From a virus (taxonomy: Duplodnaviria; Caudoviricetes): DNA of 64,000 nucleotides. The DNA lies in IMG/VR virus record IMGVR_UViG_2706795801_000001, positions 1-64,000 of that record. One strand, written 5' to 3'. The first letter of the stretch is position 1, and the number at the start of each line of letters is the position of its first letter. Positions 1-64,000 of the stretch are shown here, piece by piece. Both the position numbers and the translations under genes were made by a program. The notes beneath the pieces were generated by a model. It had not been told where the DNA came from. It ran no database searches and saw nothing but the letters and a program-made list of their open reading frames with translations.

Positions 1-91
1 AACAATGTTTTACCTCTTCACCTTGCTTGCACACAGCAAGCCACTATTACAATGTTGGTGCATAGTGTATGCACACACTAATACACTTCCC

Positions 92-282
92 AAATGATAA
101 CGTCTATCATTTACACATTAAATACTAATCACAATGTTAATGATTCGCATTTACAATTATGGTGGTCAAATTCACTAATAGTTGGTCAATCTCACAGTTG
201 ACCATATAGATGATAACTATTCTCATTTAACACAGGTTAAACGAGGGTATAGATTTGGGTTAAATGATAGTGATTATCAACT
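92..282. promoter_or_regulatory. Array of four Fur-box-like 21-bp palindromes (92-112, 132-152, 208-228, 262-282)
   Basis: AAATGATAACGTCTATCATTT, CAATGTTAATGATTCGCATTT, AGATGATAACTATTCTCATTT and AAATGATAGTGATTATCAACT resemble the gammaproteobacterial Fur consensus AAATGATAATNATTATCATTT. Confidence 0.6.
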
Positions 283-437
283 AGACCTGAATAAGCTTAA
301 ACCTAGACTGAATGAGGGTTACAGGGGGGCAGATATTTTGTTTACTTAGATATGGATGAGTACTGGGCGCACCCAGTTGCTTAATAGCTGTCTTGGTGAA
401 CTTAGGATTCCTCACAATCAACACTCTCAACACCACA

Positions 438-1130
438 TAGGATATTCTTGTATCCTAGTATATAAAGAGGGGGGGGTATGTTCTATATCCCCAAAATAAG
501 GGGGGAGGGTAAATTGAAGTATTAATACCCGACTAATAAATAATACTAGGAGAATTACCATAGTAATTAAAAATAATCCAACATACCAAAACTCCTGTAA
601 GCTCTATAGTTAAATTGTAATTACAAATGTATAAAAGTATTGGTACTCTATGTTATACCGCTGTCACAGCTCGATACAGGAGCTTTAAGGAGTATATCCT
701 ATTGTGATTGTCATGTAGGTACGTTATGGTGAGGATATTCTCTATATCTGGGGTATACAAACAGCCACCCCTATTTATATTCCCCCAAAACGGGGGAGGG
801 GTTTGTAGAAGGTATCGTAATAAATTACTAAGTAAAATAATAACAGTATCAAAATGTTATAAGTGATGCCATGTGATGATGTGTGACATAATATGTCGTG
901 ATAAGTTTACAGATATTTTACTATAGTGTACTGTGACATAATATGTCTAATAAGAAGGGTATAAATAGTGGTTTGGTGTTATAGTACAGAGAACTTTGAA
1001 TTTACATAACAAAAGGTATGGTAAACATAGGAGGGAAGGTGCCTAGAAGCTGCGTAGCGAGGTTTAAATTAGTTTGGTATAAAAGTTATAGTTTATAAAA
1101 AGAAAACCCCGTCAGGGGCTTCTGAGGAGG
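438..1130. repeat. Degenerate duplicated non-coding module
   Basis: Two copies of GGATATTCT, GGGGTAT, TATAT(T)CCCCAAAA..GGGGGAGGG (about 485 and 777) and AAGCT-N25-GTATAAAAGT (599 and 1047), in the same order. Confidence 0.6.
882..947. repeat. Direct repeat of palindromic operator-like site TGTGACATAATATGTC
   Basis: Two identical copies 50 bp apart, with palindromic core GACATA-A-TATGTC. Confidence 0.7.
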
Positions 1131-1262
1131 TCTAAATAAACGGGGTGATATTCATGAGTTGATACTTTGTTGGCAGTACAATCCCTTGTCTTTCAAACCA
1201 GAATAGAATGTCACATCTATCCATTGTTAACAACCCTAACCTGTCCCACGTCAAGTATAATT

Positions 1263-1604
1263 TTACAAGCATTTATTATCCTGAGCATTATGATACTTTT
1301 CTAGCGTAATAGCTAACGGGATACTATCCTCAGAACCACCGCTAATCAAACCCCAGTTAGAATCTTCAGTCACAAGGTTGGAGTCAATCACTGTAGAATA
1401 CATCCCCAAACTACGTTGAAATTTTAAGGCTCCTAGACAGGGTTTAGTATTATCACTATGACAAGCCCAAGTTTTACCATGAGATTGTCGCATATGTACA
1501 ATCTCTAGTGGTGTTGGTAAGCAACCATAATTCTGTATTTGTGCGGACTCGTCTGTGAATGAGAAAGGACAACCACCTGTAGTACTGCATTGTTTTGTAC
1601 ACAT
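1263..1604 (-). CDS. Cys-rich hypothetical phage protein
   Basis: 113 aa ORF with AGGAG RBS and CPF, YGCLP, WACH and KPC motifs. Confidence 0.7.
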   Translation of the reverse strand: MCTKQCSTTGGCPFSFTDESAQIQNYGCLPTPLEIVHMRQSHGKTWACHSDNTKPCLGALKFQRSLGMYSTVIDSNLVTEDSNWGLISGGSEDSIPLAITLEKYHNAQDNKCL

Positions 1605-1801
1605 TATAGAAACTCCTATTTTATACTAGCTGTTTTATTCAATTGTAAATCGGTATTTTACATTGTTTGAAGTTTCTTGGAAATCTTCAGTTACATCAAT
1701 CCAACCGATACATGTATGTGTTTCTACTTTGATGATATCGTTTAGTATAACATCATCAGGCATATAACCATCAGTGTGACATTTAAAGAATACTGTTTTA
1801 C

Positions 1802-2935
1802 TCATCCTTTGTTTAACTTGGCAATAACGTAGCTTGCAACATCTGCTTCTTCCCCCTTCACATAGGAATTACAGTGCCCATACTGTTGAGCCAAGGAGTA
1901 TATGGTTTTACCAGCCAATTTCTTAATATTAATACCCAAGGTGCTTGTTTTCTTCTCATCTTTGGTTACAGAGTATACTAAATATTCTCCCATTGCAACA
2001 CGGTTTGTGTAACTACCAACACAATGGTGCATCTTAGTACCTTCATTTCTTATAAGTAGTGGACTTTCCAATAGGTTAATCCTGTAGCCTTTATATTCAT
2101 CCTCTTTTACAGTAATATTTTTCATGGAAGGTAATGCTTGTGGAGAGTACTTCCTAGCGTTAATCATTTCTAAATACTCTTCATGTTTTTCTTCCAGTTG
2201 TAATAGTGACCACTTGGCGGGTGTGAATTTCTTACCAACTTGTGAAGCCATACTCTGTGTGTCATTGAAGATGTTTTGTATATGGCGAATATTTTCCTCA
2301 TGGTGCAGTTTATTATTACATAACCACACCCCAGCCTCTGAAAATTGAACAGGAGAATTAAACCCACGTTTCAACACTGTACTTGGAAATTGGTTGAGAA
2401 TTTCTAGTCTTTCTGCCCCGCCCCTACCATCACCACCCATACGGTAGGTTTTAGCTATAAGGTTGTTCCTTGTAAAAGTATTCCTGCATAACTTCTTCCA
2501 TAAGCCCTTACCTAAAGTATTCTTCAGTTCTTGGGGTGACAAGCCTAATAAAAAACTAATAGGTATTATGTTATCTATCTCATCATTTTGTATTTCTTTT
2601 ATAATTGGTAATTGTGTGTGCAGCTTCTCCATTAGGGATGGGTTAGGCTTTCCATTAAACATAAAGCATAACCTTTTAGATAGCTCCCTTACAGGGTCAA
2701 TCCACTGTTGAGTCTTAATGGCATTATGTACTTTCATGAACGCTGAGGGTGTAATCTTATATTGGCTTGTAAACTTCTTGTAGTGTTGACCATTAGGTTC
2801 CCAAGAAAAACCAAACTTGTTGATAACTTCTTCTGGGTTGTTCATCATATTATAACCTTTGAAAGATAACCCCTCAAAAGTAAAACTCCGATCATGATCA
2901 TCACGTACAAAACGATCCACTAAAACAGTTTTCAT
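1802..2935 (-). CDS. PcfJ-domain protein
   Basis: C-terminal EGTKMHHCVGSY...STLGI...QQYGHCN is the PcfJ signature. Confidence 0.85.
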   Translation of the reverse strand: MKTVLVDRFVRDDHDRSFTFEGLSFKGYNMMNNPEEVINKFGFSWEPNGQHYKKFTSQYKITPSAFMKVHNAIKTQQWIDPVRELSKRLCFMFNGKPNPSLMEKLHTQLPIIKEIQNDEIDNIIPISFLLGLSPQELKNTLGKGLWKKLCRNTFTRNNLIAKTYRMGGDGRGGAERLEILNQFPSTVLKRGFNSPVQFSEAGVWLCNNKLHHEENIRHIQNIFNDTQSMASQVGKKFTPAKWSLLQLEEKHEEYLEMINARKYSPQALPSMKNITVKEDEYKGYRINLLESPLLIRNEGTKMHHCVGSYTNRVAMGEYLVYSVTKDEKKTSTLGINIKKLAGKTIYSLAQQYGHCNSYVKGEEADVASYVIAKLNKG

Positions 2936-3327
2936 AAGTATCTCCTTAAATTAAGTAAAACATCACTACTGCTAAGATTACCCAGCAAGTTATGTCAACA
3001 ATCTTAACCCAAGAAGGGGAGTGTGTCCAGCGGTATTTTACTTTCTTTATAAATTTATTCATTAGTACCCTCCATGTCACTTAAAGTTAATAACACTATT
3101 ACAAGTACTACCATGTCACCTAAAAAATTATTAATATATCATTCTCTCATCCAACAACACCTCCAACTATTCAATTAATTCCTGTGCACTATCCTTTGTT
3201 AACACTAAAGTAACAGTACCTTTCTTATCCATAAGCCATGATTCAATAATCTCATCGAAATTATCTAGTGTAATTGTATCCATTTATTTCTCCTGTTATA
3301 AGATGGACAACAAAATTACGTTATAAA

Positions 3328-3627
3328 TTAAGATGGGAATTTGGTGGTGTATATTTTATGTAAAACAACACATAGTAGGTATAAACACACAAACGTGATT
3401 ATTAATGGTATAGGCATTAATAAAAAGGAGCCTAAGAGTACAGGTACCATAGGGAAGAGTGTAACTAATATAAACGCAGCCAAACACTCACCCCACTGAG
3501 TTTCATTACTCCACTTAGGTATTACAAATATCCCAATAAATAAAAATACCCATAAACCTAAGATTGATAACAATAAGTCCACATCCCTTCCCCTCCAAAA
3601 CCAATCAAGAAACATTATTTCACTCAT
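3328..3627 (-). CDS. Small membrane protein
   Basis: About three hydrophobic helices; AGGAGG RBS. Confidence 0.7.
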   Translation of the reverse strand: MSEIMFLDWFWRGRDVDLLLSILGLWVFLFIGIFVIPKWSNETQWGECLAAFILVTLFPMVPVLLGSFLLMPIPLIITFVCLYLLCVVLHKIYTTKFPS

Positions 3628-3628
3628 C

Positions 3629-3840
3629 CTAAACCTCCTTAAATTCTACTTGGTGATGAGTGAAATCTCCATCCCCCGAAGCGTGGATCTCCCACACAAC
3701 TCCATGCTCATCTTCACCTTCAGCATAGTACCATCAACCCTGTGTATATTCAAGGATGTGTTGTGATTTTCAACCCAACCCTACATGGTAATATTATTGT
3801 TTGCATGAGGTGTATCTGTTTCCCAGTAGTATGTTTTCAT
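3629..3840 (-). pseudogene. Decayed small phage gene (nonsense codon plus frameshift)
   Basis: MKTYYWETDTPHANNNITM*GWVENH...VDG, then after a frame change YAEGEDEHGVVWEIHASGDGDFTHHQVEFKEV*, which abuts the next gene's RBS. Confidence 0.55.
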
Positions 3841-3850
3841 CAACCACCCC

Positions 3851-4207
3851 TTATTTAACACTAACCCATTTAATGCTGCGAACCTCTTTAGGTTCCACTT
3901 CTACCATATCATCAAAAGATTGCCATGAGAATCCAGCATCTTCCCAACTATTATCACCAGAGTATGTACAGACGTCAAACATGAAATGCCGTAGTGTATT
4001 GCCATCCATAATTTCAATTACACGAGATTCATCTACACGCCACCGATGTTCAACCGAATCGCCTTGCCATTTAGCTGGGAAACATTCTAACAGTGTCTCT
4101 CTTAGTCCATCAATAGACACATCATAACCTTTCTCAATATTATATTCAATCAATAATTGTGCAAGTGTTTTCTTCATGTTACTCTCCTCTGATATTAATA
4201 TCATCAA
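3851..4207 (-). CDS. Hypothetical protein
   Basis: ORF in co-oriented gene array; likely start at MKKTL. Confidence 0.7.
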   Translation of the reverse strand: MMILISEESNMKKTLAQLLIEYNIEKGYDVSIDGLRETLLECFPAKWQGDSVEHRWRVDESRVIEIMDGNTLRHFMFDVCTYSGDNSWEDAGFSWQSFDDMVEVEPKEVRSIKWVSVK

Positions 4208-5225
4208 TTTTGTTGTAAGTACAACCTAGTCCACCACAAGAAGTACATTCTTCTACAGGAGTGTTGATAACTCCCATAAGATGGTCTAAATATAACTTCA
4301 TATTTTCAACTAAATCTGCAAGACTGTTACCTTTAAACCCTTCAATAGGTGTGTAGTTCTGATACTTCTTACTTGGACACATTTCAAATATTTCTACTTC
4401 TTTGGTGCTAATTGTTTGTGTTTTGAATTGTGGTTTAGCATAACTACGTCCGTTACTTTTTGTAATCTCTGTACTCTTAGTGAAAGGTTTAATGTGTATT
4501 ACCTTCTTAACGGTAAGGCAAAAGTCGTAGTCAGATGTAAGCCTTGCATGTTTAGGGTTAATATTTTCCTTGATATAATTACGTACAATGTTGTATGTAG
4601 TATCTTGTGTGATATAACATGGTCGGTTGTGTAGTACTATATCAGGCGTAAGTAATTCCTCAAGTTCGTAGTAGTGTGTTATAGAGGTAAGGCTTTGCTC
4701 CATCACTTTAGGTGTCCAAGAGCTTCCGTTAGATACACGAATCTTCATATCCTTATAGTTATTCTCTACTAAGGCATATTCAATGTGACCTTTGTAATCT
4801 ACTTCAAATTCCACATCAACCTCAATATTAGGTAAGCGCTCTTGTACACGTTTATATAGCCCACGATAAGCATAATACTTACTACCTTGACCGATATACC
4901 ATTCACAGTCATCTTCAAACTCATCAGCTTCAGTAGGTGTCAATACTTTAGGAATAACACCATCGATATGTGTGGAGTCATCAAGTAACTTCCAAGAAGC
5001 TTCGCCATACCCACCAGATTGGTTCTTTTTGACAGATGTAATTTTATCTTCACCTTTCAAGAAATACCAACCACTTTTATGTTCACTATCTACAGGTTGT
5101 CCACCATTCACCAAAATACCACTGTAAATAGAAACTCGTTGTTTATTGTAGTCACGTTGATTGTTTGCGTAATAAAGACCTTTATCTGTATTATATGCGA
5201 CAATACTTAATTTATTTGTTGTCAT
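4179..5225 (-). CDS. Conserved phage hypothetical protein with C-terminal CxxCxGxG motif
   Basis: 348 aa; AGGAGG RBS; ends CTSCGGLG. Confidence 0.8.
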   Translation of the reverse strand: MTTNKLSIVAYNTDKGLYYANNQRDYNKQRVSIYSGILVNGGQPVDSEHKSGWYFLKGEDKITSVKKNQSGGYGEASWKLLDDSTHIDGVIPKVLTPTEADEFEDDCEWYIGQGSKYYAYRGLYKRVQERLPNIEVDVEFEVDYKGHIEYALVENNYKDMKIRVSNGSSWTPKVMEQSLTSITHYYELEELLTPDIVLHNRPCYITQDTTYNIVRNYIKENINPKHARLTSDYDFCLTVKKVIHIKPFTKSTEITKSNGRSYAKPQFKTQTISTKEVEIFEMCPSKKYQNYTPIEGFKGNSLADLVENMKLYLDHLMGVINTPVEECTSCGGLGCTYNKIDDINIRGE

Positions 5226-5279
5226 AAAACCTCCTATTTAATATATGCTGATTATTTCATATGTTGAAACTGGTGTCAA

Positions 5280-5528
5280 CTATTTATATTTATTGTTTTG
5301 GAAATCTTCTTCTAGGCACTCAGATAGATTCACATCTGTGGTTATAATAAAGTTCCTATGTCCAAAGTGGTTATCACCATCTAGTGTTTTCATCCAATAC
5401 TCAAAATCACATCGTCCTTGCATAACAGCAATTCCTTCATATGAAGTACCTCTGCAATACCAGTACCTAACAACATGACCTACTTTTAATGGTTCTTTAC
5501 CATCCCATCTGATTCTCTCAGTAAGCAT
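5280..5528 (-). CDS. Hypothetical protein
   Basis: 82 aa ORF with GGAG RBS. Confidence 0.6.
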   Translation of the reverse strand: MLTERIRWDGKEPLKVGHVVRYWYCRGTSYEGIAVMQGRCDFEYWMKTLDGDNHFGHRNFIITTDVNLSECLEEDFQNNKYK

Positions 5529-5629
5529 TATCTACTCCCATTTATTGTATTTCATTACACCCAAACACTATCACCTATTTTAATACTCATATGTAAAATT
5601 CTCCTTATAATCCCATACACCTGTGGACA

Positions 5630-5866
5630 TTATCTACCATAAAATCTTAACAGTTTAGATACTTCACCAAGACAGTCACACTCATCAAGCTCGTCTAAGA
5701 GGTTTGACTTTTCCTTCTGAATACGTCTGACCTTTAATTGAAGTTCATAAACTTCTTCATGACTTTGTGGGTCATAATCTTTTTCCTTTTTGGCATCTCT
5801 GTAACCTAATTCAAATATTTTTAATATCATATCATCTAAATCTTCCGTATCATCTTTAAATTTCAT
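5630..5866 (-). CDS. Hypothetical protein
   Basis: 78 aa, translationally coupled to the upstream ORF. Confidence 0.65.
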   Translation of the reverse strand: MKFKDDTEDLDDMILKIFELGYRDAKKEKDYDPQSHEEVYELQLKVRRIQKEKSNLLDELDECDCLGEVSKLLRFYGR

Positions 5867-6228
5867 AATAAATCTCCTACACTTCGCATGATTTGGAAGT
5901 CACTTGTTGTGTTTTGGTTAAAAGGTACTTCCTTAGTTACCCAAGGGTGTACCATAGACATGAATCTATTCCAATCCCACACTTCATTACCTTCCAGACT
6001 TACGTTACCATTATATTTAAGGGTATCGACTATAGGTTTTATCTTGATATTGATAAAATCTAGTAGATTAGCTATATCTATAGTATGAGATTGTATCTTA
6101 TAAATTAAAGGGATATGAATTACCTTTATAGTTTGACCATTTTTAGTATAGGGGTATTCCCCTTGTTCTTTACTGAACTCATCTATTAACCATTTAATTT
6201 TAGGCGTTACTGTTAAATTAGTTTTCAA
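5863..6228 (-). CDS. Hypothetical protein
   Basis: 121 aa, TTG start. Confidence 0.6.
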   Translation of the reverse strand: MKTNLTVTPKIKWLIDEFSKEQGEYPYTKNGQTIKVIHIPLIYKIQSHTIDIANLLDFINIKIKPIVDTLKYNGNVSLEGNEVWDWNRFMSMVHPWVTKEVPFNQNTTSDFQIMRSVGDLL

Positions 6229-6437
6229 ATTAATATACCCCTTTAAATTTACTTATACTACACCACTTCGACCACAATTAGTAATTCACACACTACAGTC
6301 ATCTTTGTACCAGACTTACTAATAATAGCCACCATAAGACTTGCACAGTTTAGTAGCTGTGTTGTGGTCAGATGTGGTTACTCCTCTAGAAGCTCCGTTA
6401 GAGGTTAGAGGTAATAATCCAATAAATAACATTAATA

Positions 6438-7031
6438 CTAATTTGTACATAAGAATTTCTCCATTCGTTCTACGTTATATTGATGGTAGAGATTAATGAT
6501 TTCAACATTATTTGCTATACCTAATTTTACTGCAGTTCCTGTACCACCCTTAACGTTATCACCAATACCTGTAGGTTTAGCCCAACATAGTACGAATTTG
6601 CTCGGAGTACTTAAATCTTTACCTAAGATTTGGAATACATTACGTGTATGGAGTGTCTTAGCACCACGAGAGCAAGCGTCCCAGTTAGGGTGTAAGGACT
6701 CAGCGCGCGCTGCAGCTTCATTGAAGGTGAGTAATCTAGATGCGTTTATATATCCTCTATTATTACTCGACTTACCATTGAAACCTTCCCAAGGTAAGTA
6801 TATTTCCATACTACCACATAATTTATCTAGGCAACCATCTTCTGCTGATTGGTCTGCACCGTTAGCTCCACCAGAACGCACAGTCCAATGAACCCCTGCA
6901 AGTTTACTGGCAATGTGTGTCATTAAGGTTAATATTTCAAGTGGAGTCTCACGACTCCCGATCATTGTGTAGTATTTCCTAGAATGTGGTGTGCAAGTTA
7001 AATCAGCCACTAGTATCTCCTTAAATTTCAA
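6438..7031 (-). CDS. SLOG-family (DprA/Smf-like) nucleotide-binding protein
   Basis: IGSRETP, RSGGANGAD, IYLPW and GGTGTAV motifs. Confidence 0.85.
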   Translation of the reverse strand: MKFKEILVADLTCTPHSRKYYTMIGSRETPLEILTLMTHIASKLAGVHWTVRSGGANGADQSAEDGCLDKLCGSMEIYLPWEGFNGKSSNNRGYINASRLLTFNEAAARAESLHPNWDACSRGAKTLHTRNVFQILGKDLSTPSKFVLCWAKPTGIGDNVKGGTGTAVKLGIANNVEIINLYHQYNVERMEKFLCTN

Positions 7032-7189
7032 TTAAATTATTTTCGAACCAATCTCCTAAATGAGAACTAATTCGCCATTCATTACACTTACTTAAATAAA
7101 ACCACCACATATTCTCGTGTACCATGTAGTACCTACTACCCTCTGCATAATAGTGTGTTGAACCTTCAGGTATTTGCATATATTACCCC

Positions 7190-7891
7190 TTAGAATAAAT
7201 TAATATTGTGTCTTTCTAACACTCTTTGTACTGTACTCTGTTTCCAACTACCCCTTCCAGATGGTGTAGGGATATTAGCATCATTTAAGAAAGTTGCAAC
7301 CTTTTGTTGGGTGGGACGTTTACCTAGGTATTTTAATGCTTTTTTAATCTCAGGTACTACATACATACTTTTTTCCAATGCAGCTTGTTTCCTCTCAGCA
7401 ATAATTTTATCAATATTCTTAGTCCCGTTACCAGAGTTCATACCATAGTTTGGTGAAGCTCTACCGCTAAGTATACCTTTAGCTTTGGCTGCTGCACAAC
7501 CACGTTTAGTACGGTCTCGGATAGACGCACGTTCTTCCTCTGCTAATGCAGCATATATGTGTAACTGTAGGTTTTCTGCACTGGGCATAAGCGCTACTTT
7601 AAACTTAACAGAACCTTCCATATAGAGTGCAATTTGCGACACCCTACGACTCAACCTGTCAAGCTTTGCCACAACTAGGGTAGCACCTTCTTTCTCACAT
7701 AGAGCTATAGCTTTGTTTAGTTCTAACTTTTTATCAGCACCACCTGAAATGAATTCAGAAAAGTCACCTATGATTTCATAACTATCTAAAGTATTCAGGT
7801 AATAGTTGATATCGGCAAGTTGTGAATCCAAACCATGTTGGTTTTTGGTTTTATCTTCTTTACTCAAACGCCTGTATAATACTACTTTCAT
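7190..7891 (-). CDS. Serine recombinase (resolvase/invertase family) with short C-terminal DNA-binding domain
   Basis: YRRLS catalytic motif, LVVAKLDRLSR, EERASIRDRTKRG; C-terminal PTPSGRGSWKQSTVQRVL. Confidence 0.9.
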   Translation of the reverse strand: MKVVLYRRLSKEDKTKNQHGLDSQLADINYYLNTLDSYEIIGDFSEFISGGADKKLELNKAIALCEKEGATLVVAKLDRLSRRVSQIALYMEGSVKFKVALMPSAENLQLHIYAALAEEERASIRDRTKRGCAAAKAKGILSGRASPNYGMNSGNGTKNIDKIIAERKQAALEKSMYVVPEIKKALKYLGKRPTQQKVATFLNDANIPTPSGRGSWKQSTVQRVLERHNINLF

Positions 7892-7958
7892 GGTAACTCC
7901 ATATAAAAACCCAGTGACTTAATATAAGGTTACTGGGTTTATAATGTCAATATTTATT

Positions 7959-8453
7959 TTAATAATTTCCAGCTAGGAAAATTACCCAGCTTATAATATA
8001 AACCATAGCGACATTCTCAAATGTCCATTGCCTCTTAATACTATCCAATACTTTGGTGTTGAACCAAAGAGATAATAATATTAGTTCAAAACCTAACATG
8101 TTCCACCAGATGTAATCCACAGGTGGCATAAACCAATCTGTTATAGTCTGAAATTGTAATATGTTAAGTCCTAGGAAGCCTACAGCTTGTATTGTTACTA
8201 TGTATCTGACCAGTGGAGATTCTTTAAGTAACCTACCTGTAATTATTAAGGTAAGAAGCTCATGTACAGCTTGCATCATGAACCACTCACTACCAGAAAG
8301 ATAATACTCCTTAAAGAATCCAGTTATCATCCAACTAACAGAGAACCAGAATGCAAATTTACGAAACATCATATTAGGGTGAAATATGATAGTAACGATT
8401 ATAAGTATTTTGTAAATAACAGCCCAGTTCTCTATGGGGAGGATGAAGAACAT
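7959..8453 (-). CDS. Multi-pass membrane protein
   Basis: About 5-6 hydrophobic segments; TAATG coupling to the upstream ORF. Confidence 0.75.
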   Translation of the reverse strand: MFFILPIENWAVIYKILIIVTIIFHPNMMFRKFAFWFSVSWMITGFFKEYYLSGSEWFMMQAVHELLTLIITGRLLKESPLVRYIVTIQAVGFLGLNILQFQTITDWFMPPVDYIWWNMLGFELILLSLWFNTKVLDSIKRQWTFENVAMVYIISWVIFLAGNY

Positions 8454-8938
8454 TAGAATAATTTCTTATCTGGTGGTGTACCACTTCCAGCACGAGGAGT
8501 AAGGGTACCACCATTTGTAGGTACTTTAGCTCCCTCCATAGTAGATAACATTGAAGCCACCATATCCTCGTAATATTCAGTCCCAAAAAGTGTTACAGTT
8601 TTACGTTTAGCAGAGGTAACTTTGTATATAGTCTGCTTCTCTAAGGTGATTAATTTGGTGGTATGTTCTAGTTCGTCAGCACTATATACTTTAAAACCAC
8701 AACCAACATCTACACACTCTAGGTATTTGCGGTTATGAACCGAATATTGCTCATAACCGCACATTTCAACATAAACCTGAATAGTCTCCTCATCCAAACC
8801 TTCCAGTAGAATAGCAGTATTCTTCATATCAATAATTTCATTTGGCATAATTGTTTCCTCTTGTGTAGTTGTTAATCCTAAATGTTCATCAAGTTGGTCA
8901 ATATTTTCAATACTAATATAAAACGGTTTAACACTCAT
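8453..8938 (-). CDS. Hypothetical protein with Gly/Pro-rich tail
   Basis: 161 aa; AGGAG RBS. Confidence 0.7.
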   Translation of the reverse strand: MSVKPFYISIENIDQLDEHLGLTTTQEETIMPNEIIDMKNTAILLEGLDEETIQVYVEMCGYEQYSVHNRKYLECVDVGCGFKVYSADELEHTTKLITLEKQTIYKVTSAKRKTVTLFGTEYYEDMVASMLSTMEGAKVPTNGGTLTPRAGSGTPPDKKLF

Positions 8939-9127
8939 GGTTCTATTCTCCTTTAGTTTAAATTAGTGATAATTATAGCGAAGTCAACTTCATCGGTCAA
9001 GGTGTATTCCTGACTATTTTCAATATCATCACATAAATCCGTCAACCCTGTAGATAATGCGCCAGTGTATACTGTTTTGTAATATTGTTCTTGGATAAAA
9101 CTTGATTCCATTGTAGCTCCTTTATCA

Positions 9128-10375
9128 TTATTCTTGGGGTTCTCCTGCAGAATTACAATTACGTTCTTCTTCGGCAACAGGTTTGGTAGGGACACCAGCT
9201 TCTGATAACTCTTCATATGAGAAAGTAATCCATTTACCAATCAAACCTCTCATTGTTTCATAATCACGTTCATATCGCTTACCATCCCTACGTTCAACCT
9301 TCATTTTACACTTAAACGTTACGTTGTCAAGGGAATCCGAAGATCTGCAATGTAATAACCCTTCACCATTCTTATCTGATGTCACATCAATAACTAAACT
9401 TTCACCATCATATCTTGGTTTATCCTTTTGAGTATTAGAGGAACGTTTACCAAACTCATAGACACCTAAAGGATCACCATGAACTAAACCTTCGTAACCC
9501 AATGTAGTATACTTATCACGTAGTTGTAAGCGTTCCGCTGTGGAATGAGTAGTGAAACTTTCAACAATTTCAATACTATTATTAAGGTTTAATTCGTCAA
9601 GTTTATGTTGTAAGTCCTTAACAGCCTCGAGTCTAATATTATATTCTGTTTTATCCATCACAGGAATATCAAATACAAATAACTTTAACTTTGGAGCATC
9701 TTCATTAGGGTTATATCCTAAGTATTCTACAGCACTTATACAATTACTAAATTTAACTATATCTCCCACCTTCTTCGCGCGTTCATTTGCAATCTTGATA
9801 ATTTCTTTGTTGGTCTTGCTAGGTTTCAACCAAGCTGAACGTATACGTTGTAATGGTAATCCATGTGCATACACTTCACAATCCATATTAGCTAAATCTA
9901 AATCATTTAACACTTCCACTGCATTTTTAATATGAGGTACATTAATATTCTCAACACGACCAATCTTAGAACGTAATACCCCATCAATAATACAAGCACG
10001 ACTGCCGTTGTACTTCACTGTAGAAATACAAGTATTAGGTAACTTGTGTGAGTGATCTTTATAATTCTGTACCTTACGAGGTTCTAAGCACACCTCAGAC
10101 GCACTCATAGCTTCTTGCTGAGATAATTTATAGTGTTTGTTATCAATCTGCGCTTTATACATTGCTACAAGCTCAATCACAGCCTGCATATTATCAGATG
10201 TTTCATTACTGCGACCTTGATTCTTACCAGAAGCTGAATATTCCTTGATTTGCATCTTCCCGCCAATATCGCCCCATGAACAGAACACCTTTTCATCTTC
10301 TGTCCAACCTGACCAAACCTGAGTCTTTCCAGTAGACTGGCTCACTTTATATAATTCTTGTTTCTGTTCAAACAT
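9128..10375 (-). CDS. ATP-dependent DNA ligase
   Basis: KYNGSR motif I, DCEVY, FVFD, YEGLV, YEFGKRS and KDKP motifs; C-terminal OB fold. Confidence 0.9.
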   Translation of the reverse strand: MFEQKQELYKVSQSTGKTQVWSGWTEDEKVFCSWGDIGGKMQIKEYSASGKNQGRSNETSDNMQAVIELVAMYKAQIDNKHYKLSQQEAMSASEVCLEPRKVQNYKDHSHKLPNTCISTVKYNGSRACIIDGVLRSKIGRVENINVPHIKNAVEVLNDLDLANMDCEVYAHGLPLQRIRSAWLKPSKTNKEIIKIANERAKKVGDIVKFSNCISAVEYLGYNPNEDAPKLKLFVFDIPVMDKTEYNIRLEAVKDLQHKLDELNLNNSIEIVESFTTHSTAERLQLRDKYTTLGYEGLVHGDPLGVYEFGKRSSNTQKDKPRYDGESLVIDVTSDKNGEGLLHCRSSDSLDNVTFKCKMKVERRDGKRYERDYETMRGLIGKWITFSYEELSEAGVPTKPVAEEERNCNSAGEPQE

Positions 10376-10565
10376 TATTCATTACCCTCCATAATCCAAG
10401 CCTCTACACTTTCCATAGTAAACTCGCCATCAAATACTTTTTGAGTCTTATCACGACATTTAACCCATAACTCCGTGTCAGAGGTTTTAACCTTTGTACC
10501 ACTTTCATCTTGCTGGATAACACTACAAGCTATCATCCAACCATTCTTACGTGCCAGTATCGCCA

Positions 10566-10799
10566 TTATATAACTCCCCCTTGTCTTAATCCTTGCTCAT
10601 AACCACACTCAAATTCGTATTCACTTTCAATAGAACTTTCCTCTTGTCCAGCATCGAAACCTAATGTGTACTTATTGTTTAGTTCCATATCCACTATTTT
10701 ATCTAAATAAAACCAATCCTCTGGGGTACTTATAACAACTTCCCCAAGTGATCCGTACTTTAACACTTCATCTAGTGTTTGTAAATCTTTAATGTTCAT
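10566..10799 (-). CDS. Hypothetical protein
   Basis: 77 aa; AGGAGG RBS. Confidence 0.65.
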   Translation of the reverse strand: MNIKDLQTLDEVLKYGSLGEVVISTPEDWFYLDKIVDMELNNKYTLGFDAGQEESSIESEYEFECGYEQGLRQGGVI

Positions 10800-10890
10800 A
10801 AATAAAACCTCCTTAAAATAAAACCCACAACATTTACGTTATGGGTTTAGTATAGTGTTACTAATTTTAAATTGCAACTACTATTTTAAA

Positions 10891-11613
10891 TTAATTTGCA
10901 AGACTATCAATAATCTTAATTCTTAACTTCTCAATACCGATATTGTGAGCATACTTGATATCAAGCTGGTCTGCAATACTAAACAGGTACAGAGGATCTT
11001 TGGTATTAAGAATCTTATCCTCATCAATGTCGTAGTATGTATCAACTTCATCTTCATTGTCAACAAATACATCACCCTTACCAAATAAAGTATCAAGGAT
11101 ATCATCTTTTGACATATTGGCTAATTGCTCACGGGAGAATGGTTCAGGTTCTTCATCGAAACCTTCTACCTGTATTTCACCACCAGTGAAAGGGTCAAGT
11201 TTTATAGCTACTTCTATCGCAGTCACGCCATCAGCACCTGCATGAACAGCACCTGCTGCATAATCCCCCCCGCTACCCATAAATACAGGTTGTTTGACTT
11301 CGTAGTAGTCATCACATCCTTCAAACAACATCACTGTACCGTCAGGATATAATACAGCACCCATGAAGTCATCGTCAACCATTTTCTCTGGCATACCAAT
11401 ATTTACGTGTGGAAATACTTCTTGTGCGTGACTTGCGTCTAGTGTGTCAATAACAAAGTCACGGAACTTGAGGCAATGACTCCAACGCCCACACCCTACA
11501 ATAATTGCGTTGCCTACATTAGTAATCTTCTTTACATCGTAAGAAGTAATACGTCCTGCAGTAGACTGACCATCTGCGTACACCTTGTTATCATGAATTA
11601 CTACTGTTGTCAT
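10891..11613 (-). CDS. HslV/proteasome-beta-like Ntn threonine protease
   Basis: N-terminal MTTVV..YADGQST, KKI, MGSGGDYA, AIKLDPFTGG; extra acidic and helical C-terminal extension. Confidence 0.85.
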   Translation of the reverse strand: MTTVVIHDNKVYADGQSTAGRITSYDVKKITNVGNAIIVGCGRWSHCLKFRDFVIDTLDASHAQEVFPHVNIGMPEKMVDDDFMGAVLYPDGTVMLFEGCDDYYEVKQPVFMGSGGDYAAGAVHAGADGVTAIEVAIKLDPFTGGEIQVEGFDEEPEPFSREQLANMSKDDILDTLFGKGDVFVDNEDEVDTYYDIDEDKILNTKDPLYLFSIADQLDIKYAHNIGIEKLRIKIIDSLAN

Positions 11614-11684
11614 ACTCTCTCCTTAAATTAAATCACGAGGGTTTGTTTACATACACTTTGAACACATCCTTGTGTTATTATTAT

Positions 11685-12479
11685 TTACTCTTCTTCATAT
11701 AACTCAACAATTCTACGAGATAAAGCAGAACGCATATTCTCATCTGCGTATAATCTTACAAACCCCATTGTTGGTTCTGTACTGATTAACTCACCATCTT
11801 CATCTTCTTTTGTAATTTTATTCACAAAATCACTGAAACCATCTTTTCGTTTCTTAGTAGAATATTGTTGAAATTTATCTCCTAGTAGACAAACCCTACT
11901 ACCTTTCCCACAACGTTCCAATAATAGTTTTACAGTTTGTGGAGATAAAAACTGACTCTCATCAATAATAATCAAACTATCATCTAGTGTCTGCCCTGCA
12001 ATAAAGTTAGGTATTGTAAATACAATGCGCTCAGCCTTTTCTTCCATTTCAAGTTTACCTTTAGACATGAAGGTGTGAAAAATAGATTTCATAGCAACCC
12101 AATGCATAAAAAGCTTCTCATCTGCGGTTCCTTTCAAGGCTCCCAAGTCATCATCCCCTACTTGAGACGGTGTTTTAATGAATACAATACGTTTATAGCA
12201 GCCGCGCTTAAGGTCATTCAGTCCCTGCCAAATAGCTGTAGTACTCTTACCAGTACCTGAACTACCTTGAACTGCTGTGAGTTCATTAACACACATACTA
12301 TGTATAATCTCTTTCTGACCTTCCGTAGGTTTGAACCAACCCAGCTTATAATCCTCAGATGCTGCAGCTCGTTCACTCATCACCAAGTCATTACCTTGTT
12401 TTGCACGAGATTCGTGTCTATCTAATTTAGCAGCTTTGTTTCTTTTACCTTTACGATTAACATGGCGTTCTTGTGTCAT
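11685..12479 (-). CDS. phoH: PhoH-family ATPase
   Basis: GSSGTGKS Walker A, GQTLD..IIIDESQ, LLERCG, GDKFQ and RS motifs. Confidence 0.9.
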   Translation of the reverse strand: MTQERHVNRKGKRNKAAKLDRHESRAKQGNDLVMSERAAASEDYKLGWFKPTEGQKEIIHSMCVNELTAVQGSSGTGKSTTAIWQGLNDLKRGCYKRIVFIKTPSQVGDDDLGALKGTADEKLFMHWVAMKSIFHTFMSKGKLEMEEKAERIVFTIPNFIAGQTLDDSLIIIDESQFLSPQTVKLLLERCGKGSRVCLLGDKFQQYSTKKRKDGFSDFVNKITKEDEDGELISTEPTMGFVRLYADENMRSALSRRIVELYEEE

Positions 12480-12481
12480 GG

Positions 12482-12685
12482 TTACTCTCCTCTGGTATTA
12501 ACATTTTTAGATGAATTAATTTCTAATATTATAAAACAATAGGCCGCCATTATTAAACACAAAATTGCTTGTTCCCCATTTGTAGTATTACCTTGAGGTA
12601 TCATATTTAGGTGTTCATATGCAATGCTTGCCCCTAAGCTAAATATACCAATCAGCGTGTGAACAATTTCCCAAAACTTATTCAT
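12482..12685 (-). CDS. Two-TM membrane protein, possible holin
   Basis: Two hydrophobic helices; ATGA overlap with the endolysin. Confidence 0.45.
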   Translation of the reverse strand: MNKFWEIVHTLIGIFSLGASIAYEHLNMIPQGNTTNGEQAILCLIMAAYCFIILEINSSKNVNTRGE

Positions 12686-13305
12686 ATTTCCTCCACATAT
12701 TTAAAGTTCAAACGGTTTTCACACCATCCCACATAAAAATTTTCATCTTTATCATTAGCACCTTCATTCAACGCACACTGTCGGTAGTGTTGATGTTGGC
12801 AACAGTTAAGGTTGTTATACAACATAACTTCTCCACTACTACCTCGTTTACCTAGGAAAGCTTCGAGGGCGCTAATAGTCTTACTACCTATTTTACCATC
12901 GGCAATAATATCCTTATAATCTACTTCCCTACGATTACACAGGTTAAGTTCTTCTTGTAGCCACTTACTTGGACGACTTGTACCTACATTAACCGAGGTG
13001 TCAAACAATTCCTGCGCCACCATCTGAGACACTTCGGCAACTAAGTTAAACTTTGGTACCATGAAATATTCATGTGCATACAAGTCCTGTGCGAAGGCTA
13101 GTGGTAGTGTTTTCATATTACCATCCCACTGGTACAGGTGGAAGTAATCCTTGTATTTAAGAGTAGCTTTCTCAGTCACACCATAGCGGGTTTTACCACC
13201 AGAGTCATTCTTATCGTCTGTATACTTATCACCACCTTCGTGCTTAATTGTAGTCTCAATAAAAGTCTTTACGAACTGAGGTGAATTATTATAACTGTTT
13301 AACAT
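12682..13305 (-). CDS. Endolysin, GH108 lysozyme plus peptidoglycan-binding domain
   Basis: HEGG..DSGGKTRYGVT, LFDTSVNVG, DGKIGSKT and FYVGW..NR motifs. Confidence 0.92.
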   Translation of the reverse strand: MLNSYNNSPQFVKTFIETTIKHEGGDKYTDDKNDSGGKTRYGVTEKATLKYKDYFHLYQWDGNMKTLPLAFAQDLYAHEYFMVPKFNLVAEVSQMVAQELFDTSVNVGTSRPSKWLQEELNLCNRREVDYKDIIADGKIGSKTISALEAFLGKRGSSGEVMLYNNLNCCQHQHYRQCALNEGANDKDENFYVGWCENRLNFKYVEEI

Positions 13306-13326
13306 TATACCTCCTTATAACATATA

Positions 13327-13521
13327 TTAATTAATGTAAACTTCCTTATCTTTAAACCAAGATTTGTGGTAAGTTTTAATAACATTGTTATCATTCATTA
13401 CCTGATAGCAATCTAGAGTCTCAGATAGTACTTCATACCGTTTACCTTGTGTAAGGTTTTCCATTAAAACCTCCATCATATCACCTGATGTATCAGCAAT
13501 AACAGTTGTTTTATATTCCAT
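13327..13521 (-). CDS. Hypothetical protein
   Basis: 64 aa ORF with own promoter-like TTGACA upstream. Confidence 0.6.
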   Translation of the reverse strand: MEYKTTVIADTSGDMMEVLMENLTQGKRYEVLSETLDCYQVMNDNNVIKTYHKSWFKDKEVYIN

Positions 13522-13593
13522 AAATCCCTCTTTTGTTTATTGATATTAAATGTTAAGTGTAGAGTATAACACACCCTTGTGTCAAGTGTATTA

Positions 13594-14940
13594 TTAACTG
13601 TTATCAGAAATGAACTTGGTACAATCCCCTTTATAGTTACCACCTACATCGAACACCTGTGGGACAGTAGTTAGACCAAGGGATAGAAGATACTCTTTTT
13701 CCTCTTGTGTTACCTGAATTTCCCTATACAACATACCTTTCTTCAACATGAAAGCTTTAACCTTGACGCAGTAGGGGCAATCAGGTTTAGAGTACACTAC
13801 ATAATTCTCATCTTCTGTATATTCACCAAAAAATCCAGCAAATATATCATCAGAAAAATCTACATTAGATACATCCTTACTTACAGAACTCACCATGTAG
13901 TTTGTGGCATCTGATTCCATGTTGGCATTTTGTTGGCTGTTTAAATCCATCCAGTCGTTCTCGAACCAAGGTAAAGGACATGTATTAGTCCGTCTAAACT
14001 TAGGTTGTAATTCCAGTACGTCAAAAACTTCTTGTGCATTGTATCTAACCCAGTCATTCAATATACCTTCATTCATTCCTACCAAGTTACGTCCAGAGGA
14101 GAATAAATACTTATTCCATGATAATTCTTGGTCCACAACACCATGCACAATGTTAGTCAGTTCTGTGTTATATTGGATGAAGTACTTTTCCCACTCAGGG
14201 TCTTTCATCATAACGTCTTGTAATACATAACGACCAGCTTCGTAGTGGATCATTTCGTCCATTAAAATTTTCTGAACCAGTCTAGCACCACCTATAAAAT
14301 ACTCCTGTTGGGCTAATGCAAATGTACAACTGAAACTAGACATGAAGCTGATACGCTCTAGTGCATATATTGCAACCACACCTTTGAGGACGTATGGTCT
14401 ACACTCTGCTTCTGTGGCAAGCCCAAGGGTGTATTTAGCCCCATATTCTTTAAGGTCACTAAGTGCCTTACCTACTACAGAACTACGTTCCAGTACCTTC
14501 TGATTCTCAAACACCATATCAAAAACTTCTTGTGGGTCTGAAATACATTGACGAACTATATTAGAGTAAGTGTTGCTGTGTAAATTTTCATTCTCTCCAA
14601 TACGTGCCAACAGGTGACCATATTCACTGTTAGTTACAAAAGGCGCTAATAATGTAGGTATGGAAGTTGCAATGCTATCCAAACTCCATTGGTATGCTAG
14701 GTTTAATAGCATAAGTTCTCTGGTGTTTTTATCACAGCGTAATAAGTCCATACGTGTTTCTGTTAAGTCTACATCGTTCTCGGACCAATCTAATTGTTTA
14801 AGTTTCTCCATCAACTCATACAAATATGGGTAAGGTTGGTTCACACTATCATAAAGACTTGGTTCTTCTCCGAAGAACAATGGGTACTTTCCTGTAATAT
14901 GCGAGGTAGATTTCTCGTTAAATACTGTAATCTTTGTCAA
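13594..14940 (-). CDS. nrdB: Class Ia ribonucleotide reductase beta subunit with C-terminal glutaredoxin fusion
   Basis: WSE, LDS, ENLHSNTY (radical Tyr), ERISF and DEMIH; tail YSKPDCPYC...TVPQVF. Confidence 0.93.
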   Translation of the reverse strand: MTKITVFNEKSTSHITGKYPLFFGEEPSLYDSVNQPYPYLYELMEKLKQLDWSENDVDLTETRMDLLRCDKNTRELMLLNLAYQWSLDSIATSIPTLLAPFVTNSEYGHLLARIGENENLHSNTYSNIVRQCISDPQEVFDMVFENQKVLERSSVVGKALSDLKEYGAKYTLGLATEAECRPYVLKGVVAIYALERISFMSSFSCTFALAQQEYFIGGARLVQKILMDEMIHYEAGRYVLQDVMMKDPEWEKYFIQYNTELTNIVHGVVDQELSWNKYLFSSGRNLVGMNEGILNDWVRYNAQEVFDVLELQPKFRRTNTCPLPWFENDWMDLNSQQNANMESDATNYMVSSVSKDVSNVDFSDDIFAGFFGEYTEDENYVVYSKPDCPYCVKVKAFMLKKGMLYREIQVTQEEKEYLLSLGLTTVPQVFDVGGNYKGDCTKFISDNS

Positions 14941-14996
14941 TTATTTAATACTCCTATTAAGTGCACTTCCCTGTGTCGTATCCTATTCTTATCTTA

Positions 14997-17509
14997 TTAT
15001 AAAGTGCAACCACCACCATCACAACCTACATCTACTACTTCCTCAACCTTTACTGATGTAGTAGAACCTGAATTAGTTTTACTGTTCACATAATACCTAG
15101 TTTTCATCCCCAGCATTGTCATATACATCCAGTTTTTAAGTAATTCAACACCCGTTATATCCCTTTTTGTGAAGTCTAAATACTCATCTGCTGATATAGA
15201 TTGGTCTGTTGTAGCTTGAATACAAGCGTACACTTCAATCATATCCTTAGCTGGAATATCATAGGCTAGCTCATAATATTGCTCATGTGTGTCAGCATTT
15301 GGTGCCAAGAACCTAGTCTTCTTTTTCCCGTTAGTCTTCACCACTTTAATACTACGGGCAGGCAGTATGCTATTGGTGCCATTGGTTGCAATCGATGAAC
15401 TTTCATTTGGCATATAATTGGTTGTTACACTAAATCTCACACCATACAAGAGAACATCTTTACGTAAATCTTCCCAGTTCTGAACCAGTCCTTGTTTGAC
15501 TACTTTAAACACGTTAGGGTTCATAGTATCTATAGGTAACCAACCATCTTTCCATTTAGTTTTGTACATCCAGTCACATTGCCCACGTTCTTTAGCTAAC
15601 CTGACAGAGGCTTTAATCATACTGAATGCATGTAACTCCGCTAACCTATGAATGTATTGTTTACCCTCTAACGAAGAGTATTTTAATTTCTTCTCAGCCA
15701 TATGTCCAGCTAAATCTGTAATACCCACTCCGATATTACGTCTAGCTTGAGCTGAATACTTCAGTGCTGGAAATGGATAATCCATTATATCTATCACATT
15801 GTCTATACTTAAGGCAGCGTAATATGCAACATCTTCCCATTCACTCTCTGAAACCCTACGTGCAACGATAGCTGACAAGCTACATAAACCAATCTCAGGA
15901 ATACTCCCATCTTTATTGACTGGTTGTGTTTCATTTAGTTGGTATACATTATCGAAACCTACAGTAGGGAACGCTGTTTCCTGACCATTTTATCCTAATT
16001 TTCATTAGGTGCGGATCATATCATCTCCCGTTCGGGGAGTCGGACGCTTTTTCACCCAGTGACTAAACTGTGCTACTTCCTGTTATTAAGCTTATTCGCA
16101 TAAGCTCAGGTGATCTCTGAACCTTCCTACTCCGTAGGCTTGGCTGCTGATTGCCATCATCTTTACATGTTAAGGTTTCCAGCAATTCATCCAATTATTC
16201 GACTTGTATTCCTACAAGAAGCTGCATCAGTTTACAGATTAGAACTATAAATTTTATTTAAGTGTGGTGTATGCCTATTAAGCTCATCAGTACGGTGTAA
16301 GTAAATCTGACCACTCTCTTGTCCTTGAATCAAAGCTTCCATTATAACCTTTCGGGCACTAATATATGTCTTAGGTTTAATAGATTTTTCGTACTCGTGG
16401 TACAATGTATCGAACACTGATTGATCTGCTAAATACATAGCTTCATACAATTCTGGAGCGTTCTGATAACTGACTAGCATCCACTGTTCATCATTATAAA
16501 CTTTTTGTGCAAATAACTTATTACTACCAAAAGAGTAATGTATGCCATCAACCCTTACCTTTGCCGCAGTTTTCTTACTCTTCCATGTTAATATATCCAT
16601 AATCTCAGGGTCGAGGCAGTTAACGTGCATAGTAGCTGAACCCCCTCTACTATTCTGTAAGTTAGCAGCAACTGCACTTTCAGTCATTTTATAGTAAGGA
16701 CGTTTACCTTGGTGGATAGTAGTACCACCTCGTACACCATCCCCCTTACTGCGGGTCTTAAGGTGAGAACCAATACCTGCTGAAGCACAGGTTAGCATAT
16801 ATGCTATGTGGTCACCAGCCGATAACGAATCTACAGTATCAAAAGTTGTAAACGTAGCGCAACTGGCGTATGACCTACTGGGAGTTCTAAGGTTAGTCAT
16901 AAAAGGCGTCGGTGCACAAATCTTCTTATCACTTAAATAAGTGTAATATTTAATTACATCATCTAATCTTCTGTGTTTTGGCATACCCTTCATATTTGCC
17001 ATAGCCATCCCCATGTACATGAATTGGGGTGACTCTAGTGCAATATCTTTTACTCTATTTCGGATAATATATTTGTCATTGATCTGTTTAATCTCTGGGT
17101 AAGAAGATTTCAAATCTTTAGAATGGTCTATTACCTCCTCAAGCTTATTAAATTCTTCTTCTGAGTATCCTAAAGATTCCCAGTACCCTAATGCTACCAT
17201 AGTATCATGGTGGTGTTTCAAGGTTGGAATCTTTTTGAAACCACCAAAAGCTTCTTTATAGATGATACCTGCTAACACCCTACCTGCTAACATGAAGTGC
17301 TTCTCATCAAATTCTTCGACACATGCATCAATTATAGCTTTATCAATATCTCGTGTGGTGCAATTATTACTTAGTAACTTTAATGCTTTGAATGAAATGT
17401 CACTCCAATTCACTTTTCTTGCTGCAGCCCATCTCATCTTCTTATTGAACTTTTCTGCGTCAAAAGGTACAGGTGTCCCATCACTCTTAATTACTGTGGT
17501 AATACTCAA
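14997..17509 (-). CDS. nrdA: Class Ia ribonucleotide reductase alpha subunit, two exons (17509-16234 and 15985-14997; 754 aa spliced)
   Basis: ATP cone, PTP, ASC; NLCQE restored on splicing; C-terminal CDGGGCTL. Confidence 0.93.
15986..16233 (-). mobile_element. ORF-less group I intron (248 nt) in nrdA
   Basis: 5' splice after U with P1 CTGT/GCAG, terminal G; P AATTGCTGGAAA, Q AATCAGCAG, R GTTCAGAGATCA, S ATGATATGATCC; removal gives AAT CTG T|GT CAG GAA. Confidence 0.92.
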
Positions 17510-17525
17510 TCATTCTACTCCTCTA

Positions 17526-17771
17526 TTAGTATACATTCTCTGTGTCAAATTCAGACCATTTATCTTCGAATCCTGCTTCATCCCACATTGCATTCCCAAT
17601 ATGTTCATTCTGTAATTTGAGCCGCCATTCTACACCAGTATACCCCAGCAGTTCGTGGAGTTCTACACTGGACGTATCTTGCCATTTATCTTCTGGTAAG
17701 CCAATCTCTTGTGCAAAACTTCCTTGGTACTGTTGTGGTGTGAGTACCACTTTATTCTCTACATGAATCAA
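17526..17771 (-). CDS. Hypothetical protein
   Basis: 81 aa, TTG start with AGGAG RBS. Confidence 0.65.
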   Translation of the reverse strand: MIHVENKVVLTPQQYQGSFAQEIGLPEDKWQDTSSVELHELLGYTGVEWRLKLQNEHIGNAMWDEAGFEDKWSEFDTENVY

Positions 17772-17858
17772 ATACTGTCTCCTGTTATTATTGTTGAGTA
17801 GGGATTATAGTGGATTATGCCCTCCAACACAACCACTATTTGTATTAATTTATGGAAA

Positions 17859-18443
17859 CTAAATCCAACAGAGTATAGGTTCTCCTTCATAACCCCGTTG
17901 TACGTGTAGCCAGCAATATGCTGTAGCATTAGGACTAGCCTCGTATTCTACACCTTTAGGACAACTCACTCTCTTACCAAACACATACACTTTTTTCAAA
18001 GGCCATTCTTTGCTCTTGAACTTGTTAGCACGTTTTATACTCTCTAGTGTGTTGAGTCTGTTAAATATAAATAAATCATCACACCACAATAAACTTTGTT
18101 CAATGAACTCATATGTTAAGGTAAATGGTGGGTTGAAAACCATCACGTGGTTTCTATCCAAAGTCTTAGGTGTTGCATTTAGGAAATCTCCATACTCGAC
18201 ACAATCAAGATGTTCTGCATAACTATCACCATAATTAACTAAGTCAAACCCATGTACTGTTTTACCTTTATCTTTGAAGAACCTCGTGATATCCCCTAAA
18301 CCGAAACTGTTGTCCACCACTGTGGTAGCACGTTTAAGTTCCTGTGGTGCGTTATCCCATAACAACTGTAAAGACTCTTTAGAGGTGGTGTACAGGTCGT
18401 TAGAGTGTGCATCTTTATTACGTTTAGTGTTTGCAGTCGCCAA
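17859..18443 (-). CDS. Orphan DNA N6-adenine methyltransferase
   Basis: DNSFGLGDI (motif I-like), GDFL, FNPPF (motif IV), AYCW. Confidence 0.85.
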   Translation of the reverse strand: MATANTKRNKDAHSNDLYTTSKESLQLLWDNAPQELKRATTVVDNSFGLGDITRFFKDKGKTVHGFDLVNYGDSYAEHLDCVEYGDFLNATPKTLDRNHVMVFNPPFTLTYEFIEQSLLWCDDLFIFNRLNTLESIKRANKFKSKEWPLKKVYVFGKRVSCPKGVEYEASPNATAYCWLHVQRGYEGEPILCWI

Positions 18444-18455
18444 ACAATCTCCTCC

Positions 18456-18953
18456 TTATGGTCTAACAATATTGCGAATTGGTTTCTCTGGGTCAACACG
18501 TTTATCTAGTGCAGCCATTCCATCTTCATAGAACTTCTTAATACCTACTTTATTGATATTCATCATAACACTACTATCTAATCCTGCTAATGTCAATATC
18601 TCATTTTCAATATAAACACGTTCCATGAAGTGTGTACGATTCTTATCAAATATAACATTACCATATTCATCTTGGTGTGACACTTCTTTACGCACTCTAC
18701 CATTGAAGATACAGGTGGTGTGAGTCATATAAGGTCTGTCTTTATTTCGAATAATAACATTATCATATTTTGCATAACCATTACCACAACTATCTACTTG
18801 GAAACCTAACATAAATAATACTCGTGGTATGTTAGTATCACCGTTTGAGTACGTCAGGTACTGTGGCATAAGACTAGCTACATGGTTTACCACTTCAATA
18901 GATACCGAACATGGTGACGCACCCTTGTCTTTCATATGTTTAAAATAACTCAA
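18456..18953 (-). CDS. Conserved phage hypothetical protein
   Basis: 165 aa; AGGAG RBS. Confidence 0.7.
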   Translation of the reverse strand: MSYFKHMKDKGASPCSVSIEVVNHVASLMPQYLTYSNGDTNIPRVLFMLGFQVDSCGNGYAKYDNVIIRNKDRPYMTHTTCIFNGRVRKEVSHQDEYGNVIFDKNRTHFMERVYIENEILTLAGLDSSVMMNINKVGIKKFYEDGMAALDKRVDPEKPIRNIVRP

Positions 18954-18991
18954 TATTAATACTCCTAAATTACCACTTTAGTGGTTTATAA

Positions 18992-19537
18992 TTATTTACG
19001 TTTCCAGACTGATACTGACACCATATTTTCTACCAAATACTTATCCGACACTCTCTCCCATCCACCTTCATATAAGAAGCCCATATCAAAGTAAGTGTCT
19101 GCTTCTGGGAAAATATCTTCCACTGTTGTCCAGTGAATTTCATCTACATAAGGCAATAGTTGTTGGTAGACAGAAGCCCCACCAATAACCCATGTATCAG
19201 CTTCTTTTCTGGTGTAAGATTCTCTAATTTTTATAAAATTCTCTATAAACTTTAGATTAACCTTATATAAGGTATCTGATACATATACACTTGGTAGTTT
19301 TATATTACCCATAGTATATGTACATAACGACTCTCTTGTAAGTACTAAGTTATATCTATCAGGTAAACCACCTTTAAACGGAAGGCTTTTAAAAGTTGTG
19401 TTGCCCATTATTACAGGACACCCTAGAGTTTTATCCTTGAAATACTGCAAATCTTCTTTGATATACCCCCAAGGGAGTTTACCAGCCTGACCAATTTCGA
19501 AGTTAGCGCCAGTGGCAATTATCATCTTTATACTCAT
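18992..19537 (-). CDS. folA: Dihydrofolate reductase
   Basis: IGQAGKLPW, EDLQYFK, VIMG, LPDR, VIGGASVY and ADTYF; start placed at MSIKMII. Confidence 0.93.
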   Translation of the reverse strand: MSIKMIIATGANFEIGQAGKLPWGYIKEDLQYFKDKTLGCPVIMGNTTFKSLPFKGGLPDRYNLVLTRESLCTYTMGNIKLPSVYVSDTLYKVNLKFIENFIKIRESYTRKEADTWVIGGASVYQQLLPYVDEIHWTTVEDIFPEADTYFDMGFLYEGGWERVSDKYLVENMVSVSVWKRK

Positions 19538-19538
19538 A

Positions 19539-19754
19539 TTACATCCCCGTAGACGGCAGTAATTGCCATTTAATAATTGGAGGCATTTCAAACCAACTCC
19601 TATCTACATAACAATCTTTGTCCACACCATCTTCTTTTGTTGCCCAGAAGAATATATCCCAGTAGGGTTGTGCGTGGTCAACAAGAGCTAAGAACACCTC
19701 ACCATCTTTTGGTGGTTTAATTTTACTGATTGTCATGGTTACTCTCCTATTCAC
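19539..19754 (-). CDS. Hypothetical protein
   Basis: Short ORF between thyA and DHFR. Confidence 0.55.
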   Translation of the reverse strand: MNRRVTMTISKIKPPKDGEVFLALVDHAQPYWDIFFWATKEDGVDKDCYVDRSWFEMPPIIKWQLLPSTGM

Positions 19755-20601
19755 TAAACGGAAAATCTATCCTATCATGAGACTGATATCCATACAACAT
19801 AAACTTATCCATGTTTTTTAGATTCATGATATCTTCCCAAGTCTGGATAGAATCACAAACTTCTATTTCTGGCTTACAATCTATAGGCTCTCTATTCAAC
19901 TGTAATCGTAGTAAATCAACTTGGTCTTCATACACATGAGGTTGATTAATAACATGTGTAACCTTACCAGCTTTATGCCCAGTAATTCTAGCCATCAAAT
20001 ATAACATAATCCAGCACTGAGGAATATTTGACACTAATCCTAATGGTACATCACATGAGCGTTGTGTTGCAGTCATTGATAAGATACCACCAAGTAAGTT
20101 GAATTGCACACTGTGTAAGCATGGTCTTAGGCATCCTTCACTAAATTGGTCAGGTTTCCAGTAAGTAATAATTTCACCTCTGTCATCAATACCATTACTA
20201 AGATTATTATATACCTTTTCAAACTGGTTAACACCACCAAAGTTGTGACCAAAATAACCGTAAACATTACCCATATCCCCATCACCTTTACGGTTAGGGT
20301 TATTAAGCCATGACGTATTTTTGTTACTATTTGCTAACCACGTTGCGCAACCTAATTTAACAAAATCATTTGCATTAGTCAAACCTTGCCAGTAGCCAAT
20401 CACTTCAGCAATAGCCATTTTGTAGAACGCTTTACGTGTAGTGATTAGGGGGAATTCTCCAGCACCTACATCATATTGGAATATAGTGGTTTCTGTTGAC
20501 AGACAACGTTTACCTGTTCTGCTGTTATTAATCCACACACCTTTGGTTAATAATTTATTACATAAGTCTAAGTACTGCTGCTCATAATGTAAACTTGTCA
20601 A
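19747..20601 (-). CDS. thyA: Thymidylate synthase
   Basis: RTG, FPLITTRK, LRPCLH, QRSCDVPLG and HVY motifs. Confidence 0.96.
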   Translation of the reverse strand: MTSLHYEQQYLDLCNKLLTKGVWINNSRTGKRCLSTETTIFQYDVGAGEFPLITTRKAFYKMAIAEVIGYWQGLTNANDFVKLGCATWLANSNKNTSWLNNPNRKGDGDMGNVYGYFGHNFGGVNQFEKVYNNLSNGIDDRGEIITYWKPDQFSEGCLRPCLHSVQFNLLGGILSMTATQRSCDVPLGLVSNIPQCWIMLYLMARITGHKAGKVTHVINQPHVYEDQVDLLRLQLNREPIDCKPEIEVCDSIQTWEDIMNLKNMDKFMLYGYQSHDRIDFPFSE

Positions 20602-20610
20602 ACACCCTCC

Positions 20611-21084
20611 TTATAAACTCTGTAATTTATCCCAAGTTTCTTGTGCTTCCTTTAACTTCTGCTGTGCTTCTGATATTAATTTAGCCTTAGCTGAGATAGT
20701 TGGTTTGACTCGGTATGAGAAAATATCTGTCCAAAGAGGATTATATTCATTGTACCACTTATCACCAAAATACTCTCTACGTTCAATCTCAGCACCATCA
20801 ACCCAAGCACATAACAAATCTTTCTTAGTTTGATTGTCCAACTCACCAAAAGGTTTGGTAATCTTAGTAAGGTCGGTTTTTAAAGGTTTAACATTATCTA
20901 AATGAAAGAAAGATTTTCCACCAAACTCAGAACAAGATCCTGATACCAATACAAACAGTGGTGTATGTGAATTATCATCTTCTAATAATCTAATAACACT
21001 ACAATAATTAAAGAAGCGCGAATCAGTGACTACAACTTCAAATAAATCTCCAACTTTATATCCTAACTTCTCACATGGTGTCAT
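20611..21084 (-). CDS. Hypothetical protein
   Basis: 157 aa; starts MTPCEKLGYKVGD; AGGAGG RBS. Confidence 0.75.
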   Translation of the reverse strand: MTPCEKLGYKVGDLFEVVVTDSRFFNYCSVIRLLEDDNSHTPLFVLVSGSCSEFGGKSFFHLDNVKPLKTDLTKITKPFGELDNQTKKDLLCAWVDGAEIERREYFGDKWYNEYNPLWTDIFSYRVKPTISAKAKLISEAQQKLKEAQETWDKLQSL

Positions 21085-21269
21085 AATAAACCTCCTTAAA
21101 TAAAACTACTGATAAACTGGATGCATTTAAACATCAACCATCCAATTGCACTCATCATTACAATTAAGATTTGTGACTTGAATTCACGAACCTGCATATC
21201 CTTGTTAGTAGCAACACATACTAACAGGAATATATAGAATGTCAACAATACTTGGATATCAATTACCAT

Positions 21270-21485
21270 TTATTTCTCCTTGGTATCAGTTGTAATATTA
21301 AGTGCCTCACACAATTCCTGTATAATACGAAATAATGCATCGGCCTCAAGTTCAATAGTTTCACCACCTACCTCTCCTAAGACGAAAGTATTATCACTGA
21401 TTGTAGTATCAATGTCAACTATATTTTGAAAACAATTATATTTATTTAATAATGATGTTACGAAATTACGTGTTTCTAAGTTCAT
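21270..21485 (-). CDS. Hypothetical protein
   Basis: 71 aa in gene array. Confidence 0.6.
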   Translation of the reverse strand: MNLETRNFVTSLLNKYNCFQNIVDIDTTISDNTFVLGEVGGETIELEADALFRIIQELCEALNITTDTKEK

Positions 21486-21487
21486 AT

Positions 21488-21697
21488 TTAGTCCTCTACC
21501 TTATTACCACCGATATCCAAATATTCATTAGCCCAATCTAAGGCTAAATTGTGTATATCTTCCTCAGTAAGAATATCACAGTCCTCTTGAGAGAAACCCC
21601 AATCTTCAATTAAGTCAATAACCTCCCTACGACAAGAGTGTATATTATTTCCGTTGTCACACCATACTTCAATCTTCATTTGTTTCTTCCCCTCCAC
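21488..21697 (-). CDS. Hypothetical acidic protein
   Basis: 69 aa in gene array. Confidence 0.6.
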   Translation of the reverse strand: MEGKKQMKIEVWCDNGNNIHSCRREVIDLIEDWGFSQEDCDILTEEDIHNLALDWANEYLDIGGNKVED

Positions 21698-23286
21698 TTA
21701 GTGCCATTCTTTAGTGTTACCATAACCCTCTTCCCGTTAGGGTATGTCACTACATGCGAGTGTGACCATGAACTTCCGCCAACAGCATTATACCCCATAT
21801 TGAGTTTACCTGACACACCAGCTACCCACACACCATCTAATATGTTTGCTGAATGTTGGTGACCTATAGTGACTTTACAACCCCATGCTCGGAATGTAGC
21901 GGTACTTGATCTTGATCCATTAGTTCCTTCCGAGCCGTGGTTCTCCTTACTAATACCAGCGACTTTGTATGGACTACTACCATCTATAAACTCTACATCA
22001 TCCAACCCATCTACGTATTTCTTCATTGCATACTCTAACACACAGAAGTCTTTATTCAAACGTATATTCTGATAAGTTTTCAGTTGCATCTCTAAGAAGA
22101 ATTCTGCATTAACTGGGTCACTACGATAATCCTCTTTACGTAGGTATTGTTGCAATGCTAAGTCATGATTACTTTGTACTACAACAGTCTTGATATTAGG
22201 GCGCAACATAGTCTTCATAAGATTACCTGACGCAATTACTTCATCCAGTACACTCTCTGTCCCTTGTACATGCATCTTAAACTGGAAGTAAGGATCATTT
22301 ATATTATGATGATTACGATTTTTCATGTCAAAGAAATCGTGCAAAAATTGAACAGAGGGTTTTAATACATCAATCATACCACCTCTACCCCATGAAGTTT
22401 TTGCAACATCATCATCTATTTTAGCTGCATGTATATCTCCCCAGTTTATACCTGCAACACAATGACCTCCAGATACGCCATCTTTAGTGTAGTATTCCAC
22501 CCCGTTTGCAATATCGTAGAAATTTCCCGTGATTTTCTCACCACTTAATTGTCTAACAAACCAGTCACCTTCGGCATCAATCTCTACTACCAAGGCTGCA
22601 AAACTATGGTGGTGTTCTGCCAACTGCCCTGCTTTTTGTGGGCGATATTGTCTTTGTGTTACAGTCCCTGTGGTGTACATAAACCTAGCTCCAGTATGTA
22701 ACGGTGCTGGTAAACTTAACATCTGTAACTTGGCGTGTGGAATTATACAACTCTCTTGGTTTACATAATTCTGCATACCACTCATAGGGTTTTTTGCTGT
22801 AGGTAGGATATTCAACTCACCACTCCACACTAAACCTTTAGCAACTTGACAACTCTCATCTACAATATAGTCACGTATCTTTGGGTCAAACCAAGTGTCA
22901 TCTGTAACGCCAGATTGGAAACCTTTCCTATTGTAAATATAAGTACCCACCATTAATTCTGCATTATTATGTTCACAGTAAACCTCCAATGCCTTAAGGA
23001 AGCCGTCATGTACGTAGGTATTGTTCTGTGCTGATGTAAATACAAAACGTTTACCTTTTAGCTTTCTGCGTGATTCTTCTGGGCGTTTGATATAACCACC
23101 TGCAGTAGGTTTATCATCTTCCTTCTCCCAGAAATCAGTATACGTCTCTTTTCTTAGTAAGTCACCAATTGTTGATTTACCTACTCCATATATCTCAGCT
23201 ATTTTTCTACTAGATAAACCATCCTGTTGTGTTAACCTTTTAATTTCTACAATATCGTCAACAGTGAATACTCGATTTTTACTCAA
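21676..23286 (-). CDS. HTH plus calcineurin-like metallophosphoesterase protein
   Basis: N-terminal SSRKIAEIYGVGKSTI HTH; WGDIH, LHD, SNHD, HG and GHQHS motifs. Confidence 0.8.
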   Translation of the reverse strand: MSKNRVFTVDDIVEIKRLTQQDGLSSRKIAEIYGVGKSTIGDLLRKETYTDFWEKEDDKPTAGGYIKRPEESRRKLKGKRFVFTSAQNNTYVHDGFLKALEVYCEHNNAELMVGTYIYNRKGFQSGVTDDTWFDPKIRDYIVDESCQVAKGLVWSGELNILPTAKNPMSGMQNYVNQESCIIPHAKLQMLSLPAPLHTGARFMYTTGTVTQRQYRPQKAGQLAEHHHSFAALVVEIDAEGDWFVRQLSGEKITGNFYDIANGVEYYTKDGVSGGHCVAGINWGDIHAAKIDDDVAKTSWGRGGMIDVLKPSVQFLHDFFDMKNRNHHNINDPYFQFKMHVQGTESVLDEVIASGNLMKTMLRPNIKTVVVQSNHDLALQQYLRKEDYRSDPVNAEFFLEMQLKTYQNIRLNKDFCVLEYAMKKYVDGLDDVEFIDGSSPYKVAGISKENHGSEGTNGSRSSTATFRAWGCKVTIGHQHSANILDGVWVAGVSGKLNMGYNAVGGSSWSHSHVVTYPNGKRVMVTLKNGTKWRGRNK

Positions 23287-23438
23287 ATCTATTCTCCTTT
23301 GCTAGTCTTCTCAATAATCCACATTGCTGCTGCAGTGACCGTCTTAGTATTCTTAACAATCTCACCATCTTCATTAACGATTACAATCATACCAAATTGA
23401 TTACGTTGTGGTAGCACTTCGTATTCCATCTAACCTCC

Positions 23439-23984
23439 TTAGAATAAACTCTCAATTTTATATACCCAGTGTTGGACATACATCTGAACTAAATCTACAA
23501 CTAAAGTTTTATCACTTGCAATTATACCGAAGTCCTCCGCCAGTCTTTGAAGTAACTCATCCTTCCTCCACCGTTTAACCACCTTACGGAAGTCGTCCAT
23601 GTATTTGAAGTGAAACTTCTCTTGTGTGTTACTTTGTTTGAGGTAATTACCCATATTAATAAGGAAATCCTCGAATGTTATATCATATTTCTCCTGTATA
23701 CGAGCTTTTTTGAATAACTTTAAGAACCTACCCTCTAACATGTTGACTTGTGATGCCAATACACCACGTAGTCTACCATCCTCACTCAAGGAAGCTGCGT
23801 CATGTGCGTGGTCTAATACTCCTGTTGATAAGGTTAACTTAGCTTTAGTAATGGCACATAATCCACCTTGTTGTCTAAGTTTAAGCTTACGCACAGTTTT
23901 AATGTCATCTGCGGAACGCACCCATATGTCTGGGTTCAACCTTACTACTTTAGACTTAACTTTACGAGTCTTGCATCTTACCAT
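23439..23984 (-). CDS. Recombination endonuclease VII-like
   Basis: QQGGLCAI...VLDHAH...LRGVL...N motif. Confidence 0.85.
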   Translation of the reverse strand: MVRCKTRKVKSKVVRLNPDIWVRSADDIKTVRKLKLRQQGGLCAITKAKLTLSTGVLDHAHDAASLSEDGRLRGVLASQVNMLEGRFLKLFKKARIQEKYDITFEDFLINMGNYLKQSNTQEKFHFKYMDDFRKVVKRWRKDELLQRLAEDFGIIASDKTLVVDLVQMYVQHWVYKIESLF

Positions 23985-24568
23985 TAAATTAACCCTTTAG
24001 CTAGAAGTTCTCGGTAACAGTCTCTCCTTTTTTCATCATTTGTGATATCTGATGTGGAGTATCCTAATTTCTTGAGTTCTACTTTTTGCTGGGCAACCGT
24101 CTGGTTTGTCTTGGCGATAACCTTCTTCTCTTTGAACGCATTATCTAACGACATACCATAACGTTCTGAATATGTAATCGCCTCATGACATGGTACACAG
24201 ACTACCTGCAAACCTTCGTAGTTCACCATAAGAATACTTTTAGCAAAACAAAGTAGGTCATCTAGTGTCTTGAGCTGATGTTCTCCTTTTATGTGATCAA
24301 TTTGTACGTCTGATGTTTTGAATGGTAAACCACAGCACTCACAATCCACTAACCACTTTGTTCGTGTATTAGGGTTAGTATCAGGGTAGGATTTACTCAT
24401 CAGGTAAGACACCTTAACATCATGCATTTTCCACACCTGTCTGACTGCCGATCTTAGTTGTGTGCAAATTTTATTCTCAGGCATACTCCCATCAGGGTTT
24501 AGACTTTTAGTTAATTTGTCTAGTTTCTGTTGCCGCTTTTTTATATCTTCATTGGATGGTAATGTCAA
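23984..24568 (-). CDS. HNH endonuclease
   Basis: CECC...QIDHI...LQVVCVPCH. Confidence 0.85.
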   Translation of the reverse strand: MTLPSNEDIKKRQQKLDKLTKSLNPDGSMPENKICTQLRSAVRQVWKMHDVKVSYLMSKSYPDTNPNTRTKWLVDCECCGLPFKTSDVQIDHIKGEHQLKTLDDLLCFAKSILMVNYEGLQVVCVPCHEAITYSERYGMSLDNAFKEKKVIAKTNQTVAQQKVELKKLGYSTSDITNDEKRRDCYRELLAKGLI

Positions 24569-24586
24569 TTAATCCTCCGTAGTAGG

Positions 24587-24880
24587 TCACTTGGTTGCCT
24601 CTAGTGCTTTTATTACAGTCTCGCATACTGGAGATGCGTGGTACATTGGGTCTATTTTCAGCCACGAGTCAGCTAATACCAAAGCCTCTCGCAGCATCTT
24701 ATTTTGCTCGGTTAGCTTGTCGTGCGAGTTGATGGCATTTGCTACAAATGTCTTTTGCTCTAAACAGTTGGTATCTGTATCGTCAAACTTTATTGAATGC
24801 CTGCAATCTTGAGAATAGATATAGCCGTCACCATCTTCGCAAATCATTGGCAATTTAAAAATACCACTCATCTCACACAC
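24587..24880 (-). CDS. Hypothetical protein (DKLTEQNKML paralog 1)
   Basis: Shares a 31-bp segment with 24945-25262. Confidence 0.7.
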   Translation of the reverse strand: MCEMSGIFKLPMICEDGDGYIYSQDCRHSIKFDDTDTNCLEQKTFVANAINSHDKLTEQNKMLREALVLADSWLKIDPMYHASPVCETVIKALEATK

Positions 24881-24944
24881 TCCTTATAAATCATTAATGA
24901 AACCACCAGCCAGTTTTACAGCTGCTTTTTGATTTAGTTAGCAT

Positions 24945-25262
24945 TTATTTAAAGTCCTCAGTATTCGCTAGCGCTCTAGTTAGCAATGAACTTGCTTTAT
25001 CCATATCTGATTCATTTTCAATTGCAACAACAGCAGAGCCTATGGCTTTCTTTAGTGTTGCAACATCAAGTAGCAGCATCTTATTTTGCTCGGTTAGTTT
25101 GTCCATCTTTGACGCTACCGATTTAATCCATATGGTTGTTTCCTCCCCGTACATGCCGCCAGCAATATCAACACCATCACCATGCTCATCATCAAGCATT
25201 GCTTCACATAGTTCGCCACATAAAATATCCAACGTTTTTAATTTAACATCACTCATCTTCAC
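24945..25262 (-). CDS. Hypothetical protein (DKLTEQNKML paralog 2)
   Basis: Shares a 31-bp segment and RBS region with 24587-24880. Confidence 0.7.
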   Translation of the reverse strand: MKMSDVKLKTLDILCGELCEAMLDDEHGDGVDIAGGMYGEETTIWIKSVASKMDKLTEQNKMLLLDVATLKKAIGSAVVAIENESDMDKASSLLTRALANTEDFK

Positions 25263-25461
25263 AACTCCTATAAATCATTATTGAAAACCCACTAACACCA
25301 ATCGGCTTATCTAGCATGTAATTATCTAATGCTCGCCACAGTATCTTAGTATCAGTATTAGTCTGTTTTATTTTAGTTAAGTCAGCAGCGTTAACCGCTG
25401 ACATTATTTCCATTGCTGCAGCTTGTTTAAGTTCGCAGTGGCTTGGTGGTAGGTCTAGCAT
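25249..25461 (-). CDS. Hypothetical protein
   Basis: 70 aa, overlapping its neighbours. Confidence 0.55.
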   Translation of the reverse strand: MLDLPPSHCELKQAAAMEIMSAVNAADLTKIKQTNTDTKILWRALDNYMLDKPIGVSGFSIMIYRSCEDE

Positions 25462-26144
25462 TTAATCAGTCCAGCATCGACAGCCTCGCTAATTGCCTCA
25501 AGGAATAAATCCTGAACATTCTTAGCCTGAAGGTGTAAGTCAACTCGATGCCCTATCACACGCATAGCGTTATCAACCGCCTTTTGCTTTGGTGTGCGAG
25601 TGTCTAGCGGATTTATTTCAGCCATGTTATTGCTCATCGGGGTGGTATCAAATGTCAGATTGACCCCATTAATATTTACAACTCCAACAACACCTAGGTT
25701 GGAGTACGTCACAAACTCAACTGTTGCGCTACAGAACTCTGGCTCAGTGTCTCCGTGGTACTTTATCAGCACCTCACTACCAACAGGCGGCAGCTCCCCT
25801 GCATCAGCCATTCCCTGTGTGAATACTGGTTTATCATCACTAGGCTTTACTGCTGATTGGTCTAGTAGCGGTCTCCACAAACCTTTATCATCATCTTGCT
25901 CATACTTAAACTTTGGATTATCTGGCAGCGTGTTAAGTGGTCGCCATGCGAAAAAGTTAACTATATAATTATCAGGTTTTACGTCTCTACTGTAATTCAT
26001 ATATGACGCACCATCTTCATCCAAGCATTTAAAGTAGACGCTACCACTCTTTGTTGATGTTGAATCACCAACAACAAACTCGCCATCCAAATCGTTAAAC
26101 TCTTTAGCTGTTAACATTTTTAACCTCCTTAAATAGTAACTCAT
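25455..26144 (-). CDS. Hypothetical protein
   Basis: Likely start at MLTAKE (AGGAGG RBS); contains FTQGMADAGELPPVG. Confidence 0.75.
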   Translation of the reverse strand: MSYYLRRLKMLTAKEFNDLDGEFVVGDSTSTKSGSVYFKCLDEDGASYMNYSRDVKPDNYIVNFFAWRPLNTLPDNPKFKYEQDDDKGLWRPLLDQSAVKPSDDKPVFTQGMADAGELPPVGSEVLIKYHGDTEPEFCSATVEFVTYSNLGVVGVVNINGVNLTFDTTPMSNNMAEINPLDTRTPKQKAVDNAMRVIGHRVDLHLQAKNVQDLFLEAISEAVDAGLIKC

Positions 26145-26218
26145 GGTTCTTGTGTAACATCTTACACTTTGTTCTCATAATCAACCTTATTATCCTTAGA
26201 TGTGTATAATGTTACACT

Positions 26219-26530
26219 CTATGATCCTGACAACCCAAGTAGCTCATTCTTCTTTTGTTGCCAATTAGCTAATCCTACTTTATCTCTAGCGGATAACCCC
26301 TCCATCTCCTCTAGCAACTTTACAAACTCAATGTTACGTTGAATTGCATCAGAGTTCAAAGCTTCTGTTATTAGTGTGACAATGGCAGCACTACCAAAAG
26401 CTTCCGTATATTCAGGTTTTTTCCTGACATAATCTCTTAGTTTAAATGTAGTTGGTTTATCCAATCCCACAGTAAACCAATCATATTTTTCTAATCTAGG
26501 TGGCACGTTTCCTCCTATATAAATAACCAA
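26219..26530 (-). CDS. Hypothetical protein
   Basis: 103 aa; AGGAG RBS. Confidence 0.65.
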   Translation of the reverse strand: MVIYIGGNVPPRLEKYDWFTVGLDKPTTFKLRDYVRKKPEYTEAFGSAAIVTLITEALNSDAIQRNIEFVKLLEEMEGLSARDKVGLANWQQKKNELLGLSGS

Positions 26531-26568
26531 CCATACTAGGAGTTTAGCATAGCTGGTATGGTTGTCAA

Positions 26569-28071
26569 CTAATTACTTTGATATAAATTCTCAAAATGTT
26601 TATTGTCATTTAGTAACTTCAGTGCTTCGTCTAAACGGGCAGCTTTATCTGCAACCTTACCAGATTTATCACTCAGTAGTGAAATTACTGTTTCTAAGTT
26701 TTCAGTGTATTTGTTGACTTCTTCGCGTAAATGTTCTTCCTCTAAGAACTCAACCTGCTTAGGTTTGTTGTTACCTACAATTTTAGAGTAGTCTACTTTA
26801 AATCTAACCAACAAATCTTCAATTTTAGTCTTATCATCTTCAGAGCGCAGCATGTATTGGCAAGCGAAACATTGCTGCAACCACCATAGAGTATCTTGAT
26901 CTATATTGTTACCTAAATGAGATGTGAACCTAACGCCTGTCGGGTAGAAATCAAAGAATTTGTCTACCATTTTTTGTAATACTTCTTTAGGTGTTTTCAA
27001 GTTAATGAAGTCTTTATAGAAAGCAACATCACCATAGGTATCTTTTGGTTTCATTTCAGGAGGCATGGTTAATCTACTACCATAGAAATCACTACTATCT
27101 GAGATAACACACTGATATGCTGTTCCCATTAAACCTGTGAATTTCATACCTGATTTAACTAATTCTAATTCACCTACGGTCTTATCTGATGAATGTATTA
27201 ACCAAACTTGCGGTTGATTAAAGTGGAACGTTTTAGTGGGGTCAAATAAGAAACCTGCAGTACACTTAGCGTCTTTATCAGGTGATGTTTTTATTGCCCG
27301 TACAACACCATCCTTCCTATATTCATAATATGCACGTAGTGCCATCATATCTACATACTCGTCAGTCTCCCACATATCAGGTGCATTCTGAGATGGGTAA
27401 TTTTGTAGTATATACTCGCGCATATCACTTAGCAGTAAAGGTCTTTCTCCTACTCGGTTAGACTTATAATCCTTCGGAAGATCTAATAGGTTGCGATGAC
27501 AATCTCCACTACCTAAAGTAATATTTATTAATGGTACTTGTGTTTGAATCTTAACAGCATCAATCCAGTTATCTAAAAAGTACTTGGCTACTTCTAGGCT
27601 ATTATTGAACTTAATATCATCTATGGTAGTTCCTTTCTCATATTTTAGGCGTTTACGTTTATCAACAGTAAAGTCACTGATACTGAGTGTAGGTAACCCT
27701 TTAGCTTCAAGCTTAATATTTTCACGACCTAAGTAACTATCTACTGTAATAACACCTTGTTTGGTGGACTTACCTTTCCACTCCGATACATTAGAGAATT
27801 CTTGTACTTCTTTGGTCTGATTATTAACAACCTCTATATAATCTTCCTCTACGGACGAGGCCACCTTAAATGCGAACCCGTCCCCATCAATATAATTAAT
27901 ACAATCTGGGCTTAACTTGTTAGCTAGGTCTTTTACCTGAATTTGGGGAAATAGGGTATTATTTTGTTTACTCCTAATAAAGCTTTGCATCACTGCAGTT
28001 GTCTTATTGTCACTTTCCTCATACTCTGAACGACTACTATCTGTAGTCTCTACTTTAAATGTAAAATTCAA
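26569..28071 (-). CDS. Phage 5'-3' exonuclease (RNase H/PIN-like)
   Basis: IDGD, YKSNR..RP, ETDE, DKD and DSSDFY acidic motifs. Confidence 0.8.
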   Translation of the reverse strand: MNFTFKVETTDSSRSEYEESDNKTTAVMQSFIRSKQNNTLFPQIQVKDLANKLSPDCINYIDGDGFAFKVASSVEEDYIEVVNNQTKEVQEFSNVSEWKGKSTKQGVITVDSYLGRENIKLEAKGLPTLSISDFTVDKRKRLKYEKGTTIDDIKFNNSLEVAKYFLDNWIDAVKIQTQVPLINITLGSGDCHRNLLDLPKDYKSNRVGERPLLLSDMREYILQNYPSQNAPDMWETDEYVDMMALRAYYEYRKDGVVRAIKTSPDKDAKCTAGFLFDPTKTFHFNQPQVWLIHSSDKTVGELELVKSGMKFTGLMGTAYQCVISDSSDFYGSRLTMPPEMKPKDTYGDVAFYKDFINLKTPKEVLQKMVDKFFDFYPTGVRFTSHLGNNIDQDTLWWLQQCFACQYMLRSEDDKTKIEDLLVRFKVDYSKIVGNNKPKQVEFLEEEHLREEVNKYTENLETVISLLSDKSGKVADKAARLDEALKLLNDNKHFENLYQSN

Positions 28072-28340
28072 ATTTCACCTCCCATTATAATCTTGTGTTG
28101 TAAGTCACGTAAATCTTTCAGATAAGATTCTTGCTCTCTGGATAGAGTAGGGAACCTTGATGTGATACGTTTAATATCTCTGTCACCCGAACACAATCTC
28201 AACATATCATCCTTACTCGTATTAACATTACCTGTCTCAATGTGATTAATCCACAGTGACAATGCAGTGTATAATTTTTCTCTATCTTTATTCATACTTC
28301 CCCCTATAAGCCTAGCTCTGACTCTATCATTGTAATACAA
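28068..28340 (-). CDS. Hypothetical protein
   Basis: ORF in gene array. Confidence 0.6.
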   Translation of the reverse strand: MYYNDRVRARLIGGSMNKDREKLYTALSLWINHIETGNVNTSKDDMLRLCSGDRDIKRITSRFPTLSREQESYLKDLRDLQHKIIMGGEI

Positions 28341-28645
28341 TCTTCAATTTCTTGTTCCGTAGTGTCCCTGCCACAGGCTTGAAACAAACCATATTTTACG
28401 GAGTCTCTTGCTATTGCTTCCCAGTACTCAGCCTTAGCTTTGTATAAATCTTCTTTTTTGGTAAACATACTCATTGTAAATTGTTTACTCATCACCAGTC
28501 TCCATTAACTCACTAACCTTACGTTCCACATCTTTGAGTTCTACCCACAATTCTGGACTGGAGTGACCAAGTTGACATAACCACTTAATAAGGTCGTGTT
28601 GTGCTTTTAATTCCTTTAATTGGTAATAATTGTCTTGTAATGATT

Positions 28646-28984
28646 TCACTTAACACCCCCAGTACTTATAGAACCTTTCCATTCTTCCATACAACTTCTA
28701 ATGGTCATCTCATAGTCTAGGAACTCCACGGCACTTCTGTTCTTCTGTAGGGTATAACCATGTGCAGCCATGAACCACAGGAACCAATCAATAGTGTATA
28801 CATGACCATCCACCCAATTTACTGGGCACTCATCAGAATTGTCAAAGTACACAGTCATGGCCTTAAACAAATCTTTCTGGTCATGGAAATCCCTCATAAA
28901 ATGAGGTAAGTGTTTACCTTCTTTTCTCCAATCATGGAATGTCGGTTTACTCATATAAAACTCCTTAAACAAAATTGCACACAC
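28646..28984 (-). CDS. Conserved hypothetical protein
   Basis: LPHFMRDFHDQKDLFK...HVYTIDWFLWFMA; probable start MSKPT. Confidence 0.75.
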   Translation of the reverse strand: MCAILFKEFYMSKPTFHDWRKEGKHLPHFMRDFHDQKDLFKAMTVYFDNSDECPVNWVDGHVYTIDWFLWFMAAHGYTLQKNRSAVEFLDYEMTIRSCMEEWKGSISTGGVK

Positions 28985-29183
28985 AACTAGAACCTAACTG
29001 ATGCTTAAAACCGAAACAGATGAAACATCTGTTTGTGTGATTAAGGTGCATCCAACCTAACGTTACTTGCGTAACGTATTTTTAATAAAGATATTTCTAG
29101 AACCATTAACACCCCTATCATATATTTGATCAAGATGTTTCATTTGTTTCTACTATCCTAAACTGTGTGTGTGCTGTATTACT

Positions 29184-30029
29184 CTAGATAACTCCACCTA
29201 ATTCTTCAATCAAGTCATCAACCAAGTTAATTACTTCTTTAACTTGAATAGTTACTGTACCTACTTCATCACCACTTTCTACTTCAGCAGTTAAATCTTT
29301 AGCAAACTTAATACCTGAAATAGACATATCAGCCTTTAGTGTGAACATAGTTAAACCGCTATACTCTAATTGTAATGATGTTACTGTAGCACCATCTGCT
29401 GTATGTTGTACAGCATCACTATTATAAACACTACCACTTGTTTGACTCACCTTAAGTTCATCTGCGTTTACATAGGTAACCTTATCCCCTAATACAAACA
29501 AATCAGTGTTAAGCTCATCCTTAACCATAGCCGTGAGGGTTACTGTAAGAGGTTTTGAGAGGTTTAATAACTCAACTGGTAATGAGCCTAGAATATTACG
29601 TAAGTGGTCTAGGATCACTTCTGCTTGCTTATAATTACCCTCTACATACACCTTAGTAGGTGACACAAGTACTGTCACAGTCTTAGGTTCGTTTGCAGGA
29701 GTTAGTGGTAACAAGCCTTCTTTGATTTGAGCCTCAAACTCTGCTAATTCATTCTCATTAGGTTCACCACCAAACTGATCTTTATATGCAGAAACCTTAG
29801 CTTTTATTTGTCGCTTAACTTCAGCTTTGTTTGGAACTTTAACTTGTGTTGTATAGTTTAATACTTTCACATCACCAGCCAAATCCATTACATAACCGTC
29901 TTCAATTGTTGGACTAAACCCTGAACGTGAAGCATCGTGTGCGCCACATTCTATAAACTTTGAAGATTCTAAGTCATCTGCTAGGATTACCACTGGGCTT
30001 TTTAATTCATACACTACTACTGATTTCAA
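29184..30029 (-). CDS. rdgC: Recombination-associated protein RdgC-like
   Basis: FIECG..SRSGFSP, LLP..P, LGSLP and SLQLEY..FTL motifs. Confidence 0.8.
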   Translation of the reverse strand: MKSVVVYELKSPVVILADDLESSKFIECGAHDASRSGFSPTIEDGYVMDLAGDVKVLNYTTQVKVPNKAEVKRQIKAKVSAYKDQFGGEPNENELAEFEAQIKEGLLPLTPANEPKTVTVLVSPTKVYVEGNYKQAEVILDHLRNILGSLPVELLNLSKPLTVTLTAMVKDELNTDLFVLGDKVTYVNADELKVSQTSGSVYNSDAVQHTADGATVTSLQLEYSGLTMFTLKADMSISGIKFAKDLTAEVESGDEVGTVTIQVKEVINLVDDLIEELGGVI

Positions 30030-30063
30030 ATTTATTCTCCTTTGTTATTAAATTAATTTCAAC

Positions 30064-30477
30064 TTATTTACCTGTAGAACCAAAACCACCTGTACCTCGT
30101 TTAGTCTCCTCCAGTTTATCCACCTTAGTATACACAGCTTTCACAAAAGGTAAAATGATTAATTGCCCAATACGTTCACCTTCCTCAATAACCACTGTTT
30201 CCTCACTGGTATTTTTATACACAAATTTAATAGTCCCTGTGTAATCGGAATCTATCACCCCAAAAGAGTTAGTCATGTGTAAACCTTTCTTGTTACACAA
30301 ACTACTTCGTGGCGCAGCCATCCCGAAATAGCCCTCTGGTATCTGAACAGCAGTACCAGTATCAATCATCACCTGCTGGTTAGGTTCAATTTCATAATAC
30401 ACACTAGCCTCTAAGTCCCCACCTGCTGCCCCAAATGACATATACTGTGGCTGTGTTCCTGTATAATTTAAAATCAT
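30064..30477 (-). CDS. dut: Trimeric dUTPase
   Basis: AAGGDL, PRSS, GVIDSDYTG, RIGQL and RGTGGFGSTG. Confidence 0.96.
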   Translation of the reverse strand: MILNYTGTQPQYMSFGAAGGDLEASVYYEIEPNQQVMIDTGTAVQIPEGYFGMAAPRSSLCNKKGLHMTNSFGVIDSDYTGTIKFVYKNTSEETVVIEEGERIGQLIILPFVKAVYTKVDKLEETKRGTGGFGSTGK

Positions 30478-30486
30478 TTACTCTCC

Positions 30487-31143
30487 TTATTCAAATAATT
30501 TAAATGCTTCGCTAGCATCATAACCCTTGTGGGCGTTCTTGTAAATATACTCCTCAAAGTTTAATATCTGCCCCCAATGTTCAGCTCGGAAGTTGACATT
30601 ATCTTGTGCTAAACCATATTTGTCAAGTAGCTTTTCCGAAATTCTCTTAATTAATCGTCTACTGATTGACCTCGAATGCCCGACCTTCTTGGATTTTTCC
30701 TTCCATTTATACTTATACAACTTCTCATCTGGATCTAACATACAAACCCATGCGGAGACCTCCTCAACACGCTTCAGACGAGGAATCTCATATTTATTGA
30801 GAATGTATGCATGTAAGTAATCACACTCAGCAGCTATTGTCTTGTTCCACACTGTAGAGAGTTTACCATGTTCTGTCAACATCATTTCTGATAATTGTAG
30901 AAGTTCTTGGCAATACTCTTTGTTCACGGATAAAATCATTTCCTTATCTATAACTGACATCCACGCAGCTTGGTTAACATCAGAACACTGCCCTAAATAC
31001 CATCTAACTGATGATCTGCTTGGCATACCTCTTTCTAGTGGTTTTTTGTGCTGTTCCGCCTTAGTACCAACTTGGTATCTGACCTCCTTAACTTTTGATA
31101 GAAAAATTTTATCTTTTGGTGTGGGTAGTTTTCTTGGTGCCAT
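30487..31143 (-). CDS. Hypothetical basic protein
   Basis: 218 aa; GGAG RBS. Confidence 0.75.
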   Translation of the reverse strand: MAPRKLPTPKDKIFLSKVKEVRYQVGTKAEQHKKPLERGMPSRSSVRWYLGQCSDVNQAAWMSVIDKEMILSVNKEYCQELLQLSEMMLTEHGKLSTVWNKTIAAECDYLHAYILNKYEIPRLKRVEEVSAWVCMLDPDEKLYKYKWKEKSKKVGHSRSISRRLIKRISEKLLDKYGLAQDNVNFRAEHWGQILNFEEYIYKNAHKGYDASEAFKLFE

Positions 31144-32407
31144 TGGTAACTCCTTGTATAAGTAATTTATAATCTATTTGGGTGAGACTGCAGTCCTTTA
31201 ACTCACTTTTTATATAAGCCAAAGCTGAAATATCCGCAGTTTCACTACTAAAATCCCCGTCTTGTCCAGACCCTTTACCTATAGTCAGGCCCCTTAACTT
31301 TAAGGAGTTTAAAAGTTTTTGTTCATAATCATATACTGTTTGGTGGTTAGAAGTTAGCACTTCAAGGATTTTTATGTCTGTTTTATGTATATTAGCCATT
31401 GTAGCTAATTGGCCTAACCTACTATCAATATTAAAACTTCTCCCAACCTTCAGATATTTAGAGCTAAAATCTAAAAAATATAGATAATCTACATCTTCTA
31501 CTCTTTCAGGGAAGTACCCATTATGACCAACAAGTTCATCTCTACAGAACCTACATCTACTACCTCTAATAAAGGAACCTATAGGAGTAGTACATGTGTG
31601 AGTTTTAGAAGCACAAACCCATCTGAATGGAGTCGTAGTACCTTTATAATTACCAGTCCAACCTATAAACACTACCCCCTCTTCTTTACATATCTTATTT
31701 ATCTGGTACTCTCTTTGCTCTTTCGACCACCTGAATTTAGTAGAGCATCTACAAGGATGCCTACCTTTTTTAAAACAGGTAGAAGCTGCAGTGAATACCC
31801 CGCTACATAACCCTCCCTTTGTATATTCGTCATTACTGCAAATAGGGCAATACATGTCCCAGTAGGATTTATAACCACTGCTATTTATTCTCTGTGTATT
31901 TCTGGTGAAGGTAGTCCCCTTGATAAACATATTCGTATTTATGAAACTCTCTGCCATAAAGTCGTCAGGTTTGATCATGGACATACTTATTTTATCCCTC
32001 TTACACTCTGGGCAACCATTTCCAACTAGAAAGTTCATTATAGCATTATCCCAAGTGTGTCCATCTAATACACACTGTAGTTTTATTCTTGTATTTCTGT
32101 ATTTCCAATCCCCAATGAAAGATATAAACTTTATATCCCCTCTCTTTACACATTCCCTTTCTATCCTGACACGATATTGCTCCTTATTCCACCTAGGTCT
32201 ACTTGAACAACCACAAGGTATTACTCCAAATTTTAAGTCCCCTTTTGTAGATTCAATTGGGTGCGGGAACAGTTCCGTGTCTTGCATACAAATACTACAA
32301 CTTAGTAGGTATATTATTGATTTTCTTTTCACCTTTGGTACTACACCCACTACAGTAATTATCCCTCCTTTTGGGGTAGTAAATTCCTCTCCAATAAAAC
32401 TATCCAT
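31109..32407 (-). CDS. Free-standing homing-endonuclease-like protein with repeated zinc ribbons
   Basis: Two repeats of CxxC...PCxC..W..EQ...C...GCxxC; C-terminal YLY...KVGRS...SRL GIY-YIG-like nuclease. Confidence 0.75.
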   Translation of the reverse strand: MDSFIGEEFTTPKGGIITVVGVVPKVKRKSIIYLLSCSICMQDTELFPHPIESTKGDLKFGVIPCGCSSRPRWNKEQYRVRIERECVKRGDIKFISFIGDWKYRNTRIKLQCVLDGHTWDNAIMNFLVGNGCPECKRDKISMSMIKPDDFMAESFINTNMFIKGTTFTRNTQRINSSGYKSYWDMYCPICSNDEYTKGGLCSGVFTAASTCFKKGRHPCRCSTKFRWSKEQREYQINKICKEEGVVFIGWTGNYKGTTTPFRWVCASKTHTCTTPIGSFIRGSRCRFCRDELVGHNGYFPERVEDVDYLYFLDFSSKYLKVGRSFNIDSRLGQLATMANIHKTDIKILEVLTSNHQTVYDYEQKLLNSLKLRGLTIGKGSGQDGDFSSETADISALAYIKSELKDCSLTQIDYKLLIQGVTNGTKKTTHTKR

Positions 32408-32460
32408 CTATAATACACCCTCCACCAGACCAATTAGCTATAATTTCCTTCCCCATAGTA

Positions 32461-32790
32461 TTATTTAATCTCCTCTAATAATTTATCACTTTCATTTTTA
32501 GCTTTATAATATACTTCGTCTGTTGTCGTAGATAGCATACCAAACCCCTCTACTGAATACCCTATTAACTGTGTTATCTGTTCGTAGTGGTGTTCTTTTA
32601 TACCGTTTACCTGATAATATAAGCCTAATCCATTCAATCCATAGAGTCCTTCATATTCAAATCTATCGATCAACATAGATACTAGAGGGTTCTCGTAAAA
32701 TCTATTGGTTCCGTGTTCGTCCATATATACTGTTTGTAATGGGTGTTTCATCATAACCCCCTTACACTTTCCTGCATCATAATTTGTCAT
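32461..32790 (-). CDS. Conserved hypothetical protein
   Basis: HPLQ..DEHG..RF.EN...QLIGYS motif. Confidence 0.75.
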   Translation of the reverse strand: MTNYDAGKCKGVMMKHPLQTVYMDEHGTNRFYENPLVSMLIDRFEYEGLYGLNGLGLYYQVNGIKEHHYEQITQLIGYSVEGFGMLSTTTDEVYYKAKNESDKLLEEIK

Positions 32791-32820
32791 TCTACTACAC
32801 TTCTCTGCACATTGATACTG

Positions 32821-33348
32821 TTATTTATTTAATAACTCTCTTGCACGAGTAGATTGTCCTATTAGAGCGTCCCATTCGCGTTCTAACGAGTTTTTAGCAT
32901 TCGCCATACGTGATAGTGTCTTTAGGCAATGGAAGCCAGCACCAGTCTTATCAGCGGTGTTAATACCCCATAATTCATTCACAACATAAGGGTCTACCTT
33001 CACCTTCACTTCTCCAGCAGCAATCTCCTCTGGTGTGAGTTTAACTGTGAGATAGTGGTCATAGTGTTTGTCTGTCCAGTTGGAATACTCACTTACTGCA
33101 TCAGAAGGTATTATGGTCAATGTCATATCTAAATCTCTATGAGTAATATTACCTTCCTCAACAAATTCCCAGCCTATACCTTCACCTGCATCTAAATACC
33201 AGTTATGAATGCCACCCTCAGCATCTTTCCATTGAGTGATAGCTCCTTCTCCATTCCTATAGTAAACCAATACACCTTTGTCTGAAATACCCCAACGGCT
33301 GGCATCAATATACCTAATCCTAGTAACACCTTCAACCAATTCTCTCAT
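32821..33348 (-). CDS. Hypothetical protein
   Basis: 175 aa, coupled to the upstream gene. Confidence 0.7.
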   Translation of the reverse strand: MRELVEGVTRIRYIDASRWGISDKGVLVYYRNGEGAITQWKDAEGGIHNWYLDAGEGIGWEFVEEGNITHRDLDMTLTIIPSDAVSEYSNWTDKHYDHYLTVKLTPEEIAAGEVKVKVDPYVVNELWGINTADKTGAGFHCLKTLSRMANAKNSLEREWDALIGQSTRARELLNK

Positions 33349-33638
33349 TATTTCTCCCCTTTACCGAGTCTTTCTTGTAAACGTTGTAAAACCATTGGAT
33401 ACACCTCCAACTCTGGAAAGCTCACCATTGGTGCTTGTTGTAACTTCCACTGTAATGCTTGAGCCAGAGTATATAGTGTTTCGTCACGTTCTTCAATACA
33501 TCTTTGTATAAAAATATCAATAAGTTCCACTGTGATGTCTGGGTTATGTTGCTGTTGTCCACCCATCTGAGATTGCATCATACGCATCATATCTTCGTGT
33601 GTCAATTTATTTTTCTCCTTTTGGTATTGAACTGTCAT
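33348..33638 (-). CDS. Hypothetical protein
   Basis: 96 aa in array. Confidence 0.6.
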   Translation of the reverse strand: MTVQYQKEKNKLTHEDMMRMMQSQMGGQQQHNPDITVELIDIFIQRCIEERDETLYTLAQALQWKLQQAPMVSFPELEVYPMVLQRLQERLGKGEK

Positions 33639-33927
33639 GTCCTCTTAAAAATGCTAAATCATATTCACAAAGACCTTTCATATCTTCATCTACAATATCT
33701 GACTGGTTTAGAATTTCCAATGCCATATTTGGTTGGTCGTACATCTCAATTAATCTGGCTAAAGCCCAAATTACACCTTCATTGAATTCTTTGTTATCAT
33801 TTTTCTGCGCCCATTTCATACCAAATCTAAAACAATCAGACAATTGGCTAGGTGTCCCCACAGCTAAACCATGATTAACAAGTCCAACTCTCTCGAGTTC
33901 CGTTAGTTCAATTTTATGCATACTCAT
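33607..33927 (-). CDS. Hypothetical protein
   Basis: First gene of the left arm; AGGAGG RBS. Confidence 0.7.
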   Translation of the reverse strand: MSMHKIELTELERVGLVNHGLAVGTPSQLSDCFRFGMKWAQKNDNKEFNEGVIWALARLIEMYDQPNMALEILNQSDIVDEDMKGLCEYDLAFLRGHDSSIPKGEK

Positions 33928-33955
33928 CTTAACCTCCTATCATTTCAACTACCCT

Positions 33956-34100
33956 AACTTTACCACACTAAAACACAGTGTCAACAACTATTTTTAATGT
34001 TACCTGTTAGAGAGTGTATATTAGGTTTCATACCCTACAGCGTGTAAGGTATGTTTATTTACAGATAATAGTTGACACCCAATAAAGTAGTCGTTAGTAT
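33956..34100. promoter_or_regulatory. Divergent sigma70 promoters separating the two genome arms
   Basis: Minus strand TTGACA-17-TAAAGT (33984-33956); plus strand TTGACA-17-TAGTAT (34072-34100). Confidence 0.75.
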
Positions 34101-34127
34101 GTTGGAAGTTACCTACAATAGGAGGAT

Positions 34128-34646
34128 TTGCAAATGTTTATGTGGTTGAAAAACTGGTGTTATGGTTATAAGGTGTGTAAAAAGTATGGGTTGAAATTCA
34201 CCCCTAGGTTTTCCTCTAAGGTTAGTGGGGGTCTCCACTGGAACAACAAGAAGAAGTGTTTTGATAAGATTAATGCATCAATATTTAATTGTATGTTTCA
34301 TGAAATATTGCTGCACGAGGTAGGACACTTCATGGACTATAAGCTTACAGGTTTTACTCATAATAAAGCCCCCGCGATATTTATTCAACGTACAAAGCAC
34401 TGGAATTACAAAGATAGAACCTATATCTTCCGTGAAGCGAAGGCAAGTAGATACGCTTTACGTTTACTACGATCATCTGGAAAAATTAGCGAAGGCAGTT
34501 ACAAAATGTTAACAGGTAAAGAGTCTTTTGGTTCTTACATAAAAAATATATGGGTTGGTGGTACCGATGACGGACTGAAGAACAAGATAGCTTTGGCTGA
34601 TATAGACTATAAGTTATGTAAATATATTAGGGAGGGTGTTAAATGA
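34128..34646 (+). CDS. HExxH zinc metallopeptidase-like protein
   Basis: ILLHEVGH...EAKASRYA. Confidence 0.7.
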   Translation: MQMFMWLKNWCYGYKVCKKYGLKFTPRFSSKVSGGLHWNNKKKCFDKINASIFNCMFHEILLHEVGHFMDYKLTGFTHNKAPAIFIQRTKHWNYKDRTYIFREAKASRYALRLLRSSGKISEGSYKMLTGKESFGSYIKNIWVGGTDDGLKNKIALADIDYKLCKYIREGVK

Positions 34647-34963
34647 AGAAACAATCAGAGTGGATGAGAGGTTTATTGGCTGCTGAAGATATGGTGTTGT
34701 TACATGGTACTGATTACACTAGAGGTGTTATGAGAGACTTAATACTATTAGACTATGATGACCTCCTTGTAGAGTTTCACCGAGGTATGTATGATTACTT
34801 GGATAATTATAAGGAGAGAAATAATGCTTAAATATAAAGTAGGTGATTTAATCCAAGCTGCTGATTGGAATATCATTGAACAAATTATCAAAGATGAGTT
34901 GACAGCATACAATTATGACGTTACTATCTACGTTTTAAGTGAAGATGATATTCCGAAGGAGGG

Positions 34964-36391
34964 GTGAGATTGAAGAAGATACAAGACTACTATGGTATGT
35001 TACCTTTTCCGTTGACTGACGGACAGAAGTATAGTCTGGAGGAGTTCACTACTGGGACAGGACATTATGCGCTTGGAGGTGTCCAAGGGGCTGGAAAATC
35101 CACCGTAATGGCTCTACTAAGTAAATTCTATGGGGATGAAGTAATCTTCTGTGCATCTTCTGGCACTGCATCTAAACAAATGCCTGATGGTATTGGTAGC
35201 GGTACTGCACATTCTATACTGAGCCTATTTACCGAAGTATCTAGACCCGAGATGATGAGTAAAGTTAATAAGACTACCACAGCATTATTTGCTAAGAGTG
35301 ATTTGATCAAGGTGGTGGTTGTTGATGAAGCTTTTGCTATGGATAGTGATAAACTGTACACAATGTTACATCGTATCAAAAGATTCAACAAAAGGACAAG
35401 TAATCGCGGAGAACGGGACATTAGACTACTACTAGTTGGCGATTGGTGCCAAAGATTACCTATACTTTCAAACGAGGAAAAGCTAACAGTTAATGAGAAA
35501 CATGGACATTGGTTAATGTTTAAATCTAATCCTTGGAAAGAAGCTGATATTAAAGTTTTGATGTTGACTGAGGTCAAACGACAAGATGATAAAGTGTTTA
35601 AAGCTTGTCTTGATGTGATACGTTATGGTATTGAACATCGATATGAGGGAGCATTGAAGTGGTTGAATCAAAGGTATTCTAAGGAATATGATGATAGTTT
35701 ACTCTTGTTAGCCCCTACTAATAAAACTGTCACTGCAGCTAATAATTTATCTCTGCAGCGTAACCCCAACCCTAAAGGTTTATACACTGCAACAATCACT
35801 GGTAGGTATAACCTCAATGACTCACCCCTAGAAAAGGAAGTGATGTTGGCAGTAGGTAGTCCTGTGATTTCTGTAATAAATCATGAAGATGGTGACTATT
35901 GTAACGGAAGTTACGGTCATGTTACAGAAATGCAGTCCGATGGATGTTGGGTGCGTTTTGTTGGAGACCAAGAAGACACTTTTGTAGGGATGGTGACATT
36001 ACGGGAAGAGGAATCTTATATTAAGAAAGATGTCCTGCAAGAAGATGGTACATATGCGGATGAGCAAGGGAAAACTCTAGTGGGGACATGTACTGGTTTA
36101 TGTCTTAAGATTGCAGCGGCATATACTATAGCAAGGGCACAAGGTCGCACATTTAATTGTAAGGTTAATATTGATGTGGGGAATACAAGCTTATATACCA
36201 ATAAAGCCCTAGGGGATTTTGGGACTAGTGATGTGCTAGTTGCATGTTCCCGTGTAACCGATGTGAAAAACCTTACTCTAGTCCGTAAGATCGAACCAAA
36301 ACATATTAAGGTGTGTCGTGAGAGTATTGCTTTCTGGCATGAGAGTTTAGCTAAACAAGAGGAGAAATTAAAATGTCAGAATTATCTTTAG
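34964..36391 (+). CDS. SF1B Pif1/RecD-like DNA helicase
   Basis: GVQGAGKS, VVDEA, LVGDWCQ, KRQ, CNG, TIARAQG and ACSR motifs. Confidence 0.9.
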   Translation: MRLKKIQDYYGMLPFPLTDGQKYSLEEFTTGTGHYALGGVQGAGKSTVMALLSKFYGDEVIFCASSGTASKQMPDGIGSGTAHSILSLFTEVSRPEMMSKVNKTTTALFAKSDLIKVVVVDEAFAMDSDKLYTMLHRIKRFNKRTSNRGERDIRLLLVGDWCQRLPILSNEEKLTVNEKHGHWLMFKSNPWKEADIKVLMLTEVKRQDDKVFKACLDVIRYGIEHRYEGALKWLNQRYSKEYDDSLLLLAPTNKTVTAANNLSLQRNPNPKGLYTATITGRYNLNDSPLEKEVMLAVGSPVISVINHEDGDYCNGSYGHVTEMQSDGCWVRFVGDQEDTFVGMVTLREEESYIKKDVLQEDGTYADEQGKTLVGTCTGLCLKIAAAYTIARAQGRTFNCKVNIDVGNTSLYTNKALGDFGTSDVLVACSRVTDVKNLTLVRKIEPKHIKVCRESIAFWHESLAKQEEKLKCQNYL

Positions 36392-37095
36392 GTGATCGTA
36401 TGAAAGGTTATGAGAAAGTCCCACAACAGAAGTTAATGAGTAAAACTCCTGTAATTATGCGGCTTGACGGAAAAGCTTTCCATACTTATACTCGTGATTG
36501 CGATAAACCGTTTGATACAGATTTACACATTATCCGTCAAGGTGTATTGGAATATCTCTGTACCAATATACAGGGTTGTATCTTAGGTTACTCTCAAAGC
36601 GATGAGATTTCATTAGTACTTAAGGATTGGGATACTTATAATACATCAGCTTGGTTTGATAATAAGATTCAGAAATTATGTTCAGTTAGTGCTTCTATGG
36701 CTACAGCGGAGTGGAATTGTCTCTCATCTCAAGTAGATAGTGAGCGTGTAACAGGTTCAAATAAGTTTAATATACATGCTTTATTTGATACCAGATGTTT
36801 TAACCTACCAATCAACGAGGTTATTAATTATCTAATCTGGCGTCAACAGGATTGGGAACGTAACAGTGTCCAGATGTTAGGTCAGAGTCTATATTCTCAT
36901 AAGGAATTACAAGGAGTCTCTTGTAAGCAGATGATTACTAACATAGAAAATGACCACGGCATTGTGTGGGGAGAGTTACCTTCTTGGCAGAAACAAGGAG
37001 AAGTGTGGTTTAATGGTGAGGTTAAAACAGATTTTATTTTCAAAGAAAATAGATTGGAAGTTGATACACTGTTAAATATTACATCGAATATTTGA
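36373..37095 (+). CDS. thg1: tRNA(His) guanylyltransferase Thg1-like 3'-5' polymerase
   Basis: LGDRMKGYE, RLDGKAFH, YSQSDEISL, FDTR and WRQQD. Confidence 0.93.
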   Translation: MSELSLGDRMKGYEKVPQQKLMSKTPVIMRLDGKAFHTYTRDCDKPFDTDLHIIRQGVLEYLCTNIQGCILGYSQSDEISLVLKDWDTYNTSAWFDNKIQKLCSVSASMATAEWNCLSSQVDSERVTGSNKFNIHALFDTRCFNLPINEVINYLIWRQQDWERNSVQMLGQSLYSHKELQGVSCKQMITNIENDHGIVWGELPSWQKQGEVWFNGEVKTDFIFKENRLEVDTLLNITSNI

Positions 37096-37198
37096 TTTTA
37101 AGCCACCAAACGAGCGATTTAAGAGGTTTTAATAGTAAAATAGAATCAGTTTATATGTTTGGTATTATAATTGATTGTAGAGAGATTAAGGAGGTTTT

Positions 37199-37405
37199 AT
37201 GAAATGTTTTGAGATGACACATTTATACTTTGTGGATAGTCTAGAAGTGTTCAATGAAGACACTGTACCAGATTGGTTATCCAGTGTAAAAACTATCAAA
37301 GGTTCCACAATGGACTCTAGGTGGTTTTATACTGAAGAAGTATTAACCCTCCCTGTTGGTGGTGTTGTTAATACAGATTTTCGTAGTATCAAAAGAATAG
37401 TTTAA
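37199..37405 (+). CDS. Hypothetical protein
   Basis: 68 aa; AGGAGG RBS. Confidence 0.65.
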   Translation: MKCFEMTHLYFVDSLEVFNEDTVPDWLSSVKTIKGSTMDSRWFYTEEVLTLPVGGVVNTDFRSIKRIV

Positions 37406-37415
37406 GGAGGTTTAA

Positions 37416-37817
37416 ATGAGACAAACAGAATTTAGAGGTTGGTGCGACAGAGATGATGAATGGCGATATGGTTATTATGTGACAGACGGTAAGGTTCACG
37501 AAATAATGACTCATATTGAAGATTGTGTTATGTATGCCAGTCAGGTGGACATTGAGTCTATAGGTCAATTCACCGCAGTATTAGATAAAGATGGAACAAA
37601 AATATTTGAGGGGGATAAAGTAGAGTCTTATCACTTCACGGATACTAAAGGAAAACATCACTTTATAAACCACATTGTTACTTGGTCAGATAAATTCAAT
37701 GGTTGGTTTATGCAGGGGGAGTACGATACAACTGGAGAGGATGGTTCTATACAGTTGTGGGTTTACATGAGAACTAATAGACATTCAGCTAAGGTAGTTG
37801 GTAACATACATCAATAG
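37416..37817 (+). CDS. YopX-family protein
   Basis: FRGW...GQFT..DKDGTKIFEGD...VVGNIH. Confidence 0.9.
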   Translation: MRQTEFRGWCDRDDEWRYGYYVTDGKVHEIMTHIEDCVMYASQVDIESIGQFTAVLDKDGTKIFEGDKVESYHFTDTKGKHHFINHIVTWSDKFNGWFMQGEYDTTGEDGSIQLWVYMRTNRHSAKVVGNIHQ

Positions 37818-37889
37818 GAGAGTTTATGTTTATTAGTAGTGAATTGGTAAAGAATTGTACTATCACACTAAGAAAACTTGTTTGCTGAT

Positions 37890-38640
37890 TTTATTGGTGA
37901 TGACACTAACAAATAAGTCATCACAGTAAATATGTGTTGCAAACACTTAGATGTAACTTAATATTTGGTGAGCCTGATTGAGCGATCTAGCGATTGATGT
38001 ATCACCACAATGTTTATAGTTCATCTTATATAACAAGGTTAATACTACAATACAAACAAGTTCAAAACTTACGAAGTAATTAGGAAGATTGAGTGGAACG
38101 ATAAGCTGAGTAAGTTTTGTATATCACCATAACATTATTGTTAATAAGAGTAAAAAGATTAAAACCTTTTAGATCTTTAGAAGATAATTATTTGGTTAGA
38201 AGCGTCAGAGCTTACTGCAGGATGTTAACCAGCATTTAATTTTGATATAGGTTTAATATTGTATTGGTAGAGGGTACTATGGTTAACATATTAAATAAGT
38301 GTAGACATTACATGTCTGGTACTATATAGTGTATTCCTATCGGAATGTAGGTTAATGTTAAGATTCACTAGACCAACCTATCTACACTTCGTTTGATACA
38401 TATGGTGTTCATCTAGTGTGGCTGAAAATAAAGCTTCCTATATTAGTTCTATAAGAGGAAAGATTTTTTACTTTGTGTGTAGTAGTTACCATGATGCAAA
38501 TTTATAAGTTATTGTTTATAAACATATTCAGCGCCTGAAGTAGAGGTTCAAAATGACACCTTCTTAAATAAAGATTTACCTTGCATGGTGGTGTCATATG
38601 AGCTATACTAAGGTATGTTTGTAATTAAATAAGGGTTCAT
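37890..38640. other. Long non-coding region, candidate replication origin
   Basis: About 750 bp with no ORF of 60 aa or more; hairpins carrying GATTGAGYG..CGAT; AT-rich tracts. Confidence 0.4.
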
Positions 38641-39351
38641 ATGGTACAATTTATAGTAGAACTGCCAGATAAACGTATTGAGTTAGATGAAAGTAAAAGG
38701 CAGCGCATTATCGAGGAAGGTAACGCCGATATTAGTCAGAGGTTAAAATTAGCCCTTTATGTACAGAAAAGTATCCAAAAAAGGCTTGATGCTGGGCTTA
38801 AGACTAATAAGATTAATGCTGATGAAATTAGAAGGGTAATTGAACACTGGTATGCCAATGGCAGGGGAGTGTTAACTAAATCATTTAAGAAGGTATATGA
38901 TGAATCACCTCCGTCTAAAACTAAAGAGGTGGATTGGGTTACTGATATTGGAGGTAAGACTTATTTTAATAAAGAGTTTAGGATTGCGGTTGATAGTATT
39001 AAACTGAAAGATTTCGTTAAACTAAGAGAGAGTAAACTCTTTACTTATGGAACTAATAATACACCACTAACTACGAGGATTAGACAAATGGAAATAGCTG
39101 CCATATATGAAGAATTGTTAGAAGATAAAGATAAGGCTTTGGAAAGTAAGGATGTTGAATTGTTAAAGAAGGATGATGAGATATCTATGCTACGAGCAGA
39201 GTTAGAAGTTGCTAACTCCCTCAAACGTGATTGGGATACCATAGCTTTATCTTATAGAGAAAAAGGTTTTACACAAAAACAGATTGCAGAGCTTGTAGGT
39301 AAAAGTCTATCTACAATTAAAAGACTGTTTGCAGAGAATAGGGTAAATTGA
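38641..39351 (+). CDS. Coiled-coil protein with C-terminal HTH
   Basis: GFTQKQIAELVGKSLSTIKR. Confidence 0.8.
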   Translation: MVQFIVELPDKRIELDESKRQRIIEEGNADISQRLKLALYVQKSIQKRLDAGLKTNKINADEIRRVIEHWYANGRGVLTKSFKKVYDESPPSKTKEVDWVTDIGGKTYFNKEFRIAVDSIKLKDFVKLRESKLFTYGTNNTPLTTRIRQMEIAAIYEELLEDKDKALESKDVELLKKDDEISMLRAELEVANSLKRDWDTIALSYREKGFTQKQIAELVGKSLSTIKRLFAENRVN

Positions 39352-39615
39352 ATAGCGAGTTATGTTAACTTCAAGGGTAGTGGTTATATTATAAAAGAAT
39401 CTAAATCTAGCTACATGGAGATTACGGACAAGTTTATTGATTTGTTACCATTAAGTATGAAAGATGCATATATTAAAATGGCAGATACTCTATCTATATC
39501 AGATAAGTGCCTAAATCAATTAAAAAGTCCAATGGGTGCTGCTTGGGAGGATGTCCTTGGTAGTAGGGATAATGTTAATATACGCAAGGAGAAATAATTA
39601 TGGGAGGTGCGACAA

Positions 39616-39774
39616 ATGAATAACCCAACAATAGAACTAATTCTAATGTTCCTATGGTTGATGGGTATTGTGGTTGCCAAAGGTTTTTGGTCTACACTAC
39701 TTGCTATAATTTTCCCCTTGTGGGGTTTGTATCTTTCGGTAGAACATTTTGTGATATGGATGGGTTTATTATGA
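39616..39774 (+). CDS. Small membrane protein (52 aa, below the ORF-track cutoff)
   Basis: GGAGG RBS; MNNPTIELILMFLWLMGIVVAKGFWSTLLAIIFPLWGLYL... Confidence 0.65.
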   Translation: MNNPTIELILMFLWLMGIVVAKGFWSTLLAIIFPLWGLYLSVEHFVIWMGLL

Positions 39775-40004
39775 CATTGATTAAAAGTTTCAAACAAATG
39801 GTTGACAGAGTAGTTGAATTGAATTATATTGCAACCACCAACACAGACGTTTGGGTTATATGTCCTAATTGTGATGGAGAAGGTGAGACTTCTACAGGTA
39901 CTGGGCATCCTTATAATAACCCAGTTAAATCTGTATGTAGTAATTGTATAGATGGTAAGGTGAAAGTTAATATTAAAATAACTCGTGTGTCACCTGATAA
40001 TTAG
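39771..40004 (+). CDS. DnaJ-type zinc-finger small protein
   Basis: CPNCDGEG...CSNCIDG; ATGA-coupled start. Confidence 0.65.
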   Translation: MTLIKSFKQMVDRVVELNYIATTNTDVWVICPNCDGEGETSTGTGHPYNNPVKSVCSNCIDGKVKVNIKITRVSPDN

Positions 40005-40013
40005 GGGAATGTA

Positions 40014-40397
40014 ATGTACATTAAGAAAGGTAAACCCTATTTTGGTCGTAAAGATACATGGAGTATGGATGGTGTATTAGCCCCTATCATCGCAGCAGGT
40101 ATTACCAAATTCAAAGATGATTGGTGTAGTAAGTCTCCGATGGCAGGACTTAATGGAATACTCACAACAGAATGTATTGACACGGGTATGGTTAGCTACA
40201 TTGATGACTATGCTTACTCACCAGACGACTGGCGCAAGATGGAACAGGTGTATGTTTACATGTTGGATGAGATGATCTACGCCTTCGGTTCAGAAGAGCC
40301 AGATTGGATTGACATACAAGAATTACTTGATTACCATAAACGGTGTGACCAAGGGCGTATGTGGTTTGCAAAATATTATCATTCATTGTGGATTTAG
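40014..40397 (+). CDS. Conserved phage hypothetical protein
   Basis: DTWSMD..LA.II...LDEMIYAF...FAKYY.SLW. Confidence 0.8.
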   Translation: MYIKKGKPYFGRKDTWSMDGVLAPIIAAGITKFKDDWCSKSPMAGLNGILTTECIDTGMVSYIDDYAYSPDDWRKMEQVYVYMLDEMIYAFGSEEPDWIDIQELLDYHKRCDQGRMWFAKYYHSLWI

Positions 40398-40502
40398 TTT
40401 GTAACATACATTTAAACGCTCTCAGAAGCTCGTAGTGGAACGTTGATTATTAATCTACATCAATTGTTGTGTTAGGAGTTTTAAATCGGCATACAGAGGC
40501 GT

Positions 40503-40730
40503 ATGAGTTATAAGGTTGAGGAGAACAAAATGAAAATTGATTTATGTGATGGTAAGTACACGTACATTTTAGATGAAGTTACTGGTGTGCAAGAAGTGCT
40601 ACGTTATGGAGAACCTTGGCGTAAGGATGATTTAATTGGTGACAATTTAGTTCTTTCTATGGCACAGCGTATTGTGGAATTGGAAGAGGAACTTTACAAG
40701 GAGAAGGAGACTACCCATGAATTTATTTAA
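40503..40730 (+). CDS. Hypothetical protein
   Basis: DGKYT...LRYGEPWR. Confidence 0.7.
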   Translation: MSYKVEENKMKIDLCDGKYTYILDEVTGVQEVLRYGEPWRKDDLIGDNLVLSMAQRIVELEEELYKEKETTHEFI

Positions 40731-40992
40731 GTCGTTAGATAAACCAAAAGTGCAGTTACGTATATTCCTGATTGTATCCTTTACCTTGATATTCTTGGTA
40801 CTATCTTATATGCCTACTGTACAATATTTGAGTGCATCCTTGAGTCTAGACACCAGTAGTTATTGCGGCAATTACGCCAAAGTGTGGTTGCATAAAATAC
40901 ACTTATACAATAACTACGCTGTATTTAAATGCGATTATGATTCTGAAGAATTGATGATTAATTTGTTGACAAGAGAAGTAAGTGAGTGGTAA
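40672..40992 (+). CDS. Membrane-anchored hypothetical protein
   Basis: One TM helix; probable start MNLFK. Confidence 0.6.
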   Translation: MWNWKRNFTRRRRLPMNLFKSLDKPKVQLRIFLIVSFTLIFLVLSYMPTVQYLSASLSLDTSSYCGNYAKVWLHKIHLYNNYAVFKCDYDSEELMINLLTREVSEW

Positions 40993-41378
40993 TAGTACCT
41001 CACTGAAGCAAATGATTGATGAATTACATCAGGAGGTGTAATATGTTTAAATTACTAAAGGTTTGGTGGTATTATTCAGTTCTTAGTAAAGTACTGCTGG
41101 ATGAAAATGGCAACCCATATGATAGAAAAGGTATGAAACACTTACGTGTTTAAATGAAAATTGTAAGCGTTGCTTACGAGAGGAGACAGATACAAGCTCC
41201 TCTATAATCCCTACGGAGTAGGAAATGTAATCCTTAATTTATTAAGTTGTTTCTGTTAATTACGTAGATAATCTAACGAATGTTTCATTCGTTTCGGTTT
41301 TATGTATCTGATATGAAAAATCCATTTTATCTGGCTAAACTCAGAGACAGCTTGAGTAGATTTAAATAAGGGGGTTAG

Positions 41379-41633
41379 ATGAAACATCAACAATACATTG
41401 CATGTAAACGTGATGGTACTTTTGAATTTAGAAATGGTGAGCCTGTATTAAAACAAGAAGGTGATATTGCAATATTTAATTGTGAAGATAGTTTGGATTT
41501 ATCACAAATTAGTATGTTATCCGATTACTTTTATAACAACCCATTTAAAACGGGTACGTTTTCTAATCCAGCAGTTTCGTTAGAAGAATCTAGAATTCGG
41601 ACGAAAGATAAAATTAACAAAATAAAAGTTTGA
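41379..41633 (+). CDS. Hypothetical protein
   Basis: 84 aa ORF. Confidence 0.6.
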   Translation: MKHQQYIACKRDGTFEFRNGEPVLKQEGDIAIFNCEDSLDLSQISMLSDYFYNNPFKTGTFSNPAVSLEESRIRTKDKINKIKV

Positions 41634-41658
41634 CACACTTAGATGTTCAAGGTATTAT
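41630..41658 (+). promoter_or_regulatory. Sigma70 promoter of the RNA operon
   Basis: TTGACA-17-TATTAT. Confidence 0.8.
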
Positions 41659-41891
41659 GTACTTATAGAAACAAACGGGAGTTAAACGAAGATGTTCGTG
41701 GTTGCCGAGTCATGATTGCACTGGAGACACCTTTAACAATGTGATAATCGGGGCTAGGTTGCGGTGCGTTGGGCCAATCTATGGACGCCATCGTAAGCTG
41801 TTATTTCATTCGATAATAAGGATGGTGATAATATCTCGCAGCATGAAGCGATAGACATGCAAGCAAAGTTAACGCTATGCGCCAAATGCGT

Positions 41892-42048
41892 TTAAATATT
41901 ATTTTTATGCTAACTTTGGTTTAACGGTATAACGAAGCCGCTGAAAAAGATAAGATAACCCAAAGGCCACGGGTCGTATTCTTTAGTAGGTTAGAGGCTT
42001 AGGCGTCAAGTTCGACTCTTGGCAGGTTAGCATAAAAATAATATTTAA
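41892..42048 (+). ncRNA. tRNA-like RNA with expanded anticodon arm and long closing stem
   Basis: D arm GTTTAACGGTATAAC; T arm TCAAG-TTCGACT-CTTGG; stem AAGCC/GGCTT around a ~55 nt insert; 23-bp perfect terminal inverted repeat. Confidence 0.7.
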
Positions 42049-42124
42049 GCGTAATTAGCTCAGATGGTAGAGCGCTATCCTTCCAAGTTAGTGGTCATCG
42101 GTTCGAATCCGATATTACGCTCCA
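42049..42124 (+). tRNA. tRNA-Gly(TCC)
   Basis: Full cloverleaf GCGTAAT...CT-TCC-AA...TTCGAAT...ATTACGC-T-CCA. Confidence 0.95.
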
Positions 42125-42191
42125 AATGTCCAGTTGCAGGATTCTGGCACACGGTAATAACAACCGTATAATCAACACCTGCTTTAATTAA

Positions 42192-42268
42192 ATCTCGTTA
42201 GCTCAGTTGGATAGAGCAACAGCCTTCTAAGCTGTGGGTCGAAAGTTCGAATCTTTCACGGGATACCA
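42192..42268 (+). tRNA. tRNA-Arg(TCT)
   Basis: Full cloverleaf ATCTCGT...CT-TCT-AA...TTCGAAT...ACGGGAT-A-CCA. Confidence 0.95.
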
Positions 42269-42286
42269 ACTACTACACGTTAGTAC

Positions 42287-42315
42287 TAGACAACACCATT
42301 GAGATATAGTATAGT
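42287..42315 (+). promoter_or_regulatory. Internal sigma70 promoter
   Basis: TAGACA-17-TATAGT. Confidence 0.6.
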
Positions 42316-42319
42316 TTGT

Positions 42320-43204
42320 GAGAAGGTTGTTTTGTCTTAGGGACCTATGATTGTAAGACCCAAGTGATACCTGCGTACAGGATGACAATCCGAATGACTG
42401 ACGTAAACAGTCTATATTTTAAAGTGTTTGGTAAGTTGATAGTGCGGCTCAATTTTAAATGGTATGAGGTGGCAGCATATCAGTCAAACACTTTAAAATG
42501 TAATTACATTGAAGTTATTATCATAGCTTCAATCAATTGTTACATTAAAAGGAGGATAAGCCACCTCCTTTCTGAGATACCATAAGAAATTGCGACTATG
42601 GTTAGAAGTTTAAATGGCAAACAATGTTGGTTGGCGCAGATTACGTCAGTTGCGGCAAAAGGCTTCGTTTACTGGAGTCGTTTAAAAGGTGGGCGAATAC
42701 AACACCTAACCAACAACACTTCTGATGTGTCTAAACTCAAGACGTATAGTAAATAAAAAGCTCTGCAAACCAGTAACGGAACTGGGAGAAGAAAGAAACA
42801 AAACGGTACGGAGTTATGTGGTTCTCCAGCAATACTATACACACTCCTCTGAAGAGTTTAATCTCAAGACAATACTCCTGCCCCGTCCTCGTAAGAGTTG
42901 GAGTTCTTTCCTGTAACAAGGTTGTAGCCAGAGTGCACATAAAAGTTATAATTCGGATTTAAGGTTGTTAGTCATCCTTAAGTAAATTATTGTAAAACTA
43001 ACAAATTCTACTGTATACTTGCCAATGGTTTAAGGTAGTCTTATAGCGGAAACGCACTTCATTGGCGCGATAATGTTTGTTAGTATTTATATACATCCCT
43101 CATTAACATGAGTTCTAGTTGTAATTACACAAGGCAGACTGCTAACGTCCCACATACAAAAGAGAGTACCACTCAAGTGTGGGTATTTGGTTGTTAGCCA
43201 GTCC
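42320..43204 (+). ncRNA. Series of small stem-enclosed structured RNA modules
   Basis: Closing stems at 42416-42499, 42625-42715, 42744-42840, 42997-43084 and 43137-43203; no credible ORFs. Confidence 0.55.
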
Positions 43205-43970
43205 GTGACTGGGTGATAAAACGACCGCTGGTATTGTAATTTAAGTTGTGGGTAACGTGATACCTTATGACCACACCCATGTTACAATGATGGTAATGTC
43301 GTTCATGAAAGTCATATTCCCTACCGAACCCAGATACTGGTTCAACACCTTGCCATTAATATATGGTTTCTGTGCAACGCAGACTAAGTAGGTTAATTTC
43401 GGGTCTGTTGTACAAGGTAACGCATATGCGTTAAATAGAAAGTTCCAATGGTTACGACCTTGGTAACGGCAAAGTCCTTTCCTATGCACCAATCAACGAT
43501 GTCATAGTCAGAGGCAAACACTAGGACATAACCCTGCCTAGTATAAAACGGTTTTGGGTGTAATAATATGTAAGCGACCACATGACTTTATCGTGGGGAC
43601 GGCTGGTATTCTGGTAAGATGATCCAAGACTCCATTATAATGGTAAACTTAAAGAACGCAAATGTGATGCTTTAGGCTAAAGCGTGGTGAGTGGGAGTAA
43701 CATCCAATTTAAGCAATGAGCCTTCAGGTAGCTCCTGAAATGTCCACGGATTCACATATATAGCTTGCACATGACCACTGATTCAAGCCAGTGCATAAGC
43801 AACTCCTGTCATTCGTGGCACTCGGTTGGGAGTATAATCTGGACTGGGAGACTAATAAAACCTTGTATTGTTCAAGGTCAGAAGTAAGACACTGTGAATG
43901 TCTAGGTAGACGTACTGACACATTGAGTCCCACCAAGTATTGGGTATCTACTCATACAGATTAACACCCT
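43205..43970 (+). ncRNA. Large ornate ncRNA candidate (ROOL/GOLLD size class)
   Basis: About 760 nt with no credible ORF; many hairpins and long-range helix AAAGTCAT(43308)/ATGACTTT(43582); downstream of tRNAs; ends at a terminator. Confidence 0.55.
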
Positions 43971-43997
43971 TTCAGAAATGACTGGGTGTTTTCTTTT
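43962..43997 (+). terminator. Rho-independent terminator closing the RNA operon
   Basis: AACACCC...GGGTGTT followed by TTCTTTT. Confidence 0.75.
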
Positions 43998-44073
43998 ACC
44001 TGAAATTTGATCAGGGTTATCAGTACATGATAATATGATCTTATGAAACACACTATTAACAAGGAATAACAAA

Positions 44074-44265
44074 TTGCAATGTAGTTGCGGGAATACAATA
44101 CACAGACCGTCCTATACCTCTAAATCTAAATATGATTATATTTGTAATGAATGTAAAGGTTACGAAGTAGAAGACTATGATATACCTCCATCGGGGGAAG
44201 ATTTACTAAATATTAATTTAGAAAACTATAATAGATATGAATTAAGTGGTGATGGAAATGACTAA
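44074..44265 (+). CDS. Small zinc-finger protein
   Basis: CSCG...CNEC. Confidence 0.6.
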   Translation: MQCSCGNTIHRPSYTSKSKYDYICNECKGYEVEDYDIPPSGEDLLNINLENYNRYELSGDGND

Positions 44266-44611
44266 TAAGAATAAAGGTGGTAGACCTACATCAAGTCAAG
44301 TAGCTGAAAGAGAATGGGGTGCGCTGATTACAGACATGAAAGCTATGTCCCCTAAACTTATGAAGAAAGCTATGAAGAAGTACTCCGACATACTGGACTC
44401 TGAGAAGGCATCTGAATCTGCAACGCTACGAGCCTGCTCTGGAGCCTTCGATATAGTTAAATATTTGAATGACCTAGAAAAACGTGTGGCTGATATGGAT
44501 GCTGAAGAAGAAGCTACTGCAGAAGGTTTATTAGCTGCAGTGGTTGCTGAAGAAAAGAAGCCTATGATTAGTCTAGTGGCATTCGAACCACCAGAAAAGA
44601 AAGTGATGTAG
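44246..44611 (+). CDS. Hypothetical protein, possible terminase small subunit
   Basis: N-terminal KGGRPT followed by helical region; upstream of terL. Confidence 0.4.
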   Translation: MVMEMTNKNKGGRPTSSQVAEREWGALITDMKAMSPKLMKKAMKKYSDILDSEKASESATLRACSGAFDIVKYLNDLEKRVADMDAEEEATAEGLLAAVVAEEKKPMISLVAFEPPEKKVM

Positions 44612-44659
44612 GTTATATTAAGTTTGACTGTATGTTCATGTTACTGTTATAATTACGTA

Positions 44660-44825
44660 TAGGTTGTGTGGCGGGGTTAAGTTCCTCCTCCTTACTTCAT
44701 CTGGCTACACTTCCTATATCCCTCCTAAAATGAGAGTAGTATATAACAGCTACCAGATATCTACAACCACACTTCCTCCTTCCCCCGCCTCATCAAATAC
44801 GTATGAGTGCGGGGTTTTTCTTTTT
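44660..44825 (+). ncRNA. Stand-alone C-rich small RNA
   Basis: TTGACT-18-TATAAT promoter with extended TG; intrinsic terminator 44783-44825; several TTCCT/CCTCCT motifs. Confidence 0.6.
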
Positions 44826-44871
44826 ATAAAATTTAAAATTAGTGTTGACACGATAGGTGTGAGGTAATATA

Positions 44872-45270
44872 GTGAGTGTATTATTAATTGAAGAAGGGAG
44901 GTTTATAATGTTTACTAAATTAAAATTGTGGTGGAGACTTGAGACTGGTAAGGATTTGCTTGAACAATTACAGAAAGGGTATGAGGAGCAGGTTATTATT
45001 ATCAGCGCCCTAGAGGATCAACTGGCCTCTTTAACTAGAACAGTTAAACTGCACACTAGGGTAGATGCAGATGTGAGTAGTACTAAGTATGATAAGTCTG
45101 TTATCATATGTTCTGGTAGATGGAAGAACCATTCGTACTCCGAGGTGTTTGAAGTCGAGGGTGGATTACTAAAAGATACTGTGGATATTCTTCGTGATAA
45201 GGAGAAAACGCACTCACGAGGTTATTACGATCTACCTTATGGTACTAATAGATTCTTTGGAGGTTTATAA
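44872..45270 (+). CDS. Hypothetical protein
   Basis: Probable start MFTKL with GGAGG RBS. Confidence 0.7.
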   Translation: MSVLLIEEGRFIMFTKLKLWWRLETGKDLLEQLQKGYEEQVIIISALEDQLASLTRTVKLHTRVDADVSSTKYDKSVIICSGRWKNHSYSEVFEVEGGLLKDTVDILRDKEKTHSRGYYDLPYGTNRFFGGL

Positions 45271-45272
45271 TT

Positions 45273-45530
45273 ATGGTTATCGCAATAGGTTTTGTATGTT
45301 TAATTGGTTGGGTATTAGGTGCATGGGTTCCTTGGTGGGTCGTAGCGGCTATGTGGTGTGGCTATGGTATCAATTTGTGTCTAGGTAAACAAAGTGGCTT
45401 AGATGGCGTTATAGACTTCCACTGTGGTATTATACTAATCACTGCAACAGTGTCAGGGTTCATCTTAGGTGATGTGACATTTGCAATGATTTGGGACTGG
45501 TTGGTGATGGTATTTACTGGAGGGATGTGA
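45273..45530 (+). CDS. Small membrane protein
   Basis: Hydrophobic; GGAGG RBS. Confidence 0.7.
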   Translation: MVIAIGFVCLIGWVLGAWVPWWVVAAMWCGYGINLCLGKQSGLDGVIDFHCGIILITATVSGFILGDVTFAMIWDWLVMVFTGGM

Positions 45531-45710
45531 TAGTGGAAATTAAATTATATGAAGATTTGAAATTCTGTTGGAGAGTTGGTTATAAACTCAACCAGATTAA
45601 AGACTATTGTAATACCCCACTTTCTATAGAAGAACTTCAAGTTGAATTTAAGAAAATGTGGGAGAATGAATTGCAAAATAGATTAACTAGTACTAAATGT
45701 GAGGTGGCAC

Positions 45711-46049
45711 ATGATAATTAAGTGCTACTACGATAAAACACTAAAAATGTCAGCAGGTAAACTTGCGGCACAAGTAGGTCATGTAGTTGCCAACATGGTT
45801 ACTAATTTAGCACCATCAAAAATCATAGTACTAGAGGCTAGCCATAATAAATTTATTGGGCTGTGTAAGGATTCCGAGTATGTACAGCATGACGTAGGAT
45901 TAACTGAAGTAGTAGAAGGTACACCCACTGTATGCGGATACACTTACAACAACCTAGGTAATACTATCCATACAGATGGAGGTTTTGGTTGTGTGGAGGA
46001 CTTCCAAAGTGAATACATGAGCGTTTTTAATGTTAAGGAGGACTTATGA
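45711..46049 (+). CDS. Peptidyl-tRNA hydrolase, Pth2 family
   Basis: LKMSAGKLAAQVGH...KIIVL...DVGLTEV.EGTPTVCG. Confidence 0.85.
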   Translation: MIIKCYYDKTLKMSAGKLAAQVGHVVANMVTNLAPSKIIVLEASHNKFIGLCKDSEYVQHDVGLTEVVEGTPTVCGYTYNNLGNTIHTDGGFGCVEDFQSEYMSVFNVKEDL

Positions 46050-46537
46050 CAACTAAAATTATATTCTTGGATATAGATGGTGTGTTGAACAATGGTATAG
46101 ATTCTGACACACATTATGATGCTTCTTATGGAGAGTATTTCCTATATAGTCTTAAGTGTGTGGCGAGGCTTAACCGACTAATATCCGCAACAGGTGCCAG
46201 TATTGTAGTCTCAAGTACATGGCGTTTAGGTTTAACATTAAAGGAGATAAGAGTCTTATTGAATAATATGGGTATATTTGCCCCAGTTGTAGGAGTAACT
46301 GATGATCTTAGTAGATACCCATGTTGTAGGGGTAATGAAATATATAAGTGGATAGAAGATAATGAAGAATTATTAAAGTATGATTATTACTATAATTATA
46401 AATCCTACATTATCCTTGACGATGATACTGACATGCTACTATGGCAGAAAAATAACTTTGTCAATACCGATGGTCAAGTAGGACTTACTGCCGAAGATGT
46501 AAAGAAGGCTATTGAAATACTAAATAAGGAGAAATAA
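46046..46537 (+). CDS. HAD phosphatase (Swiss-Army-knife RNA repair type)
   Basis: FLDIDGVLN, VVSSTWR, RGNEI, ILDDD and GLT motifs. Confidence 0.88.
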   Translation: MTTKIIFLDIDGVLNNGIDSDTHYDASYGEYFLYSLKCVARLNRLISATGASIVVSSTWRLGLTLKEIRVLLNNMGIFAPVVGVTDDLSRYPCCRGNEIYKWIEDNEELLKYDYYYNYKSYIILDDDTDMLLWQKNNFVNTDGQVGLTAEDVKKAIEILNKEK

Positions 46538-46894
46538 ATGAATAATAATTTTACAAATGGTTGTGTAGAACAAGCCACAATGGATTGCTATGCAAAATTA
46601 CATGGTGTCAATCTAATACATTCTTATTCAATGCATATTGATGAACACACAGAAGAAGAATGTGTAATGTTCGGGTTCAACTTACATGGTGATGAATACC
46701 ATGCGATTGTAGACCCTCAGACGATGCTGACGACACTTTATATTGAATTTGATATGAAGGTTGGGGATGGAAAGGTTGAATCAACCACAGACTTCTACGG
46801 ACACGCAGAGTTGGATGATTTGCTGGTAATGTTAAAGAAAGTACCAACCGTGATGGATGTGTTGGTGGATTATGGTGATGGGAGGTTACATTAG
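46538..46894 (+). CDS. Hypothetical protein
   Basis: 118 aa; AGGAG RBS. Confidence 0.7.
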   Translation: MNNNFTNGCVEQATMDCYAKLHGVNLIHSYSMHIDEHTEEECVMFGFNLHGDEYHAIVDPQTMLTTLYIEFDMKVGDGKVESTTDFYGHAELDDLLVMLKKVPTVMDVLVDYGDGRLH

Positions 46895-46951
46895 AGTGAG
46901 AAGTATGAATAAGAAACAAGCTAGGTATTTAGAGAAGATGGAGTTGTTTGT

Positions 46952-49541
46952 ATGAGTGAAAAAACTTTATTTTCTCCAGCATCCCCTAAACAGGCGTTGA
47001 TGTTAAAGAGGGCAAGTGATACACAGATAGTTGTGATCGGTGGCGCTGCAGGTTCTGGAAAGTCCCATATTCTTAACCACTTACCCCTTCTTGTAGTTGA
47101 CGACCCTAGGACAAACTGTATTATGTACCGTAGGACTAACCCTCAACTAGAAGGTGGTTTGTGGCCTAACGGACGTAAGATTTGGGCAGAAATGCCAGAT
47201 TGGGTACCAAAAGAATATAAACCCAAGAATATCAGGGAGAAGGTTAAAGAAGTTATCCTTTATAACGGAGCTAAGATTAAATACAATCAGGCAGAAAATA
47301 CCTCTAGAGCTAAGGATGACGCCCAAGGACAGGAATTTACCTTAGTTTGTATTGACGAAGCAACACAACATGACTGGGAATTTATAGAATACTTAATGTC
47401 TCGTTTACGGTCGCCATCTAAGCATTTCTCAAGAATGGTGATGAGTTGTAACCCCGACCCAGATCATAAACTAAGGCAAATTATTGACTGGTACTTGGAT
47501 GAAGAAGGATACCCCGATCCAGATAAGGATGGAGTACAGAGGTATTTTATTACCCTTGATGGGGAGTTCCAATGGGGGAATACCAAAGCTGAATTAGGGG
47601 AGAGGTTCGATATACCCGAAAAAGACTGGGAAAGTAAAATATTATCCTTCGCGTTTGTCAGCGGGACTATTTACGATAACCCCCCCATGATGGTTTTGAA
47701 TCCACAGTACCTAGCTTTTCTTGAAGGCTTAAATGATATTGATAAAGCTCAACTGTTACACGGTTATCTAGTAGCCGCTTCATTCGTAATGGAATGTCGA
47801 TAATTTTGTTAATTGCTGGGAAATCTTTACACCTATTAGTTGCTATAGAATAAAGTATATAATTTGGCTATAGGTTTAGATAATCAGCACCTAAGGTATT
47901 ACCACCCAGAATAAAGTAAGGAAAATTATGAAAAATCTTAAAAGTTTAAATGCATCAAATTACTGTTTAACCCCTTGTGGTAAACTCTATTCCTTAAGAG
48001 TCAATAGTTTCATGGATGGTTGGGTAGTTGGTGGTTACCTGAAATACTCAATAACCTTCGATGATAGTTCTCATAAAGAAATGTTTGCTCACAGACTTGT
48101 GGCAATTGCTTATCTGGGAGGAGAAGATTCAAATAGGATTTTTGTGAACCATATAGACGGTAACACACTAAATAACCATAAAGATAATCTAGAGTGGGTA
48201 ACTCCGTCTGAGAACAACTTTCACGCTTATGAGACAAACCTTTCTGTTGGAAAAAAACATCACGTAGAAGGTCTAGAGTATCTTAAAGGTATATACAATG
48301 AAAGTTGTGATTATAAGAACCTCACAGAAGAGGATGTGCATCAAATATGTAAGCTCCTTGTTGCAGGCTATAGGGACGTGGATATAAGTCGTATGACTAA
48401 CTTACCCAGAAGGACAATAAACCACATACGTCATAAGGATCTTACCTTGTTTCCAAAGATTGTAGAACAATACTCGTTCTCTTTCACAAAAGAAGATCGG
48501 ATGTCACCAGAACAGGTAGTTCAAATATGTGAGATGTTACAGTGTGGGTGGAAAGTTATGGAATTATCTAGACATTTAGGGTTAAACAGGAAAAAAGTAG
48601 GTAATATTAAGAGTAGGAAGACCTTCCTTGATATATCTAAAGCATATAATTGGTAATACAAAGATCAACGACTAACCCTGACGGGTGTACGCTGTAAGCT
48701 TAAAGCAGTGGAAATACAAAACACCTAAGTAAATTTATATTTAGGTGAAGATATAGTCTAGACTGTATGGTGACATATAGAAGTTCATAAGAGAACTGAG
48801 TGTGATTTGCGAACTCACTTGAATAATACGAACTGGAATGCACGTGCTAAGGGGGCCAACTATCTACTTTCTGGATGGTTTCAAGAGGTTGATAGGATAC
48901 CTTCTGGTGGTGTAATGGCAAGAGGTTATGATTTAGCTGCCACTGAAAGGAGTCAAGTCAATAAACACCCTGATGCCACTACATCATGTAAAATGTTGAA
49001 ACATGAGGGGTATTACTACATTATTGGTAATTATCACGAAAGTTTTTATGATGATGTTGAAGATGTCTACGGGAGGGTATGTAAAAGGGTTGGTGATAGA
49101 GATAATGTAATGTTGTCTCAGGCGAAACTAGATGGAGATGAATGTACCATTGTTCTTCCCGTAGATCCAGCTTCTGCTGGTAAACAGGTGTATTTAGAGA
49201 TGTCTAAGTTTTTTACTGGTAATGGGTTTAGAGTTAAGAAAGACCCAGTAGCTGGTAATAAATCAAAACTTACTAGGTTCTTACCTTTTGCCACTGCAGC
49301 AGAGAATGGTTTAGTTAAGATAGTAAGGAACACTTTTGACGACAAAACTTATTTATGGATAATGAAAGAATTGGAAGCCTTTAACGGGGAAAGGTCAACT
49401 TCTACAAAAAAAGATGATTTTCCAGACTGTATTTCTACAGTTTTCAACTACTTATGTACCGCAAGGTCTAACAAAGCCTTCACCTTACCTACAATTGATT
49501 CTCCTTCTCTCCTATCTCACCATAAGTCGAGAATTAAATAA
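46952..49541 (+). CDS. terL: Terminase large subunit, two exons (46952-47764 and 48831-49541; 507 aa spliced)
   Basis: GGAAGSGKS, IDEA, SCNP; LLHG|NW restored on splicing; YDLA and KDDFPD nuclease motifs. Confidence 0.92.
47765..48830 (+). mobile_element. Group I intron (1066 nt) with HNH homing endonuclease
   Basis: P1 CGGT/GCCG, terminal G; P AATTGCTGGGAA, Q AATCAGCA, R GATCAACGACTA, S AAGATATAGTCT. Confidence 0.92.
47928..48656 (+). CDS. Intron-encoded HNH homing endonuclease with two C-terminal HTH repeats
   Basis: AHRLVA..VNHIDG.TLNN..NLEWVT.SEN..HA; repeated (L/M).xExVxQIC helices. Confidence 0.9.
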   Translation: MKNLKSLNASNYCLTPCGKLYSLRVNSFMDGWVVGGYLKYSITFDDSSHKEMFAHRLVAIAYLGGEDSNRIFVNHIDGNTLNNHKDNLEWVTPSENNFHAYETNLSVGKKHHVEGLEYLKGIYNESCDYKNLTEEDVHQICKLLVAGYRDVDISRMTNLPRRTINHIRHKDLTLFPKIVEQYSFSFTKEDRMSPEQVVQICEMLQCGWKVMELSRHLGLNRKKVGNIKSRKTFLDISKAYNW

Positions 49542-49564
49542 TCCCATGCAATGTGGGTGACATA

Positions 49565-49597
49565 GACCCTCTACAGTGATGTAGAGGGTTTTTCTTT
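49565..49597 (+). terminator. Terminator after terL
   Basis: ACCCTCTACA...TGTAGAGGGT followed by a T run. Confidence 0.8.
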
Positions 49598-49671
49598 ACC
49601 TGTAATTTAGTTGTTGACGTGACCTGTTTCTTGTGTAATACTCTCTGCACATTAATAAATAAGGAGAGGTA

Positions 49672-50985
49672 ATGATTAAATATTATTTGGTCGGTGGTGC
49701 AGTACGTGATATGTTTATGGGAGTATTATGTAATGACTATGATTTTGTTGTAGTCGGTGCATCACCTACTGATTTTTCTAATTGGAAGTCTGTTGGTAAA
49801 GATTTCCCTGTATTCCTTGAACCTACGCATGGTTGGGAGATCGCCCTCGCCAGAATCGAACGTAAAGTTGGTGTTGGCTACACTGGGTTTGAAACCGATT
49901 GGAATGGAGTTACCCTAGAGCAAGACTTGTCCCGCAGAGACCTCACAATCAACGCTATGGCGATTGAAGTAGATTTTGCTGCAAGTGTGTTAATTGGAGG
50001 GCCAGTCACTGTAGGGGGCGTTATAGACCCATTCAATGGGTTGTCTGATATCAAGGCTAAAGTGTTGAGACATACCAGTTCCGCTTTCATTGAAGATTCT
50101 GTAAGAGTTCTTAGGGTAGCTAGATTTCTGGCTAAGTTTGATAAGTACTGGGTAGATAGTGTTAATCACTGGAAATGCTCCCCAGAATTATATAAACTAC
50201 TTGAGTCTATAGATGTCAATGACCTAACACCAGAACGTGTATGGTTAGAGATGTCTAAAGCATTCTCTGAGGATAACCCTTCAGCCTTTTTTGATAATAT
50301 GTCCGACTGGAATAATCTATTCCCTATGTGGGAAGATATGTGGAAAACCCCACAGAAAGAAGATCATCATCCAGAGGGTTGTGTAGGTATACATACTGGT
50401 ATGGTTATGGATTATGCAGCTAAAACTTGGAGTGATCCTGAGATTGTATTTGCTGGTTTATGTCATGATTTTGGAAAACCTACTTGCTGGGATAAGTACG
50501 GTAATGCACATGGTCATGAAGTGGAAGGACTATCTTACATAAATGACTTCTGTGATAAGTGGAAAGTTCCTAACAGTTATCGTGAGTTGGCCTTGATTAC
50601 CTGTGAATATCATACCAAGGTACATGGTTGTATGTCTCGTGGCACTAATGGTTGGATGAAACCTAAATCCATCATGAAGTTGTTTGAAGCTACAGGTGCA
50701 TTAAAGAAACCTAGTAGGTTTATTAATATGCTGAAATCTTGTGAGGCTGATGCTAAGGGTAGAGGTGCTGGTGCGGAACAACTTGCAGAGTTTGAATCTA
50801 AACCTTACCTACAACGTAGTTACCTTGAAGATTGTTTATCTGAAGTACTTAACTACAACAGTAAACCTTTATCTGAGAAAATGCTTGCAGAAGGTAAAAC
50901 TGGTGTTATAATTGGTCAGACAATTAGACAGGAGAAGATTAAGTTGATCCGTGAAGTCCAGAACCAATGGAAGGAGAAAGTATGA
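49672..50985 (+). CDS. cca: Multifunctional CCA-adding tRNA nucleotidyltransferase with HD domain
   Basis: YLVGGAVRD, DYD, RRDLTINAMA, ED.VRVLR, HHPE and CHDFGK. Confidence 0.93.
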   Translation: MIKYYLVGGAVRDMFMGVLCNDYDFVVVGASPTDFSNWKSVGKDFPVFLEPTHGWEIALARIERKVGVGYTGFETDWNGVTLEQDLSRRDLTINAMAIEVDFAASVLIGGPVTVGGVIDPFNGLSDIKAKVLRHTSSAFIEDSVRVLRVARFLAKFDKYWVDSVNHWKCSPELYKLLESIDVNDLTPERVWLEMSKAFSEDNPSAFFDNMSDWNNLFPMWEDMWKTPQKEDHHPEGCVGIHTGMVMDYAAKTWSDPEIVFAGLCHDFGKPTCWDKYGNAHGHEVEGLSYINDFCDKWKVPNSYRELALITCEYHTKVHGCMSRGTNGWMKPKSIMKLFEATGALKKPSRFINMLKSCEADAKGRGAGAEQLAEFESKPYLQRSYLEDCLSEVLNYNSKPLSEKMLAEGKTGVIIGQTIRQEKIKLIREVQNQWKEKV

Positions 50986-51560
50986 AATTAGATGAGTTCG
51001 TACACCACTTAGCCAGCAGAGCTGGCTCTCATTCATACTCCAAGTATGTTTGGGTAGATTATGTTAATCAAATAGTAACCTTCCCTTTGTGGACTGTTAC
51101 TGGACAATTAATAGGGTACCAACAATATAATTGGAACGCTGATAAGTTACGTAATAATGATTCTAAAGGAAAGTACTGGACTTACCGTAGAAAGGATATA
51201 CTTACTGCTTGGGGATTAGAATTTGTAGATTTATCATCCACGGAACCTTTACACTTAGTCGAGGGTATCTGGGATGCCATTAGTGTATTGAATACTGGTA
51301 GACGTTGTTTGGCGGTACTGTCTAACAACCCTCAGCAACTTAAACCTTGGTTATCTACTTTACCTTGCACCACAATTGCTTTGTGTGATGGTGATAAAGC
51401 TGGTGAAATGTTATCTAGAGTTTGTAATAAGAAGGTTATATTACCTGAAGGGGTTGACCCTAATGATATGGGTGAGTATAGTCTAAATGAATTTTTAAAT
51501 AAGGAGGAAACAAATGTTCACAAAGAATTGGAAAGATGCCTTACTACTCCTGATAGATGA
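50982..51560 (+). CDS. TOPRIM/primase-like protein
   Basis: GYQQY, VEGIWDA, CDGDKAG and DPND. Confidence 0.8.
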   Translation: MKLDEFVHHLASRAGSHSYSKYVWVDYVNQIVTFPLWTVTGQLIGYQQYNWNADKLRNNDSKGKYWTYRRKDILTAWGLEFVDLSSTEPLHLVEGIWDAISVLNTGRRCLAVLSNNPQQLKPWLSTLPCTTIALCDGDKAGEMLSRVCNKKVILPEGVDPNDMGEYSLNEFLNKEETNVHKELERCLTTPDR

Positions 51561-51843
51561 GGGTGTTGAAGTCACCTTGGAAAAACATCATGGTGTTATA
51601 GGAGTAAACCTTAACACTAGGACTAAGAGTGACTTGATAGTCGTAGAAAACGATCCTTCTCAGTACACCTGTGCTTCTGCAACAGGATATGGGAGGTATG
51701 ATAAGGAATGGGGTATTGATGTCACTAATAGCCCAGATCGTATTGTGAAGGATCTCTGCATCATAGTTAAAGAGTGTATGTGTGGTAGGGACTACGTTGA
51801 TATTAATTGGTGGTCACTTTTAAATAAAAATGATGGTATTTAG
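51514..51843 (+). CDS. Hypothetical protein
   Basis: 109 aa; AGGAGG RBS. Confidence 0.7.
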   Translation: MFTKNWKDALLLLIDEGVEVTLEKHHGVIGVNLNTRTKSDLIVVENDPSQYTCASATGYGRYDKEWGIDVTNSPDRIVKDLCIIVKECMCGRDYVDINWWSLLNKNDGI

Positions 51844-51862
51844 ATGAGTATTAGGAGGTTTT

Positions 51863-51991
51863 ATGATTACAGTTTTTGCAAACAATAAACAAGTACCAGT
51901 CAGGATGGTGGAATTTAGTGATGGTGCCATTACATTCAAATTGGATGAGTTGCCAAAAAATAGAGGAAGTTGTCATGAGTTTAAAGTTTAA
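51863..51991 (+). pseudogene. Possible N-terminal remnant of a PRPP-synthetase-like gene
   Basis: AGGAGG RBS; MITVFANNKQVPVRMVEFSDGAITFKL resembles the Prs FSDGE motif; ends inside the next HNH gene's start. Confidence 0.4.
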
Positions 51992-52793
51992 GTTTGATTT
52001 AGGAAAAGAGGGTTGGTCTTTAATTGACACCCTCAAGGGTGGTTATAAGGAGCATAGAACTACCACTGGTAGGTGGAATAGTAACAAAGATATTAAGATA
52101 TGGGGAGATCTGGACGGTAATAAGGTGGCTGAACTAGACCTAACCCAAGGAAAAACAACTTTAATAGACTGTTGCGACTTGGATGTTGTATGTAAACACA
52201 ACTGGAGTGCCGCAAAAGACGGTGAGTGGGGTTACCGTGTGGTGGCATGGGATAGGGAGTTAAGTAAAAATATATTACTTCATAAATACCTCTTTGATAA
52301 TGGTAATAAAGTGGATGTAGTAGACCACATAAATGTTTGTTTTCCTAATAGTTACACGTTAGATAATAGGCGTTGTAATATAAGGAATACTCCAAACAAC
52401 ACCCACAATGTAAGAAAGTACAAAAGTAACACAACAGGATATCCTAATATTATATTTAACATCAGGTCACAGAAGTATAATGTACAGGTTACAGTGAAGC
52501 AGAAAAGGCCTTATTGCCCTTATTACCCTCAAGAGGAATTAGAAGCTGCCATATTATGTAGAGATACATTCAAAGTCCTCTTGCACAACCATAAAGGTCA
52601 CCTTGTAACAGAAGAAGACTATATCATATACTGTAAATATTTATTATCTGTATATGATGGTATGTCTGTTCCTGAGAGTAGACTTAAAAATGACGTGCTG
52701 GAACTATTCAGAAAAATAAAACTTAAAGATACTTTTGACCTAGAGAATAAAATAACTGAAATCCGTCAACGTGTGAAAGATAGTATTAAATAA
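51975..52793 (+). CDS. HNH-AP2-type homing endonuclease
   Basis: LTQGKTTLID, VVDHIN..TLDNRRCNIR, NTTGY. Confidence 0.8.
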   Translation: MSLKFKFDLGKEGWSLIDTLKGGYKEHRTTTGRWNSNKDIKIWGDLDGNKVAELDLTQGKTTLIDCCDLDVVCKHNWSAAKDGEWGYRVVAWDRELSKNILLHKYLFDNGNKVDVVDHINVCFPNSYTLDNRRCNIRNTPNNTHNVRKYKSNTTGYPNIIFNIRSQKYNVQVTVKQKRPYCPYYPQEELEAAILCRDTFKVLLHNHKGHLVTEEDYIIYCKYLLSVYDGMSVPESRLKNDVLELFRKIKLKDTFDLENKITEIRQRVKDSIK

Positions 52794-52870
52794 TTAAATA
52801 TAAACAGTTGACATCCTAGTTTAACCCTGACATAATCTCCTTATCTTAAACGGTAAGGAGATTTTTATTT

Positions 52871-53086
52871 ATGAATAAGTTAATACAGGCATACTTGATC
52901 CACACCAACCACTACTTAGCTGGGGCAGAAGTGCAAACATACTACGCTAAAGTAACAGATGATAACCTTGTGTATAAGGTTAGTATAGAGAATGAGTGTT
53001 GTTTCCGTGGTTGTGAAATTATTTATATACAGAATGAGGAATTACTAACTTTTCTATTTGAACTTACATTGAAGCAAGGAGTCTAA
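52871..53086 (+). CDS. Hypothetical protein
   Basis: Own TTGACA-17-CATAAT promoter and AGGAG RBS. Confidence 0.65.
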   Translation: MNKLIQAYLIHTNHYLAGAEVQTYYAKVTDDNLVYKVSIENECCFRGCEIIYIQNEELLTFLFELTLKQGV

Positions 53087-53233
53087 TATGAATGACAATT
53101 TTGTGGTGTGGTTCTTAGAGGAAGATGTATCGGCTAGACTAAAACAAGTTAACACTGAATTATCTAAAATCACTATACCACCACCAAAAGAAATAGAAGA
53201 TGTCCCACATGGTAAACTTAAGGAGAATAAATA

Positions 53234-53953
53234 ATGACGCAGTATAAAATTCAAATTGGTAGTTGGACTAAATTACCAAATAGTCAAGTTCAAGAAGATA
53301 CACGAGATATTATGGAGATGATGGGTAAGGTATGTGGTGTGAGCTTGGAAAAACATGTAACTAGTGTGGGTAACTTTTTGGAGTATGTAAGTGTGCGTAA
53401 CTCTTTCAAGGGTTTGTGTGCAGTTGTGCAAGGAGAGCCTCATGTTGTTACACATAACAGTAGGTGTAATATTAAACACACACAATCACTATTCATCCCA
53501 TATGAGGAGTTACAGAAAATGTTAAATGTACCACAGGTACAGGAGATGCCGAAGGTATCATCCCTACTAAACACAAAATTAGATTGTCGTAAACCAGATG
53601 GGACTGTAGATGAGGAATTGTCACGAGCATTCCAAGAGGCTTGTTTTGAGCAGGGGATTAAGTGGCTTGGTACAGATGATACCGTACAGTACCTTAGTTC
53701 CCCTTTCTTGTTTGTAGAACAGTACGGATGTTTAAGTCACACCACTTTACAATCAGAAAAGTTCTTCTATGAATTTGAAGATTGTAAACAAATCAACTTC
53801 AAATACTCCCGCACATTAACTTGGGAAGCTACTGAAGTTAAACCTCCTGAACCAGAACCAGTGGATGAAATGGTGAACATTTGTGGTGTGGAATATTCAG
53901 CGAAAGAACTTAACGCTGCATTGGAATTAATTAAAAAGTCACGTAAGGAGTAA
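53234..53953 (+). CDS. Hypothetical protein
   Basis: 239 aa; AGGAG RBS. Confidence 0.75.
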   Translation: MTQYKIQIGSWTKLPNSQVQEDTRDIMEMMGKVCGVSLEKHVTSVGNFLEYVSVRNSFKGLCAVVQGEPHVVTHNSRCNIKHTQSLFIPYEELQKMLNVPQVQEMPKVSSLLNTKLDCRKPDGTVDEELSRAFQEACFEQGIKWLGTDDTVQYLSSPFLFVEQYGCLSHTTLQSEKFFYEFEDCKQINFKYSRTLTWEATEVKPPEPEPVDEMVNICGVEYSAKELNAALELIKKSRKE

Positions 53954-54130
53954 TTATGACATATACATTTGTGTACCGTAAAGGTGGTGGTGTGGTAACA
54001 TCACAATTGAAACTTGAAGTTGGTGTTGATTTAGCTACCGCAATAGGTGAAAGTCAATCTGACACACTAAAAGAACTTGGTGCAGATAAGAATTCACCAT
54101 TGTTTGCCATTGTAAAATAAGGAGTAATAA

Positions 54131-54601
54131 ATGAAACCGTTATCAAAAAGTTCGTGGTTGTATCGTATTAATGATCAGTGGGGTAATACTGGTTTCATTA
54201 GACAGTCTCGTAACAATAGTATATCACTGTGTACACTGATTGCATCAACTGCACAAGCTTCGGTACTGTTACTTATATTCTGTGTATTAGCTTTGGTAGG
54301 TGTAATTGGCATAGTGTTAATTGGTCTGTCCTTACTGTCACCAATCATGCTATTGACAGGTTATATTCCTATTGGTATCGTTGTGTTGTACCCTATACTG
54401 ATTGCACTCCTAGTTATGGTAATTATGGTTGGCTTCATGTTGGCAGGGTTTGGAGAAATGGAGGTATTTCCAGATTACATGAAACCTAAACGATTATCAT
54501 CACCTAACATTAAACGTTACTCTATTAAAGATTCTTACGTGTACCAATACTTTAAAGCAATCAAAGATAAAGTTTGCCCTATTATTGATATTGTAGATTA
54601 A
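54131..54601 (+). CDS. Membrane protein
   Basis: Long hydrophobic core; ends KDKVCPIIDIVD. Confidence 0.75.
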   Translation: MKPLSKSSWLYRINDQWGNTGFIRQSRNNSISLCTLIASTAQASVLLLIFCVLALVGVIGIVLIGLSLLSPIMLLTGYIPIGIVVLYPILIALLVMVIMVGFMLAGFGEMEVFPDYMKPKRLSSPNIKRYSIKDSYVYQYFKAIKDKVCPIIDIVD

Positions 54602-54616
54602 TTATTATAGGTAAGA

Positions 54617-54646
54617 TAAAACCCCACAACAGAGTTGTGGGGTTTG
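54617..54646. terminator. Bidirectional terminator between convergent genes
   Basis: AAAACCCCACAAC-AGA-GTTGTGGGGTTT. Confidence 0.8.
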
Positions 54647-54658
54647 TTGTTTAACTAT

Positions 54659-54742
54659 TTAAATTATGGGGGTTAGTTTCGATTCATCAGCATGTGATGT
54701 AAATGACACTAAAACTAATAACGCTGCTGCAATGAATTTCAT
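54659..54742 (-). pseudogene. Truncated signal-peptide-only gene
   Basis: GGAG RBS; MKFIAAALLVLVSFTSHA-DESKLTPII*. Confidence 0.5.
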
Positions 54743-54842
54743 TTTGTTAACTCCAATAAAAAAGCGACTATTTACTTATAGCCGCTTTTTTGGGTTTGTA
54801 AAGTTACCTGTTGCTATAACAGCCTATTGATGTTCTGCGCAC

Positions 54843-57155
54843 CTAAACTGAAGATGCTTTTATTATTGTTTTTACTCTCATGTCGCTGGTTGTAGTGTTA
54901 AAAATTCTAAGCGTAGCAAATGCGCCCGTCAAGCTTAAGTCAACTTCGCCAGAAGCACTAGCCCTAAAGCTGTAAACGTCAGCTTTGTTATTCTGTATCG
55001 CTGATCCTGCACTGTCGCTATATGTCGCAACTCTCCACCTTGACCCAACGTTGGCTACTCCGTCAAAACTAAAATCTGATTTTGAGTTTAAGCTCGTGAC
55101 TTTGTTGGCCACCACCGGAAATTGCTGGGCGGTTACATTTACATTGTTTGTTATATTCTCACATTCAATTTCAATACTGTACCCATCTACCCTTTGGTTG
55201 CCCCAAAACCAGTATGGTGAGTTTATAACGTTAACGGAGTCTTTTAGCGCCTTTATGTCGAACAAAAAGCCAGTAGGCGATCCGGTTTGGGATGTTATAT
55301 CATACACCCTAAACAAAGGCGATGAAGCGCCATATTTAACATCGAAAATATTACCACCAGTTGATAATGATTTAAAATTATAATTCTCTAAGTCTAAAGA
55401 AAGAAGCGATATAGACTTTCCGTTAAACCTACCATCACTTACATCTGCTGAAATTGAGTTGCATTTAAACTCTGTATTTCTGTTTTCTATACCTCTACCT
55501 GAGACAGATAAAAACCTAGTGTGATAGAATGAAGTCAATGTACTTGGGATTATGGGATCAATAACCTCATTGCCGTTAGATTTAGCGTCATAAAATGCAC
55601 CCCTCCACAAAATAGATTCAGACCCACCGAAGTTGTAAGAGTGGTTATCTACAACAGAACACCCCTGATTTTTAGATCCTGACCATCCGTTGACTCTTAT
55701 GTCGTTTGCATCTGCCCCTTTGATCTTATTGCCCTTAACTGTAACGAATGAAGGCGCTGCTACATGTATACCTGTCAGCTTACCGCTCATATTAACAATA
55801 GTACCACCGTTATCGTAAGAGCTTCTTGTAAACTCTATTATGTTACTGTGACAAGTGCCAAAGTAACCAAACGGAGAAGTCGAAGAAGTTGAGCCGTCAT
55901 CATTAATCCCCTTCAAGTTTATAGCGGCCTCGTCCGATCCGGCGTCAGTAAGTATATTGTCATGCACATCAAAAGAATACGCCTTTAGATAAATAGCCTC
56001 CGTGTCTAGCACGTTTCCTGTGCAATCAGTAATTATATTATCTGACACGATAACTTTAACACCGGATAACATTACAGCGTGGCATTCATAATTGTTACCA
56101 GTTGTAGAACTTCCTGTTGTGGTTCTGTTTACTACTGTGTTAACAGTGTTACCAATAAATTTATGATTTTTGCAAAGCAAGTATGACGATGAGCTATAAG
56201 CTATTCCGTCAAGATAAACCTTGTGCGCCGCAACTATACGACCTGCACCGATGATATTTTTGTATGTGTTTCCAGTAGACTCGCTTTCATCGCATAACCC
56301 GCGCCAATTTACTGGCATTGGACAATTCTCTACGTGGCTATTTTTTATAGATAGTTTTTTGCATGATATGGTCACATCAGGCATGAAATCATCTACGACG
56401 CTGCCCGCTATGATTATTGATCGGTTATTCGTAGCATTAACATTATCAATAACAATGCTACCTATATCAGAACCAGTTAACACCCTACAGAACGCAGTTG
56501 TGTAGTTAGTTTTATTTAGCTCTGTTCCATCATAAAAACCTTCGATTCCCACTCCAACAAGTGAAATATCGCCACCGCCGACACCAAACCCCAAGCCGTT
56601 AAAGCCTACTATTTTTGACTCTTTATCACTTGAAAATATTCTTAATCCACTATTGCAAATTGACGTAGAGGTTAACCTGATCGAGCCGTGCCCAGTGATA
56701 TCAGTAGTCAACCCAATTGCTTGCATTTTAGATATTGACTTACTGTTATCGCTATATTCGCTCCCTCCCCCGAAATTGTGAAGCGGGGACGATATATCAT
56801 ACTTACCTAACCTAACAAAACACCCAGTCCCAGTCCCAGCCCAATTTAGCAACGAAGCTAAATTAACTTGCGAACCATCCCAAGCGGCAATAGCTTCAGG
56901 GGCAATCACGGTGCCGCCATTGTGCAATGATTTATCTTTACTTGCATCATATACAAAGTTACCACCACCCACTAATGTATCAACATAGAATCCGTTTGTA
57001 GAAACTTTCATACCATCATAGAGTCCCAAGGACTCTAGTGATTTAATACCACTTACATTTTGATCAATTAAACCATTAATATTAGTTCTAATTGTTTCTG
57101 TAGTGTAGTTAACACCACATTCCATCTTTTCTAAAGACATTCTATCTAACCTCAT
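54843..57155 (-). CDS. Tailspike/depolymerase-like beta-helix protein, inverted relative to neighbours
   Basis: GFY...GGGNFVYD...HNGGTVI...GTGCFVR head module; Asn/Gly/Ser-rich beta-helix repeats. Confidence 0.78.
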   Translation of the reverse strand: MRLDRMSLEKMECGVNYTTETIRTNINGLIDQNVSGIKSLESLGLYDGMKVSTNGFYVDTLVGGGNFVYDASKDKSLHNGGTVIAPEAIAAWDGSQVNLASLLNWAGTGTGCFVRLGKYDISSPLHNFGGGSEYSDNSKSISKMQAIGLTTDITGHGSIRLTSTSICNSGLRIFSSDKESKIVGFNGLGFGVGGGDISLVGVGIEGFYDGTELNKTNYTTAFCRVLTGSDIGSIVIDNVNATNNRSIIIAGSVVDDFMPDVTISCKKLSIKNSHVENCPMPVNWRGLCDESESTGNTYKNIIGAGRIVAAHKVYLDGIAYSSSSYLLCKNHKFIGNTVNTVVNRTTTGSSTTGNNYECHAVMLSGVKVIVSDNIITDCTGNVLDTEAIYLKAYSFDVHDNILTDAGSDEAAINLKGINDDGSTSSTSPFGYFGTCHSNIIEFTRSSYDNGGTIVNMSGKLTGIHVAAPSFVTVKGNKIKGADANDIRVNGWSGSKNQGCSVVDNHSYNFGGSESILWRGAFYDAKSNGNEVIDPIIPSTLTSFYHTRFLSVSGRGIENRNTEFKCNSISADVSDGRFNGKSISLLSLDLENYNFKSLSTGGNIFDVKYGASSPLFRVYDITSQTGSPTGFLFDIKALKDSVNVINSPYWFWGNQRVDGYSIEIECENITNNVNVTAQQFPVVANKVTSLNSKSDFSFDGVANVGSRWRVATYSDSAGSAIQNNKADVYSFRASASGEVDLSLTGAFATLRIFNTTTSDMRVKTIIKASSV

Positions 57156-57449
57156 TTATGTGTATTGACAGGTGCATGGTTGTATATAACGCACCCAATG
57201 TTGTTTTAATTATCACTGTAATATCCTCATGAAGTTATCCTATAACCCACAACCTTTATGTAATCACGCACTATATTTATACTTTATAATAACATATCTA
57301 GTGTTTATAAACAATGAATCCAATATCAAATGTTTGCTTGACTTTTCCAAAAGTGTTATAAGTACCCATAGTCAGCAACCTGCAATAATAGAAGGATATT
57401 ACATGGGGCGCGTTAAGAAAGAATCGGTAGATGGTGTGGAAGCGTCTTC

Positions 57450-57759
57450 ACAACACCGTTTCTATTGCAGCGGATGATTTCTGATATAGCGGTGGTATGC
57501 TTTTGACATTAATCGTCTAGGAGGGGCACATGAGTGGTGTCAGGAGGTAGTTAACGGTCTTATGGGACACGGTTTTAATATAGTGGTTCATAACACAAAC
57601 ACTTCTGAACGAGAACTTAAACCTTACCTGAAGCTTGCAGAAGAACACAGTTATGAGGTAGTATCCCTTGTAGTTGAAAACCGTCACGGAAACCATGATA
57701 TGCATAATGCCCAGTTACGTCAAGAGGAACGCCTACTGGGGAGTTTGGTTCTTTTCTGA
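57450..57759 (+). pseudogene. Degraded AAA_33/polynucleotide-kinase-like gene
   Basis: IAADDF*Y, frameshift, YAFDINRLGGAHEWCQ...VVHNTNT...ENRHG; P-loop missing. Confidence 0.7.
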
Positions 57760-57884
57760 GGAATAACCTAAAACATTTAATTTATCACTTGACGGCACTT
57801 TGGATCTACCGTAAGATACCAGCTAATGAAGTCACCATGAACCCGCCTTGTGCGGGTTTTCTTTTACCTGTAATTCCTATCCAT

Positions 57885-57974
57885 ACCACCTCTATTGCTT
57901 ACTGTCAAGGGATGTGATAGAATTAACTTACCACCTCTATTGCTTCCTATCAAGGAATGTGATAGAATTAACTT
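57885..57974 (+). repeat. 45-bp tandem duplication, each copy containing a promoter
   Basis: Two copies of ACCACCTCTATTGCTT.CT.TCAAGG.ATGTGATAGAATTAACTT; each has TTGCTT-17-TAGAAT. Confidence 0.85.
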
Positions 57975-58006
57975 AACAAACTAGACTAGTGTATAGGAGA
58001 GCTACC

Positions 58007-59545
58007 TTGAGCCACCGTAAAGGAAAAGGGAAGTCTAATCGCAACCAGCGAATGAAGACTATTCAAAAGGACACACGTAGTCAGCGTAGTGCCTCAAAGG
58101 GTATAGCATCCCCTGCTATTCACTCAGTTCAACGAATCGTACAATTACTCAAACCATATGAATTATCCAACACTAATCGTTTTGAAACCTACCAGCTAAT
58201 GATCGGTGATGAGGCTGTATGGAGTAGTGTTGAGTCTCGTATGACTTCTATTGAGGTAGCACAAGCTAACTTCAAATTAAAGTATGATAAGAACTCAGAA
58301 CGTTCAGTATTCCTTAAAGAGTTTATTGAACACAACTTACGTGGTATGGCTCGTACAATGAGAGCTGTAGGTCGTGAGTGTGGTGAGATGGTTTATAATG
58401 GTATTGCCCTACATGAACCTACTGCTAGTGTTGAGAAGTCAGGGGTGTATGCAGGACTATTCACACTAGACGATATCATTTATATTGATCCTTTAACTAT
58501 CGACACTATACGTCCTTATGAGACAGAAGAAGGTGGGCGTAAGTTAAAGTATTGGAGACAGAAGAAGTCTGCCTTTGTTGATACTAGCAATCGACTAACT
58601 TTAAGACAAGCCCAACAATTCAGTCAAACTGGTGCTGTTCGTATTGACTCTCGTAAGGTTGGTGTAAGTGCTTATGCAGCCTCTCAGTCACGTCCTATGG
58701 GTACTTCTGCACTAGATGCAGCATACGCTCCTTGGAAAGAAAAGAACCTCATACAAGAGTATCTACTGGTTGGTGTCCAGAAGGATCTAGCTGGTACCCC
58801 TGTACTACGTGTTCCAGTTGACTTATTTGAGAAAGCTAAAGAAGCAAGCTCAGATGCTGCTGCTACATTAGCTCAGCTACAAGAACATATGGCTAACCTA
58901 CACGCTGGTGATCAGACGTTCATGATCCTGCCATCAGATGCATTCAATGATGCGGGTTCTGGTGCATTACAGTATGACGTAGATTTCAAGGGTATTTCTG
59001 GGACGGGTAAGAACTTCGACTTAGTTGCTATTATAGAACAGAAGAAGAAAGCTATCTTCAATGTATTAGGTGCTTCACACTTGATTACAGGGGAAGAAGG
59101 TGGAGGAAGTTTTAACTTACATGAAGGTAAGGCTGACATCCAAGCACACTATGCTAATCGTGACAACATGATCATTGATGACATGGTTAACAAAACTATT
59201 ATCCCATTCATCCTAAACCTAAACGGATTCAAGGATGAGAAGATTTCAGATATTCCACAGTACCTGCATGGTGAAGTACAACCCGTCAGTATGGATGAGC
59301 ATGGCAAATACCTAAACCGAGTGATGAGAATTTTACCTGCCACTGCTGATGTTGGTAATGCTATTCTGGAGCGACTAGGTATTGATTACCGACTACCAGA
59401 TAACATAACCCCAGAAGAGTACAGGGCAATGTTGTTTACCTTTGCAGATGAATCTAAAGTGGGTTCTGGTGACAGTACTAGTGGTACTGGTGATAGTCAA
59501 GCAGGTGGTACAGCTTCTGATACAAACAGTGAAAATACAGCTTAA
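58007..59545 (+). CDS. Portal protein
   Basis: About 512 aa, first gene of the head module; G...L.AAY.PW.EK...VGVQKDLAG.PVL; TTG start after AGGAG. Confidence 0.85.
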   Translation: MSHRKGKGKSNRNQRMKTIQKDTRSQRSASKGIASPAIHSVQRIVQLLKPYELSNTNRFETYQLMIGDEAVWSSVESRMTSIEVAQANFKLKYDKNSERSVFLKEFIEHNLRGMARTMRAVGRECGEMVYNGIALHEPTASVEKSGVYAGLFTLDDIIYIDPLTIDTIRPYETEEGGRKLKYWRQKKSAFVDTSNRLTLRQAQQFSQTGAVRIDSRKVGVSAYAASQSRPMGTSALDAAYAPWKEKNLIQEYLLVGVQKDLAGTPVLRVPVDLFEKAKEASSDAAATLAQLQEHMANLHAGDQTFMILPSDAFNDAGSGALQYDVDFKGISGTGKNFDLVAIIEQKKKAIFNVLGASHLITGEEGGGSFNLHEGKADIQAHYANRDNMIIDDMVNKTIIPFILNLNGFKDEKISDIPQYLHGEVQPVSMDEHGKYLNRVMRILPATADVGNAILERLGIDYRLPDNITPEEYRAMLFTFADESKVGSGDSTSGTGDSQAGGTASDTNSENTA

Positions 59546-59613
59546 TCATTAAATACTATATAATTGTTGCACCTTGTATAAAATTATGGTAGAATTAACA
59601 CAGAAGGATAGAT

Positions 59614-60168
59614 ATGGAAACAATTACTAAACACTTTACCATTGTTGGTGATAAAGCTGTTTCATCTCTCCCTCTGTTTCTTCACCAAGCTGGTTGGGTC
59701 ACATCAGATGACCCTCTAATCAAATCAGCTAATACTAAGACCTCAGAGTACCGTGTCTTTGCTCACACTTATGATTCTTTAAATTCATTATGCCTACGTA
59801 GCTTTTCTCTCAATGAGTTAGAAGCTGAGTTTGATTTGAATACTAAAGAGATACGTAGTGTAACATTACGTGATACTGCTGTCCACAAAAAGATTACCTT
59901 TAATAAGAAAGGAGCTATCCTAACTTATGCCAGAGGTCAAGATACTGTCGGACAAAACAGTGAAGTTAATTCACTCACTACAAAAGAACCTATCTCAAAG
60001 ATTACTATTAACAGTGATATATTCGCTGTCCCTTTCGATGTAAAGGAAGTATATGAGAGGGTTACAGGTTTGAGTGTTGATTTACTTACTGACGATGACT
60101 TAGAAGAAGAACAGAGAAACGCAAATTTATGGACTGATTTAATCGGCACTATTGAGGGGGGTAGCTAA
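59614..60168 (+). CDS. Hypothetical protein in head module
   Basis: 184 aa; coupled to the protease gene. Confidence 0.7.
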   Translation: METITKHFTIVGDKAVSSLPLFLHQAGWVTSDDPLIKSANTKTSEYRVFAHTYDSLNSLCLRSFSLNELEAEFDLNTKEIRSVTLRDTAVHKKITFNKKGAILTYARGQDTVGQNSEVNSLTTKEPISKITINSDIFAVPFDVKEVYERVTGLSVDLLTDDDLEEEQRNANLWTDLIGTIEGGS

Positions 60169-60695
60169 TGAGTAGCTTTAAAGAAGCTCTTGTTAAGTTT
60201 TGCGGCTTTAACAACATGACGTTGAATGAAGATAAAGTCGATAAAGATTTAGAAAGTGTTGAGGTTAAGAAAGACTCGACATTAGAGATTAAGAAGTCAC
60301 ATGACCTCGTTAATCAAATCTCTGTAGAGGTTGTTGCTGAACCTTATGCACCAGACGCTCACGGGCATTGGTATAGTCAAGACACTGTACTTAAAGGTTT
60401 TGAGTCTGCTGATAAGGCTTGGAAAGAAAAACGTCTGCACATGAACCTATTTCACGCTCATGATGATACAGAGAATACCTGCATTGAGTTATTGAAACAT
60501 TACGTTGTTCCTTTTGACTGTGAAGTGAATGGTCAAAAAGTTAAAGAAGGTACTTGGTGCGCTGAAATTAAGTGGCATGACCAAGAACTTTGGAAGAAAC
60601 GTACTGAAGTATTAGATGACGGTTCTACTGAGATTGCAGGTTTAAGTTTAAAGGGTTGGGGAGTAATCAATGACCCTGTATCAACTGGAGAATAG
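60168..60695 (+). CDS. Prohead serine protease (XkdF-like)
   Basis: EP..PDAHG, NLFH, VKEGTW and GLSLKG. Confidence 0.82.
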   Translation: MSSFKEALVKFCGFNNMTLNEDKVDKDLESVEVKKDSTLEIKKSHDLVNQISVEVVAEPYAPDAHGHWYSQDTVLKGFESADKAWKEKRLHMNLFHAHDDTENTCIELLKHYVVPFDCEVNGQKVKEGTWCAEIKWHDQELWKKRTEVLDDGSTEIAGLSLKGWGVINDPVSTGE

Positions 60696-61707
60696 CTTGG
60701 ATAATTTAGATAAACATTCAGAAATCACTGGACTTAATTTTGATGGAGAGAATCCTCATATTGCAGTGTGTCATAAGACACAGGGTTTCAGTGCTAATCT
60801 ACGACACAAAGAACTATTATTCAAAGGTACAGATACTAAGGTTTCTTCTGAGATTATGAAGACTTTAGAGGGTAAGGTACCAGAAGAAGTGTTGCAGAAA
60901 ATGTCTATGCAGAATAAGCGTAAAGACTTACAGGATGCAGTTGAGGCTGTTCTTAAAGAGTCTACGAACAAAGAATATATTTGGGTGTACGTTGAAGACT
61001 TTAGTGACGATATGGTGTTGTTTTGTTTTGATGACAAAGCTTACGCAGTATCTTACAACATGTCAGAAGACGGTGCTGTTGAATTCACATCAGAGCCAGT
61101 GGAAGTTAAACGCCGCGACCTGTATGTAGATGCCGAGACTGGTGAAGAGTTAATTAAAGCTCTTGATTGGTTGAAGAAAGAAGAAGTCCCTGAAGAAATT
61201 AATTCAGATGGGGAAGTTAACGGGGAAGGCTCACCTGAGTCCCAAACTACCCCAATTGAAAATGATGAGGAAATCATGTCAGAAGTTAAAACGGAAATTA
61301 CTCAGGATGACTTATTAAAGTCTACTGTAGTTCAAGACCTTATCCAGAAAGCTGTTACTGATGCACTTGCTGCTAAAGAAGCAGAACTTACTAAAGCTAA
61401 GGTTCTAAGCGATACAACTGAACTTGTTAAAGGTTTATCTTTTATTGCTGAAGATAGTGTTGAAGCTATTGTTAAGTCACTTGTTTCTCAAGATGAAGCT
61501 ATTTCAATCATCAAGGCTATGTCTGCTGCTCAAGATAAGATCGTTGAGTTAGAGAAAGCTGTTGAAGATGTTAAAGCTGAATTTGCATCACAAGACTCTG
61601 TAGAAGCGGAAGTAGAGAAGAAGACTGTTAAAGGTTCTCCTGCTGACCGTGAAGCACAATTACAAAAAGCTGTTGCCGCTGAACTTGCTGCAAAGAAAAA
61701 CAAATAA
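60670..61707 (+). CDS. Capsid scaffolding protein
   Basis: Acidic coiled coil with repeated IxKA/LxKS motifs between protease and capsid genes; possible TTG start at 60697. Confidence 0.72.
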   Translation: MTLYQLENSLDNLDKHSEITGLNFDGENPHIAVCHKTQGFSANLRHKELLFKGTDTKVSSEIMKTLEGKVPEEVLQKMSMQNKRKDLQDAVEAVLKESTNKEYIWVYVEDFSDDMVLFCFDDKAYAVSYNMSEDGAVEFTSEPVEVKRRDLYVDAETGEELIKALDWLKKEEVPEEINSDGEVNGEGSPESQTTPIENDEEIMSEVKTEITQDDLLKSTVVQDLIQKAVTDALAAKEAELTKAKVLSDTTELVKGLSFIAEDSVEAIVKSLVSQDEAISIIKAMSAAQDKIVELEKAVEDVKAEFASQDSVEAEVEKKTVKGSPADREAQLQKAVAAELAAKKNK

Positions 61708-61730
61708 ATTTAATTAGAGGATTATAATAA

Positions 61731-62105
61731 ATGGCTACTTCATACCGCCAACCAGTTGTTCTTAACACCCTATCTGCTGCGATGGGTGGCAACATGTCTT
61801 ACGAGTCTGTACGTGTTACAGTTACCGCTACTATGCAGGACGGTTCTATGCTACTTGCCAGTGGTGCAGAAGCTGCTGTTGCTGACGCTGCTAACGTTAC
61901 TGGCATCATTGATTTCCCTCAGTTTGAGGTAGGCGATTACGCCGCTGGTGACATTATCTTAGTTCCAGTTGTACGTCGTGACGCAGTAGTTAATTCGGGC
62001 GCACTACACTTCAGCGATGCTGCATATGGCACTGAGACACTTACTGCATTAGCTGCCGCTGGTGTACGTCTACAAGCTGTTACAACTAGCTTCACACGTA
62101 ACTAA
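61731..62105 (+). CDS. Head decoration protein
   Basis: 124 aa, Ala-rich, immediately upstream of the capsid gene. Confidence 0.7.
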   Translation: MATSYRQPVVLNTLSAAMGGNMSYESVRVTVTATMQDGSMLLASGAEAAVADAANVTGIIDFPQFEVGDYAAGDIILVPVVRRDAVVNSGALHFSDAAYGTETLTALAAAGVRLQAVTTSFTRN

Positions 62106-62141
62106 GAACAAATAATAACAATTTAACGGAGAAACAATTTT

Positions 62142-63161
62142 ATGGCAACTCGTATGGGTGACTTCGGTGTAACTGATTACACTTCACTAATGGCACTAGC
62201 GCCACGTTCACAAAACTTCCTACAGGAACTAGGTTTGTTTGGTGACTTTAACACTGAATACTCTGATAGCCGTTACGGTGAGTTTGAGCGTGAAGAGAAA
62301 GGTATCACTGCAATGCATAACGTTGCTCGTGGTGCAGACCGTCAATTCGCTGGTTCTGAATCAGCTCGCAAGGAAATCCTCGAGATTCCTTATGCAACTC
62401 TAGATACTTCTGTTAAGCCTTCAGAAGTTGAAGCTTTCCGTGAATATGGTACTGAAGATGCACCTGCTTCTGTTAGCCAGTTGGTTAACCGTAAAGTAGC
62501 TCACATTCAGCGTTCACATGCACGTTATATCCGTAACGTAATGTACACTGCGCTAGTTAACAACCGTATCCACGCAGTCGATGCTGCAGGTAACCAAGTT
62601 ACTACACTTGCAAAGAACTTCTCAACTCTTTGGGGTGCTAACCGTCAAACTGGTACTATTGACCTCACTAATGCTGCTGCTGACCCATTTGATGTATTAG
62701 AAGAACAGCGTCAAGCAATCTCATTACTTGCTGGTGATGATTCAGACAGCTACCAAATGCTTTACATCTGTAACACTACTCAGTTCTCTCGTCTAACAGG
62801 TCACGCTCGTGTACGTGCTGCTTATGAGAACTACAGTTCAGATCAAGAGCCACTACGCCGCCGTTTAGGTGGAGACCGTATCAACAAATTCTTTACCCAT
62901 AAAGGTATTACTATTGTTGAAGACGTGTCTGGTCAAATTTCTAACACTGCAGGTTTCATGTTACCATTAGGTATCGAAGATATGTGGCAACTACGTTATG
63001 CTCCAGCACACACTCTTGACCATGTTAACCAAGTATCTGAAGGTTCTTACTTGTTTATGGTTGAAGGCTGGCGTCAAGTTGGTGTTGAGTCAGAAGTTGC
63101 AGTAGCAGCAGTACTGACCCGTCCTGAGCTAGTGGCTAACATCACTGCTACACTAGTGTAA
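62142..63161 (+). CDS. Major capsid protein (lambda gpE-like family)
   Basis: 339 aa; FLQELGLF, VARG, YAPA.TLD and TRPEL; strongly biased codons; followed by a terminator. Confidence 0.88.
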   Translation: MATRMGDFGVTDYTSLMALAPRSQNFLQELGLFGDFNTEYSDSRYGEFEREEKGITAMHNVARGADRQFAGSESARKEILEIPYATLDTSVKPSEVEAFREYGTEDAPASVSQLVNRKVAHIQRSHARYIRNVMYTALVNNRIHAVDAAGNQVTTLAKNFSTLWGANRQTGTIDLTNAAADPFDVLEEQRQAISLLAGDDSDSYQMLYICNTTQFSRLTGHARVRAAYENYSSDQEPLRRRLGGDRINKFFTHKGITIVEDVSGQISNTAGFMLPLGIEDMWQLRYAPAHTLDHVNQVSEGSYLFMVEGWRQVGVESEVAVAAVLTRPELVANITATLV

Positions 63162-63179
63162 TATAGTTAGTTGTACTTT

Positions 63180-63208
63180 AAAGGAGACCTTTGTGGTCTC
63201 CTTTTTTA
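63180..63208 (+). terminator. Terminator after major capsid gene
   Basis: AAAGGAGACC-TTTGT-GGTCTCCTTT followed by Ts. Confidence 0.85.
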
Positions 63209-63309
63209 TTACCTGTAATATACCAAACAAACTTCAGTGTCAATACCAAATTTGACACACACTTAAATCCATGCTACAATTAGGGTATAGACATTAAAGG
63301 AGAGATACA

Positions 63310-63870
63310 ATGAAAGAACAATATAATCACATCTCAGGTTACTTCCCTTTCTGGGAGTACATGAAAAGCCAACACCACGATATCGATTTGAATAAGACCC
63401 TCGAACTTCCACGTACATGGTTTGCTACAATTGATGGAACTGTATACCAAACAGAAGGTTTCGTTGACTTACTACAGAAGTTGAATGAACTTTATGGTGA
63501 GGTGTATGCACCATTACTATCTACCTCAATGAAGAGTCAGTTCACTATCTTCTTTAAGCAGGAAGATGCTCCAGTACAAGAGTCTGCTTCGTTGATTCAA
63601 TTATCTTCTGAGAAAGTAGAGGAAGAAGTTAAGCAGGAGGTTCCTGAACAGCCTGTGGTTGAGAGTGTAGAAGAATCTGACGTAGTTGTTGCAAAGACTC
63701 GTGAAGACTTCCCTGAGATTGATTGGGTTCGTCTAGATAGCTTAAAGTCTAACAAGGATGATAAAGGTTACTTAGAAAAAGTAGCTATACCTTTCGGGAG
63801 TGACCTGAAGAAAAATAAATCTATTGGTGGGATGTTAGCTGACTTTGAAGCTCACCTCGGTATCAAATAA
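63310..63870 (+). CDS. Hypothetical protein
   Basis: Own TTGACA-17-TACAAT promoter, AGGAG RBS and downstream terminator. Confidence 0.75.
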   Translation: MKEQYNHISGYFPFWEYMKSQHHDIDLNKTLELPRTWFATIDGTVYQTEGFVDLLQKLNELYGEVYAPLLSTSMKSQFTIFFKQEDAPVQESASLIQLSSEKVEEEVKQEVPEQPVVESVEESDVVVAKTREDFPEIDWVRLDSLKSNKDDKGYLEKVAIPFGSDLKKNKSIGGMLADFEAHLGIK

Positions 63871-64000
63871 TTTTAGTTAAAACTATATAAAGAAACCCTC
63901 ACGGATCAATATCTGCGAGGGTTTTATTTTGTCTAAATTTCAATAACACCCATCTTAACTAAGTCATTACCTGCATGTAGCATCTGTACCATCAAGAATG

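Follow-up and report, generated by a model that had tools for sequence, protein, structure and literature searches.

What could be made from about 2.4 kb of DNA in which a phage holds no gene? The question is posed by positions 41630-43997 of the window, by which we mean the whole 64,000-nucleotide stretch analyzed (positions 1 to 64,000 of IMG/VR record IMGVR_UViG_2706795801_000001), which belongs to a Shewanella phage genome of 133.8 kb. In an earlier, sequence-only reading, this promoter-to-terminator span was taken for a candidate new system, a precursor of two tRNAs and a chain of undescribed RNAs. Our analysis indicates that it is very probably a unit of functional noncoding RNA and a homolog of the lncRNA locus in phage ICP1. 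The fuller account, in which one untranslated, tRNA-linked mosaic unit is the counterpart of the ICP1 lncRNA and its transcript would be processed into hairpin RNAs, seems to us the likely one, and is held with less confidence. That the unit is noncoding, modular and tRNA-linked is supported by the missing coding signal, the conservation of its blocks, covariation, and the existence of a homologous, transcribed locus in ICP1. From 5' to 3', with all features on the + strand, a leader is followed by a tRNA-like element inside a duplex of about 30 bp and then by tRNA-Gly and tRNA-Arg, which a conserved spacer separates; small hairpin domains set on short, near-invariant linkers fill the next 1.7 kb or so, and a conserved 3' element of two hairpins comes after them.

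The claim that no credible ORF led by a ribosome-binding site lies in this DNA is borne out: a Shine-Dalgarno sequence at 4-12 nt was found for 0 of the 31 ORFs of at least 25 aa within 41630-43997, and their codon scores (-0.27 to +0.17) are non-coding, compared with 0.20-0.43 for most of the neighbor genes that are likely real (non-overlapped). GC content is raised and G and C are balanced at the locus in the window phage, in ICP1, in Vibrio phage 1.101.O and in the relative L017; G:C skew is 0.07-0.10 at these loci versus mostly 0.20-0.27 in flanking CDS, the downstream genes of ICP1 standing at 0.087. Rfam covariance models (at gathering thresholds and at E up to 10) matched tRNAs and group I introns alone in the region, and at gathering thresholds they yielded nothing beyond these two classes in 15 related loci. 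No tmRNA was detected in the region by ARAGORN or Rfam. Folding energy is a poor guide here: sliding 120-nt z-scores average -0.41 inside the region and -0.44 in flanking coding DNA, with 42420-42600 (z -5.3 and -4.0) as the sole outlier, and the test is insensitive, for even the two canonical tRNAs have scores close to 0.

In its design, 41630-43997 appears to be a single transcription unit that would remain untranslated. The sigma-70-type promoter P1 at its start (41630-41658, TTGACA-17-TATTAT, 11/12 matches) is near-consensus, in agreement with the sequence-only reading, and its hexamers are kept across four lineages while the spacer has diverged (the -35 hexamer is invariant, and the -10 hexamer is kept in phage 1/40, L017 and L018). 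At the other end, the terminator that had been proposed is recovered as a hairpin followed by a U-tract (43963-43997, z -2.7), and terminators of differing sequence occupy the equivalent place in L017, L018, ICP1 and 1.101.O. Such a pattern suggests that promoter and terminator function may be conserved despite sequence divergence. The case for a second promoter is mixed: the promoter-like P2 (42287-42315), itself a conserved block, matches at 10/12 positions and is kept in L018, but only weakly in L017, and promoter-like sites over the region are no more numerous than in shuffles (13 versus 11.4).

Both tRNAs claimed for the region are real calls, tRNA-Gly (UCC) at 42049-42124 with 68.6 bits and tRNA-Arg (UCU) at 42192-42268 with 68.2 bits. 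The spacer between them, block B3 (42122-42186, with a promoter-like site at 42144-42172), is 97% identical to L017, where it is preceded by tRNA-Met instead. Several relatives also carry tRNAs upstream on the same strand, and the set of tRNAs varies among them. The tRNA-like element (41911-42031) is enclosed by an A/U-rich duplex of about 30 bp (41878-42062, detected as a 37-nt inverted repeat), the 3' arm of which extends into tRNA-Gly; folded by itself, 41876-42064 has an MFE of -62 kcal/mol (z -5.35). ARAGORN called the element at the 90% threshold only, as tRNA-Asn(GTT) with a 47-nt insert. Its T arm is normal, the insert falls in the anticodon loop, CCA is missing, and the Rfam tRNA model RF00005 does not report it, even at E up to 10. 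We rejected it as a canonical tRNA on the grounds of the missing RF00005 and default ARAGORN matches, the loop insert, and an acceptor end buried in the duplex; the annotation of phage 1/40 has it as a pseudo-tRNA. Its 189-nt stretch differs from that of 1/40 by a single base, in the flanking stem, so that covariation cannot be tested there. The other relaxed ARAGORN calls were low-threshold, and we took them as chance.

The remainder of the unit is built of blocks. The 5' leader block B1 (41661-41718) is 91% identical to L017 and has a 14-nt deletion in 1/40. Past the tRNAs, block B4 (42391-42429, 95% identical to L017) comprises a 5-bp hairpin (42396-42412) and then the 5' arm of a long stem; it forms a junction after which the cargo differs phage by phage, and it is doubled in 1/40, as a 28-nt direct repeat flanking an insertion of about 520 nt. 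The long-stem module itself (42413-42502) has a stem of 18-19 bp with arms that are 94% complementary (z -5.2). In three versions of it (window phage, first copy of 1/40, L017), compensatory A:T and G:C indels keep the pairing, around cargoes of 54, 62 and 146 nt, respectively. The module is a candidate RNase III site. Its arms occur at a single locus in the 133.8-kb genome, and the idea of a MITE-like dispersed repeat was discarded. Next come an 11-bp hairpin predicted by folding (42508-42533), where two changes in 1/40 keep pairing as G-U when read by eye, and block B6 (42538-42627, 89-97% identical to L017 and L018), made of a GGAGG-containing hairpin (42548-42571) and an invariant linker with a second hairpin (42579-42602). 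In the first of these hairpins, an A-U to U-A change appears compensatory (alignment read by eye, the pair lying outside the automatic count).

Between B6 and B7 lies a variable insert closed by the stem TGTTGGTT/AACCAACA (42625-42715); at the same junction, L017 and L018 have a shorter insert (about 50 nt) of other sequence, which is stem-closed too. Block B7 (42713-42761, 94-97% identical to L017 and L018) carries a 4-bp hairpin with a 7-nt loop (42716-42730), and a diverged second copy of it is found at 42843-42870, with a compensatory stem pair between the copies (read by eye). Block B8 (42871-42954) is common to the Shewanella siphophage KASIA, where the portal gene follows about 140 nt downstream of it, and weakly to Vibrio phage henriette; it ends in a promoter-like site (42925-42952), and 6 of its 18 predicted pairs are changed on both sides. 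Block B9 (43004-43137, core hairpin at about 43019-43069) is 89% identical to L017, with differences concentrated in the loop, and is missing from 1/40. The segment that follows (43138-43241), with the stem GACTGCTAAC/GTTAGCCAGTC, is unique to the window phage, no homolog being found. The multi-hairpin block B10 (43242-43408) is 87% identical to L017, in which module order is rearranged, B10 preceding B9; among its 48 predicted pairs, 2 differ at both bases and 5 at a single base, with no pair broken. Blocks B11 and B12 (43431-43580) are 81-100% identical to 1/40, L017 and L018, with variable insertions at their junction (about 50 nt in L017).

Four stems had been singled out as examples of the modules, and all four are present as inverted repeats, two of them without comparative support. 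For the stem at 42416/42499, energy and compensatory indels together give strong support. For TGTTGGTT/AACCAACA, the architecture is conserved in L017 and L018 while the energy is unremarkable (z -0.24). The outer stem of B9, ACTAACAAA/TTTGTTAGT, is lost in L017, and GACTGCTAAC/GTTAGCCAGTC (z -1.2) falls in DNA peculiar to this phage; neither is upheld. The idea of a chain of structured modules therefore survives as far as modularity and conserved blocks are concerned, whereas the boundaries differ from those proposed and the region-wide folding energy is that of coding DNA.

Conservation of the blocks exceeds that of the surrounding genes. In metagenomic relatives, noncoding blocks are 81-100% identical versus 70-81% for flanking genes; relative to L022, they cover 33% at 89.8% identity, against 17-18% at 77-81% for flanking CDS. 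Single blocks reach 97-100% identity, and blocks remote from every gene start show 87-100%. The blocks, 35-200 nt long and on one strand throughout, are common to phages in varying combinations and orders, and stem-closed inserts that vary in sequence and length are bracketed by short invariant linkers. Near-identical phages differ by entire segments of 380-520 nt, and microhomology is seen at indel junctions. From these comparisons, the locus probably belongs with a group of mosaic loci, carried by marine phages of Vibrio and Shewanella, among which modules are traded, acquired and lost.

The 3' element is block B13 (43861-43916), which was found in six lineages; its identity with ICP1 and with Vibrio phage 1.101.O is 92-94%. 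It comprises a variable hairpin hp0 (43861-43877), an invariant linker, hp1 (43887-43903, a 5-bp stem with the 7-nt loop CUGNGAA) and hp2 (43905-43916, a 4-bp stem with a GACG loop). Its core, which extends from the CAGAAG linker to AGACGU inclusive, hardly varies and is always upstream of the unit terminator, within about 10-80 nt in 5 of the 6 lineages. Stem hp2 is 100% paired in all six, with two covarying pairs; the middle base (U, A or C) is the only variable position of the hp1 loop. Against ICP1, 33 of 35 positions are identical; nhmmer gives E 8e-6 in a pairwise search and 1e-13 to 1e-15 when a profile is used. A scan of IMG/VR with the 19-nt core returned ICP1 only. The exact 3' motif was found on neither strand of 185,579 species genomes from bacteria and archaea, nor in E. 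coli genomes; the genomes searched thus give no hint of a copy in the host or of a long perfect antisense target. The layout is compatible with that of an Hfq-type 3'-end sRNA, in which a conserved seed precedes a terminator hairpin with a U-tail. B13 sits in a 378-nt segment missing from 1/40, and is thus dispensable in this close relative. As for covariation in general, which the sequence-only reading had anticipated, it is found in hp2 and in the long stem 42413-42502, whereas most blocks are too conserved, or their homologs too few, for testing; in an ICP1 module, 9 of 26 pairs covary. A 340-nt 3' domain closed by GGGAC/GTCCC and followed by ACCA was rejected, its stem being absent from the MFE structure and the ACCA lost in L017 and L018 (by eye).

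In ICP1, the chief phage predator of epidemic Vibrio cholerae, an ORF-less gap gives rise to the phage's most abundant transcript, an lncRNA of about 800 nt (PMC7567579). Phages related to ICP1 keep the locus, in a sequence that has diverged (PMC9040626), and chimeras of the lncRNA with many transcripts have led to the proposal of a sponge (bioRxiv 10.1101/2022.04.08.487710). Like the ICP1 gap between gp140 and gp139 (Barth et al. 2020, Boyd et al. 2021), the window unit is preceded on the same strand by a Pif1-type helicase gene, homologous between the two phages, and by several small ORFs; both are ORF-free gaps with raised GC and balanced G:C, both have the near-identical two-hairpin element of about 35 nt just before an intrinsic terminator, and both are mosaics of short blocks common to other marine phages. 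The unit in the window differs in being about twice as long, in its fusion with a pair of tRNAs and a tRNA-like element, in aligning over about 40 nt while the remainder does not, and in being known from sequence, expression having been measured in ICP1. Downstream, a tblastx comparison of the window genes with the lysis genes gp139-gp137 of ICP1 gave no match, and the first membrane protein (85 aa) is encoded 1.2 kb past the locus. On these grounds we regard the unit as a probable counterpart, linked to tRNAs, of the lncRNA locus in ICP1, which is itself outside Rfam. Since that locus is already reported (PMC7567579, PMC9040626), the system cannot be called entirely undescribed, and the earlier claim of novelty has to be narrowed. 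What appears to be new is the mosaic build, block conservation above that of genes, the linker-bracketed inserts, and the covariation of the 3' element and long stem.

Could the locus be explained otherwise? That it encodes several very small proteins is barely credible. GenBank annotates small ORFs in the locus of 1/40, one equivalent to window 42598-42756, and PHROG families exist for such ORFs; however, the profiles equal the annotated ORFs in length and may mirror only those annotations, the signals of coding reported above are missing, and frames are broken in relatives (a 52-aa ORF annotated in 1/40 meets a stop after 16 codons in L017, its frame being broken by a 38-nt length difference). 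A single large ornate RNA with one global fold, perhaps multimeric, of the GOLLD/ROOL type, is very improbable. These Rfam families are likewise large, phage-borne and often beside tRNA genes, and the comparison was drawn by the ICP1 authors for a phage without tRNAs (PMC7567579), but the long, ORF-free window unit and the 15 related loci match none of their covariance models, no long-range covarying helices were found, and the 380-520-nt differences between near-identical phages, together with the changed module order in L017, point to modules that can be exchanged, and away from a single conserved fold. We consider it unlikely that the locus consists mostly of DNA-level signals and recombination scars, that is, a hot spot of small-gene and tRNA insertion and loss in which the blocks are promoters, 5' leaders and terminators. 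This would account for the promoter-like hexamers within B3, P2 and B8, for the position of B8 ahead of the KASIA portal gene, for the varying tRNA sets and junction microhomology, and for the insertion in 1/40, where the 28-nt direct repeats flank a small ORF that has a good ribosome-binding site. It does not account for covariation in hp2, the long stem and the ICP1 modules, which indicates selection on RNA pairing, nor for the abundant, discrete RNA made by the ICP1 homolog, the strong conservation of blocks far from gene starts, or a balanced G:C composition typical of paired RNA.

A further possibility, which we judge quite improbable, is counter-defense: the tRNA-like element and the hairpins with a 5-bp or 4-bp stem and 7-nt loop would imitate tRNAs or anticodon arms and soak up host anticodon nucleases, alongside phage tRNA-repair enzymes. 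Genes for a Thg1-like protein, a HAD_SAK_2 RNA-repair domain, a CCA-adding enzyme with an HD domain and a weak PTH2 match lie nearby; the element is tRNA-shaped with an interrupted anticodon loop, the hp1 loop reads C-U-N-N-N-A-A as in anticodon loops, and B7 and its repeat resemble hp1 with 4-bp stems. The resemblance was judged by reading alone, however; ICP1 has the 3' element yet no tRNAs, hp1 and hp2 are missing from 1/40, and mimicry of the anticodon arm of one specific tRNA is kept at low odds because the middle base of the hp1 loop varies.

We therefore retain the processed, tRNA-linked RNA unit as the preferred reading. The sigma-70-type promoter would drive, and the intrinsic terminator close, a single transcript, which RNase P and RNase Z would cut at the tRNAs, RNase III at both long perfect duplexes, and RNase E in the A/U-rich linkers. 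In the tRNA cluster of T4, tRNAs and small stable RNAs (species 1 and 2) are freed from one precursor by host RNases; the extras of T4 are two short RNAs, unlike the 1.7 kb or so of modules seen here, with which they are not known to share any sequence relation. In rRNA operons and the T7 early transcript, RNase III cuts long duplexes formed by the sequences flanking an RNA; the perfect duplexes of the window are similar, and stem lengths of 18-30 bp suggest comparable cleavage. The abundant hairpin RNAs so released might sequester, as sponges or decoys, RNAs and RNA-binding proteins of the host, of satellites or of defense systems, a function that we propose tentatively and hold to be less likely than not. 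A more speculative, and rather unlikely, extension is a combinatorial array of RNA cassettes: linkers and closing stems would define slots in which marine phages swap, insert or delete hairpin cargo, each cargo would decoy a different host, satellite or defense factor, and the 3' element would be a shared handle for stability or protein recruitment. If true, such an array would be the RNA-level counterpart of accessory anti-defense gene islands.

A recognizable relative of the ICP1 lncRNA in a cold-active Shewanella phage also offers starting points for experiments: the 35-nt element can be mutated, the long stems are defined, and phages 1/4 and 1/40 form a natural presence/absence pair. An Rfam-type family could be built for a class of phage RNAs now misannotated as tiny ORFs and a pseudo-tRNA. 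Among public sequencing runs, no RNA run is recorded for this DNA, and the DNA matches are small shares of aquatic metagenomes.

The region 41630-43997 is a genuine RNA locus, untranslated and linked to tRNAs, of the kind represented by the long noncoding RNA (lncRNA) of Vibrio cholerae phage ICP1. Its promoter and terminator are conserved, coding capacity is absent, and its blocks and pairing are under selection. The virus record is 133,824 bp long with direct terminal repeats (the window covers bases 1-64000), and a phage of Baltic Sea ice, Shewanella sp. phage 1/40, is the closest public relative, with four segments that match the region at an identity of about 97%. The sequence-only reading had proposed a near-consensus promoter, a terminator, two tRNAs and no credible ORF between them, and on these points it was borne out. 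The promoter at 41630-41658 fits 11 of 12 positions, its -35 and -10 boxes being retained across four lineages around a divergent spacer; the unit ends in a hairpin and U-tract (43963-43997), and terminators at the same place in relatives differ in sequence. Both ARAGORN and Rfam call tRNA-Gly(UCC) at 42049-42124 and tRNA-Arg(UCU) at 42192-42268, beyond which Rfam gave no significant match over 41400-44200. A Shine-Dalgarno sequence precedes none of the 31 ORFs of at least 25 aa in 41634-44073, and by codon score (-0.27 to +0.17) these ORFs rank beneath the neighbouring genes that are probably real, most of which score 0.20-0.43. The 52-aa ORF annotated at the unit in 1/40 is truncated in the related metagenomic lineage L017 through a 38-nt length difference.

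A distant DNA search matched 43879-43913 to unannotated gaps in every ICP1 record, at 94% identity, and in Vibrio phage 1.101.O, at 92%. The matched stretch sits close to the 3' end of an ORF-free gap of about 1 kb (ORF140-ORF139) in ICP1, and at the end of a 1.25-kb gap downstream of tRNA-Gly(UCC) and tRNA-Met in 1.101.O; a homologous Pif1-type helicase is encoded upstream, on the same strand, in all three phages. The ICP1 gap produces an lncRNA of about 800 nt, the most abundant ICP1 transcript (PMC7567579), from a locus conserved among related phages despite highly divergent sequence (PMC9040626). This RNA forms chimeras with many transcripts, and a sponge role has been proposed (bioRxiv 10.1101/2022.04.08.487710); a literature search found no later functional study of it. 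In its place and in its 3' element, the unit is homologous to this heavily transcribed locus.

When the corresponding gaps from ten further phages were added and compared all against all, the noncoding gaps proved to be linked by a network of common blocks of 35-200 nt, on one strand throughout, in varying combinations and orders. The ICP1 lncRNA is itself a chain of such blocks; in one that is common to three other phages, 9 of the 26 predicted pairs have both partners changed. The loci of four phages have in common an elevated GC content and a balance of G and C, and most flanking genes differ from them in this. For closer relatives, a search with the upstream 84-aa protein yielded three viral contigs from metagenomes, and one with the 3' motif yielded five metagenome contigs; together they give the lineages L017/L022, L018/L019/L023/L024 and L021. 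For ten of the window's noncoding blocks, identity to these relatives is 81-100%, against 70-81% for the flanking genes. In L017 the order of the blocks at 43004-43137 and 43242-43408 is reversed, and a different tRNA precedes the inter-tRNA spacer (42122-42186). Invariant short linkers flank inserts varying in sequence and length between 42538-42627 and 42713-42761, within 43431-43580 and after it. Between the near-identical phages 1/4 and 1/40, stretches of 380-520 nt are present or missing as a whole, and short direct repeats mark the junctions. One insertion in 1/40 relative to the window (about 520 nt, 3818-4338 of its locus, between 28-nt direct repeats) contains another version of the long-stem module, a 56-aa ORF whose ribosome-binding site is good, and a block of about 230 nt common to L017.

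Region-wide folding energy is no better than that of flanking coding DNA (mean z -0.41 versus -0.44 in a sliding scan); the sole outlier of the scan is 42420-42600, and 41876-42064 stands out when folded separately. The claim of structured modules stood in part. All four inverted repeats it named are in the sequence, but the ACTAACAAA/TTTGTTAGT stem is lost in L017, and the GACTGCTAAC stem sits in DNA unique to the window's phage, with an energy that is not significant. Covariation upholds the long stem at 42413-42502, whose three versions (window's phage, second copy in 1/40, L017) are all 18-19 bp long; their A:T and G:C indels are compensatory, and the cargo they enclose (54, 62 and 146 nt) is unrelated. 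Covariation also upholds the 3' element (43861-43916), which across six lineages has an invariant linker and two hairpins, the first of 5 bp with loop CUGNGAA and the second of 4 bp with loop GACG. This second hairpin is 100% paired, and its sole variable positions covary (CG, UA, GC and UG at one pair, GC and AU at another); the structure of the whole element did better than 499 of 500 shuffles and every slid control. Smaller compensatory changes occur at 42871-42954 and 43242-43408, and, in an alignment read by eye, in a GGAGG hairpin within 42538-42627. Relative to the literature consulted on the ICP1 lncRNA, three points appear to be new: that the loci are built as mosaics of cassettes, that their 3' element is nearly invariant and covaries, and that the type reaches into Shewanella phages.

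Upstream of tRNA-Gly lies a tRNA-like element (41911-42031), called by ARAGORN at a lowered threshold only and not reported by the Rfam tRNA model. Its T arm is normal, its D arm is weak, and its anticodon loop carries an insert of 47 nt. Its acceptor helix extends into a duplex of about 30 bp, the 3' arm of which overlaps the start of tRNA-Gly. Over the 189 nt of element and duplex, one base in the flanking stem is all that distinguishes the window from 1/40, too little variation for a test of covariation. Downstream of tRNA-Met in L017, positions 5620-5690 resemble a tRNA 3' half (T arm and ACCA-like end); ARAGORN makes no call on them, and they may be a further tRNA-like element.

A single precursor would be cut at the tRNAs by RNase P/Z, at two long perfect duplexes by RNase III and in A/U-rich linkers by RNase E, yielding abundant stable hairpin RNAs; the duplexes resemble rRNA and T7 processing stems, from which we infer their cleavage. 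One ornate global fold, as in GOLLD or ROOL, is disfavoured: no covariance model of these families matched the unit or 15 related loci, and modular indels and rearranged block order also speak against such a fold. Another explanation, that the unit is a decoy for tRNA nucleases, has low odds and is kept alive by the tRNA-repair genes plentiful nearby: a Thg1-like 3'-5' polymerase, a weak PTH2 match, HAD_SAK_2 and a CCA-adding/poly(A) polymerase head with an HD domain, dispersed over 36373-37095, 45699-46537 and 49672-50985. Titration of RNAs or RNA-binding proteins would be the most likely function, as suggested solely by ligation results for ICP1 and by modules that behave as accessory parts and turn over fast.

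Outside the unit, 44640-44880 has a very stable local fold (z -5.2, -3.9 and -2.6 in three overlapping windows). It overlies a 67-aa TTG ORF with no Shine-Dalgarno sequence and a codon score of 0.007, is conserved in part in L017 and L018 (80%), and may be a separate small RNA. A 236-aa protein (38641-39351) that matches sigma-70 region 4/helix-turn-helix weakly, below threshold, may be a phage transcription factor, potentially one that recognises certain conserved blocks resembling promoters. At 46952-47803 the N-terminal portion of the terminase large subunit is encoded, followed by an HNH endonuclease ORF (47928-48656), which suggests that the terminase gene is split or intron-interrupted, as annotated in Shewanella siphophage KASIA. 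A group I catalytic intron lies on the minus strand at 15993-16243 (Rfam RF00028, 63.9 bits), and group I introns are likewise found in KASIA, within the terminase gene, and in L021.

Follow-up and report, generated by a model that had tools for sequence, protein, structure and literature searches.

Stable tRNA-like RNAs of phages have stood unexplained since species 1 and species 2 RNA of phage T4 were sequenced in the 1970s, and phage tRNAs have drawn renewed interest because tRNAs are targets of host defences. T4 species 1 RNA is said, in reports of the 1970s, to be specifically cleaved by RNase III, and helices flanking an RNA serve as RNase III processing sites in rRNA operons and in polycistronic phage transcripts. 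Also called stable RNA C (rnaC), species 1 RNA has a length of 139 nt (NC_000866, positions 70908-71046) and is the closest analogue of the element described here. A further relevant class is YrlA RNA (RF02553), some genes of which are phage-borne (Chen et al. 2014, PMC4201824). YrlA genes lie at most 4 kb from a Ro60/rsr gene and carry the Rsr-binding motif GNCGAAN0-1G near the 5' end, while the RNA has its ends joined on the 'anticodon' side and its acceptor closed into a stem-loop, giving a permuted tRNA-like domain (PMC4201824).

The element lies at positions 41892-42048 of the window, the 64,000-nt stretch of DNA that was analysed (positions 1 to 64,000 of IMG/VR record IMGVR_UViG_2706795801_000001). 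The source genome is complete, has a size of 133.8 kb, and carries terminal repeats. The element represents an RNA module of tRNA origin that can neither decode nor, as encoded, be charged. Its acceptor stem runs from C1-G72 to U7-A66 and is extended by the pair G-1:C73. On the + strand, the acceptor is followed at 41917-41934 by U8, G9, the D arm and G26, with A14, G18G19 and A21 in the D loop, an arrangement that also appears in the ARAGORN drawing. The 5' strand of the anticodon stem, AAGCC (41935-41939), pairs with 41996-42000, and the segment at 41996-42005 comprises the 3' strand GGCTT and the variable loop AGGCG with A44, as read from the sequence and a pair check. The T arm TCAAG-TTCGACT-CTTGG occupies 42006-42022 and contains T54, T55, C56 and A58; it is separated from the acceptor strand by an extra C at 42023, which may alternatively be part of a 6-bp T stem. 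According to the pair check, all cloverleaf pairs of the body are canonical, and U8, A14, G18G19, A21, G26, A44 and the T-loop TTCGACT can all be read from the sequence. The sequence-only reading of this locus had proposed a tRNA mimic with an intact elbow, and indeed every elbow-forming nucleotide is present and all parts that it named were recovered in place. The D arm that it described exists as well, but its stem consists of only 3 bp (41919-21 / 41931-33) and a U.U.

This body is missing the 7-nt loop that would contain U33 and the anticodon; the two strands of the anticodon stem are instead separated by 56 nt (41940-41995, + strand). The insert had been put at about 55 nt and called structured. 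Replacement of the loop was confirmed and the length is close, but the fold of the insert is not significant (z = -0.2). The 3' end of the insert (41986-41995) matches the acceptor 3' strand at 8 of 10 positions, which hints, at the level of sequence, at an origin by partial duplication, and a TAACC at 41956-60 within the insert is complementary to both GGTTA copies. CCA is not encoded either, the 3' strand of the element reading ...GGTTAGC-ATAAAAA. The whole element folds with a z-score of -4.8, and a fold constrained to the cloverleaf has -47.3 kcal/mol compared to a minimum free energy of -49.2 kcal/mol, a gap of less than 2 kcal/mol.

A check by ARAGORN, as had been suggested, gave a divided answer. 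With default settings the element was not called, while with introns allowed and a threshold of 95%, only the element and the two real tRNAs were called in the 64 kb. At 95% the element was modelled with a 47-nt intron; at 90% an alternative parse, 41956-42031, was obtained. Any 7-nt loop put in place of the insert in silico let the body pass the default threshold. The Rfam covariance model for tRNA (RF00005) did not report the element even at E<=10.

Several known RNA classes were considered and set aside. An Rfam search of the element at E<=10 gave no match to YrlA, tmRNA, ribozymes, introns, GOLLD or ROOL. The suggestion of a Y-RNA-like species, and with it the proposed check by a YrlA model, therefore failed: apart from the negative Rfam search, no match to Ro60/TROVE (PF05731) was obtained in the complete 133.8-kb phage genome although control genomes responded, the GNCGAAN0-1G motif is absent from the 5' strand of the element, and the topology is different, which together rule out a Y RNA. 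A tmRNA was rejected since the ARAGORN tmRNA search and Rfam were both negative, position 3:70 is an A-U pair and not G3.U70, and CCA is lacking. A frame of 20 codons that starts from GCU in the insert is within chance expectation and does not end like a degradation tag, which speaks against a tmRNA-like tag. A group I intron-containing tRNA was rejected as well, as the insert has 56 nt compared to an intron core of about 200 nt or more and there is no Intron_gpI match; the sequence-only reading had rightly judged the insert too short for either a group I intron or a tmRNA. A tRNA with a protein-spliced intron was dismissed because the profiles for splicing endonuclease and ligase found no match in the phage genome.

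The most conspicuous feature of the locus is a perfect 23-bp inverted repeat, 41892-41914 / 42026-42048. As had been claimed from the sequence, the repeat is perfect, and it turned out to be the longest perfect inverted repeat in the 64-kb window (loops of up to 400 nt). In 30 dinucleotide shuffles of the sequence, the longest inverted repeats had no more than 11-16 bp, and the expectation from the composition is 1.5e-6 repeats of this kind. The 23-bp helix is far beyond chance, and the element is real and non-random. Inward, the helix grows by the pairs U41915.G42025 and U41916-A42024 to 25 bp; outward, if G.U pairs are allowed, it can be extended to 30 bp (41887-41916 / 42024-42053), a form that pairs into the first 5 nt of the adjacent tRNA-Gly. 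The acceptor helix of the tRNA-like body passes unbroken into the 25-bp helix, both flanks of the body staying paired for 17 more bp beyond the acceptor. In the 5' strand (41892-41916, +), the outer 17 nt constitute what we call the socket, and G-1 together with acceptor positions 1-7 makes up the inner 8 nt. The 3' strand (42024-42048, +) consists of acceptor positions 66-72, C73 and a 17-nt socket strand without CCA, and stops exactly at position -1 of the tRNA-Gly. The inverted repeat has TTAA at its start and at its end and occurs as a single copy in the complete 134-kb genome.

The element is part of an RNA operon. A sigma-70-type promoter, TTGACA-17-TATTAT, matches the consensus at 11 of 12 positions and lies at 41630-41658 on the + strand. 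Together with the start motif CTTATAGAAACAAACGGG, it also precedes the RNA operon in the related loci L008, L009, L017 and L018. No + strand terminator was found between this promoter and the element; since the promoter and the transcript start are kept in every relative recovered and no terminator intervenes, transcription in a single precursor is likely. Downstream of the promoter, 41662-41735 (+) is the 5' half of a leader RNA, 91-96% identical to L008, L016 and L017. In relatives the full leader RNA has about 135 nt, is closed by CGGGAGUU/AACUCCCG and carries ACCA at its end; the window lacks the closing 3' strand, and in Shewanella sp. phage 1/40 the leader remnant carries an additional 14-nt deletion. 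The element is directly followed by tRNA-Gly(TCC) at 42049-42124 (+; ARAGORN, Rfam 68.6 bits), which is 94% identical to the tRNA-Gly of a cassette in the Shewanella phage ZP9, and then by tRNA-Arg(TCT) at 42192-42268 (ARAGORN/Rfam). CCA is encoded in both of these true tRNAs. The present phage is probably Shewanella phage 1/4 or a very close relative; phage 1/4 is described as a lytic myovirus whose tRNA genes number exactly two, one for Arg-UCU and one for Gly (PMC9963407). The genome of the present phage further contains genes for a CCA-adding enzyme (49684-50070) and a Thg1-like enzyme (36394-36810), both of which the sequence-only reading had invoked, and a real group I intron, detected by Rfam at 15993-16243. 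Splicing endonuclease, RtcB, Rnl1 and Rnl2 (PF01974, PF01139, PF09414, PF09511) had no match in the phage genome.

Over this region, the window is 98-99% identical to phage 1/40, isolated from Baltic Sea ice, whose copy is labelled "tRNA-OTHER, Pseudo tRNA" in GenBank; the bare observation is already known in the form of this pseudo-tRNA. The sole change within the 157 nt, 41899 T>C, results in an uncompensated C.A mismatch in the helix. The window and phage 1/40 are mosaics of blocks that are 98-99% identical, and because the genomes are so similar in their common blocks, one change in 157 nt is uninformative on constraint. When the region and each tRNA half were compared by blastn to 50,697 phage genomes, the element was found in the window and phage 1/40 only, and an exact 22-mer search of IMG/VR likewise confined it to these two. 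Relatives were reached through the neighbouring genes (43-84% protein identity) in IMG/VR and metagenomes; subsequent blastn yielded no further copy of the element. A covariance model of the element found no homologue in the relatives' loci, in four whole related records, or in L023, L024 and L028-L031. One match of this model on the minus strand (14430-14547, E = 0.05) was dismissed as it lies inside a 448-aa ORF. None of the indexed public runs holds the element, and reads from four runs match only the X5 motif described below and the tRNA-Gly/Arg region of relatives.

The corresponding operons of relatives are built differently. In L009, L010, L020 and L021, the promoter leads straight into tRNA-Arg and tRNA-Gly. 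L008 and L019 have the leader RNA of about 135 nt with its ACCA end, then an odd tRNA-like RNA and then tRNA-Met, while in L016 and L017 the leader RNA is followed by tRNA-Leu about 190 nt downstream, and the operon of L018 starts with tRNA-Met and tRNA-Arg. On two metatranscriptome contigs (X1/X21), an ordinary CCA-ending tRNA is located just 5' of the same tRNA-Gly. The operon is a shuffled set of modules, some of them truncated. The sequence-only reading would have been refuted, in favour of a simple pseudo-tRNA, if relatives carried an ordinary tRNA at this position and the present copy were unexpressed. As to the first half of that test, CCA-ending tRNAs do occupy the position of the element in L008/L019 and L029 (tRNA-Met) and in the X1/X21 contigs.

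Immediately upstream of the element, at 41794-41890 (+), lies X5, the conserved 5' motif of a cassette, of which 41794/6-41876 matches contigs from unrelated public runs at 100% identity. The X5 motif also occurs in ZP9, L023, L024, L029, L030 and L031. The order of the cassette is X5, a long AU-rich helix around variable contents, optional tRNAs (often the same tRNA-Gly) and a 3' hairpin, CGCGCAUA-GAGA-UAUGCGCG. The helix starts directly 3' of the motif ...GAAGCGATAG(A)CAKGCAAGCAAAGYYAAC...; the window instance consists of X5, the helix and the tRNA-Gly at 42049, the 3' hairpin being missing from the window. Parallel helices are present in ZP9, L023 and L030, with lengths of 9+2+10 bp, 20 bp and about 11+9 bp, respectively, compared to 25-30 bp in the window. 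L024 represents an empty site in which the helix is absent and two cassette motifs abut. The outer 9 bp of the helix (AAAUAUUAU/AUAAUAUUU) are common to the window and ZP9, and the last 12 nt of the helix 3' strand and the junction to tRNA-Gly are homologous between the two. The inner helix sequences differ among lineages yet remain paired. At the filled sites (ZP9, L023, L030 and the window), the enclosed cargo has a size of roughly 50-110 nt. That of ZP9 and L023 is devoid of a T-loop. The L030 cargo carries a canonical T arm, GAUGG-UUCAAAU-CCAUC, beside the closing helix, a possible GG-containing D loop and a long anticodon-like arm, and has no CCA.

The cassette is uncatalogued. In Rfam at E<=10 no family matched the X motif or the cassette, and the X motif had no exact match among GTDB species genomes. 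A scan with the 3' arm common to ZP9 and L030 recovered L030 itself and a chance coding match, and blastn of the L030 cassette against phages recovered ZP9 only. The X motif resembles what we take to be a stretch of the T4 td intron; a reading as a group I intron fragment is unsupported, and the insertion of tRNA-Gly in ZP9 points to a cassette. Because other phages keep the helix at the same place of the cassette around contents that are not tRNA-like, the helix is not tRNA-specific. As judged by these comparisons, the long helix is a conserved socket of a phage RNA cassette and not peculiar to this tRNA. The acceptor had been described as sealed in a duplex without CCA. It is sealed and CCA is absent, but the duplex is nothing special to this tRNA, as the cassettes of other phages keep it too. 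What is new is the context: a helix-socket cassette with interchangeable cargo, two of the cargoes being sealed tRNA-like RNAs.

Taken together, we favor, with a probability of about 0.4, the explanation that the element is a co-transcribed processing helix, cut by RNase III and by RNase P at the 5' end of tRNA-Gly, which carries a tRNA-derived, non-decoding cargo. According to this model, the element would be transcribed from the promoter at 41630 in one precursor with tRNA-Gly and tRNA-Arg, and the helix would fold in the precursor to give a double-stranded processing site for host RNase III. RNase III is proposed because a perfect helix of at least 23 bp is a classical substrate of this enzyme, a proposal drawn solely from the length and perfection of the helix. 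The RNase P cut at the 5' end of tRNA-Gly (42048/42049) would coincide with the last base pair of the helix, so that the RNase P site of tRNA-Gly would define the 3' end of the element. These two cuts would detach the tRNAs from the RNA upstream and set free a tRNA-shaped RNA of about 130-157 nt that is closed by a hairpin, non-decoding and not chargeable as encoded. Selection would act on the helix, with the cargo being interchangeable; the tRNA-like cargo would most simply be a former tRNA captured by recombination in a very mosaic operon, and the phage may have come to exploit its stable fold. Support for the processing helix comes from its maintenance at one site in independent lineages (the window, ZP9, L023 and L030) with varying contents, from a repeat length far beyond chance, and from its exact end at position -1 of tRNA-Gly behind a conserved promoter with no terminator in between. 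A passenger role of the cargo is consistent with the patchwork of shuffled and truncated modules in the operon, with the ordinary tRNAs that relatives have at this position, and with the lack of a match in the phage genome to enzymes capable of excising the insert (splicing endonuclease, RtcB, Rnl1 or Rnl2).

Three observations argue against a function of the helix alone. A plain hairpin would suffice for processing, yet the filled sites keep a cargo of roughly 50-110 nt; the cargoes of the window and L030, unrelated in sequence, both keep a T arm by the closing helix and both lack CCA; and the body of the element keeps every tertiary-contact nucleotide while having lost exactly two translation features. 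The paired T-arm cargoes and the intact tertiary nucleotides fit selection on the tRNA shape itself. It is possible, though in our estimate rather unlikely, that the tRNA-shaped cargo is the selected product, a stable, uncharged, non-decoding RNA with an intact elbow on a long stem. Such a mimic could bind or titrate a tRNA-recognising factor, for example a tRNA-directed defence nuclease of the host, RNase P, a modification enzyme or a ribosomal site. It could possibly also become, once the helix is cut, a substrate of the CCA-adding and Thg1-like enzymes that the phage itself encodes. In line with a mimic, replacing the insert suffices for the body to pass the default threshold of ARAGORN, neither the anticodon loop nor CCA is present though both true tRNAs of the phage encode CCA, the L030 socket holds a second, sequence-unrelated and CCA-less cargo with a canonical T arm, and precedents for tRNA-like stable RNAs exist in T4 rnaC and YrlA (PMC4201824). 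On the other hand, only two copies are available, 98-99% identical and with an uncompensated mismatch as the single difference, which lends no support to constraint; the covariance model of the element has no homologue in the related phages searched; the socket of ZP9 and L023 is filled with non-tRNA cargo; the insert lacks a stable fold; and no partner protein was identified. An extended version appears doubtful to us. It would make the locus an undescribed cassette of phages of Shewanella and related hosts whose helix socket displays interchangeable small RNAs, with at least two of the cargoes being sealed, CCA-less tRNA bodies selected for their elbow, either as decoys of host defences or processing enzymes that recognise tRNAs, or as dedicated substrates of the phage's own enzymes; in the latter case, the RNase III cut would leave a recessed 5' end facing a 3' overhang, the primer-template required by a Thg1-like 3'-5' polymerase.

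Helix and cargo might also both be functionless, the remains of a tRNA that was disabled by an insertion into its anticodon loop or by a partial internal duplication, and whose perfect repeat arose when a recent event at the DNA level, template switching for instance, lengthened the acceptor palindrome. The 'tRNA-OTHER, Pseudo tRNA' label of the phage 1/40 copy, the ordinary tRNAs of relatives at this position, the 8/10 repeat of the acceptor 3' strand at the 3' end of the insert and the truncated modules nearby (a leader without its 3' half that is shorter still in phage 1/40, and a 5' cassette motif without the 3' hairpin) agree with this, and the very perfection of the repeat suggests a recent origin. 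We nevertheless consider such debris improbable: at least three other lineages, whose sequences differ, keep a helix at this point of the cassette, which speaks against a one-off accident, several separate changes (the insert, the loss of CCA and the 17-bp extension) would be needed while the body stayed perfect, and 157 nt of promoter-proximal junk are rarely kept in phage genomes. As a further point against the processing helix, inverted repeats with variable contents between them could also be a feature of the DNA, unrelated to RNA; the repeats would then be the ends of a small mobile element, or else bind a protein or form a cruciform. The TTAA at both repeat ends and the presence/absence polymorphism of helix and cargo (L024 empty; L023, L030 and ZP9 filled) fit in with this notion. 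It has very little probability in our view, given that the complete 134-kb genome contains one copy only, that the repeat arms vary in sequence between lineages, unlike transposon ends, and that the repeat is part of an RNA operon driven by a promoter, where its inner end makes up a tRNA acceptor stem. An integron attC site was rejected separately, as the core-site consensus misfits and is at the wrong end of the repeat. Equally remote is a precursor tRNA that would lose the insert in the manner of an intron, have its helix trimmed, and receive CCA from the phage enzyme to become a decoding tRNA. Such a precursor would account for the 47-nt intron that ARAGORN modelled at the 95% threshold and would find its CCA-adding enzyme in the phage. 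Yet 56 nt are far below the size of a group I intron, and we know of no other intron type in bacterial and phage tRNAs. Rfam at E<=10 matched no intron or ribozyme here while it detected the group I intron at 15993-16243. To our knowledge, bacteria are without a splicing endonuclease, and neither this enzyme nor an RNA ligase was found in the phage genome. Finally, no point of excision yields a unique canonical anticodon loop, the anticodon depending on the position of the cut.

A flawless tRNA body that lacks both translation features, enclosed by a helix that is conserved, with other contents, in several phages, offers a concrete and separable hypothesis, in which the function of the helix can be addressed apart from that of the cargo. 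The system is unusually tractable: Shewanella phage 1/4, a close relative, can be propagated on S. glacialimarina, a host in culture (PMC9963407), and RNA-seq data of this host 70 min after infection with phage 1/4 exist (PRJNA1416385; bioRxiv 10.64898/2026.03.05.709803). Structured RNAs of tRNA size are, however, poorly represented in standard libraries. Even if the cargo is inert, the locus documents an uncatalogued conserved phage RNA motif and the modular rebuilding of phage RNA operons.

Among the systems to which the element can be compared, the processing helices of rRNA operons share with it the long, near-perfect helix around an enclosed RNA, the polycistronic precursor of stable RNAs and an adjacent tRNA processed by RNase P. 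Unlike in those operons, the RNA enclosed here has only about 107 nt, is tRNA-shaped and varies between cassettes, and cleavage is a prediction. With the tRNA pseudogenes of phage clusters, the element shares the 'Pseudo tRNA' label in phage 1/40 and the impossibility of decoding; it differs from them in its undamaged body and in an acceptor embedded in a helix that other lineages conserve. YrlA resembles the element as a non-decoding RNA with a long terminal stem, a tRNA-like domain with the tertiary nucleotides of D and T arm, and no free CCA, but its topology is the opposite, since the ends of the element join on the acceptor side. T4 rnaC and the element are both tRNA-like RNAs without an encoded CCA that lie in a phage tRNA cluster beside tRNA-Arg(UCU). 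In rnaC, the T arm CCGGG-UUCGAAU-CCCGG is next to an acceptor-like end helix, as it is in the element, and both RNAs contain a long extra hairpin, although for the 56-nt insert of the element this has to be read with its z-score of -0.2. There is no sequence homology between the two, the model of the element scoring rnaC at 11 bits (E = 2.2). In rnaC, an extra hairpin of about 60 nt replaces the D arm and an anticodon-like hairpin is kept, whereas the element has a canonical D arm and an expanded anticodon loop; the ends of rnaC are free, whereas the element has a 25-bp terminal duplex. For an informal, non-curated class of T4 species-1-like RNAs, which do not decode and accumulate as stable RNAs, the element is a candidate: it agrees in its location in a tRNA cluster and in its architecture, a T arm set on a terminal helix.

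The conserved 5' motif of the X cassette, X5, is located at window positions 41794-41890 and has the consensus ...AUCUCGCAGC[AU/C]GAAGCGAUAG[A]CA[U/G]GCAAGCAAAGYYAACGCUGUG..., with a hairpin displaying compensatory indels among the copies compared. Its partner is a 3' hairpin, CGCGCAUA-GAGA-UAUGCGCG. The X motif also occurs in Shewanella phage ZP9 (L028:1190-1470) and in five viral contigs: L029 (690-1100) and, on the minus strand, L023 (2090-2560), L024 (590-810), L030 (815-1045) and L031 (approximately 800-900). Between the window phage and contigs from sources including wastewater and marine sediment, the motif is 100% identical over 81-83 nt. No matching family was found in Rfam, and neither of two probe patterns drawn from the motif had an exact match in the GTDB species genomes. 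The X motif is an uncatalogued conserved phage RNA motif.

The helix closing the tRNA-like element can be extended to 37 nt at 86% complementarity (window 41878-41914 / 42026-42062). In this form, the 3' end of X5 pairs with tRNA-Gly nucleotides 1-14, and in a precursor the acceptor and D stems of tRNA-Gly would have to fold in competition with the helix. Downstream of the element in the same RNA operon, 54 nt lie within a second long AU-rich helix of 18 nt at 94% complementarity (window 42413-42430 / 42485-42502). Closure by a long helix appears to be used repeatedly in this operon.

Among the products of the phage are a Thg1-like 3'-5' polymerase (window 36394-36810, 94.7 bits), although the phage lacks a tRNA-His, and a CCA-adding enzyme, although both true tRNAs have an encoded CCA. 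The head domain of the latter (window 49684-50070, 66.6 bits) lies within a 440-aa ORF. Profile searches of the phage genome identified no RNA ligase, RtcB or Ro60. A group I intron is present on the minus strand (window 15993-16243; Rfam, 63.9 bits), flanked by two minus-strand ORFs (14997-15878 and 16232-17509).

In related phages, the operon is opened by a leader RNA of about 135 nt (L008:7074-7235; L017:1235-1385). Its closure by CGGGAGUU/AACUCCCG and its ACCA 3' end suggest a further tRNA-like RNA, of no recognised kind. The window has kept the 5' half alone (41662-41735), and phage 1/40 carries a further 14-nt deletion between TTGC direct repeats (window 41706-41719). The related phage locus L008 also encodes two odd tRNA-like RNAs (7230-7322 and 7473-7557). 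In one, a 7-bp acceptor helix is combined with the T arm CAGG-UUCAACU-CCUG, but there is neither a normal D arm nor a normal anticodon arm. The second, with the 3' end ...CACGGUAACCA, occupies the place of the window tRNA-Arg. In Vibrio phages eugene 12A10 (L002:1658-1740) and 1.193.O (L003:1660-1740), an unannotated tRNA-like gene (GGCACUG...CAGUGCCACCA) just downstream of tRNA-Gly has a CAU anticodon loop, an encoded CCA and an irregular T arm.

Follow-up and report, generated by a model that had tools for sequence, protein, structure and literature searches.

The gap between genes gp140 and gp139 of Vibrio phage ICP1 encodes the most abundant transcript of that phage, a long non-coding RNA (lncRNA) of ~800 nt that has been confirmed by Northern blotting and is reported to be conserved in related phages (Barth et al. 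2020; Boyd et al. 2021; PMC7567579, PMC9040626, 10.1101/2022.04.08.487710). Its structure family and function were not defined (PMC7567579, PMC9040626), and the top transcript of a heavily studied phage was also without sequence-defined homologues. GOLLD and ROOL are large phage non-coding RNAs too, often found near tRNA genes, and in phage T4 the tRNA cluster closes with two stable non-tRNA RNAs, C and D (rnaC, rnaD), which are probably processed together with the phage tRNAs. Pseudo-ToxI, of Pectobacterium phage PhiTE, is a phage-encoded antitoxin mimic in the form of a tandem repeat array. AbiF toxins are silenced by binding their cognate non-coding RNAs (ncRNAs), and a hairpin of phage sk1 inhibits AbiF (PMC12737573, 10.1101/2025.04.15.648962, PMC13064643). 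PD-T4-5 is a relative of AbiF/D that gives Abi defence against T4 (PMC9519451).

The locus considered here occupies 43205-43970 of a 64,000-nt stretch of viral DNA (Duplodnaviria; Caudoviricetes; IMG/VR record IMGVR_UViG_2706795801_000001, positions 1 to 64,000), which we refer to as ‘the window’. To judge by its sequence, it is a real non-coding RNA locus in a Shewanella phage, and is probably transcribed. The original prediction had placed a large non-coding RNA locus beside tRNA genes, in a gammaproteobacterial phage, and both claims are borne out. The locus is free of open reading frames (ORFs; stop-free frames in 43000-44000 reach 75 aa at most); it follows genes for tRNA-Gly(TCC) (42049-42124, + strand) and tRNA-Arg(TCT) (42192-42268, +), each detected by ARAGORN and by the Rfam tRNA model at 68 bits; and it ends in an intrinsic terminator (43964-43997, +), in which ACACCC (43964-43969) pairs with GGGTGT (43984-43989) ahead of a U-run. 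The terminator tail, GGUGUUUUCUUUUACCUG, is identical at 17/18 positions to that of the ICP1 lncRNA. Transcription might start at either of two sigma70-like promoter candidates, TAGCCA-16-TATAAT (42925-42952, +) and TTGTAA-18-TATACT (42990-43019, +), which come from a consensus scan only and whose count does not exceed that in shuffles; equally possible is read-through from the promoter of the tRNA operon (41630-41658). A putative promoter motif, TGTTAGTATTTATATACATCC, was considered as a repeated phage promoter and set aside, there being one copy in the window. An ICP1-type lncRNA would be expected directly ahead of a lysis gene cluster; here, the PHROG matches of the downstream ORFs are all of unknown function and the ORFs lack similarity to ICP1 gp139-136. 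A second small RNA downstream (44624-44825) also matches ICP1, in the gp136/gp135 gap.

By the blocks they share, the locus is the Shewanella-phage counterpart of the ICP1 lncRNA. In unannotated gaps of phages that are very distant, short blocks of it recur at 83-94% identity, chiefly in the ICP1 gp140/gp139 gap. One of these, block B (CAGAAGUAAGACACUGUGAAU.UCUAGG.AGACGU), matches the 3' end of the ICP1 lncRNA at 36/40 positions (90% identity), and is present in 8 distinct phage sequences, among them four metagenomic phages and, in the gaps after their tRNA genes, Vibrio phages 1.101.O and 1.084.O. The ICP1 locus and that of the window have in common, besides this block and the terminator tail, an ORF-free gap of at least 1 kb whose strand is that of its neighbouring genes; a further CU-rich small RNA a few genes downstream; and a similar predicted length from candidate promoter to terminator, about 0.9-1.0 kb (~885 nt in ICP1, where the promoter candidate is again sigma70-like). 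They differ in that ICP1 lacks tRNAs and an intact module A (described below), of which it has only 14 nt that match the 5' half. Most of the two sequences cannot be aligned, homology is undetectable between the downstream genes, and the local proteins of the window have no detectable similarity to those of ICP1. The discrete abundant transcript (~0.8 kb) is that of ICP1 in the literature; the RNA of the window is a predicted one. Through covarying blocks, the window links the ICP1 lncRNA to metagenomic phages, to several Vibrio phages of marine origin and to a Shewanella phage. Exact-pattern scans of IMG/VR and of metagenomes added few homologues, many chance matches in coding DNA having been excluded, and a literature search for the motif sequences found none.

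Known RNA families were searched with cmscan and Rfam 15, in the window at gathering scores and in 41500-45000 at E<=10. The latter search returned just tRNAs and noise of <=18.5 bits. The original prediction had suggested GOLLD, ROOL or OLE, the RNA being either ‘a diverged member or a new class’; it had zero matches to these models even at E<=10, and as the counterpart of the ICP1 lncRNA it is not entirely new either. The abiF motif (RF03085) likewise had no match at E<=10, whether in the window or in bacterial loci that carry module A beside an Abi gene. Several other identities were tried and rejected. A 386-nt segment of the locus (43560-43945) is not a group I intron: there is no Rfam match and the splice-site letters are wrong (U...G is impossible at the boundaries), unlike the intron at 15993-16243 of the window, which the same search detects with Intron_gpI. 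An antitoxin of the ToxI kind (type III TA), which would consist of tandem direct repeats of 30-50 nt upstream of a toxin gene, is not supported, tandem repeat families being absent from 41600-44100. Nor is this T4 rnaC/rnaD, to which no module has visible sequence similarity, and whose locus the covariance models of module A and block B miss.

The stretch reads as a string of modules that fold separately and that related phages exchange, rearrange and lose, rather than as one fold, because module order differs in the metagenomic relative L023, and cultured Shewanella phage 1/40 lacks 43560-43945. Module X (43005-43135, +), homologous to a segment of L023 by blastn and alignment, precedes module Y in the window and follows it in L023. 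Module Y (43242-43408, +) shares 87% identity with L023; at its centre, 43272-43300 match positions 368-396 of the ICP1 gap, within the lncRNA, at 24/29 positions (83%), and the module holds one AUGACCAC motif (GACCAC at 43269). GACCAC occurs 22 times, versus 2.3 expected, in 12 such gaps, in a strand-specific manner, and its density is 1.67 per kb in the gap of the window versus 0.10 per kb in the rest of the window. Module Z (43473-43518, +) is a hairpin in which CCU.. / ..AGG closes CUAUG / CAUAG; in an RNAalifold analysis of four sequences (the window, phage 1/40, L023 and Vibrio phage 1.084.O), all 9 pairs are kept, one with a compensatory change from A-U to G-C. Module W (43516-43559, +), with the hairpin CUAGG/CCUAG, is also present in phage 1/40 and L023, and its 44 nt are 100% identical in the relative L022 despite diverged flanks. 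The segment that alignment shows to be absent from phage 1/40 (43560-43945, +) contains module A and block B and is bounded by TTGGGT (43554-43559 and 43940-43945), a microhomology that explains a deletion. A small hairpin near its start, AUGU-AAGCGACC-ACAU (43568-43583, +), was read directly, without formal count, and has the stem variants ACGU/AUGU (L023, L022) and ACGU/ACGU (1.084.O).

Block B (43879-43918, +) consists of CAGAAGUA, two hairpins and a final GA. The first hairpin, AGACA-CUGUGAA-UGUCU (43887-43903, +), contains the originally predicted AGACA/TGTCT helix and is kept in 8/8 homologues. The second, GGU-AGACGU-ACU (43905-43916, +), has a covarying 3-bp stem that is 100% paired in 8 sequences, with 2/3 pairs compensatory; the predicted GTCAG/CTGAC helix conflicts with this stem, is possible in only 2/8 homologues, and is not supported as conserved structure. 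The CCTTG/CAAGG helix, also predicted, is present in the hairpin ACCUUG-UAUUGUU-CAAGGU (43860-43878, +), which abuts block B. In most of the 8 homologues, and clearly in six, a hairpin ends 0-1 nt before CAGAAG in this way, with stems that differ (ACCUA/UAGGU, ACUCUUA/UAAGAGU, CUC/GAG, CCCUC/GAGGG), and that in L022 amount to a 3-bp ACU/AGU possibility only. The covariance model of block B (R1) scores 75-81 bits on the same sequences from which it was built, and finds no diverged copies in loci without the exact block. Finally, a 3' domain (43925-43953, +) pairs GAGU (43925-43928) with ACUC (43950-43953) around a hairpin, CCCA..UGGG, in place of which L022 and L023 have CUGAAG..CUUCAG. The predicted TTCAGG/CCTGAA pairing (43723-43739) lies inside an insert specific to the window.

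Module A is the hairpin GCUU-GCAC-AUGACCACUGAUUCAAGCCA-GUGC-AU-AAGC (43763-43800, +), identified by covariation and covariance-model matches. It has an 8-bp stem with a 2-nt 3' bulge, and an invariant loop of 20 nt around which the stems covary: 4/8 stem pairs are compensatory and the stem is 97% paired in an alignment of 9 sequences (A2); in another of 8 (A5), 5/8 are compensatory and the stem is 94% paired, versus 22-63% for slid controls. The loop in the window is identical to those of module A copies on Shewanella baltica, Acinetobacter and Vibrio plasmids. The same 20 nt recur in copies between the tRNAs of Vibrio phages D484 and VS1 and of contig L016, and in the tRNA clusters of Aeromonas T4-like phages and Acinetobacter phage D22. 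Module A is present in only some relatives; its covariance model (R2) finds no match in ICP1, L022-L024 or phage 1/40, and it therefore cannot explain the common core of the family, block B. A peptide reading of the loop (AUG ACC ACU GAU UCA AGC) was rejected: a Shine-Dalgarno sequence is lacking, the synonymous sites do not vary, such few changes as occur are non-synonymous, and the flanking stem covaries. Mimicry of an anticodon arm or T-loop was rejected as well, the inner pairings differing between copies.

In bacteria, module A is a stand-alone sRNA gene with its own promoter and terminator; it lies upstream of an Abi_2 gene (Pfam 7.6e-6; PADLOC PD-T4-5 4.5e-53), at a distance of 52-59 bp and in divergent orientation. 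Such sRNA–Abi pairs occur on islands and plasmids in Shewanella, Psychromonas, Thalassotalea, Vibrio and Acinetobacter. Those in the dusA islands of three genera are one lineage, and we count them as one observation; the same pairing is found on plasmids of Shewanella baltica OS223, Vibrio parahaemolyticus and Acinetobacter variabilis (where the locus was inspected; a second such plasmid carries module A). The Abi proteins of the pairs are between 61% and 100% identical, and the other gene neighbours vary from pair to pair. By its loop and stem, the phage module A is a copy of this bacterial and plasmid sRNA, a conserved divergent neighbour of a PD-T4-5/AbiF-D-family (HEPN-type) gene. The phage copies are orphans, as would be expected of a decoy: by tblastn, neither the window nor any phage locus has an Abi homologue. 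Orphan copies without an Abi gene also occur on another island and on a prophage-like contig. No module A lies near distant PD-T4-5 relatives (24-33% identity), one of them on a small E. coli plasmid. Other modules, of the window, of Vibrio phage 1.187.O and of ICP1, may have roles of their own; they have no counterpart in plasmids or in the sampled Shewanellaceae genomes.

The ncRNAs of AbiF/AbiD type III TA systems (AbiFr, RCd22; RF03085) are, like bacterial module A, short hairpin RNAs beside an Abi_2/HEPN gene, with stems that tolerate compensatory change and with conserved unpaired nucleotides. Module A differs in having no RF03085 match, an Abi partner of the PD-T4-5 branch and an antitoxin role that is putative; moreover, known AbiF ncRNAs lie upstream, in the same orientation and in cis, whereas module A is divergent and has transcription signals of its own. 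Because AbiF toxins are silenced by cognate ncRNAs, the phage copy most likely acts, by analogy, as a decoy antitoxin. Highly expressed from a tRNA operon or from the lncRNA, module A would bind the Abi protein, much as AbiF is bound, and would keep the toxin silent during infection. Pseudo-ToxI and the sk1 cos hairpin are lytic-phage RNAs that, as proposed for module A, resemble or replace a host RNA antitoxin and escape Abi; module A is distinguished from pseudo-ToxI in being a single hairpin inside tRNA arrays or a long RNA, and its effect on defence is presumptive. The whole of this reading (an ICP1 lncRNA counterpart, a modular RNA, and a module A that acts as decoy antitoxin) has, in our estimation, roughly an even chance of being correct.

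Four other explanations deserve consideration. The original prediction saw one ornate fold of ~760 nt in the locus, and a single, globally folded RNA like GOLLD or ROOL, possibly multimeric, with the conserved blocks as core and the variable parts as periphery, would suit its size (about 0.8-1 kb), its position next to tRNAs, its short, highly conserved blocks, and the GNRA-type hairpins of its relatives (GCC-GNRA-GGC in ICP1, L024, L029 and VpB34); Barth et al. also called the abundance of the ICP1 RNA GOLLD/ROOL-like. We consider it decidedly unlikely. Close relatives have gained, lost and shuffled modules, with a permuted order in L023, and local hairpins alone covary, which argues against a single global fold; module A is a stand-alone gene elsewhere, Rfam has no match, and the folding energy of the 791-nt stretch as a whole does not stand out from that of shuffles (MFE z = -1.0 for the + strand, -0.8 for the - strand). 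The predicted hairpin AACGAC...GTCGTT (43220-43303) appears in the single-sequence MFE structure but is not confirmed as conserved: nothing in L023, the nearest homologue, corresponds to its 5' arm, and the consensus fold of the two sequences pairs 43257-43315 differently. The long-range helix contains a perfect 8-bp complement (AAAGUCAU at 43308-43315 with AUGACUUU at 43582-43589) but is not conserved either, both strands being altered without compensation in L023 and the modules in between rearranged. The mosaic structure, together with the indel bounded by 6-bp microhomology, the dispensability of 43560-43945 in cultured phage 1/40, and the homing endonuclease genes nearby in relatives (HNH in 1.084.O), might instead mark a functionless trailer of the tRNA operon, made up of processing or stability hairpins, recombination scars and remnants of mobile inserts. 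Yet the blocks are 90-100% identical across phages whose local proteins have no detectable similarity, stems covary strongly around invariant loops, and the ICP1 RNA is the top transcript of its phage, and we regard a mere trailer as very improbable.

The remaining two explanations concern what the RNA would bind. For ICP1, a base-pairing sponge or regulatory lncRNA has been proposed, which sequesters satellite or host sRNAs or promotes transcript turnover. Hi-GRIL-seq chimeras join the ICP1 lncRNA to many PLE and ICP1 transcripts, with the caveat of non-specific ligation that the authors themselves give. By direct reading, pairing would also be in keeping with loops that are long, single-stranded and invariant (20 nt in module A; in block B, CUGNGAA and AGACGU), and with the stretch CAGAAGUAAG before the terminator, ARN-rich as in Hfq-binding sRNAs. 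The loops, however, keep one sequence in phages of Acinetobacter, Aeromonas, Vibrio and Shewanella, and yet a complementary target was not found (for the module A loop, none in E. coli genomes), and the sRNA–Abi pairing indicates a protein partner for module A; on this evidence a sponge is unlikely. Alternatively, the Abi protein might have module A as its partner RNA in the role of activator or guide rather than of antitoxin, with the phage copy serving to titrate, mis-program or trigger the nuclease. Guide-RNA-dependent Cas13 arose from the AbiF lineage, and the divergent orientation and separate promoter of module A are unlike those of classical cis antitoxins. All characterised AbiF/D ncRNAs neutralise their toxin, however, and a phage would not retain an Abi trigger, yet many lytic phages retain module A; we rank this explanation as the least probable of the four.

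Module A is the same sRNA that accompanies a validated anti-T4 Abi family, on islands and plasmids in the phages' own host genera, and this link makes an open question testable, namely whether a phage hairpin neutralises an Abi toxin. It suggests what a non-tRNA element might concretely do in tRNA arrays, those of T4-like phages of Aeromonas, Vibrio and Acinetobacter, and, if the decoy-antitoxin reading is true, RNA-based counter-defence would extend from ToxIN to the AbiF/D–Cas13 lineage. A broader conjecture, doubtful but worth stating, is that ICP1-type lncRNAs and the odd non-tRNA inserts of phage tRNA arrays are RNA anti-defence cassettes: strung, highly expressed mimics of the sRNAs that silence host HEPN-type Abi toxins (AbiF/D, PD-T4-5 and relatives), with GACCAC hairpins as a family of protein-binding decoys of differing specificities. 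Such cassettes, if real, would explain the high abundance of the RNA, and a turnover of modules like that of a defence/counter-defence island.

The non-coding stretch downstream of the tRNA genes is, as judged from sequence comparison, a real and conserved RNA locus and a new member of the long non-coding RNA (lncRNA) type of the cholera phage ICP1. The window, the opening 64 kb of an IMG/VR virus of 133.8 kb with terminal repeats, is closely related to the cultured Shewanella phage 1/40 (Baltic Sea ice; 96% identity where alignable). After tRNA-Gly(TCC) (42049–42124) and tRNA-Arg(TCT) (42192–42268) come ~1.8 kb without a credible gene, here divided into modules X, Y, Z, W and A and block B; within 43000–44000 the longest stop-free frame is 75 aa. 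An intrinsic terminator (43964–43997) closes the stretch, and coding resumes at 44074. The RNA 5' end could derive from candidate promoter-like sites at 42925–42952 and 42990–43019 or, alternatively, from read-through of the tRNA promoter (41630–41658). Rfam 15 matches in the window comprise only the two tRNAs and a group I intron (15993–16243, − strand; Intron_gpI, 63.9 bits) unrelated to the RNA locus. Identity with GOLLD or ROOL, entertained in the original prediction, is rejected: with permissive filters, even at E≤10, nothing in 41500–45000 resembles the Rfam 15 models of GOLLD, ROOL or OLE, or the abiF motif and intron models.

Permissive blastn against 50,697 phage records returned short, very similar matches, every one in an unannotated gap. 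Window 43879–43913 matches records of the ICP1 group of cholera phages (94% over 35 nt) and also Vibrio phage 1.101.O; window 43759–43800 matches T4-like Aeromonas phages. ICP1 is identical at 36 of 40 positions (90%) over window 43879–43918. The match lies 160 nt upstream of gp139, within the ~1-kb gp140/gp139 gap that is the source of the most abundant ICP1 transcript, of ~800 nt, likened in size by its discoverers to GOLLD and ROOL (PMC7567579). This lncRNA is confirmed by Northern blot, forms many Hi-GRIL-seq chimeras and has no settled function (10.1101/2022.04.08.487710); in related phages an lncRNA upstream of the lysis genes is a conserved feature of ‘highly divergent’ sequence (PMC9040626). 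A TTGACA-18-TAAGAT promoter and a terminator in ICP1 predict an RNA of ~885 nt. The terminator tail (17/18 identical) and a 29-nt piece of module Y are common to the window and ICP1, and 14 nt of ICP1 match module A in its 5' half. Local window proteins have no detectable similarity to ICP1; conservation is thus far stronger in the RNA blocks than in the surrounding genes. In 1.101.O the match occupies a 1.26-kb gap immediately downstream of tRNA-Gly(TCC) and tRNA-Met, a layout found again in Vibrio phages 1.084.O, 1.187.O, 184E37.1 and IBT_VpB-34. Four metagenomic phage relatives (L022, L023, L024 and L029) were added through pattern scans of IMG/VR and metagenomes. With blocks 90–94% identical to the ICP1 lncRNA gap, and with covarying hairpins, the predicted large RNA locus near tRNA genes is borne out.

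The predicted architecture, a single ornate fold, is not. On sequence evidence the locus is instead a string of modules, because their order and content vary among relatives. In L023, module Y (window 43242–43408, 87% identical) precedes module X (window 43005–43135), the opposite of the window order. L022 shares 44 nt at 100% identity with window 43516–43559, with flanks diverged on both sides. Phage 1/40 is without 43006–43433 and 43560–43945, the latter gap having TTGGGT on each side and taking modules A and B with it, and has an extra 550 nt at 42413. This last insert, which includes a small annotated ORF, S140_84 (L001:3000–3672, in phage 1/40 coordinates), is a further indel within the same non-coding stretch. 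The module A covariance model (R2) matches once each in the window, 1.101.O, VpB-34, 184E37.1 and L029, and finds no module A in ICP1, 1.084.O, 1.187.O, L022–L024, phage 1/40 or T4; block B, by its own model (R1), has a complementary, partly overlapping distribution. Scores of these models on their own sequences are not independent, since the models were built from the sequences re-found. The 791-nt stretch originally proposed is no more stable as a fold than its shuffled versions (z = −1.0 for the + strand, −0.8 for the − strand). Its long-range helix is a perfect 8-mer in the window (43308–43315 with 43582–43589), and both strands differ in L023 with no compensation; the 5' arm of its 43220–43303 hairpin has no counterpart in L023, and a two-sequence consensus fold pairs 43257–43315 locally.

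Several local hairpins do have comparative support, in alignments that are small (4–12 sequences). Among eight distinct block B sequences, the hairpin AGACA-[CUGNGAA]-UGUCU is invariant, which upholds the predicted AGACA/TGTCT helix. An AGACGU loop, likewise invariant, is closed by a 3-bp stem that pairs in 8/8, by four pair combinations (GGG/CCC, GGU/ACU, GAC/GUU and GGU/GCC), two of the three pairs being compensatory; the proposed GTCAG/CTGAC helix overlaps this stem and is possible in the window and L029 only. Most of the eight also have a hairpin, with unrelated stem sequences, ending 0–1 nt upstream of CAGAAG, where L022 has a mere 3-bp pairing possibility. In module Z, 9/9 pairs persist across four aligned sequences, one of them with a compensatory change, and a small hairpin at 43568–43583 shows compensatory stem changes on direct reading. 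Across 12 such gaps GACCAC is the most enriched hexamer (22 seen, 2.3 expected), present in 11 of them, with just 3 occurrences on the opposite strand; in the window the gap is 17 times denser in it than elsewhere. AGACGU occurs 16 times (3.9 expected), and never on the opposite strand.

Module A (43763–43800) consists of the loop AUGACCACUGAUUCAAGCCA on an 8-bp stem that contains a 2-nt bulge. In nine sequences 4/8 pairs are compensatory and 97% of cells are paired; in eight short-form copies the figures are 5/8 and 94%, against 22–63% in slid controls. The collection pattern did not demand complementarity, and one chance match in coding DNA (L012) was excluded. Module A was matched in 32 phage records. 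With an identical loop it occupies the 51-nt spacer between two tRNA genes in Vibrio phage D484, and lies between tRNA-Ile and tRNA-Trp in Vibrio phage VS1 and between tRNA-Val and tRNA-Pro in contig L016; it is also found within tRNA clusters in T4-like Aeromonas phages and in Acinetobacter phage D22. Copies with an invariant 20-nt loop and covarying stem (L016:8930–8967, L040:1192–1229, L041:1209–1246, L039:1193–1230, L005:2505–2542 and L021:13401–13438, all viral loci) lie beside or between tRNA genes. Their sources are T4-like Aeromonas/Vibrio phages, a 166-kb viral contig and a Saclayvirus phage of Acinetobacter. The module is unannotated in all of these records and absent from Rfam 15.

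Module A also occurs in bacteria. The exact 20-mer has four matches in 185,579 species genomes (Shewanella, Psychromonas, Thalassotalea and a Vibrio MAG), where it belongs to a self-contained gene whose roughly 90 nt include a promoter of the TTGACA/TATA type, another small hairpin and a terminator. In the first three genomes this gene lies between a dusA-adjacent integrase and a 303-aa protein that matches Pfam Abi_2 (7.6e-6) and, over its full length, PADLOC PD-T4-5 (4.5e-53). As these three represent one island lineage, independent contexts were sought in plasmids. Module A was immediately upstream of the Abi gene, on the opposite strand, in 3/3 inspected: Shewanella baltica OS223 conjugative plasmid pS22302 (Abi protein 76% identical, 59 bp to the start codon), an Acinetobacter variabilis plasmid (61%, 52 bp, flanked by BrnT/BrnA with no integrase) and Vibrio parahaemolyticus plasmid p2 (65%, the gene split in two ORFs). 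A second A. variabilis plasmid carries the module too, the pairing having been read on the first. R2 scores of 65.7 bits (pS22302) and 56.4 bits (A. variabilis) are independent of the sequences used to build the model. An RNDIAH stretch in the V. parahaemolyticus homologue fits the HEPN Rx4H motif. Inspected loci number seven, in four independent contexts. This cassette of two genes, in which the ~90-nt sRNA and a gene of the PD-T4-5/Abi_2 family are divergently oriented, occurs on dusA islands and plasmids of Thalassotalea, Psychromonas, Shewanella, Acinetobacter and Vibrio (bacterial loci L043:6420–7487, L065:1404–2409, L066:1410–2403 and L068:856–1853). Close homologues of the 303-aa protein are found in V. 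cholerae, S. algae, V. parahaemolyticus and A. pittii, genera that host many module A-bearing phages. Orphan copies with no Abi gene occur on a second island, where an integrase and a Panacea-domain pair are neighbours, and in a 76-kb contig that resembles a prophage.

Proteins of the AbiF/AbiD group are RNase toxins of the HEPN type, inactive when bound by a short cognate ncRNA that works in cis and in trans and whose stem-compensatory mutants are active; phage sk1, through a hairpin in its cos region, inhibits AbiF (PMC12737573; 10.1101/2025.04.15.648962; PMC13064643). PD-T4-5, a distant relative of AbiF/D, is an abortive-infection defence against T4 (PMC9519451). From these precedents and the sRNA–Abi gene pairing, we lean towards the view that in bacteria the module A RNA serves the neighbouring Abi subfamily as its antitoxin and that the phage copies are decoy antitoxins. 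Decoy RNA would be made in bulk from tRNA operons or the lncRNA (transcription in the window is predicted), and would keep the Abi toxin bound once host transcription collapses. Phage 1/40, having no module A, should then be sensitive to the cassette, and its module-bearing relatives not. A wider reading, in which the entire RNA would be a decoy array, seems doubtful: just three things speak for it, namely the turnover of modules, the enrichment of GACCAC and the high level of the ICP1 transcript. The other modules have no bacterial counterpart in the collections searched, and block B, the part truly shared with ICP1, is left unexplained. The link between one lncRNA module, as a mobile small RNA, and an AbiF/D-like defence gene was unreported until now, and provides a concrete, testable anti-defence hypothesis.

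Other recurrent elements were seen. In Vibrio-phage lncRNA gaps, and absent from the window, is a hairpin with loop AUUGACCACAG and a covarying stem (GAAGU/ACUUC, GUAGU/ACUAC, AUACG/CGUAU); AAGUGG(U), ~15 nt downstream, might form a pseudoknot with the loop. It occurs at approximately L004:2230–2290, L007:2540–2600, L008:3100–3170, L009:780–850 and L010:3100–3170 (comparison loci), and about 110 nt upstream of block B in L024. A few genes downstream of the lncRNA, window 44624–44825 holds a second small RNA, rich in C and U and equipped with a promoter and terminator of its own; its core AAGUUCCUCCUCCU...AUAUCCCUC and terminator tail resemble the ICP1 gp136/gp135 gap, from which a ~300-nt transcript has been reported. 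A pair of 28-nt direct repeats (42716–42743 and 42843–42870; ACACUUCUGAUGUGU.UAAACUCAAGAC) is 79% identical; the first copy terminates in the AGACGU motif, and in L023 one copy directly adjoins module Y. Lastly, the motif AGUCCGUGAC.GGGU, preceded by CCUGUAA.AAGGUU, occurs at 43193–43220 and 42893–42934 and may be another shared module; Vibrio phage 1.101.O has it too, as does Aeromonas phage AS-zj, where it lies a short way 5' of module A (L005:2449–2489).

What the first reader, a model, noticed from the sequence alone, without database searches (positions are those of the whole stretch)
44624..44825. Independently transcribed sRNA loaded with anti-Shine-Dalgarno / anti-GGA motifs
Seen: an extended -10 promoter, a ~165 nt body and a strong terminator. 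The body has TTCCTCCTCCTTA (44682), CACTTCCT (44708), TCCCTCCT (44719) and CACTTCCTCCTTCC (44770); CCTCCTTA equals the 16S rRNA 3' end. Such C-rich runs are rare on the sense strand elsewhere. Inference: a multivalent sRNA that masks AGGAGG ribosome-binding sites (early phage or host shut-off), or that pairs with the GGA loops of CsrB/C-type RNAs to release CsrA.
Basis: partly seen in the sequence, partly recalled or inferred. Interest (0 to 1): 0.72.

Follow-up and report, generated by a model that had tools for sequence, protein, structure and literature searches.

The report
Phage small RNA with ribosome-tail-mimic loops
This Shewanella sea-ice phage carries a self-contained gene for a roughly 165-base non-coding RNA whose open loops copy the end of ribosomal RNA that docks onto messenger RNAs. 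The same design recurs in the cholera phage ICP1 and many marine Vibrio phages, so it probably blocks ribosome-binding sites, though no target has been shown.

Summary
Window 44624-44825 (+) holds a near-consensus sigma-70 promoter with an extended -10, an ORF-poor body of about 165 nt and a strong intrinsic terminator. Its density of CCUCC/CUCCU-type motifs is the highest on either strand of the 133.8-kb genome (15 per 170 nt against a mean of 0.7).

It belongs to a family that Rfam does not hold. Hairpins with unrelated stems hold out the same pyrimidine loop (UCCUCCUCCUU, UUCCUCCUUA), followed by a terminator. I found members in Shewanella phages 1/4 and 1/40, V. cholerae phage ICP1, the Vibrio phage groups eugene/helene, qdvp001/VnaP/PWH3a-P1/VPMCC14, RYC, 1.121.O, 424E50-1 and 11895-B1, and Pseudoalteromonas phage PH357. 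In several of these it forms the 3' tail of a short tRNA operon.

The ICP1 copy is colinear with the window's RNA. It lies in the ~300-bp gp135-gp136 gap that Barth et al. 2020 reported as a non-coding transcript at 12-16 min after infection.

The most likely mechanism (about 0.5, inferred) is occlusion of Shine-Dalgarno sites, as shown for the alphaproteobacterial ar14/NfeR1 'cuckoo' sRNAs. The window RNA is not a member of that family by covariance model.

The CsrB idea has no support. 'Early' timing is doubtful.

This scan has noted similar anti-SD-loop RNAs on other DNA (19 notes), but not this family.

The parts
44624..44629 (+). -35 hexamer TTGACT
   Evidence: Promoter scan, 11/12 match, 18-nt spacer. 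Near-consensus promoters are enriched in this genome, 22 against 6.8 in shuffles.
44645..44653 (+). Extended -10, TGT + TATAAT. The same TGnTATAAT/TATAGT form heads the homologous units of ICP1, eugene, 1.187.O, 424E50-1 and RYC; the qdvp001 group has the weaker TGTTAATAT/TGTTATTAT.
44659..44717 (+). Hairpin 1: about 20 bp in four stacked helices, starting at or within 3 nt of the predicted transcription start (inferred as 44659-44662)
   Evidence: MFE and centroid folds. Closure of the loop by its arms: -16.0 kcal/mol against -9.8 for shuffled arms.
44683..44693 (+). 11-nt apical loop UCCUCCUCCUU (two overlapping CCUCC registers); with A44694 it reads CCUCCUUA like the 16S 3' end
   Evidence: The 10-mer TCCTCCTCCT occurs once in this genome (0.1 expected). 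It also lies in the apical loop of the homologous hairpins of ICP1, eugene and RYC, whose arms are unrelated.
44708..44715 (+). CACUUCCU motif, predicted to be paired as the 3' arm of hairpin 1
44719..44726 (+). UCCCUCCU motif, mostly unpaired. The preceding AUAUCCCUC is shared with ICP1.
44736..44753 (+). Small A/U-rich hairpin (GUAGU/GCUAC)
44770..44783 (+). CACUUCCUCCUUCC, single-stranded, directly 5' of the terminator. It corresponds to the UUCCCUCCUU hairpin loop of ICP1.
44783..44825 (+). Intrinsic terminator: G+C-rich hairpin 44783-44814, then UUUUUCUUUUU. There is no U-run on the opposite strand, so it works on + only.
   Evidence: Identity with phage 1/40 ends a few bases after it.

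Best explanation
Window ~44659-44822 (+) is a real gene for a non-coding RNA of about 165 nt. The host sigma-70 RNA polymerase transcribes it from its own extended -10 promoter, with possible read-through from the upstream gene, and an intrinsic terminator ends it. It is the Shewanella-phage member of a family found in ICP1-related marine myoviruses. The conserved working part of that family is a pyrimidine loop (UCCUCCUCCUU or UUCCUCCUUA) that copies the anti-Shine-Dalgarno 3' tail of 16S rRNA and is held out on hairpins of freely varying sequence. Most likely the loops, together with the single-stranded CU tracts at 44719-44726 and 44770-44783, base-pair with (U)AAGGAGG(A) ribosome-binding sites of messenger RNAs. 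This would keep 30S subunits off those sites and possibly mark the mRNAs for decay. The effect would be a class-wide damping of strong-SD messages from phage or host, probably in the later part of infection. Shown: the anatomy, the genome-wide outlier status, the family with a conserved loop and unrelated stems, the absence of coding potential, and published transcription of the ICP1 homologue. Inferred: transcription in this phage, base pairing as the mode of action, the identity of the targets, and the timing.
For: Promoter, terminator and fold. Motif density is the genome maximum. Family members carry the same loop on different stems, always on the strand of the local promoter and terminator: eugene and 1.187.O, PH357, RYC, qdvp001 and VnaP, VPMCC14 with stems kept despite about 30% sequence divergence, 1.121.O and 424E50-1, 11895-B1 and ICP1. 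The 10-mer TCCTCCTCCT occurs once each in Sh1/4, eugene and ICP1 and twice in RYC (one copy in its unit, one elsewhere), against about 0.1 expected per genome, and each unit copy is apical. Arms close the loops better than shuffled arms, with z from -2 to -8 in 8 lineages. CU motifs are more often unpaired than the rest of each RNA, 0.57-0.99 against 0.33-0.55. The Sh1/4 and ICP1 units align colinearly from promoter to terminator, z = 7.2 with 0 of 200 shuffles as good, while their flanking proteins are unrelated. The ICP1 unit lies in the 333-bp ORF135-ORF136 gap. The paper's gene numbers match the ORF numbers of that record, as shown by the 1011-bp gap between ORF139 and ORF140. That gap is reported as a transcript without coding capacity at 12-16 min (PMC7567579). 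The unit persists in phages without adjacent tRNAs (the window, ICP1, the qdvp001 group), so it is not just a tRNA-processing tail. No ORF is conserved and none has an SD. Precedent: the three loop motifs CCUCCUCCC of NfeR1 redundantly silence mRNAs by RBS occlusion (PMC10746234).
Against: No transcript, target or phenotype is known for this phage, and no RNA run holds the sequence. An RNA complementary to every strong SD would also hit the phage's own messages; 141 of 221 called genes have GGAG, GAGG or GGAGG, and no selectivity rule emerged. There is no extended (11 nt or more) complement anywhere in the phage genome. Duplex predictions against all start regions were no better than with reversed segments. 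Pyrimidine tracts in a G-poor RNA are unpaired almost by default, so the accessibility figures alone are weak. One of the four motifs is predicted to be paired. Comparison with phage 1/40 says nothing about selection, because background divergence is only 0.5%. Some lineages (1.121.O, 424E50-1, PH357) have weaker loop closure.
Confidence: 0.5

Rival explanations
1. Decoy of the 16S rRNA 3' tail. The loops do not pair with mRNAs but soak up a protein that recognises the anti-SD tail. Candidates are ribosomal protein bS21, or a host defence or toxin nuclease that cuts the 16S tail or UCCUU-type sites. The RNA would thus reprogramme or protect ribosomes during infection.
For: The conserved motif extends past CCUCC to CCUCCUUA, the exact 16S end, in the window, RYC, the qdvp001 group, 1.121.O and 11895-B1. 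OLE RNA carries an ASD mimic that binds bS21 (PMC12054373). MazF-type toxins with UCCUU-like specificity for the anti-SD are known (my own knowledge, not checked here).
Against: In OLE the ASD mimic is bound as a duplex with an SD-like strand, whereas here the motif is an open loop. Bases 5' of CCUCC are UU, not the CA of 16S. The flanking U residues fit the A-rich context of ribosome sites better than they fit mimicry. No candidate binding protein is linked to the locus; the neighbours are PHROG families of unknown function.
Confidence: 0.17
2. Purely structural 3' module. The hairpins and terminator only end and stabilise a transcript (a tRNA operon or the upstream mRNA) or guide its processing, and the CU-rich loops have no trans-acting role.
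For: In RYC, 1.121.O, 424E50-1, 11895-B1 and the eugene group the module is the 3' tail of a tRNA unit, with 0, 1 or 2 tRNAs inserted upstream. In the metagenomic relatives L016/L018 no convincing promoter of its own was seen. In the window the upstream gene ends 12 nt before the -35 with no terminator of its own.
Against: Termination and stability need stems, not a particular loop. Yet the loop sequence is what stays constant while the stems change. The unit exists with its own promoter and no tRNA in the window, ICP1 and the qdvp001 group. Multiple CU motifs outside the terminator have no role in this model.
Confidence: 0.12
3. Antagonist of CsrB/CsrC-type RNAs. The UCC repeats pair with the GGA loops of the host's CsrA-sponging RNAs and free CsrA.
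For: (UCC)3 is complementary to GGA repeats, and the hosts (Shewanella, Vibrio, Pseudoalteromonas) are gammaproteobacteria, which as a group have Csr/Rsm systems (my own knowledge).
Against: The family-wide core is CUCCUU(A) or CCUCC, the complement of AAGGAG(G). That needs GGAGG or GGAG, not the isolated GGA in A(N)GGA(U) contexts typical of CsrA sites. Nothing beyond UCC is conserved that would fit such sites. No host sequence could be examined.
Confidence: 0.04
4. Not an RNA gene of the plus strand. It is instead a small protein gene (the 67-aa ORF 44664-44867), or a minus-strand CsrB-like RNA or a set of minus-strand ribosome sites.
For: An open frame of 67 codons exists. On the minus strand the motifs read AGGAGG.
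Against: The ORF starts with TTG 3-5 nt from the predicted start, has no SD and runs through the terminator. No unit in 11 lineages has a conserved ORF or one with an SD, and two have no ORF of 20 codons at all. The promoter and the U-tailed terminator are on the plus strand only, in every lineage. No start codon follows the minus-strand AGGAGG at a usable distance. All neighbouring genes are on the plus strand.
Confidence: 0.03

Closest known systems
ICP1 non-coding transcript of about 300 nt between gp135 and gp136 (Barth et al. 2020, mSystems, PMC7567579)
   Same: Colinear homologue: an extended -10 promoter, a long 5' hairpin with the loop UUCCUCCUCCU (sharing the 14-mer AAGUUCCUCCUCCU), AUAUCCCUC, a second CCUCCUU motif, and a terminator. 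Both lie a few small genes downstream of the phage's large non-coding RNA region.
   Different: The paper describes ICP1's only as an unannotated transcript at 12-16 min. It does not comment on sequence, structure or function. The stem sequences and flanking genes are unrelated. ICP1's second motif sits in a hairpin loop, whereas the window's is single-stranded.
ar14 / 'cuckoo' sRNAs of alphaproteobacteria (NfeR1, CcsR1-4; Rfam RF02344 ar14)
   Same: The same design: several hairpins with divergent stems, each exposing an ultraconserved anti-SD motif (CCUCCUCCC there, UCCUCCUCCUU or UUCCUCCUUA here). The NfeR1 motifs silence mRNAs by occluding ribosome sites (PMC10746234).
   Different: No covariance-model match. 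This one is encoded by lytic phages of gammaproteobacteria, not on an alphaproteobacterial chromosome. The loop ends in UU(A) like the 16S tail, not in CCC. It is often fused to tRNA operons. Targets are unknown.
Staphylococcal and Bacillus C-rich-loop sRNAs (RNAIII hairpins, RsaE/RoxS, SprX)
   Same: C-rich apical loops that pair with SD regions. This is from my own knowledge, with SprX in PMC4005690 listed.
   Different: Those have UCCC motifs, are host- or island-encoded, and show no sequence relation. No Rfam match.
Phage T4 RegB endoribonuclease (my own knowledge)
   Same: A phage function aimed at the SD sequence (GGAG) as a class, to retire a set of messages during the infection programme.
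   Different: RegB is a protein nuclease. Here an RNA would act by pairing. No RegB test was made.
3'ETS-leuZ of E. coli and T4 rnaC/rnaD (stable RNAs at the 3' end of tRNA operons; my own knowledge, with T4 sequence)
   Same: In RYC, 1.121.O, 424E50-1, 11895-B1 and the eugene group, the module is the 3' trailer of a tRNA transcription unit.
   Different: The window's copy has its own promoter and no tRNA. T4 rnaC and rnaD are not CU-rich. 3'ETS-leuZ sponges sRNAs rather than SDs.
OLE RNA P6 anti-SD mimic bound by bS21 (PMC12054373)
   Same: A non-ribosomal RNA carrying an exact copy of the 16S anti-SD (CCUCCU).
   Different: In OLE the copy is paired with an SD-like strand and serves protein binding within a 600-nt RNP of Bacillota. 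Here the copy is in open loops of a small phage RNA.

Membership tests
ICP1-group phage anti-SD-loop sRNA (family proposed here; ICP1 gp135-gp136 transcript as reference) | Colinear sequence similarity to the ICP1 unit beyond the loop motif | tested here: met
   Local alignment runs from the 5' end to the terminator. Score 58 against 24.7 +/- 4.6 for shuffles, z = 7.2, 0 of 200 as good. Caveat: shared low-complexity CU tracts inflate this score.
ICP1-group phage anti-SD-loop sRNA (family proposed here; ICP1 gp135-gp136 transcript as reference) | Hairpin with a 9-13-nt pyrimidine loop containing CCUCC or CUCCUU, followed by an intrinsic terminator on the same strand | tested here: met
   The same holds in 10 further lineages.
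ICP1-group phage anti-SD-loop sRNA (family proposed here; ICP1 gp135-gp136 transcript as reference) | Observed as a transcript | not testable with these tools
   Published for ICP1 only (PMC7567579). No RNA run holds the window's sequence.
ar14 / cuckoo RNA (Rfam RF02344) | Match to the family covariance model at or above its gathering score (58.8 bits) | tested here: not met
   No match at E <= 10 in the whole phage genome. No match to any Rfam family at E <= 10 over 42250-44900.
ar14 / cuckoo RNA (Rfam RF02344) | Hairpins with divergent stems exposing an ultraconserved CCUCCUCCC-type anti-SD motif | tested here: met
   The loop UCCUCCUCCUU contains CCUCCUCC and is conserved across lineages on unrelated stems. 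This is a likeness of design, not of descent.
ar14 / cuckoo RNA (Rfam RF02344) | Silences mRNAs by pairing of the motifs at ribosome-binding sites | not testable with these tools
   Shown for NfeR1. Only inferred here.
CsrB/RsmY-type CsrA sponge | Many GGA motifs in loops of the transcribed strand | tested here: not met
   The transcribed strand carries UCC, not GGA. The promoter and the U-tailed terminator are on + only.
tRNA-operon 3' trailer RNA (3'ETS type) | Lies directly 3' of a tRNA in the same transcription unit | tested here: not met
   The window's unit has its own promoter, and the nearest tRNA ends at 42268. The feature is met in relatives RYC, 1.121.O, 424E50-1, 11895-B1, K470, 184E37.3a and 1.193.O.
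Bacterial intrinsic-terminator sRNA gene | Sigma-70 promoter, no translated ORF, G+C-rich hairpin followed by a U-run | tested here: met

The most novel reading that the evidence does not exclude
The RNA is a molecular decoy of the ribosome's own 16S 3' tail. Its loops would capture a factor that normally acts on that tail: bS21, or a host abortive-infection or toxin nuclease that disables ribosomes by cutting the anti-SD. The phage would then protect or re-tune the translation machinery with an RNA mimic, much as phage tRNAs replace cleaved host tRNAs.
Probability: 0.12. Interest if true: 0.85.

Novelty: new variant of a known kind. Interest (0 to 1): 0.6.

Why it matters
Lytic phages are known to retune translation with proteins such as T4 RegB and with their own tRNAs. 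A conserved phage RNA that copies the ribosome's mRNA-docking sequence would be an RNA-only way to act on ribosome-binding sites as a class. The family includes ICP1, the best-studied predator of Vibrio cholerae, where the RNA is already visible in published transcriptomes but has never been analysed. ICP1 has genetics, RNA-interactome data and a satellite (PLE) that itself uses an RBS-occluding sRNA. The hypothesis can therefore be tested at once. It also gives a function-bearing motif to part of the unexplained non-coding regions and tRNA-operon tails of marine Vibrio, Shewanella and Pseudoalteromonas myoviruses. Finally, it adds a gammaproteobacterial-phage case to the anti-SD-loop design known from alphaproteobacterial cuckoo RNAs.

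Tried and rejected
- **RNA evidence.** No RNA holder was listed for window 44200-45300. Only three metagenome DNA runs appeared, with small shares.
- **Locus search with the upstream protein.** The 121-aa protein found only phage 1/40.
- **Pattern scans of IMG/VR.** The three-motif pattern gave only 1/40 plus antisense-of-coding chance hits. The promoter-plus-loop pattern found only 1/40 and ICP1 among 17 hits.
- **Generic detector.** My detector (pyrimidine loop closed by a stem of 4 bp or more, non-coding, terminator within 230 nt) had as many hits in reversed or complemented control genomes as in real ones. It also missed known members because of the ORF mask. It is not usable as a statistic, but it led me to 11895-B1 and ICP1. 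A simpler CCTCC-in-loop count was equally unspecific.
- **Consensus folding.** RNAalifold on MAFFT alignments misaligned the non-homologous stems and could not give covariation counts. I used arm-shuffle tests instead.
- **Comparison with phage 1/40.** There were zero substitutions in the unit, but background divergence is only 0.5%, so this says nothing about selection.
- **Target prediction.** Duplex energies against all 221 start regions were uninformative, because reversed CU segments scored as well. No complement of 11 nt or more exists in the genome. No GGAGGAGGA-type partner RNA exists in any of 10 genomes.
- **Other checks.** T4 rnaC and rnaD are not CU-rich. rV5 and FelixO1 showed no member by the 10-mer or the detector. 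The flanking proteins have no Pfam function and only PHROG families of unknown function. The ICP1 and Sh1/4 neighbours are not homologous.
- **Literature.** Searches found no described phage anti-SD or 16S-tail-mimic sRNA and no follow-up on the ICP1 gp135-gp136 transcript.
- **Rejected readings.** I rejected the 67-aa ORF and the minus-strand readings (see rivals).
- **Not done.** I did not check the 16S 3' end or the CsrB genes of a Shewanella host genome.
Full report
**What the window is.** The window is the first 64 kb of a complete 133,824-bp phage record with direct terminal repeats. It is close to Shewanella sp. phage 1/40 from Baltic Sea ice; the 44200-44850 stretch is 98% identical. 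The finding lies in a plus-strand block of small genes of unknown function. That block sits 0.55 kb downstream of a 2.4-kb gene-poor stretch holding tRNA-Gly and tRNA-Arg, and 2.1 kb upstream of the large terminase gene.

**Checking the observation.**
- The promoter is TTGACT, an 18-nt spacer, then TGT-TATAAT (11 of 12, with the TG of an extended -10).
- Promoters this close to consensus are enriched in the genome: 22 against 6.8 +/- 2.4 in shuffles. Four of the eleven plus-strand ones lie between 39.8 and 44.9 kb.
- The predicted RNA runs from about 44659-44662 to the U-run ending at 44825.
- Its MFE fold is -47.9 kcal/mol, z = -3.8, and none of 200 dinucleotide shuffles folds as well.
- The fold has a 5' hairpin of about 20 bp (44659-44717) capped by the 11-nt loop UCCUCCUCCUU (44683-44693). 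A mostly open middle follows, containing UCCCUCCU. Then come a small A/U hairpin, the single-stranded tract CACUUCCUCCUUCC, and a G+C-rich terminator hairpin (44783-44814) with UUUUUCUUUUU.
- The second motif (CACUUCCU, 44708) forms part of the 3' arm of hairpin 1, so it is not exposed in this fold.
- The density of CCUCC-type pentamers is 15 per 170 nt, against a genome mean of about 0.7 (sd about 1.1). This is the maximum on either strand, and the next best is 9. The runners-up are antisense to minus-strand genes and their ribosome sites.

The observation therefore stands and is not chance.

**Coding and minus-strand readings.** The 67-codon frame starts with TTG a few bases after the predicted start. 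It has no SD and runs through the terminator. Across eleven lineages of the family described below, no ORF is conserved, none has an SD, and two units have no ORF of 20 codons at all. The terminator has a U-run only on the plus strand, and the promoter is on the plus strand, so a minus-strand GGA-rich (CsrB-like) RNA is excluded.

**Relatives.**
- Phage 1/40 has an identical unit. Identity collapses just after the terminator, which marks a module boundary. Background divergence between the two phages is only about 0.5%, so this comparison says nothing about selection.
- I found more distant relatives through the terminase, at 51-76% amino-acid identity. I then inspected the regions around their terminase genes, and for ten phages the whole genome.
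- One recurring unit emerged, always on the strand of the local promoter and terminator. It has one to three hairpins whose apical loops are pyrimidine runs containing CCUCC or CUCCUU, often further single-stranded CU tracts, and then an intrinsic terminator.

Members and their loops:

| Phage or group | Loops and tracts |
|---|---|
| Vibrio phages eugene/helene, 1.187.O, K406, K470, 184E37.3a, 1.193.O | UCCUCCUCCUUU |
| RYC | UUCCUCCUUAU and UCCUCCUCCUU |
| qdvp001, VnaP, P018-4, PWH3a-P1, VPMCC14 | single-stranded UCUCCUCC, plus loop UUCCCUCCUUA on top of the terminator stem |
| 1.121.O | CCUCUCCUU, UUCUCUCCUUU, UUCCUCCUUA |
| 424E50-1 | UUCUUCUCCUUUU, UCUUCCUCCUU |
| 11895-B1 | UCUCUCCUU, UUCCUCCUU |
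| Pseudoalteromonas phage PH357 | five CU tracts |
| Metagenomic contigs L016/L018 | positional analogue only |
| V. cholerae phage ICP1 | UUCCUCCUCCU, UUCCCUCCUU |

None of these units matches any Rfam family.

**What is conserved.**
- The exact 10-mer TCCTCCTCCT is expected about 0.1 times per genome. It occurs once each in Sh1/4, eugene and ICP1, and twice in RYC, where one copy is in the sRNA unit. In all four units it is the apical loop of a long hairpin whose arms share no sequence.
- When six lineages are aligned, the only invariant block is the loop core CCUCCUU.
- VPMCC14 and qdvp001 keep a long hairpin of 16-18 bp under the loop despite about 30% sequence divergence.
- With the loop held open, the natural arms close it better than shuffled arms: ICP1 z = -5.3, qdvp001 -7.9, VPMCC14 -4.5, RYC -4.6 and -2.5, 11895-B1 -2.5, eugene -2.3, Sh1/4 -2.1. 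The effect is weaker in 1.121.O and 424E50-1.
- In every unit the CU motifs have a higher unpaired probability than the rest of the RNA. This alone is weak evidence for a G-poor RNA.

Selection therefore acts on displaying this loop, which points to an RNA-level, sequence-specific recognition function.

**Link to tRNAs.** In RYC, 1.121.O, 424E50-1 and 11895-B1 the module directly follows tRNA genes. In the eugene group, zero, one or two different tRNAs are inserted between a conserved leader hairpin and the CU-rich tail. In the window, ICP1 and the qdvp001 group the unit stands alone behind its own promoter. That promoter is of the extended -10 type in the window and ICP1; the qdvp001 group has a weaker TGTTAATAT/TGTTATTAT form. 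ICP1 is stated to have no tRNAs at all (PMC7567579). The module is therefore separable from tRNA processing.

**The ICP1 homologue and expression.**
- The ICP1 unit lies on the minus strand in the 333-bp gap between ORF136 and ORF135 of NC_015157.
- It aligns colinearly with the window's RNA from the 5' end to the terminator: the shared 14-mer AAGUUCCUCCUCCU, ACUUCAU, AUAUCCCUC, a second CCUCCUU motif and the U-tail. The score gives z = 7.2, and 0 of 200 shuffles do as well.
- Its promoter closely resembles that of Vibrio phage 1.187.O.
- The flanking proteins of ICP1 and Sh1/4 show no similarity, so the RNA is better conserved than its neighbours.
- In both phages the unit lies a few small genes downstream of the large non-coding region. 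In ICP1 that region is the 1011-bp ORF139-ORF140 gap that holds the abundant lncRNA.
- Barth et al. [quoted passage not shown] The paper's gp139/gp140 gap of about 1 kb matches the ORF139/ORF140 gap of the record. Its gene numbers therefore correspond to the ORF numbers, and the 300-bp region is this unit.
- This is published evidence that the homologue is expressed. I found no later analysis of it. For the Shewanella phage itself no RNA data exist.

**Mechanism.** The shared loop core, UUCCUCCUU(A), is the complement of (U)AAGGAGGAA, a strong Shine-Dalgarno site in its usual A-rich setting. It also equals the last eight bases of 16S rRNA (established knowledge for E. coli, not verified here on a host genome).

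The closest experimentally understood design is the ar14 or 'cuckoo' family of alphaproteobacteria. It has three hairpins with divergent stems, each exposing the ultraconserved CCUCCUCCC. In NfeR1 these motifs act redundantly to silence ntrB and ABC-transporter mRNAs by occluding the ribosome-binding site (PMC10746234). The window's RNA does not match the ar14 covariance model, so the likeness is one of design, not membership.

I therefore take SD occlusion as the most likely action, at about 0.5. T4 RegB, which cuts GGAG in SD sites, is a protein precedent for a phage acting on the SD as a class (my own knowledge).

What remains unexplained is selectivity:
- 141 of 221 called phage genes carry GGAG, GAGG or GGAGG.
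- The strongest sites are concentrated in the minus-strand block 0-39 kb (22 of 64 genes with GGAGG).
- There is no longer complement anywhere in the phage.
- Simple duplex predictions do not discriminate.

On timing, the promoter looks like a host-type, presumably early one. Yet the ICP1 homologue is reported late.

**Rivals.**
- A decoy of the 16S tail for a protein is attractive. The candidates are bS21, as with the OLE RNA mimic (PMC12054373), or a ribosome-directed nuclease. The attraction is that the motif extends to the exact 16S end, and these phages invest in the translation apparatus. But the OLE mimic is bound as a duplex, the 5' context differs from 16S, and no protein is linked to the locus. 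I give it 0.17 as a class, and 0.12 for the specific protective-decoy reading.
- A purely structural 3' module (0.12) does not explain why the loop, rather than the stem, is the constant part.
- The CsrB/C reading (0.04) has nothing specific in its favour.
- Coding or minus-strand readings (0.03) are contradicted.

**Novelty and verdict.** The RNA gene is very probably real (about 0.85). It belongs to a family not in Rfam and not analysed in the literature I could search, and the ICP1 member is a published but uncharacterised transcript. The design principle, anti-SD loops on variable hairpins, is known from cuckoo RNAs and from staphylococcal C-rich-loop sRNAs. This scan has also noted comparable anti-SD-loop RNAs in other phages and bacteria (19 notes; not tested here). 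I therefore class it as a new variant of a known kind. Interest is moderate to high, because ICP1 offers an immediate experimental system.

Noticed in passing
window 41630-44070: A gene-poor stretch of about 2.4 kb behind a near-consensus promoter (41630). It holds tRNA-Gly (42049-42124), tRNA-Arg (42192-42268) and long structured-looking non-coding sequence. Between phages 1/4 and 1/40, 42269-44073 is about 29% divergent while its flanks are under 1% divergent. It occupies the position of ICP1's lncRNA gap (ORF139-ORF140) relative to the sRNA.
   Followed up: partly
window 42548-42575: Hairpin AAAGGAGG-ATAAGCCA-CCTCCTTT: an SD-like strand paired with an anti-SD-like strand inside the non-coding region. 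It is the only GGAGG I noticed by eye in that stretch.
   Followed up: no
window 15993-16243 (-): Group I intron (Rfam RF00028, 63.9 bits). Related phages also have group I introns in their split terminase genes (L018 4465-4679; L023 8720-8953 and 9315-9546).
   Followed up: no
window 46952-47803; L001 6622-8655: The large terminase frame in the window stops after 283 aa. In phage 1/40 the terminase is annotated in three pieces, with an HNH homing endonuclease between the first and second. This suggests an interrupted (intron or homing element) terminase gene.
   Followed up: no
L019 ~5355; L022 ~7449; L070 ~5423; L100 (minus strand) ~3163; L064 588-686: A tiny ORF beginning M-(A/I)-V-(L/F)-(I/V)-N-E directly follows the sRNA terminator in eugene, RYC, 424E50-1, 11895-B1 and K406, where it is annotated as a 99-nt CDS. 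It is a conserved micro-gene always coupled to the RNA unit in the Vibrio phages. No obvious counterpart exists after the window's unit.
   Followed up: no
L065 377-452; L066 391-466; L067 378-528; L019 5100-5180: In the eugene group, the slot between a conserved leader hairpin and the CU-rich tail holds no tRNA (eugene, 1.187.O, K406), one tRNA (K470, identical to the 1.193.O Thr gene; 184E37.3a, Asn) or two (1.193.O, Thr + Trp). It behaves as a swappable tRNA cassette site.
   Followed up: partly
whole genome G000, 1-39000 (-): Genes of the minus-strand block 0-39 kb have markedly stronger SD sites than the rest: 22 of 64 have GGAGG, and the mean duplex with the anti-SD is -8.9 kcal/mol against -5.4 to -7.3 elsewhere (my own crude gene calls). 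If the sRNA masks SDs, this block would be the most exposed.
   Followed up: partly
L071 ~1280-1300 (-), T4 rnaD: T4 species 2 RNA (rnaD) contains a hairpin GAUG-CCCUCUUA-CAUC. Its loop is one base away from CCUCCUUA. This may be chance.
   Followed up: no
ICP1 genome 95990 (+), 86079 (-), 81762 (-): A few ICP1 ribosome sites carry doubled SDs (GAGGAGGAG or GGAGGAGGA). They would be the best-matching targets of the (UCC)3 loop.
   Followed up: no
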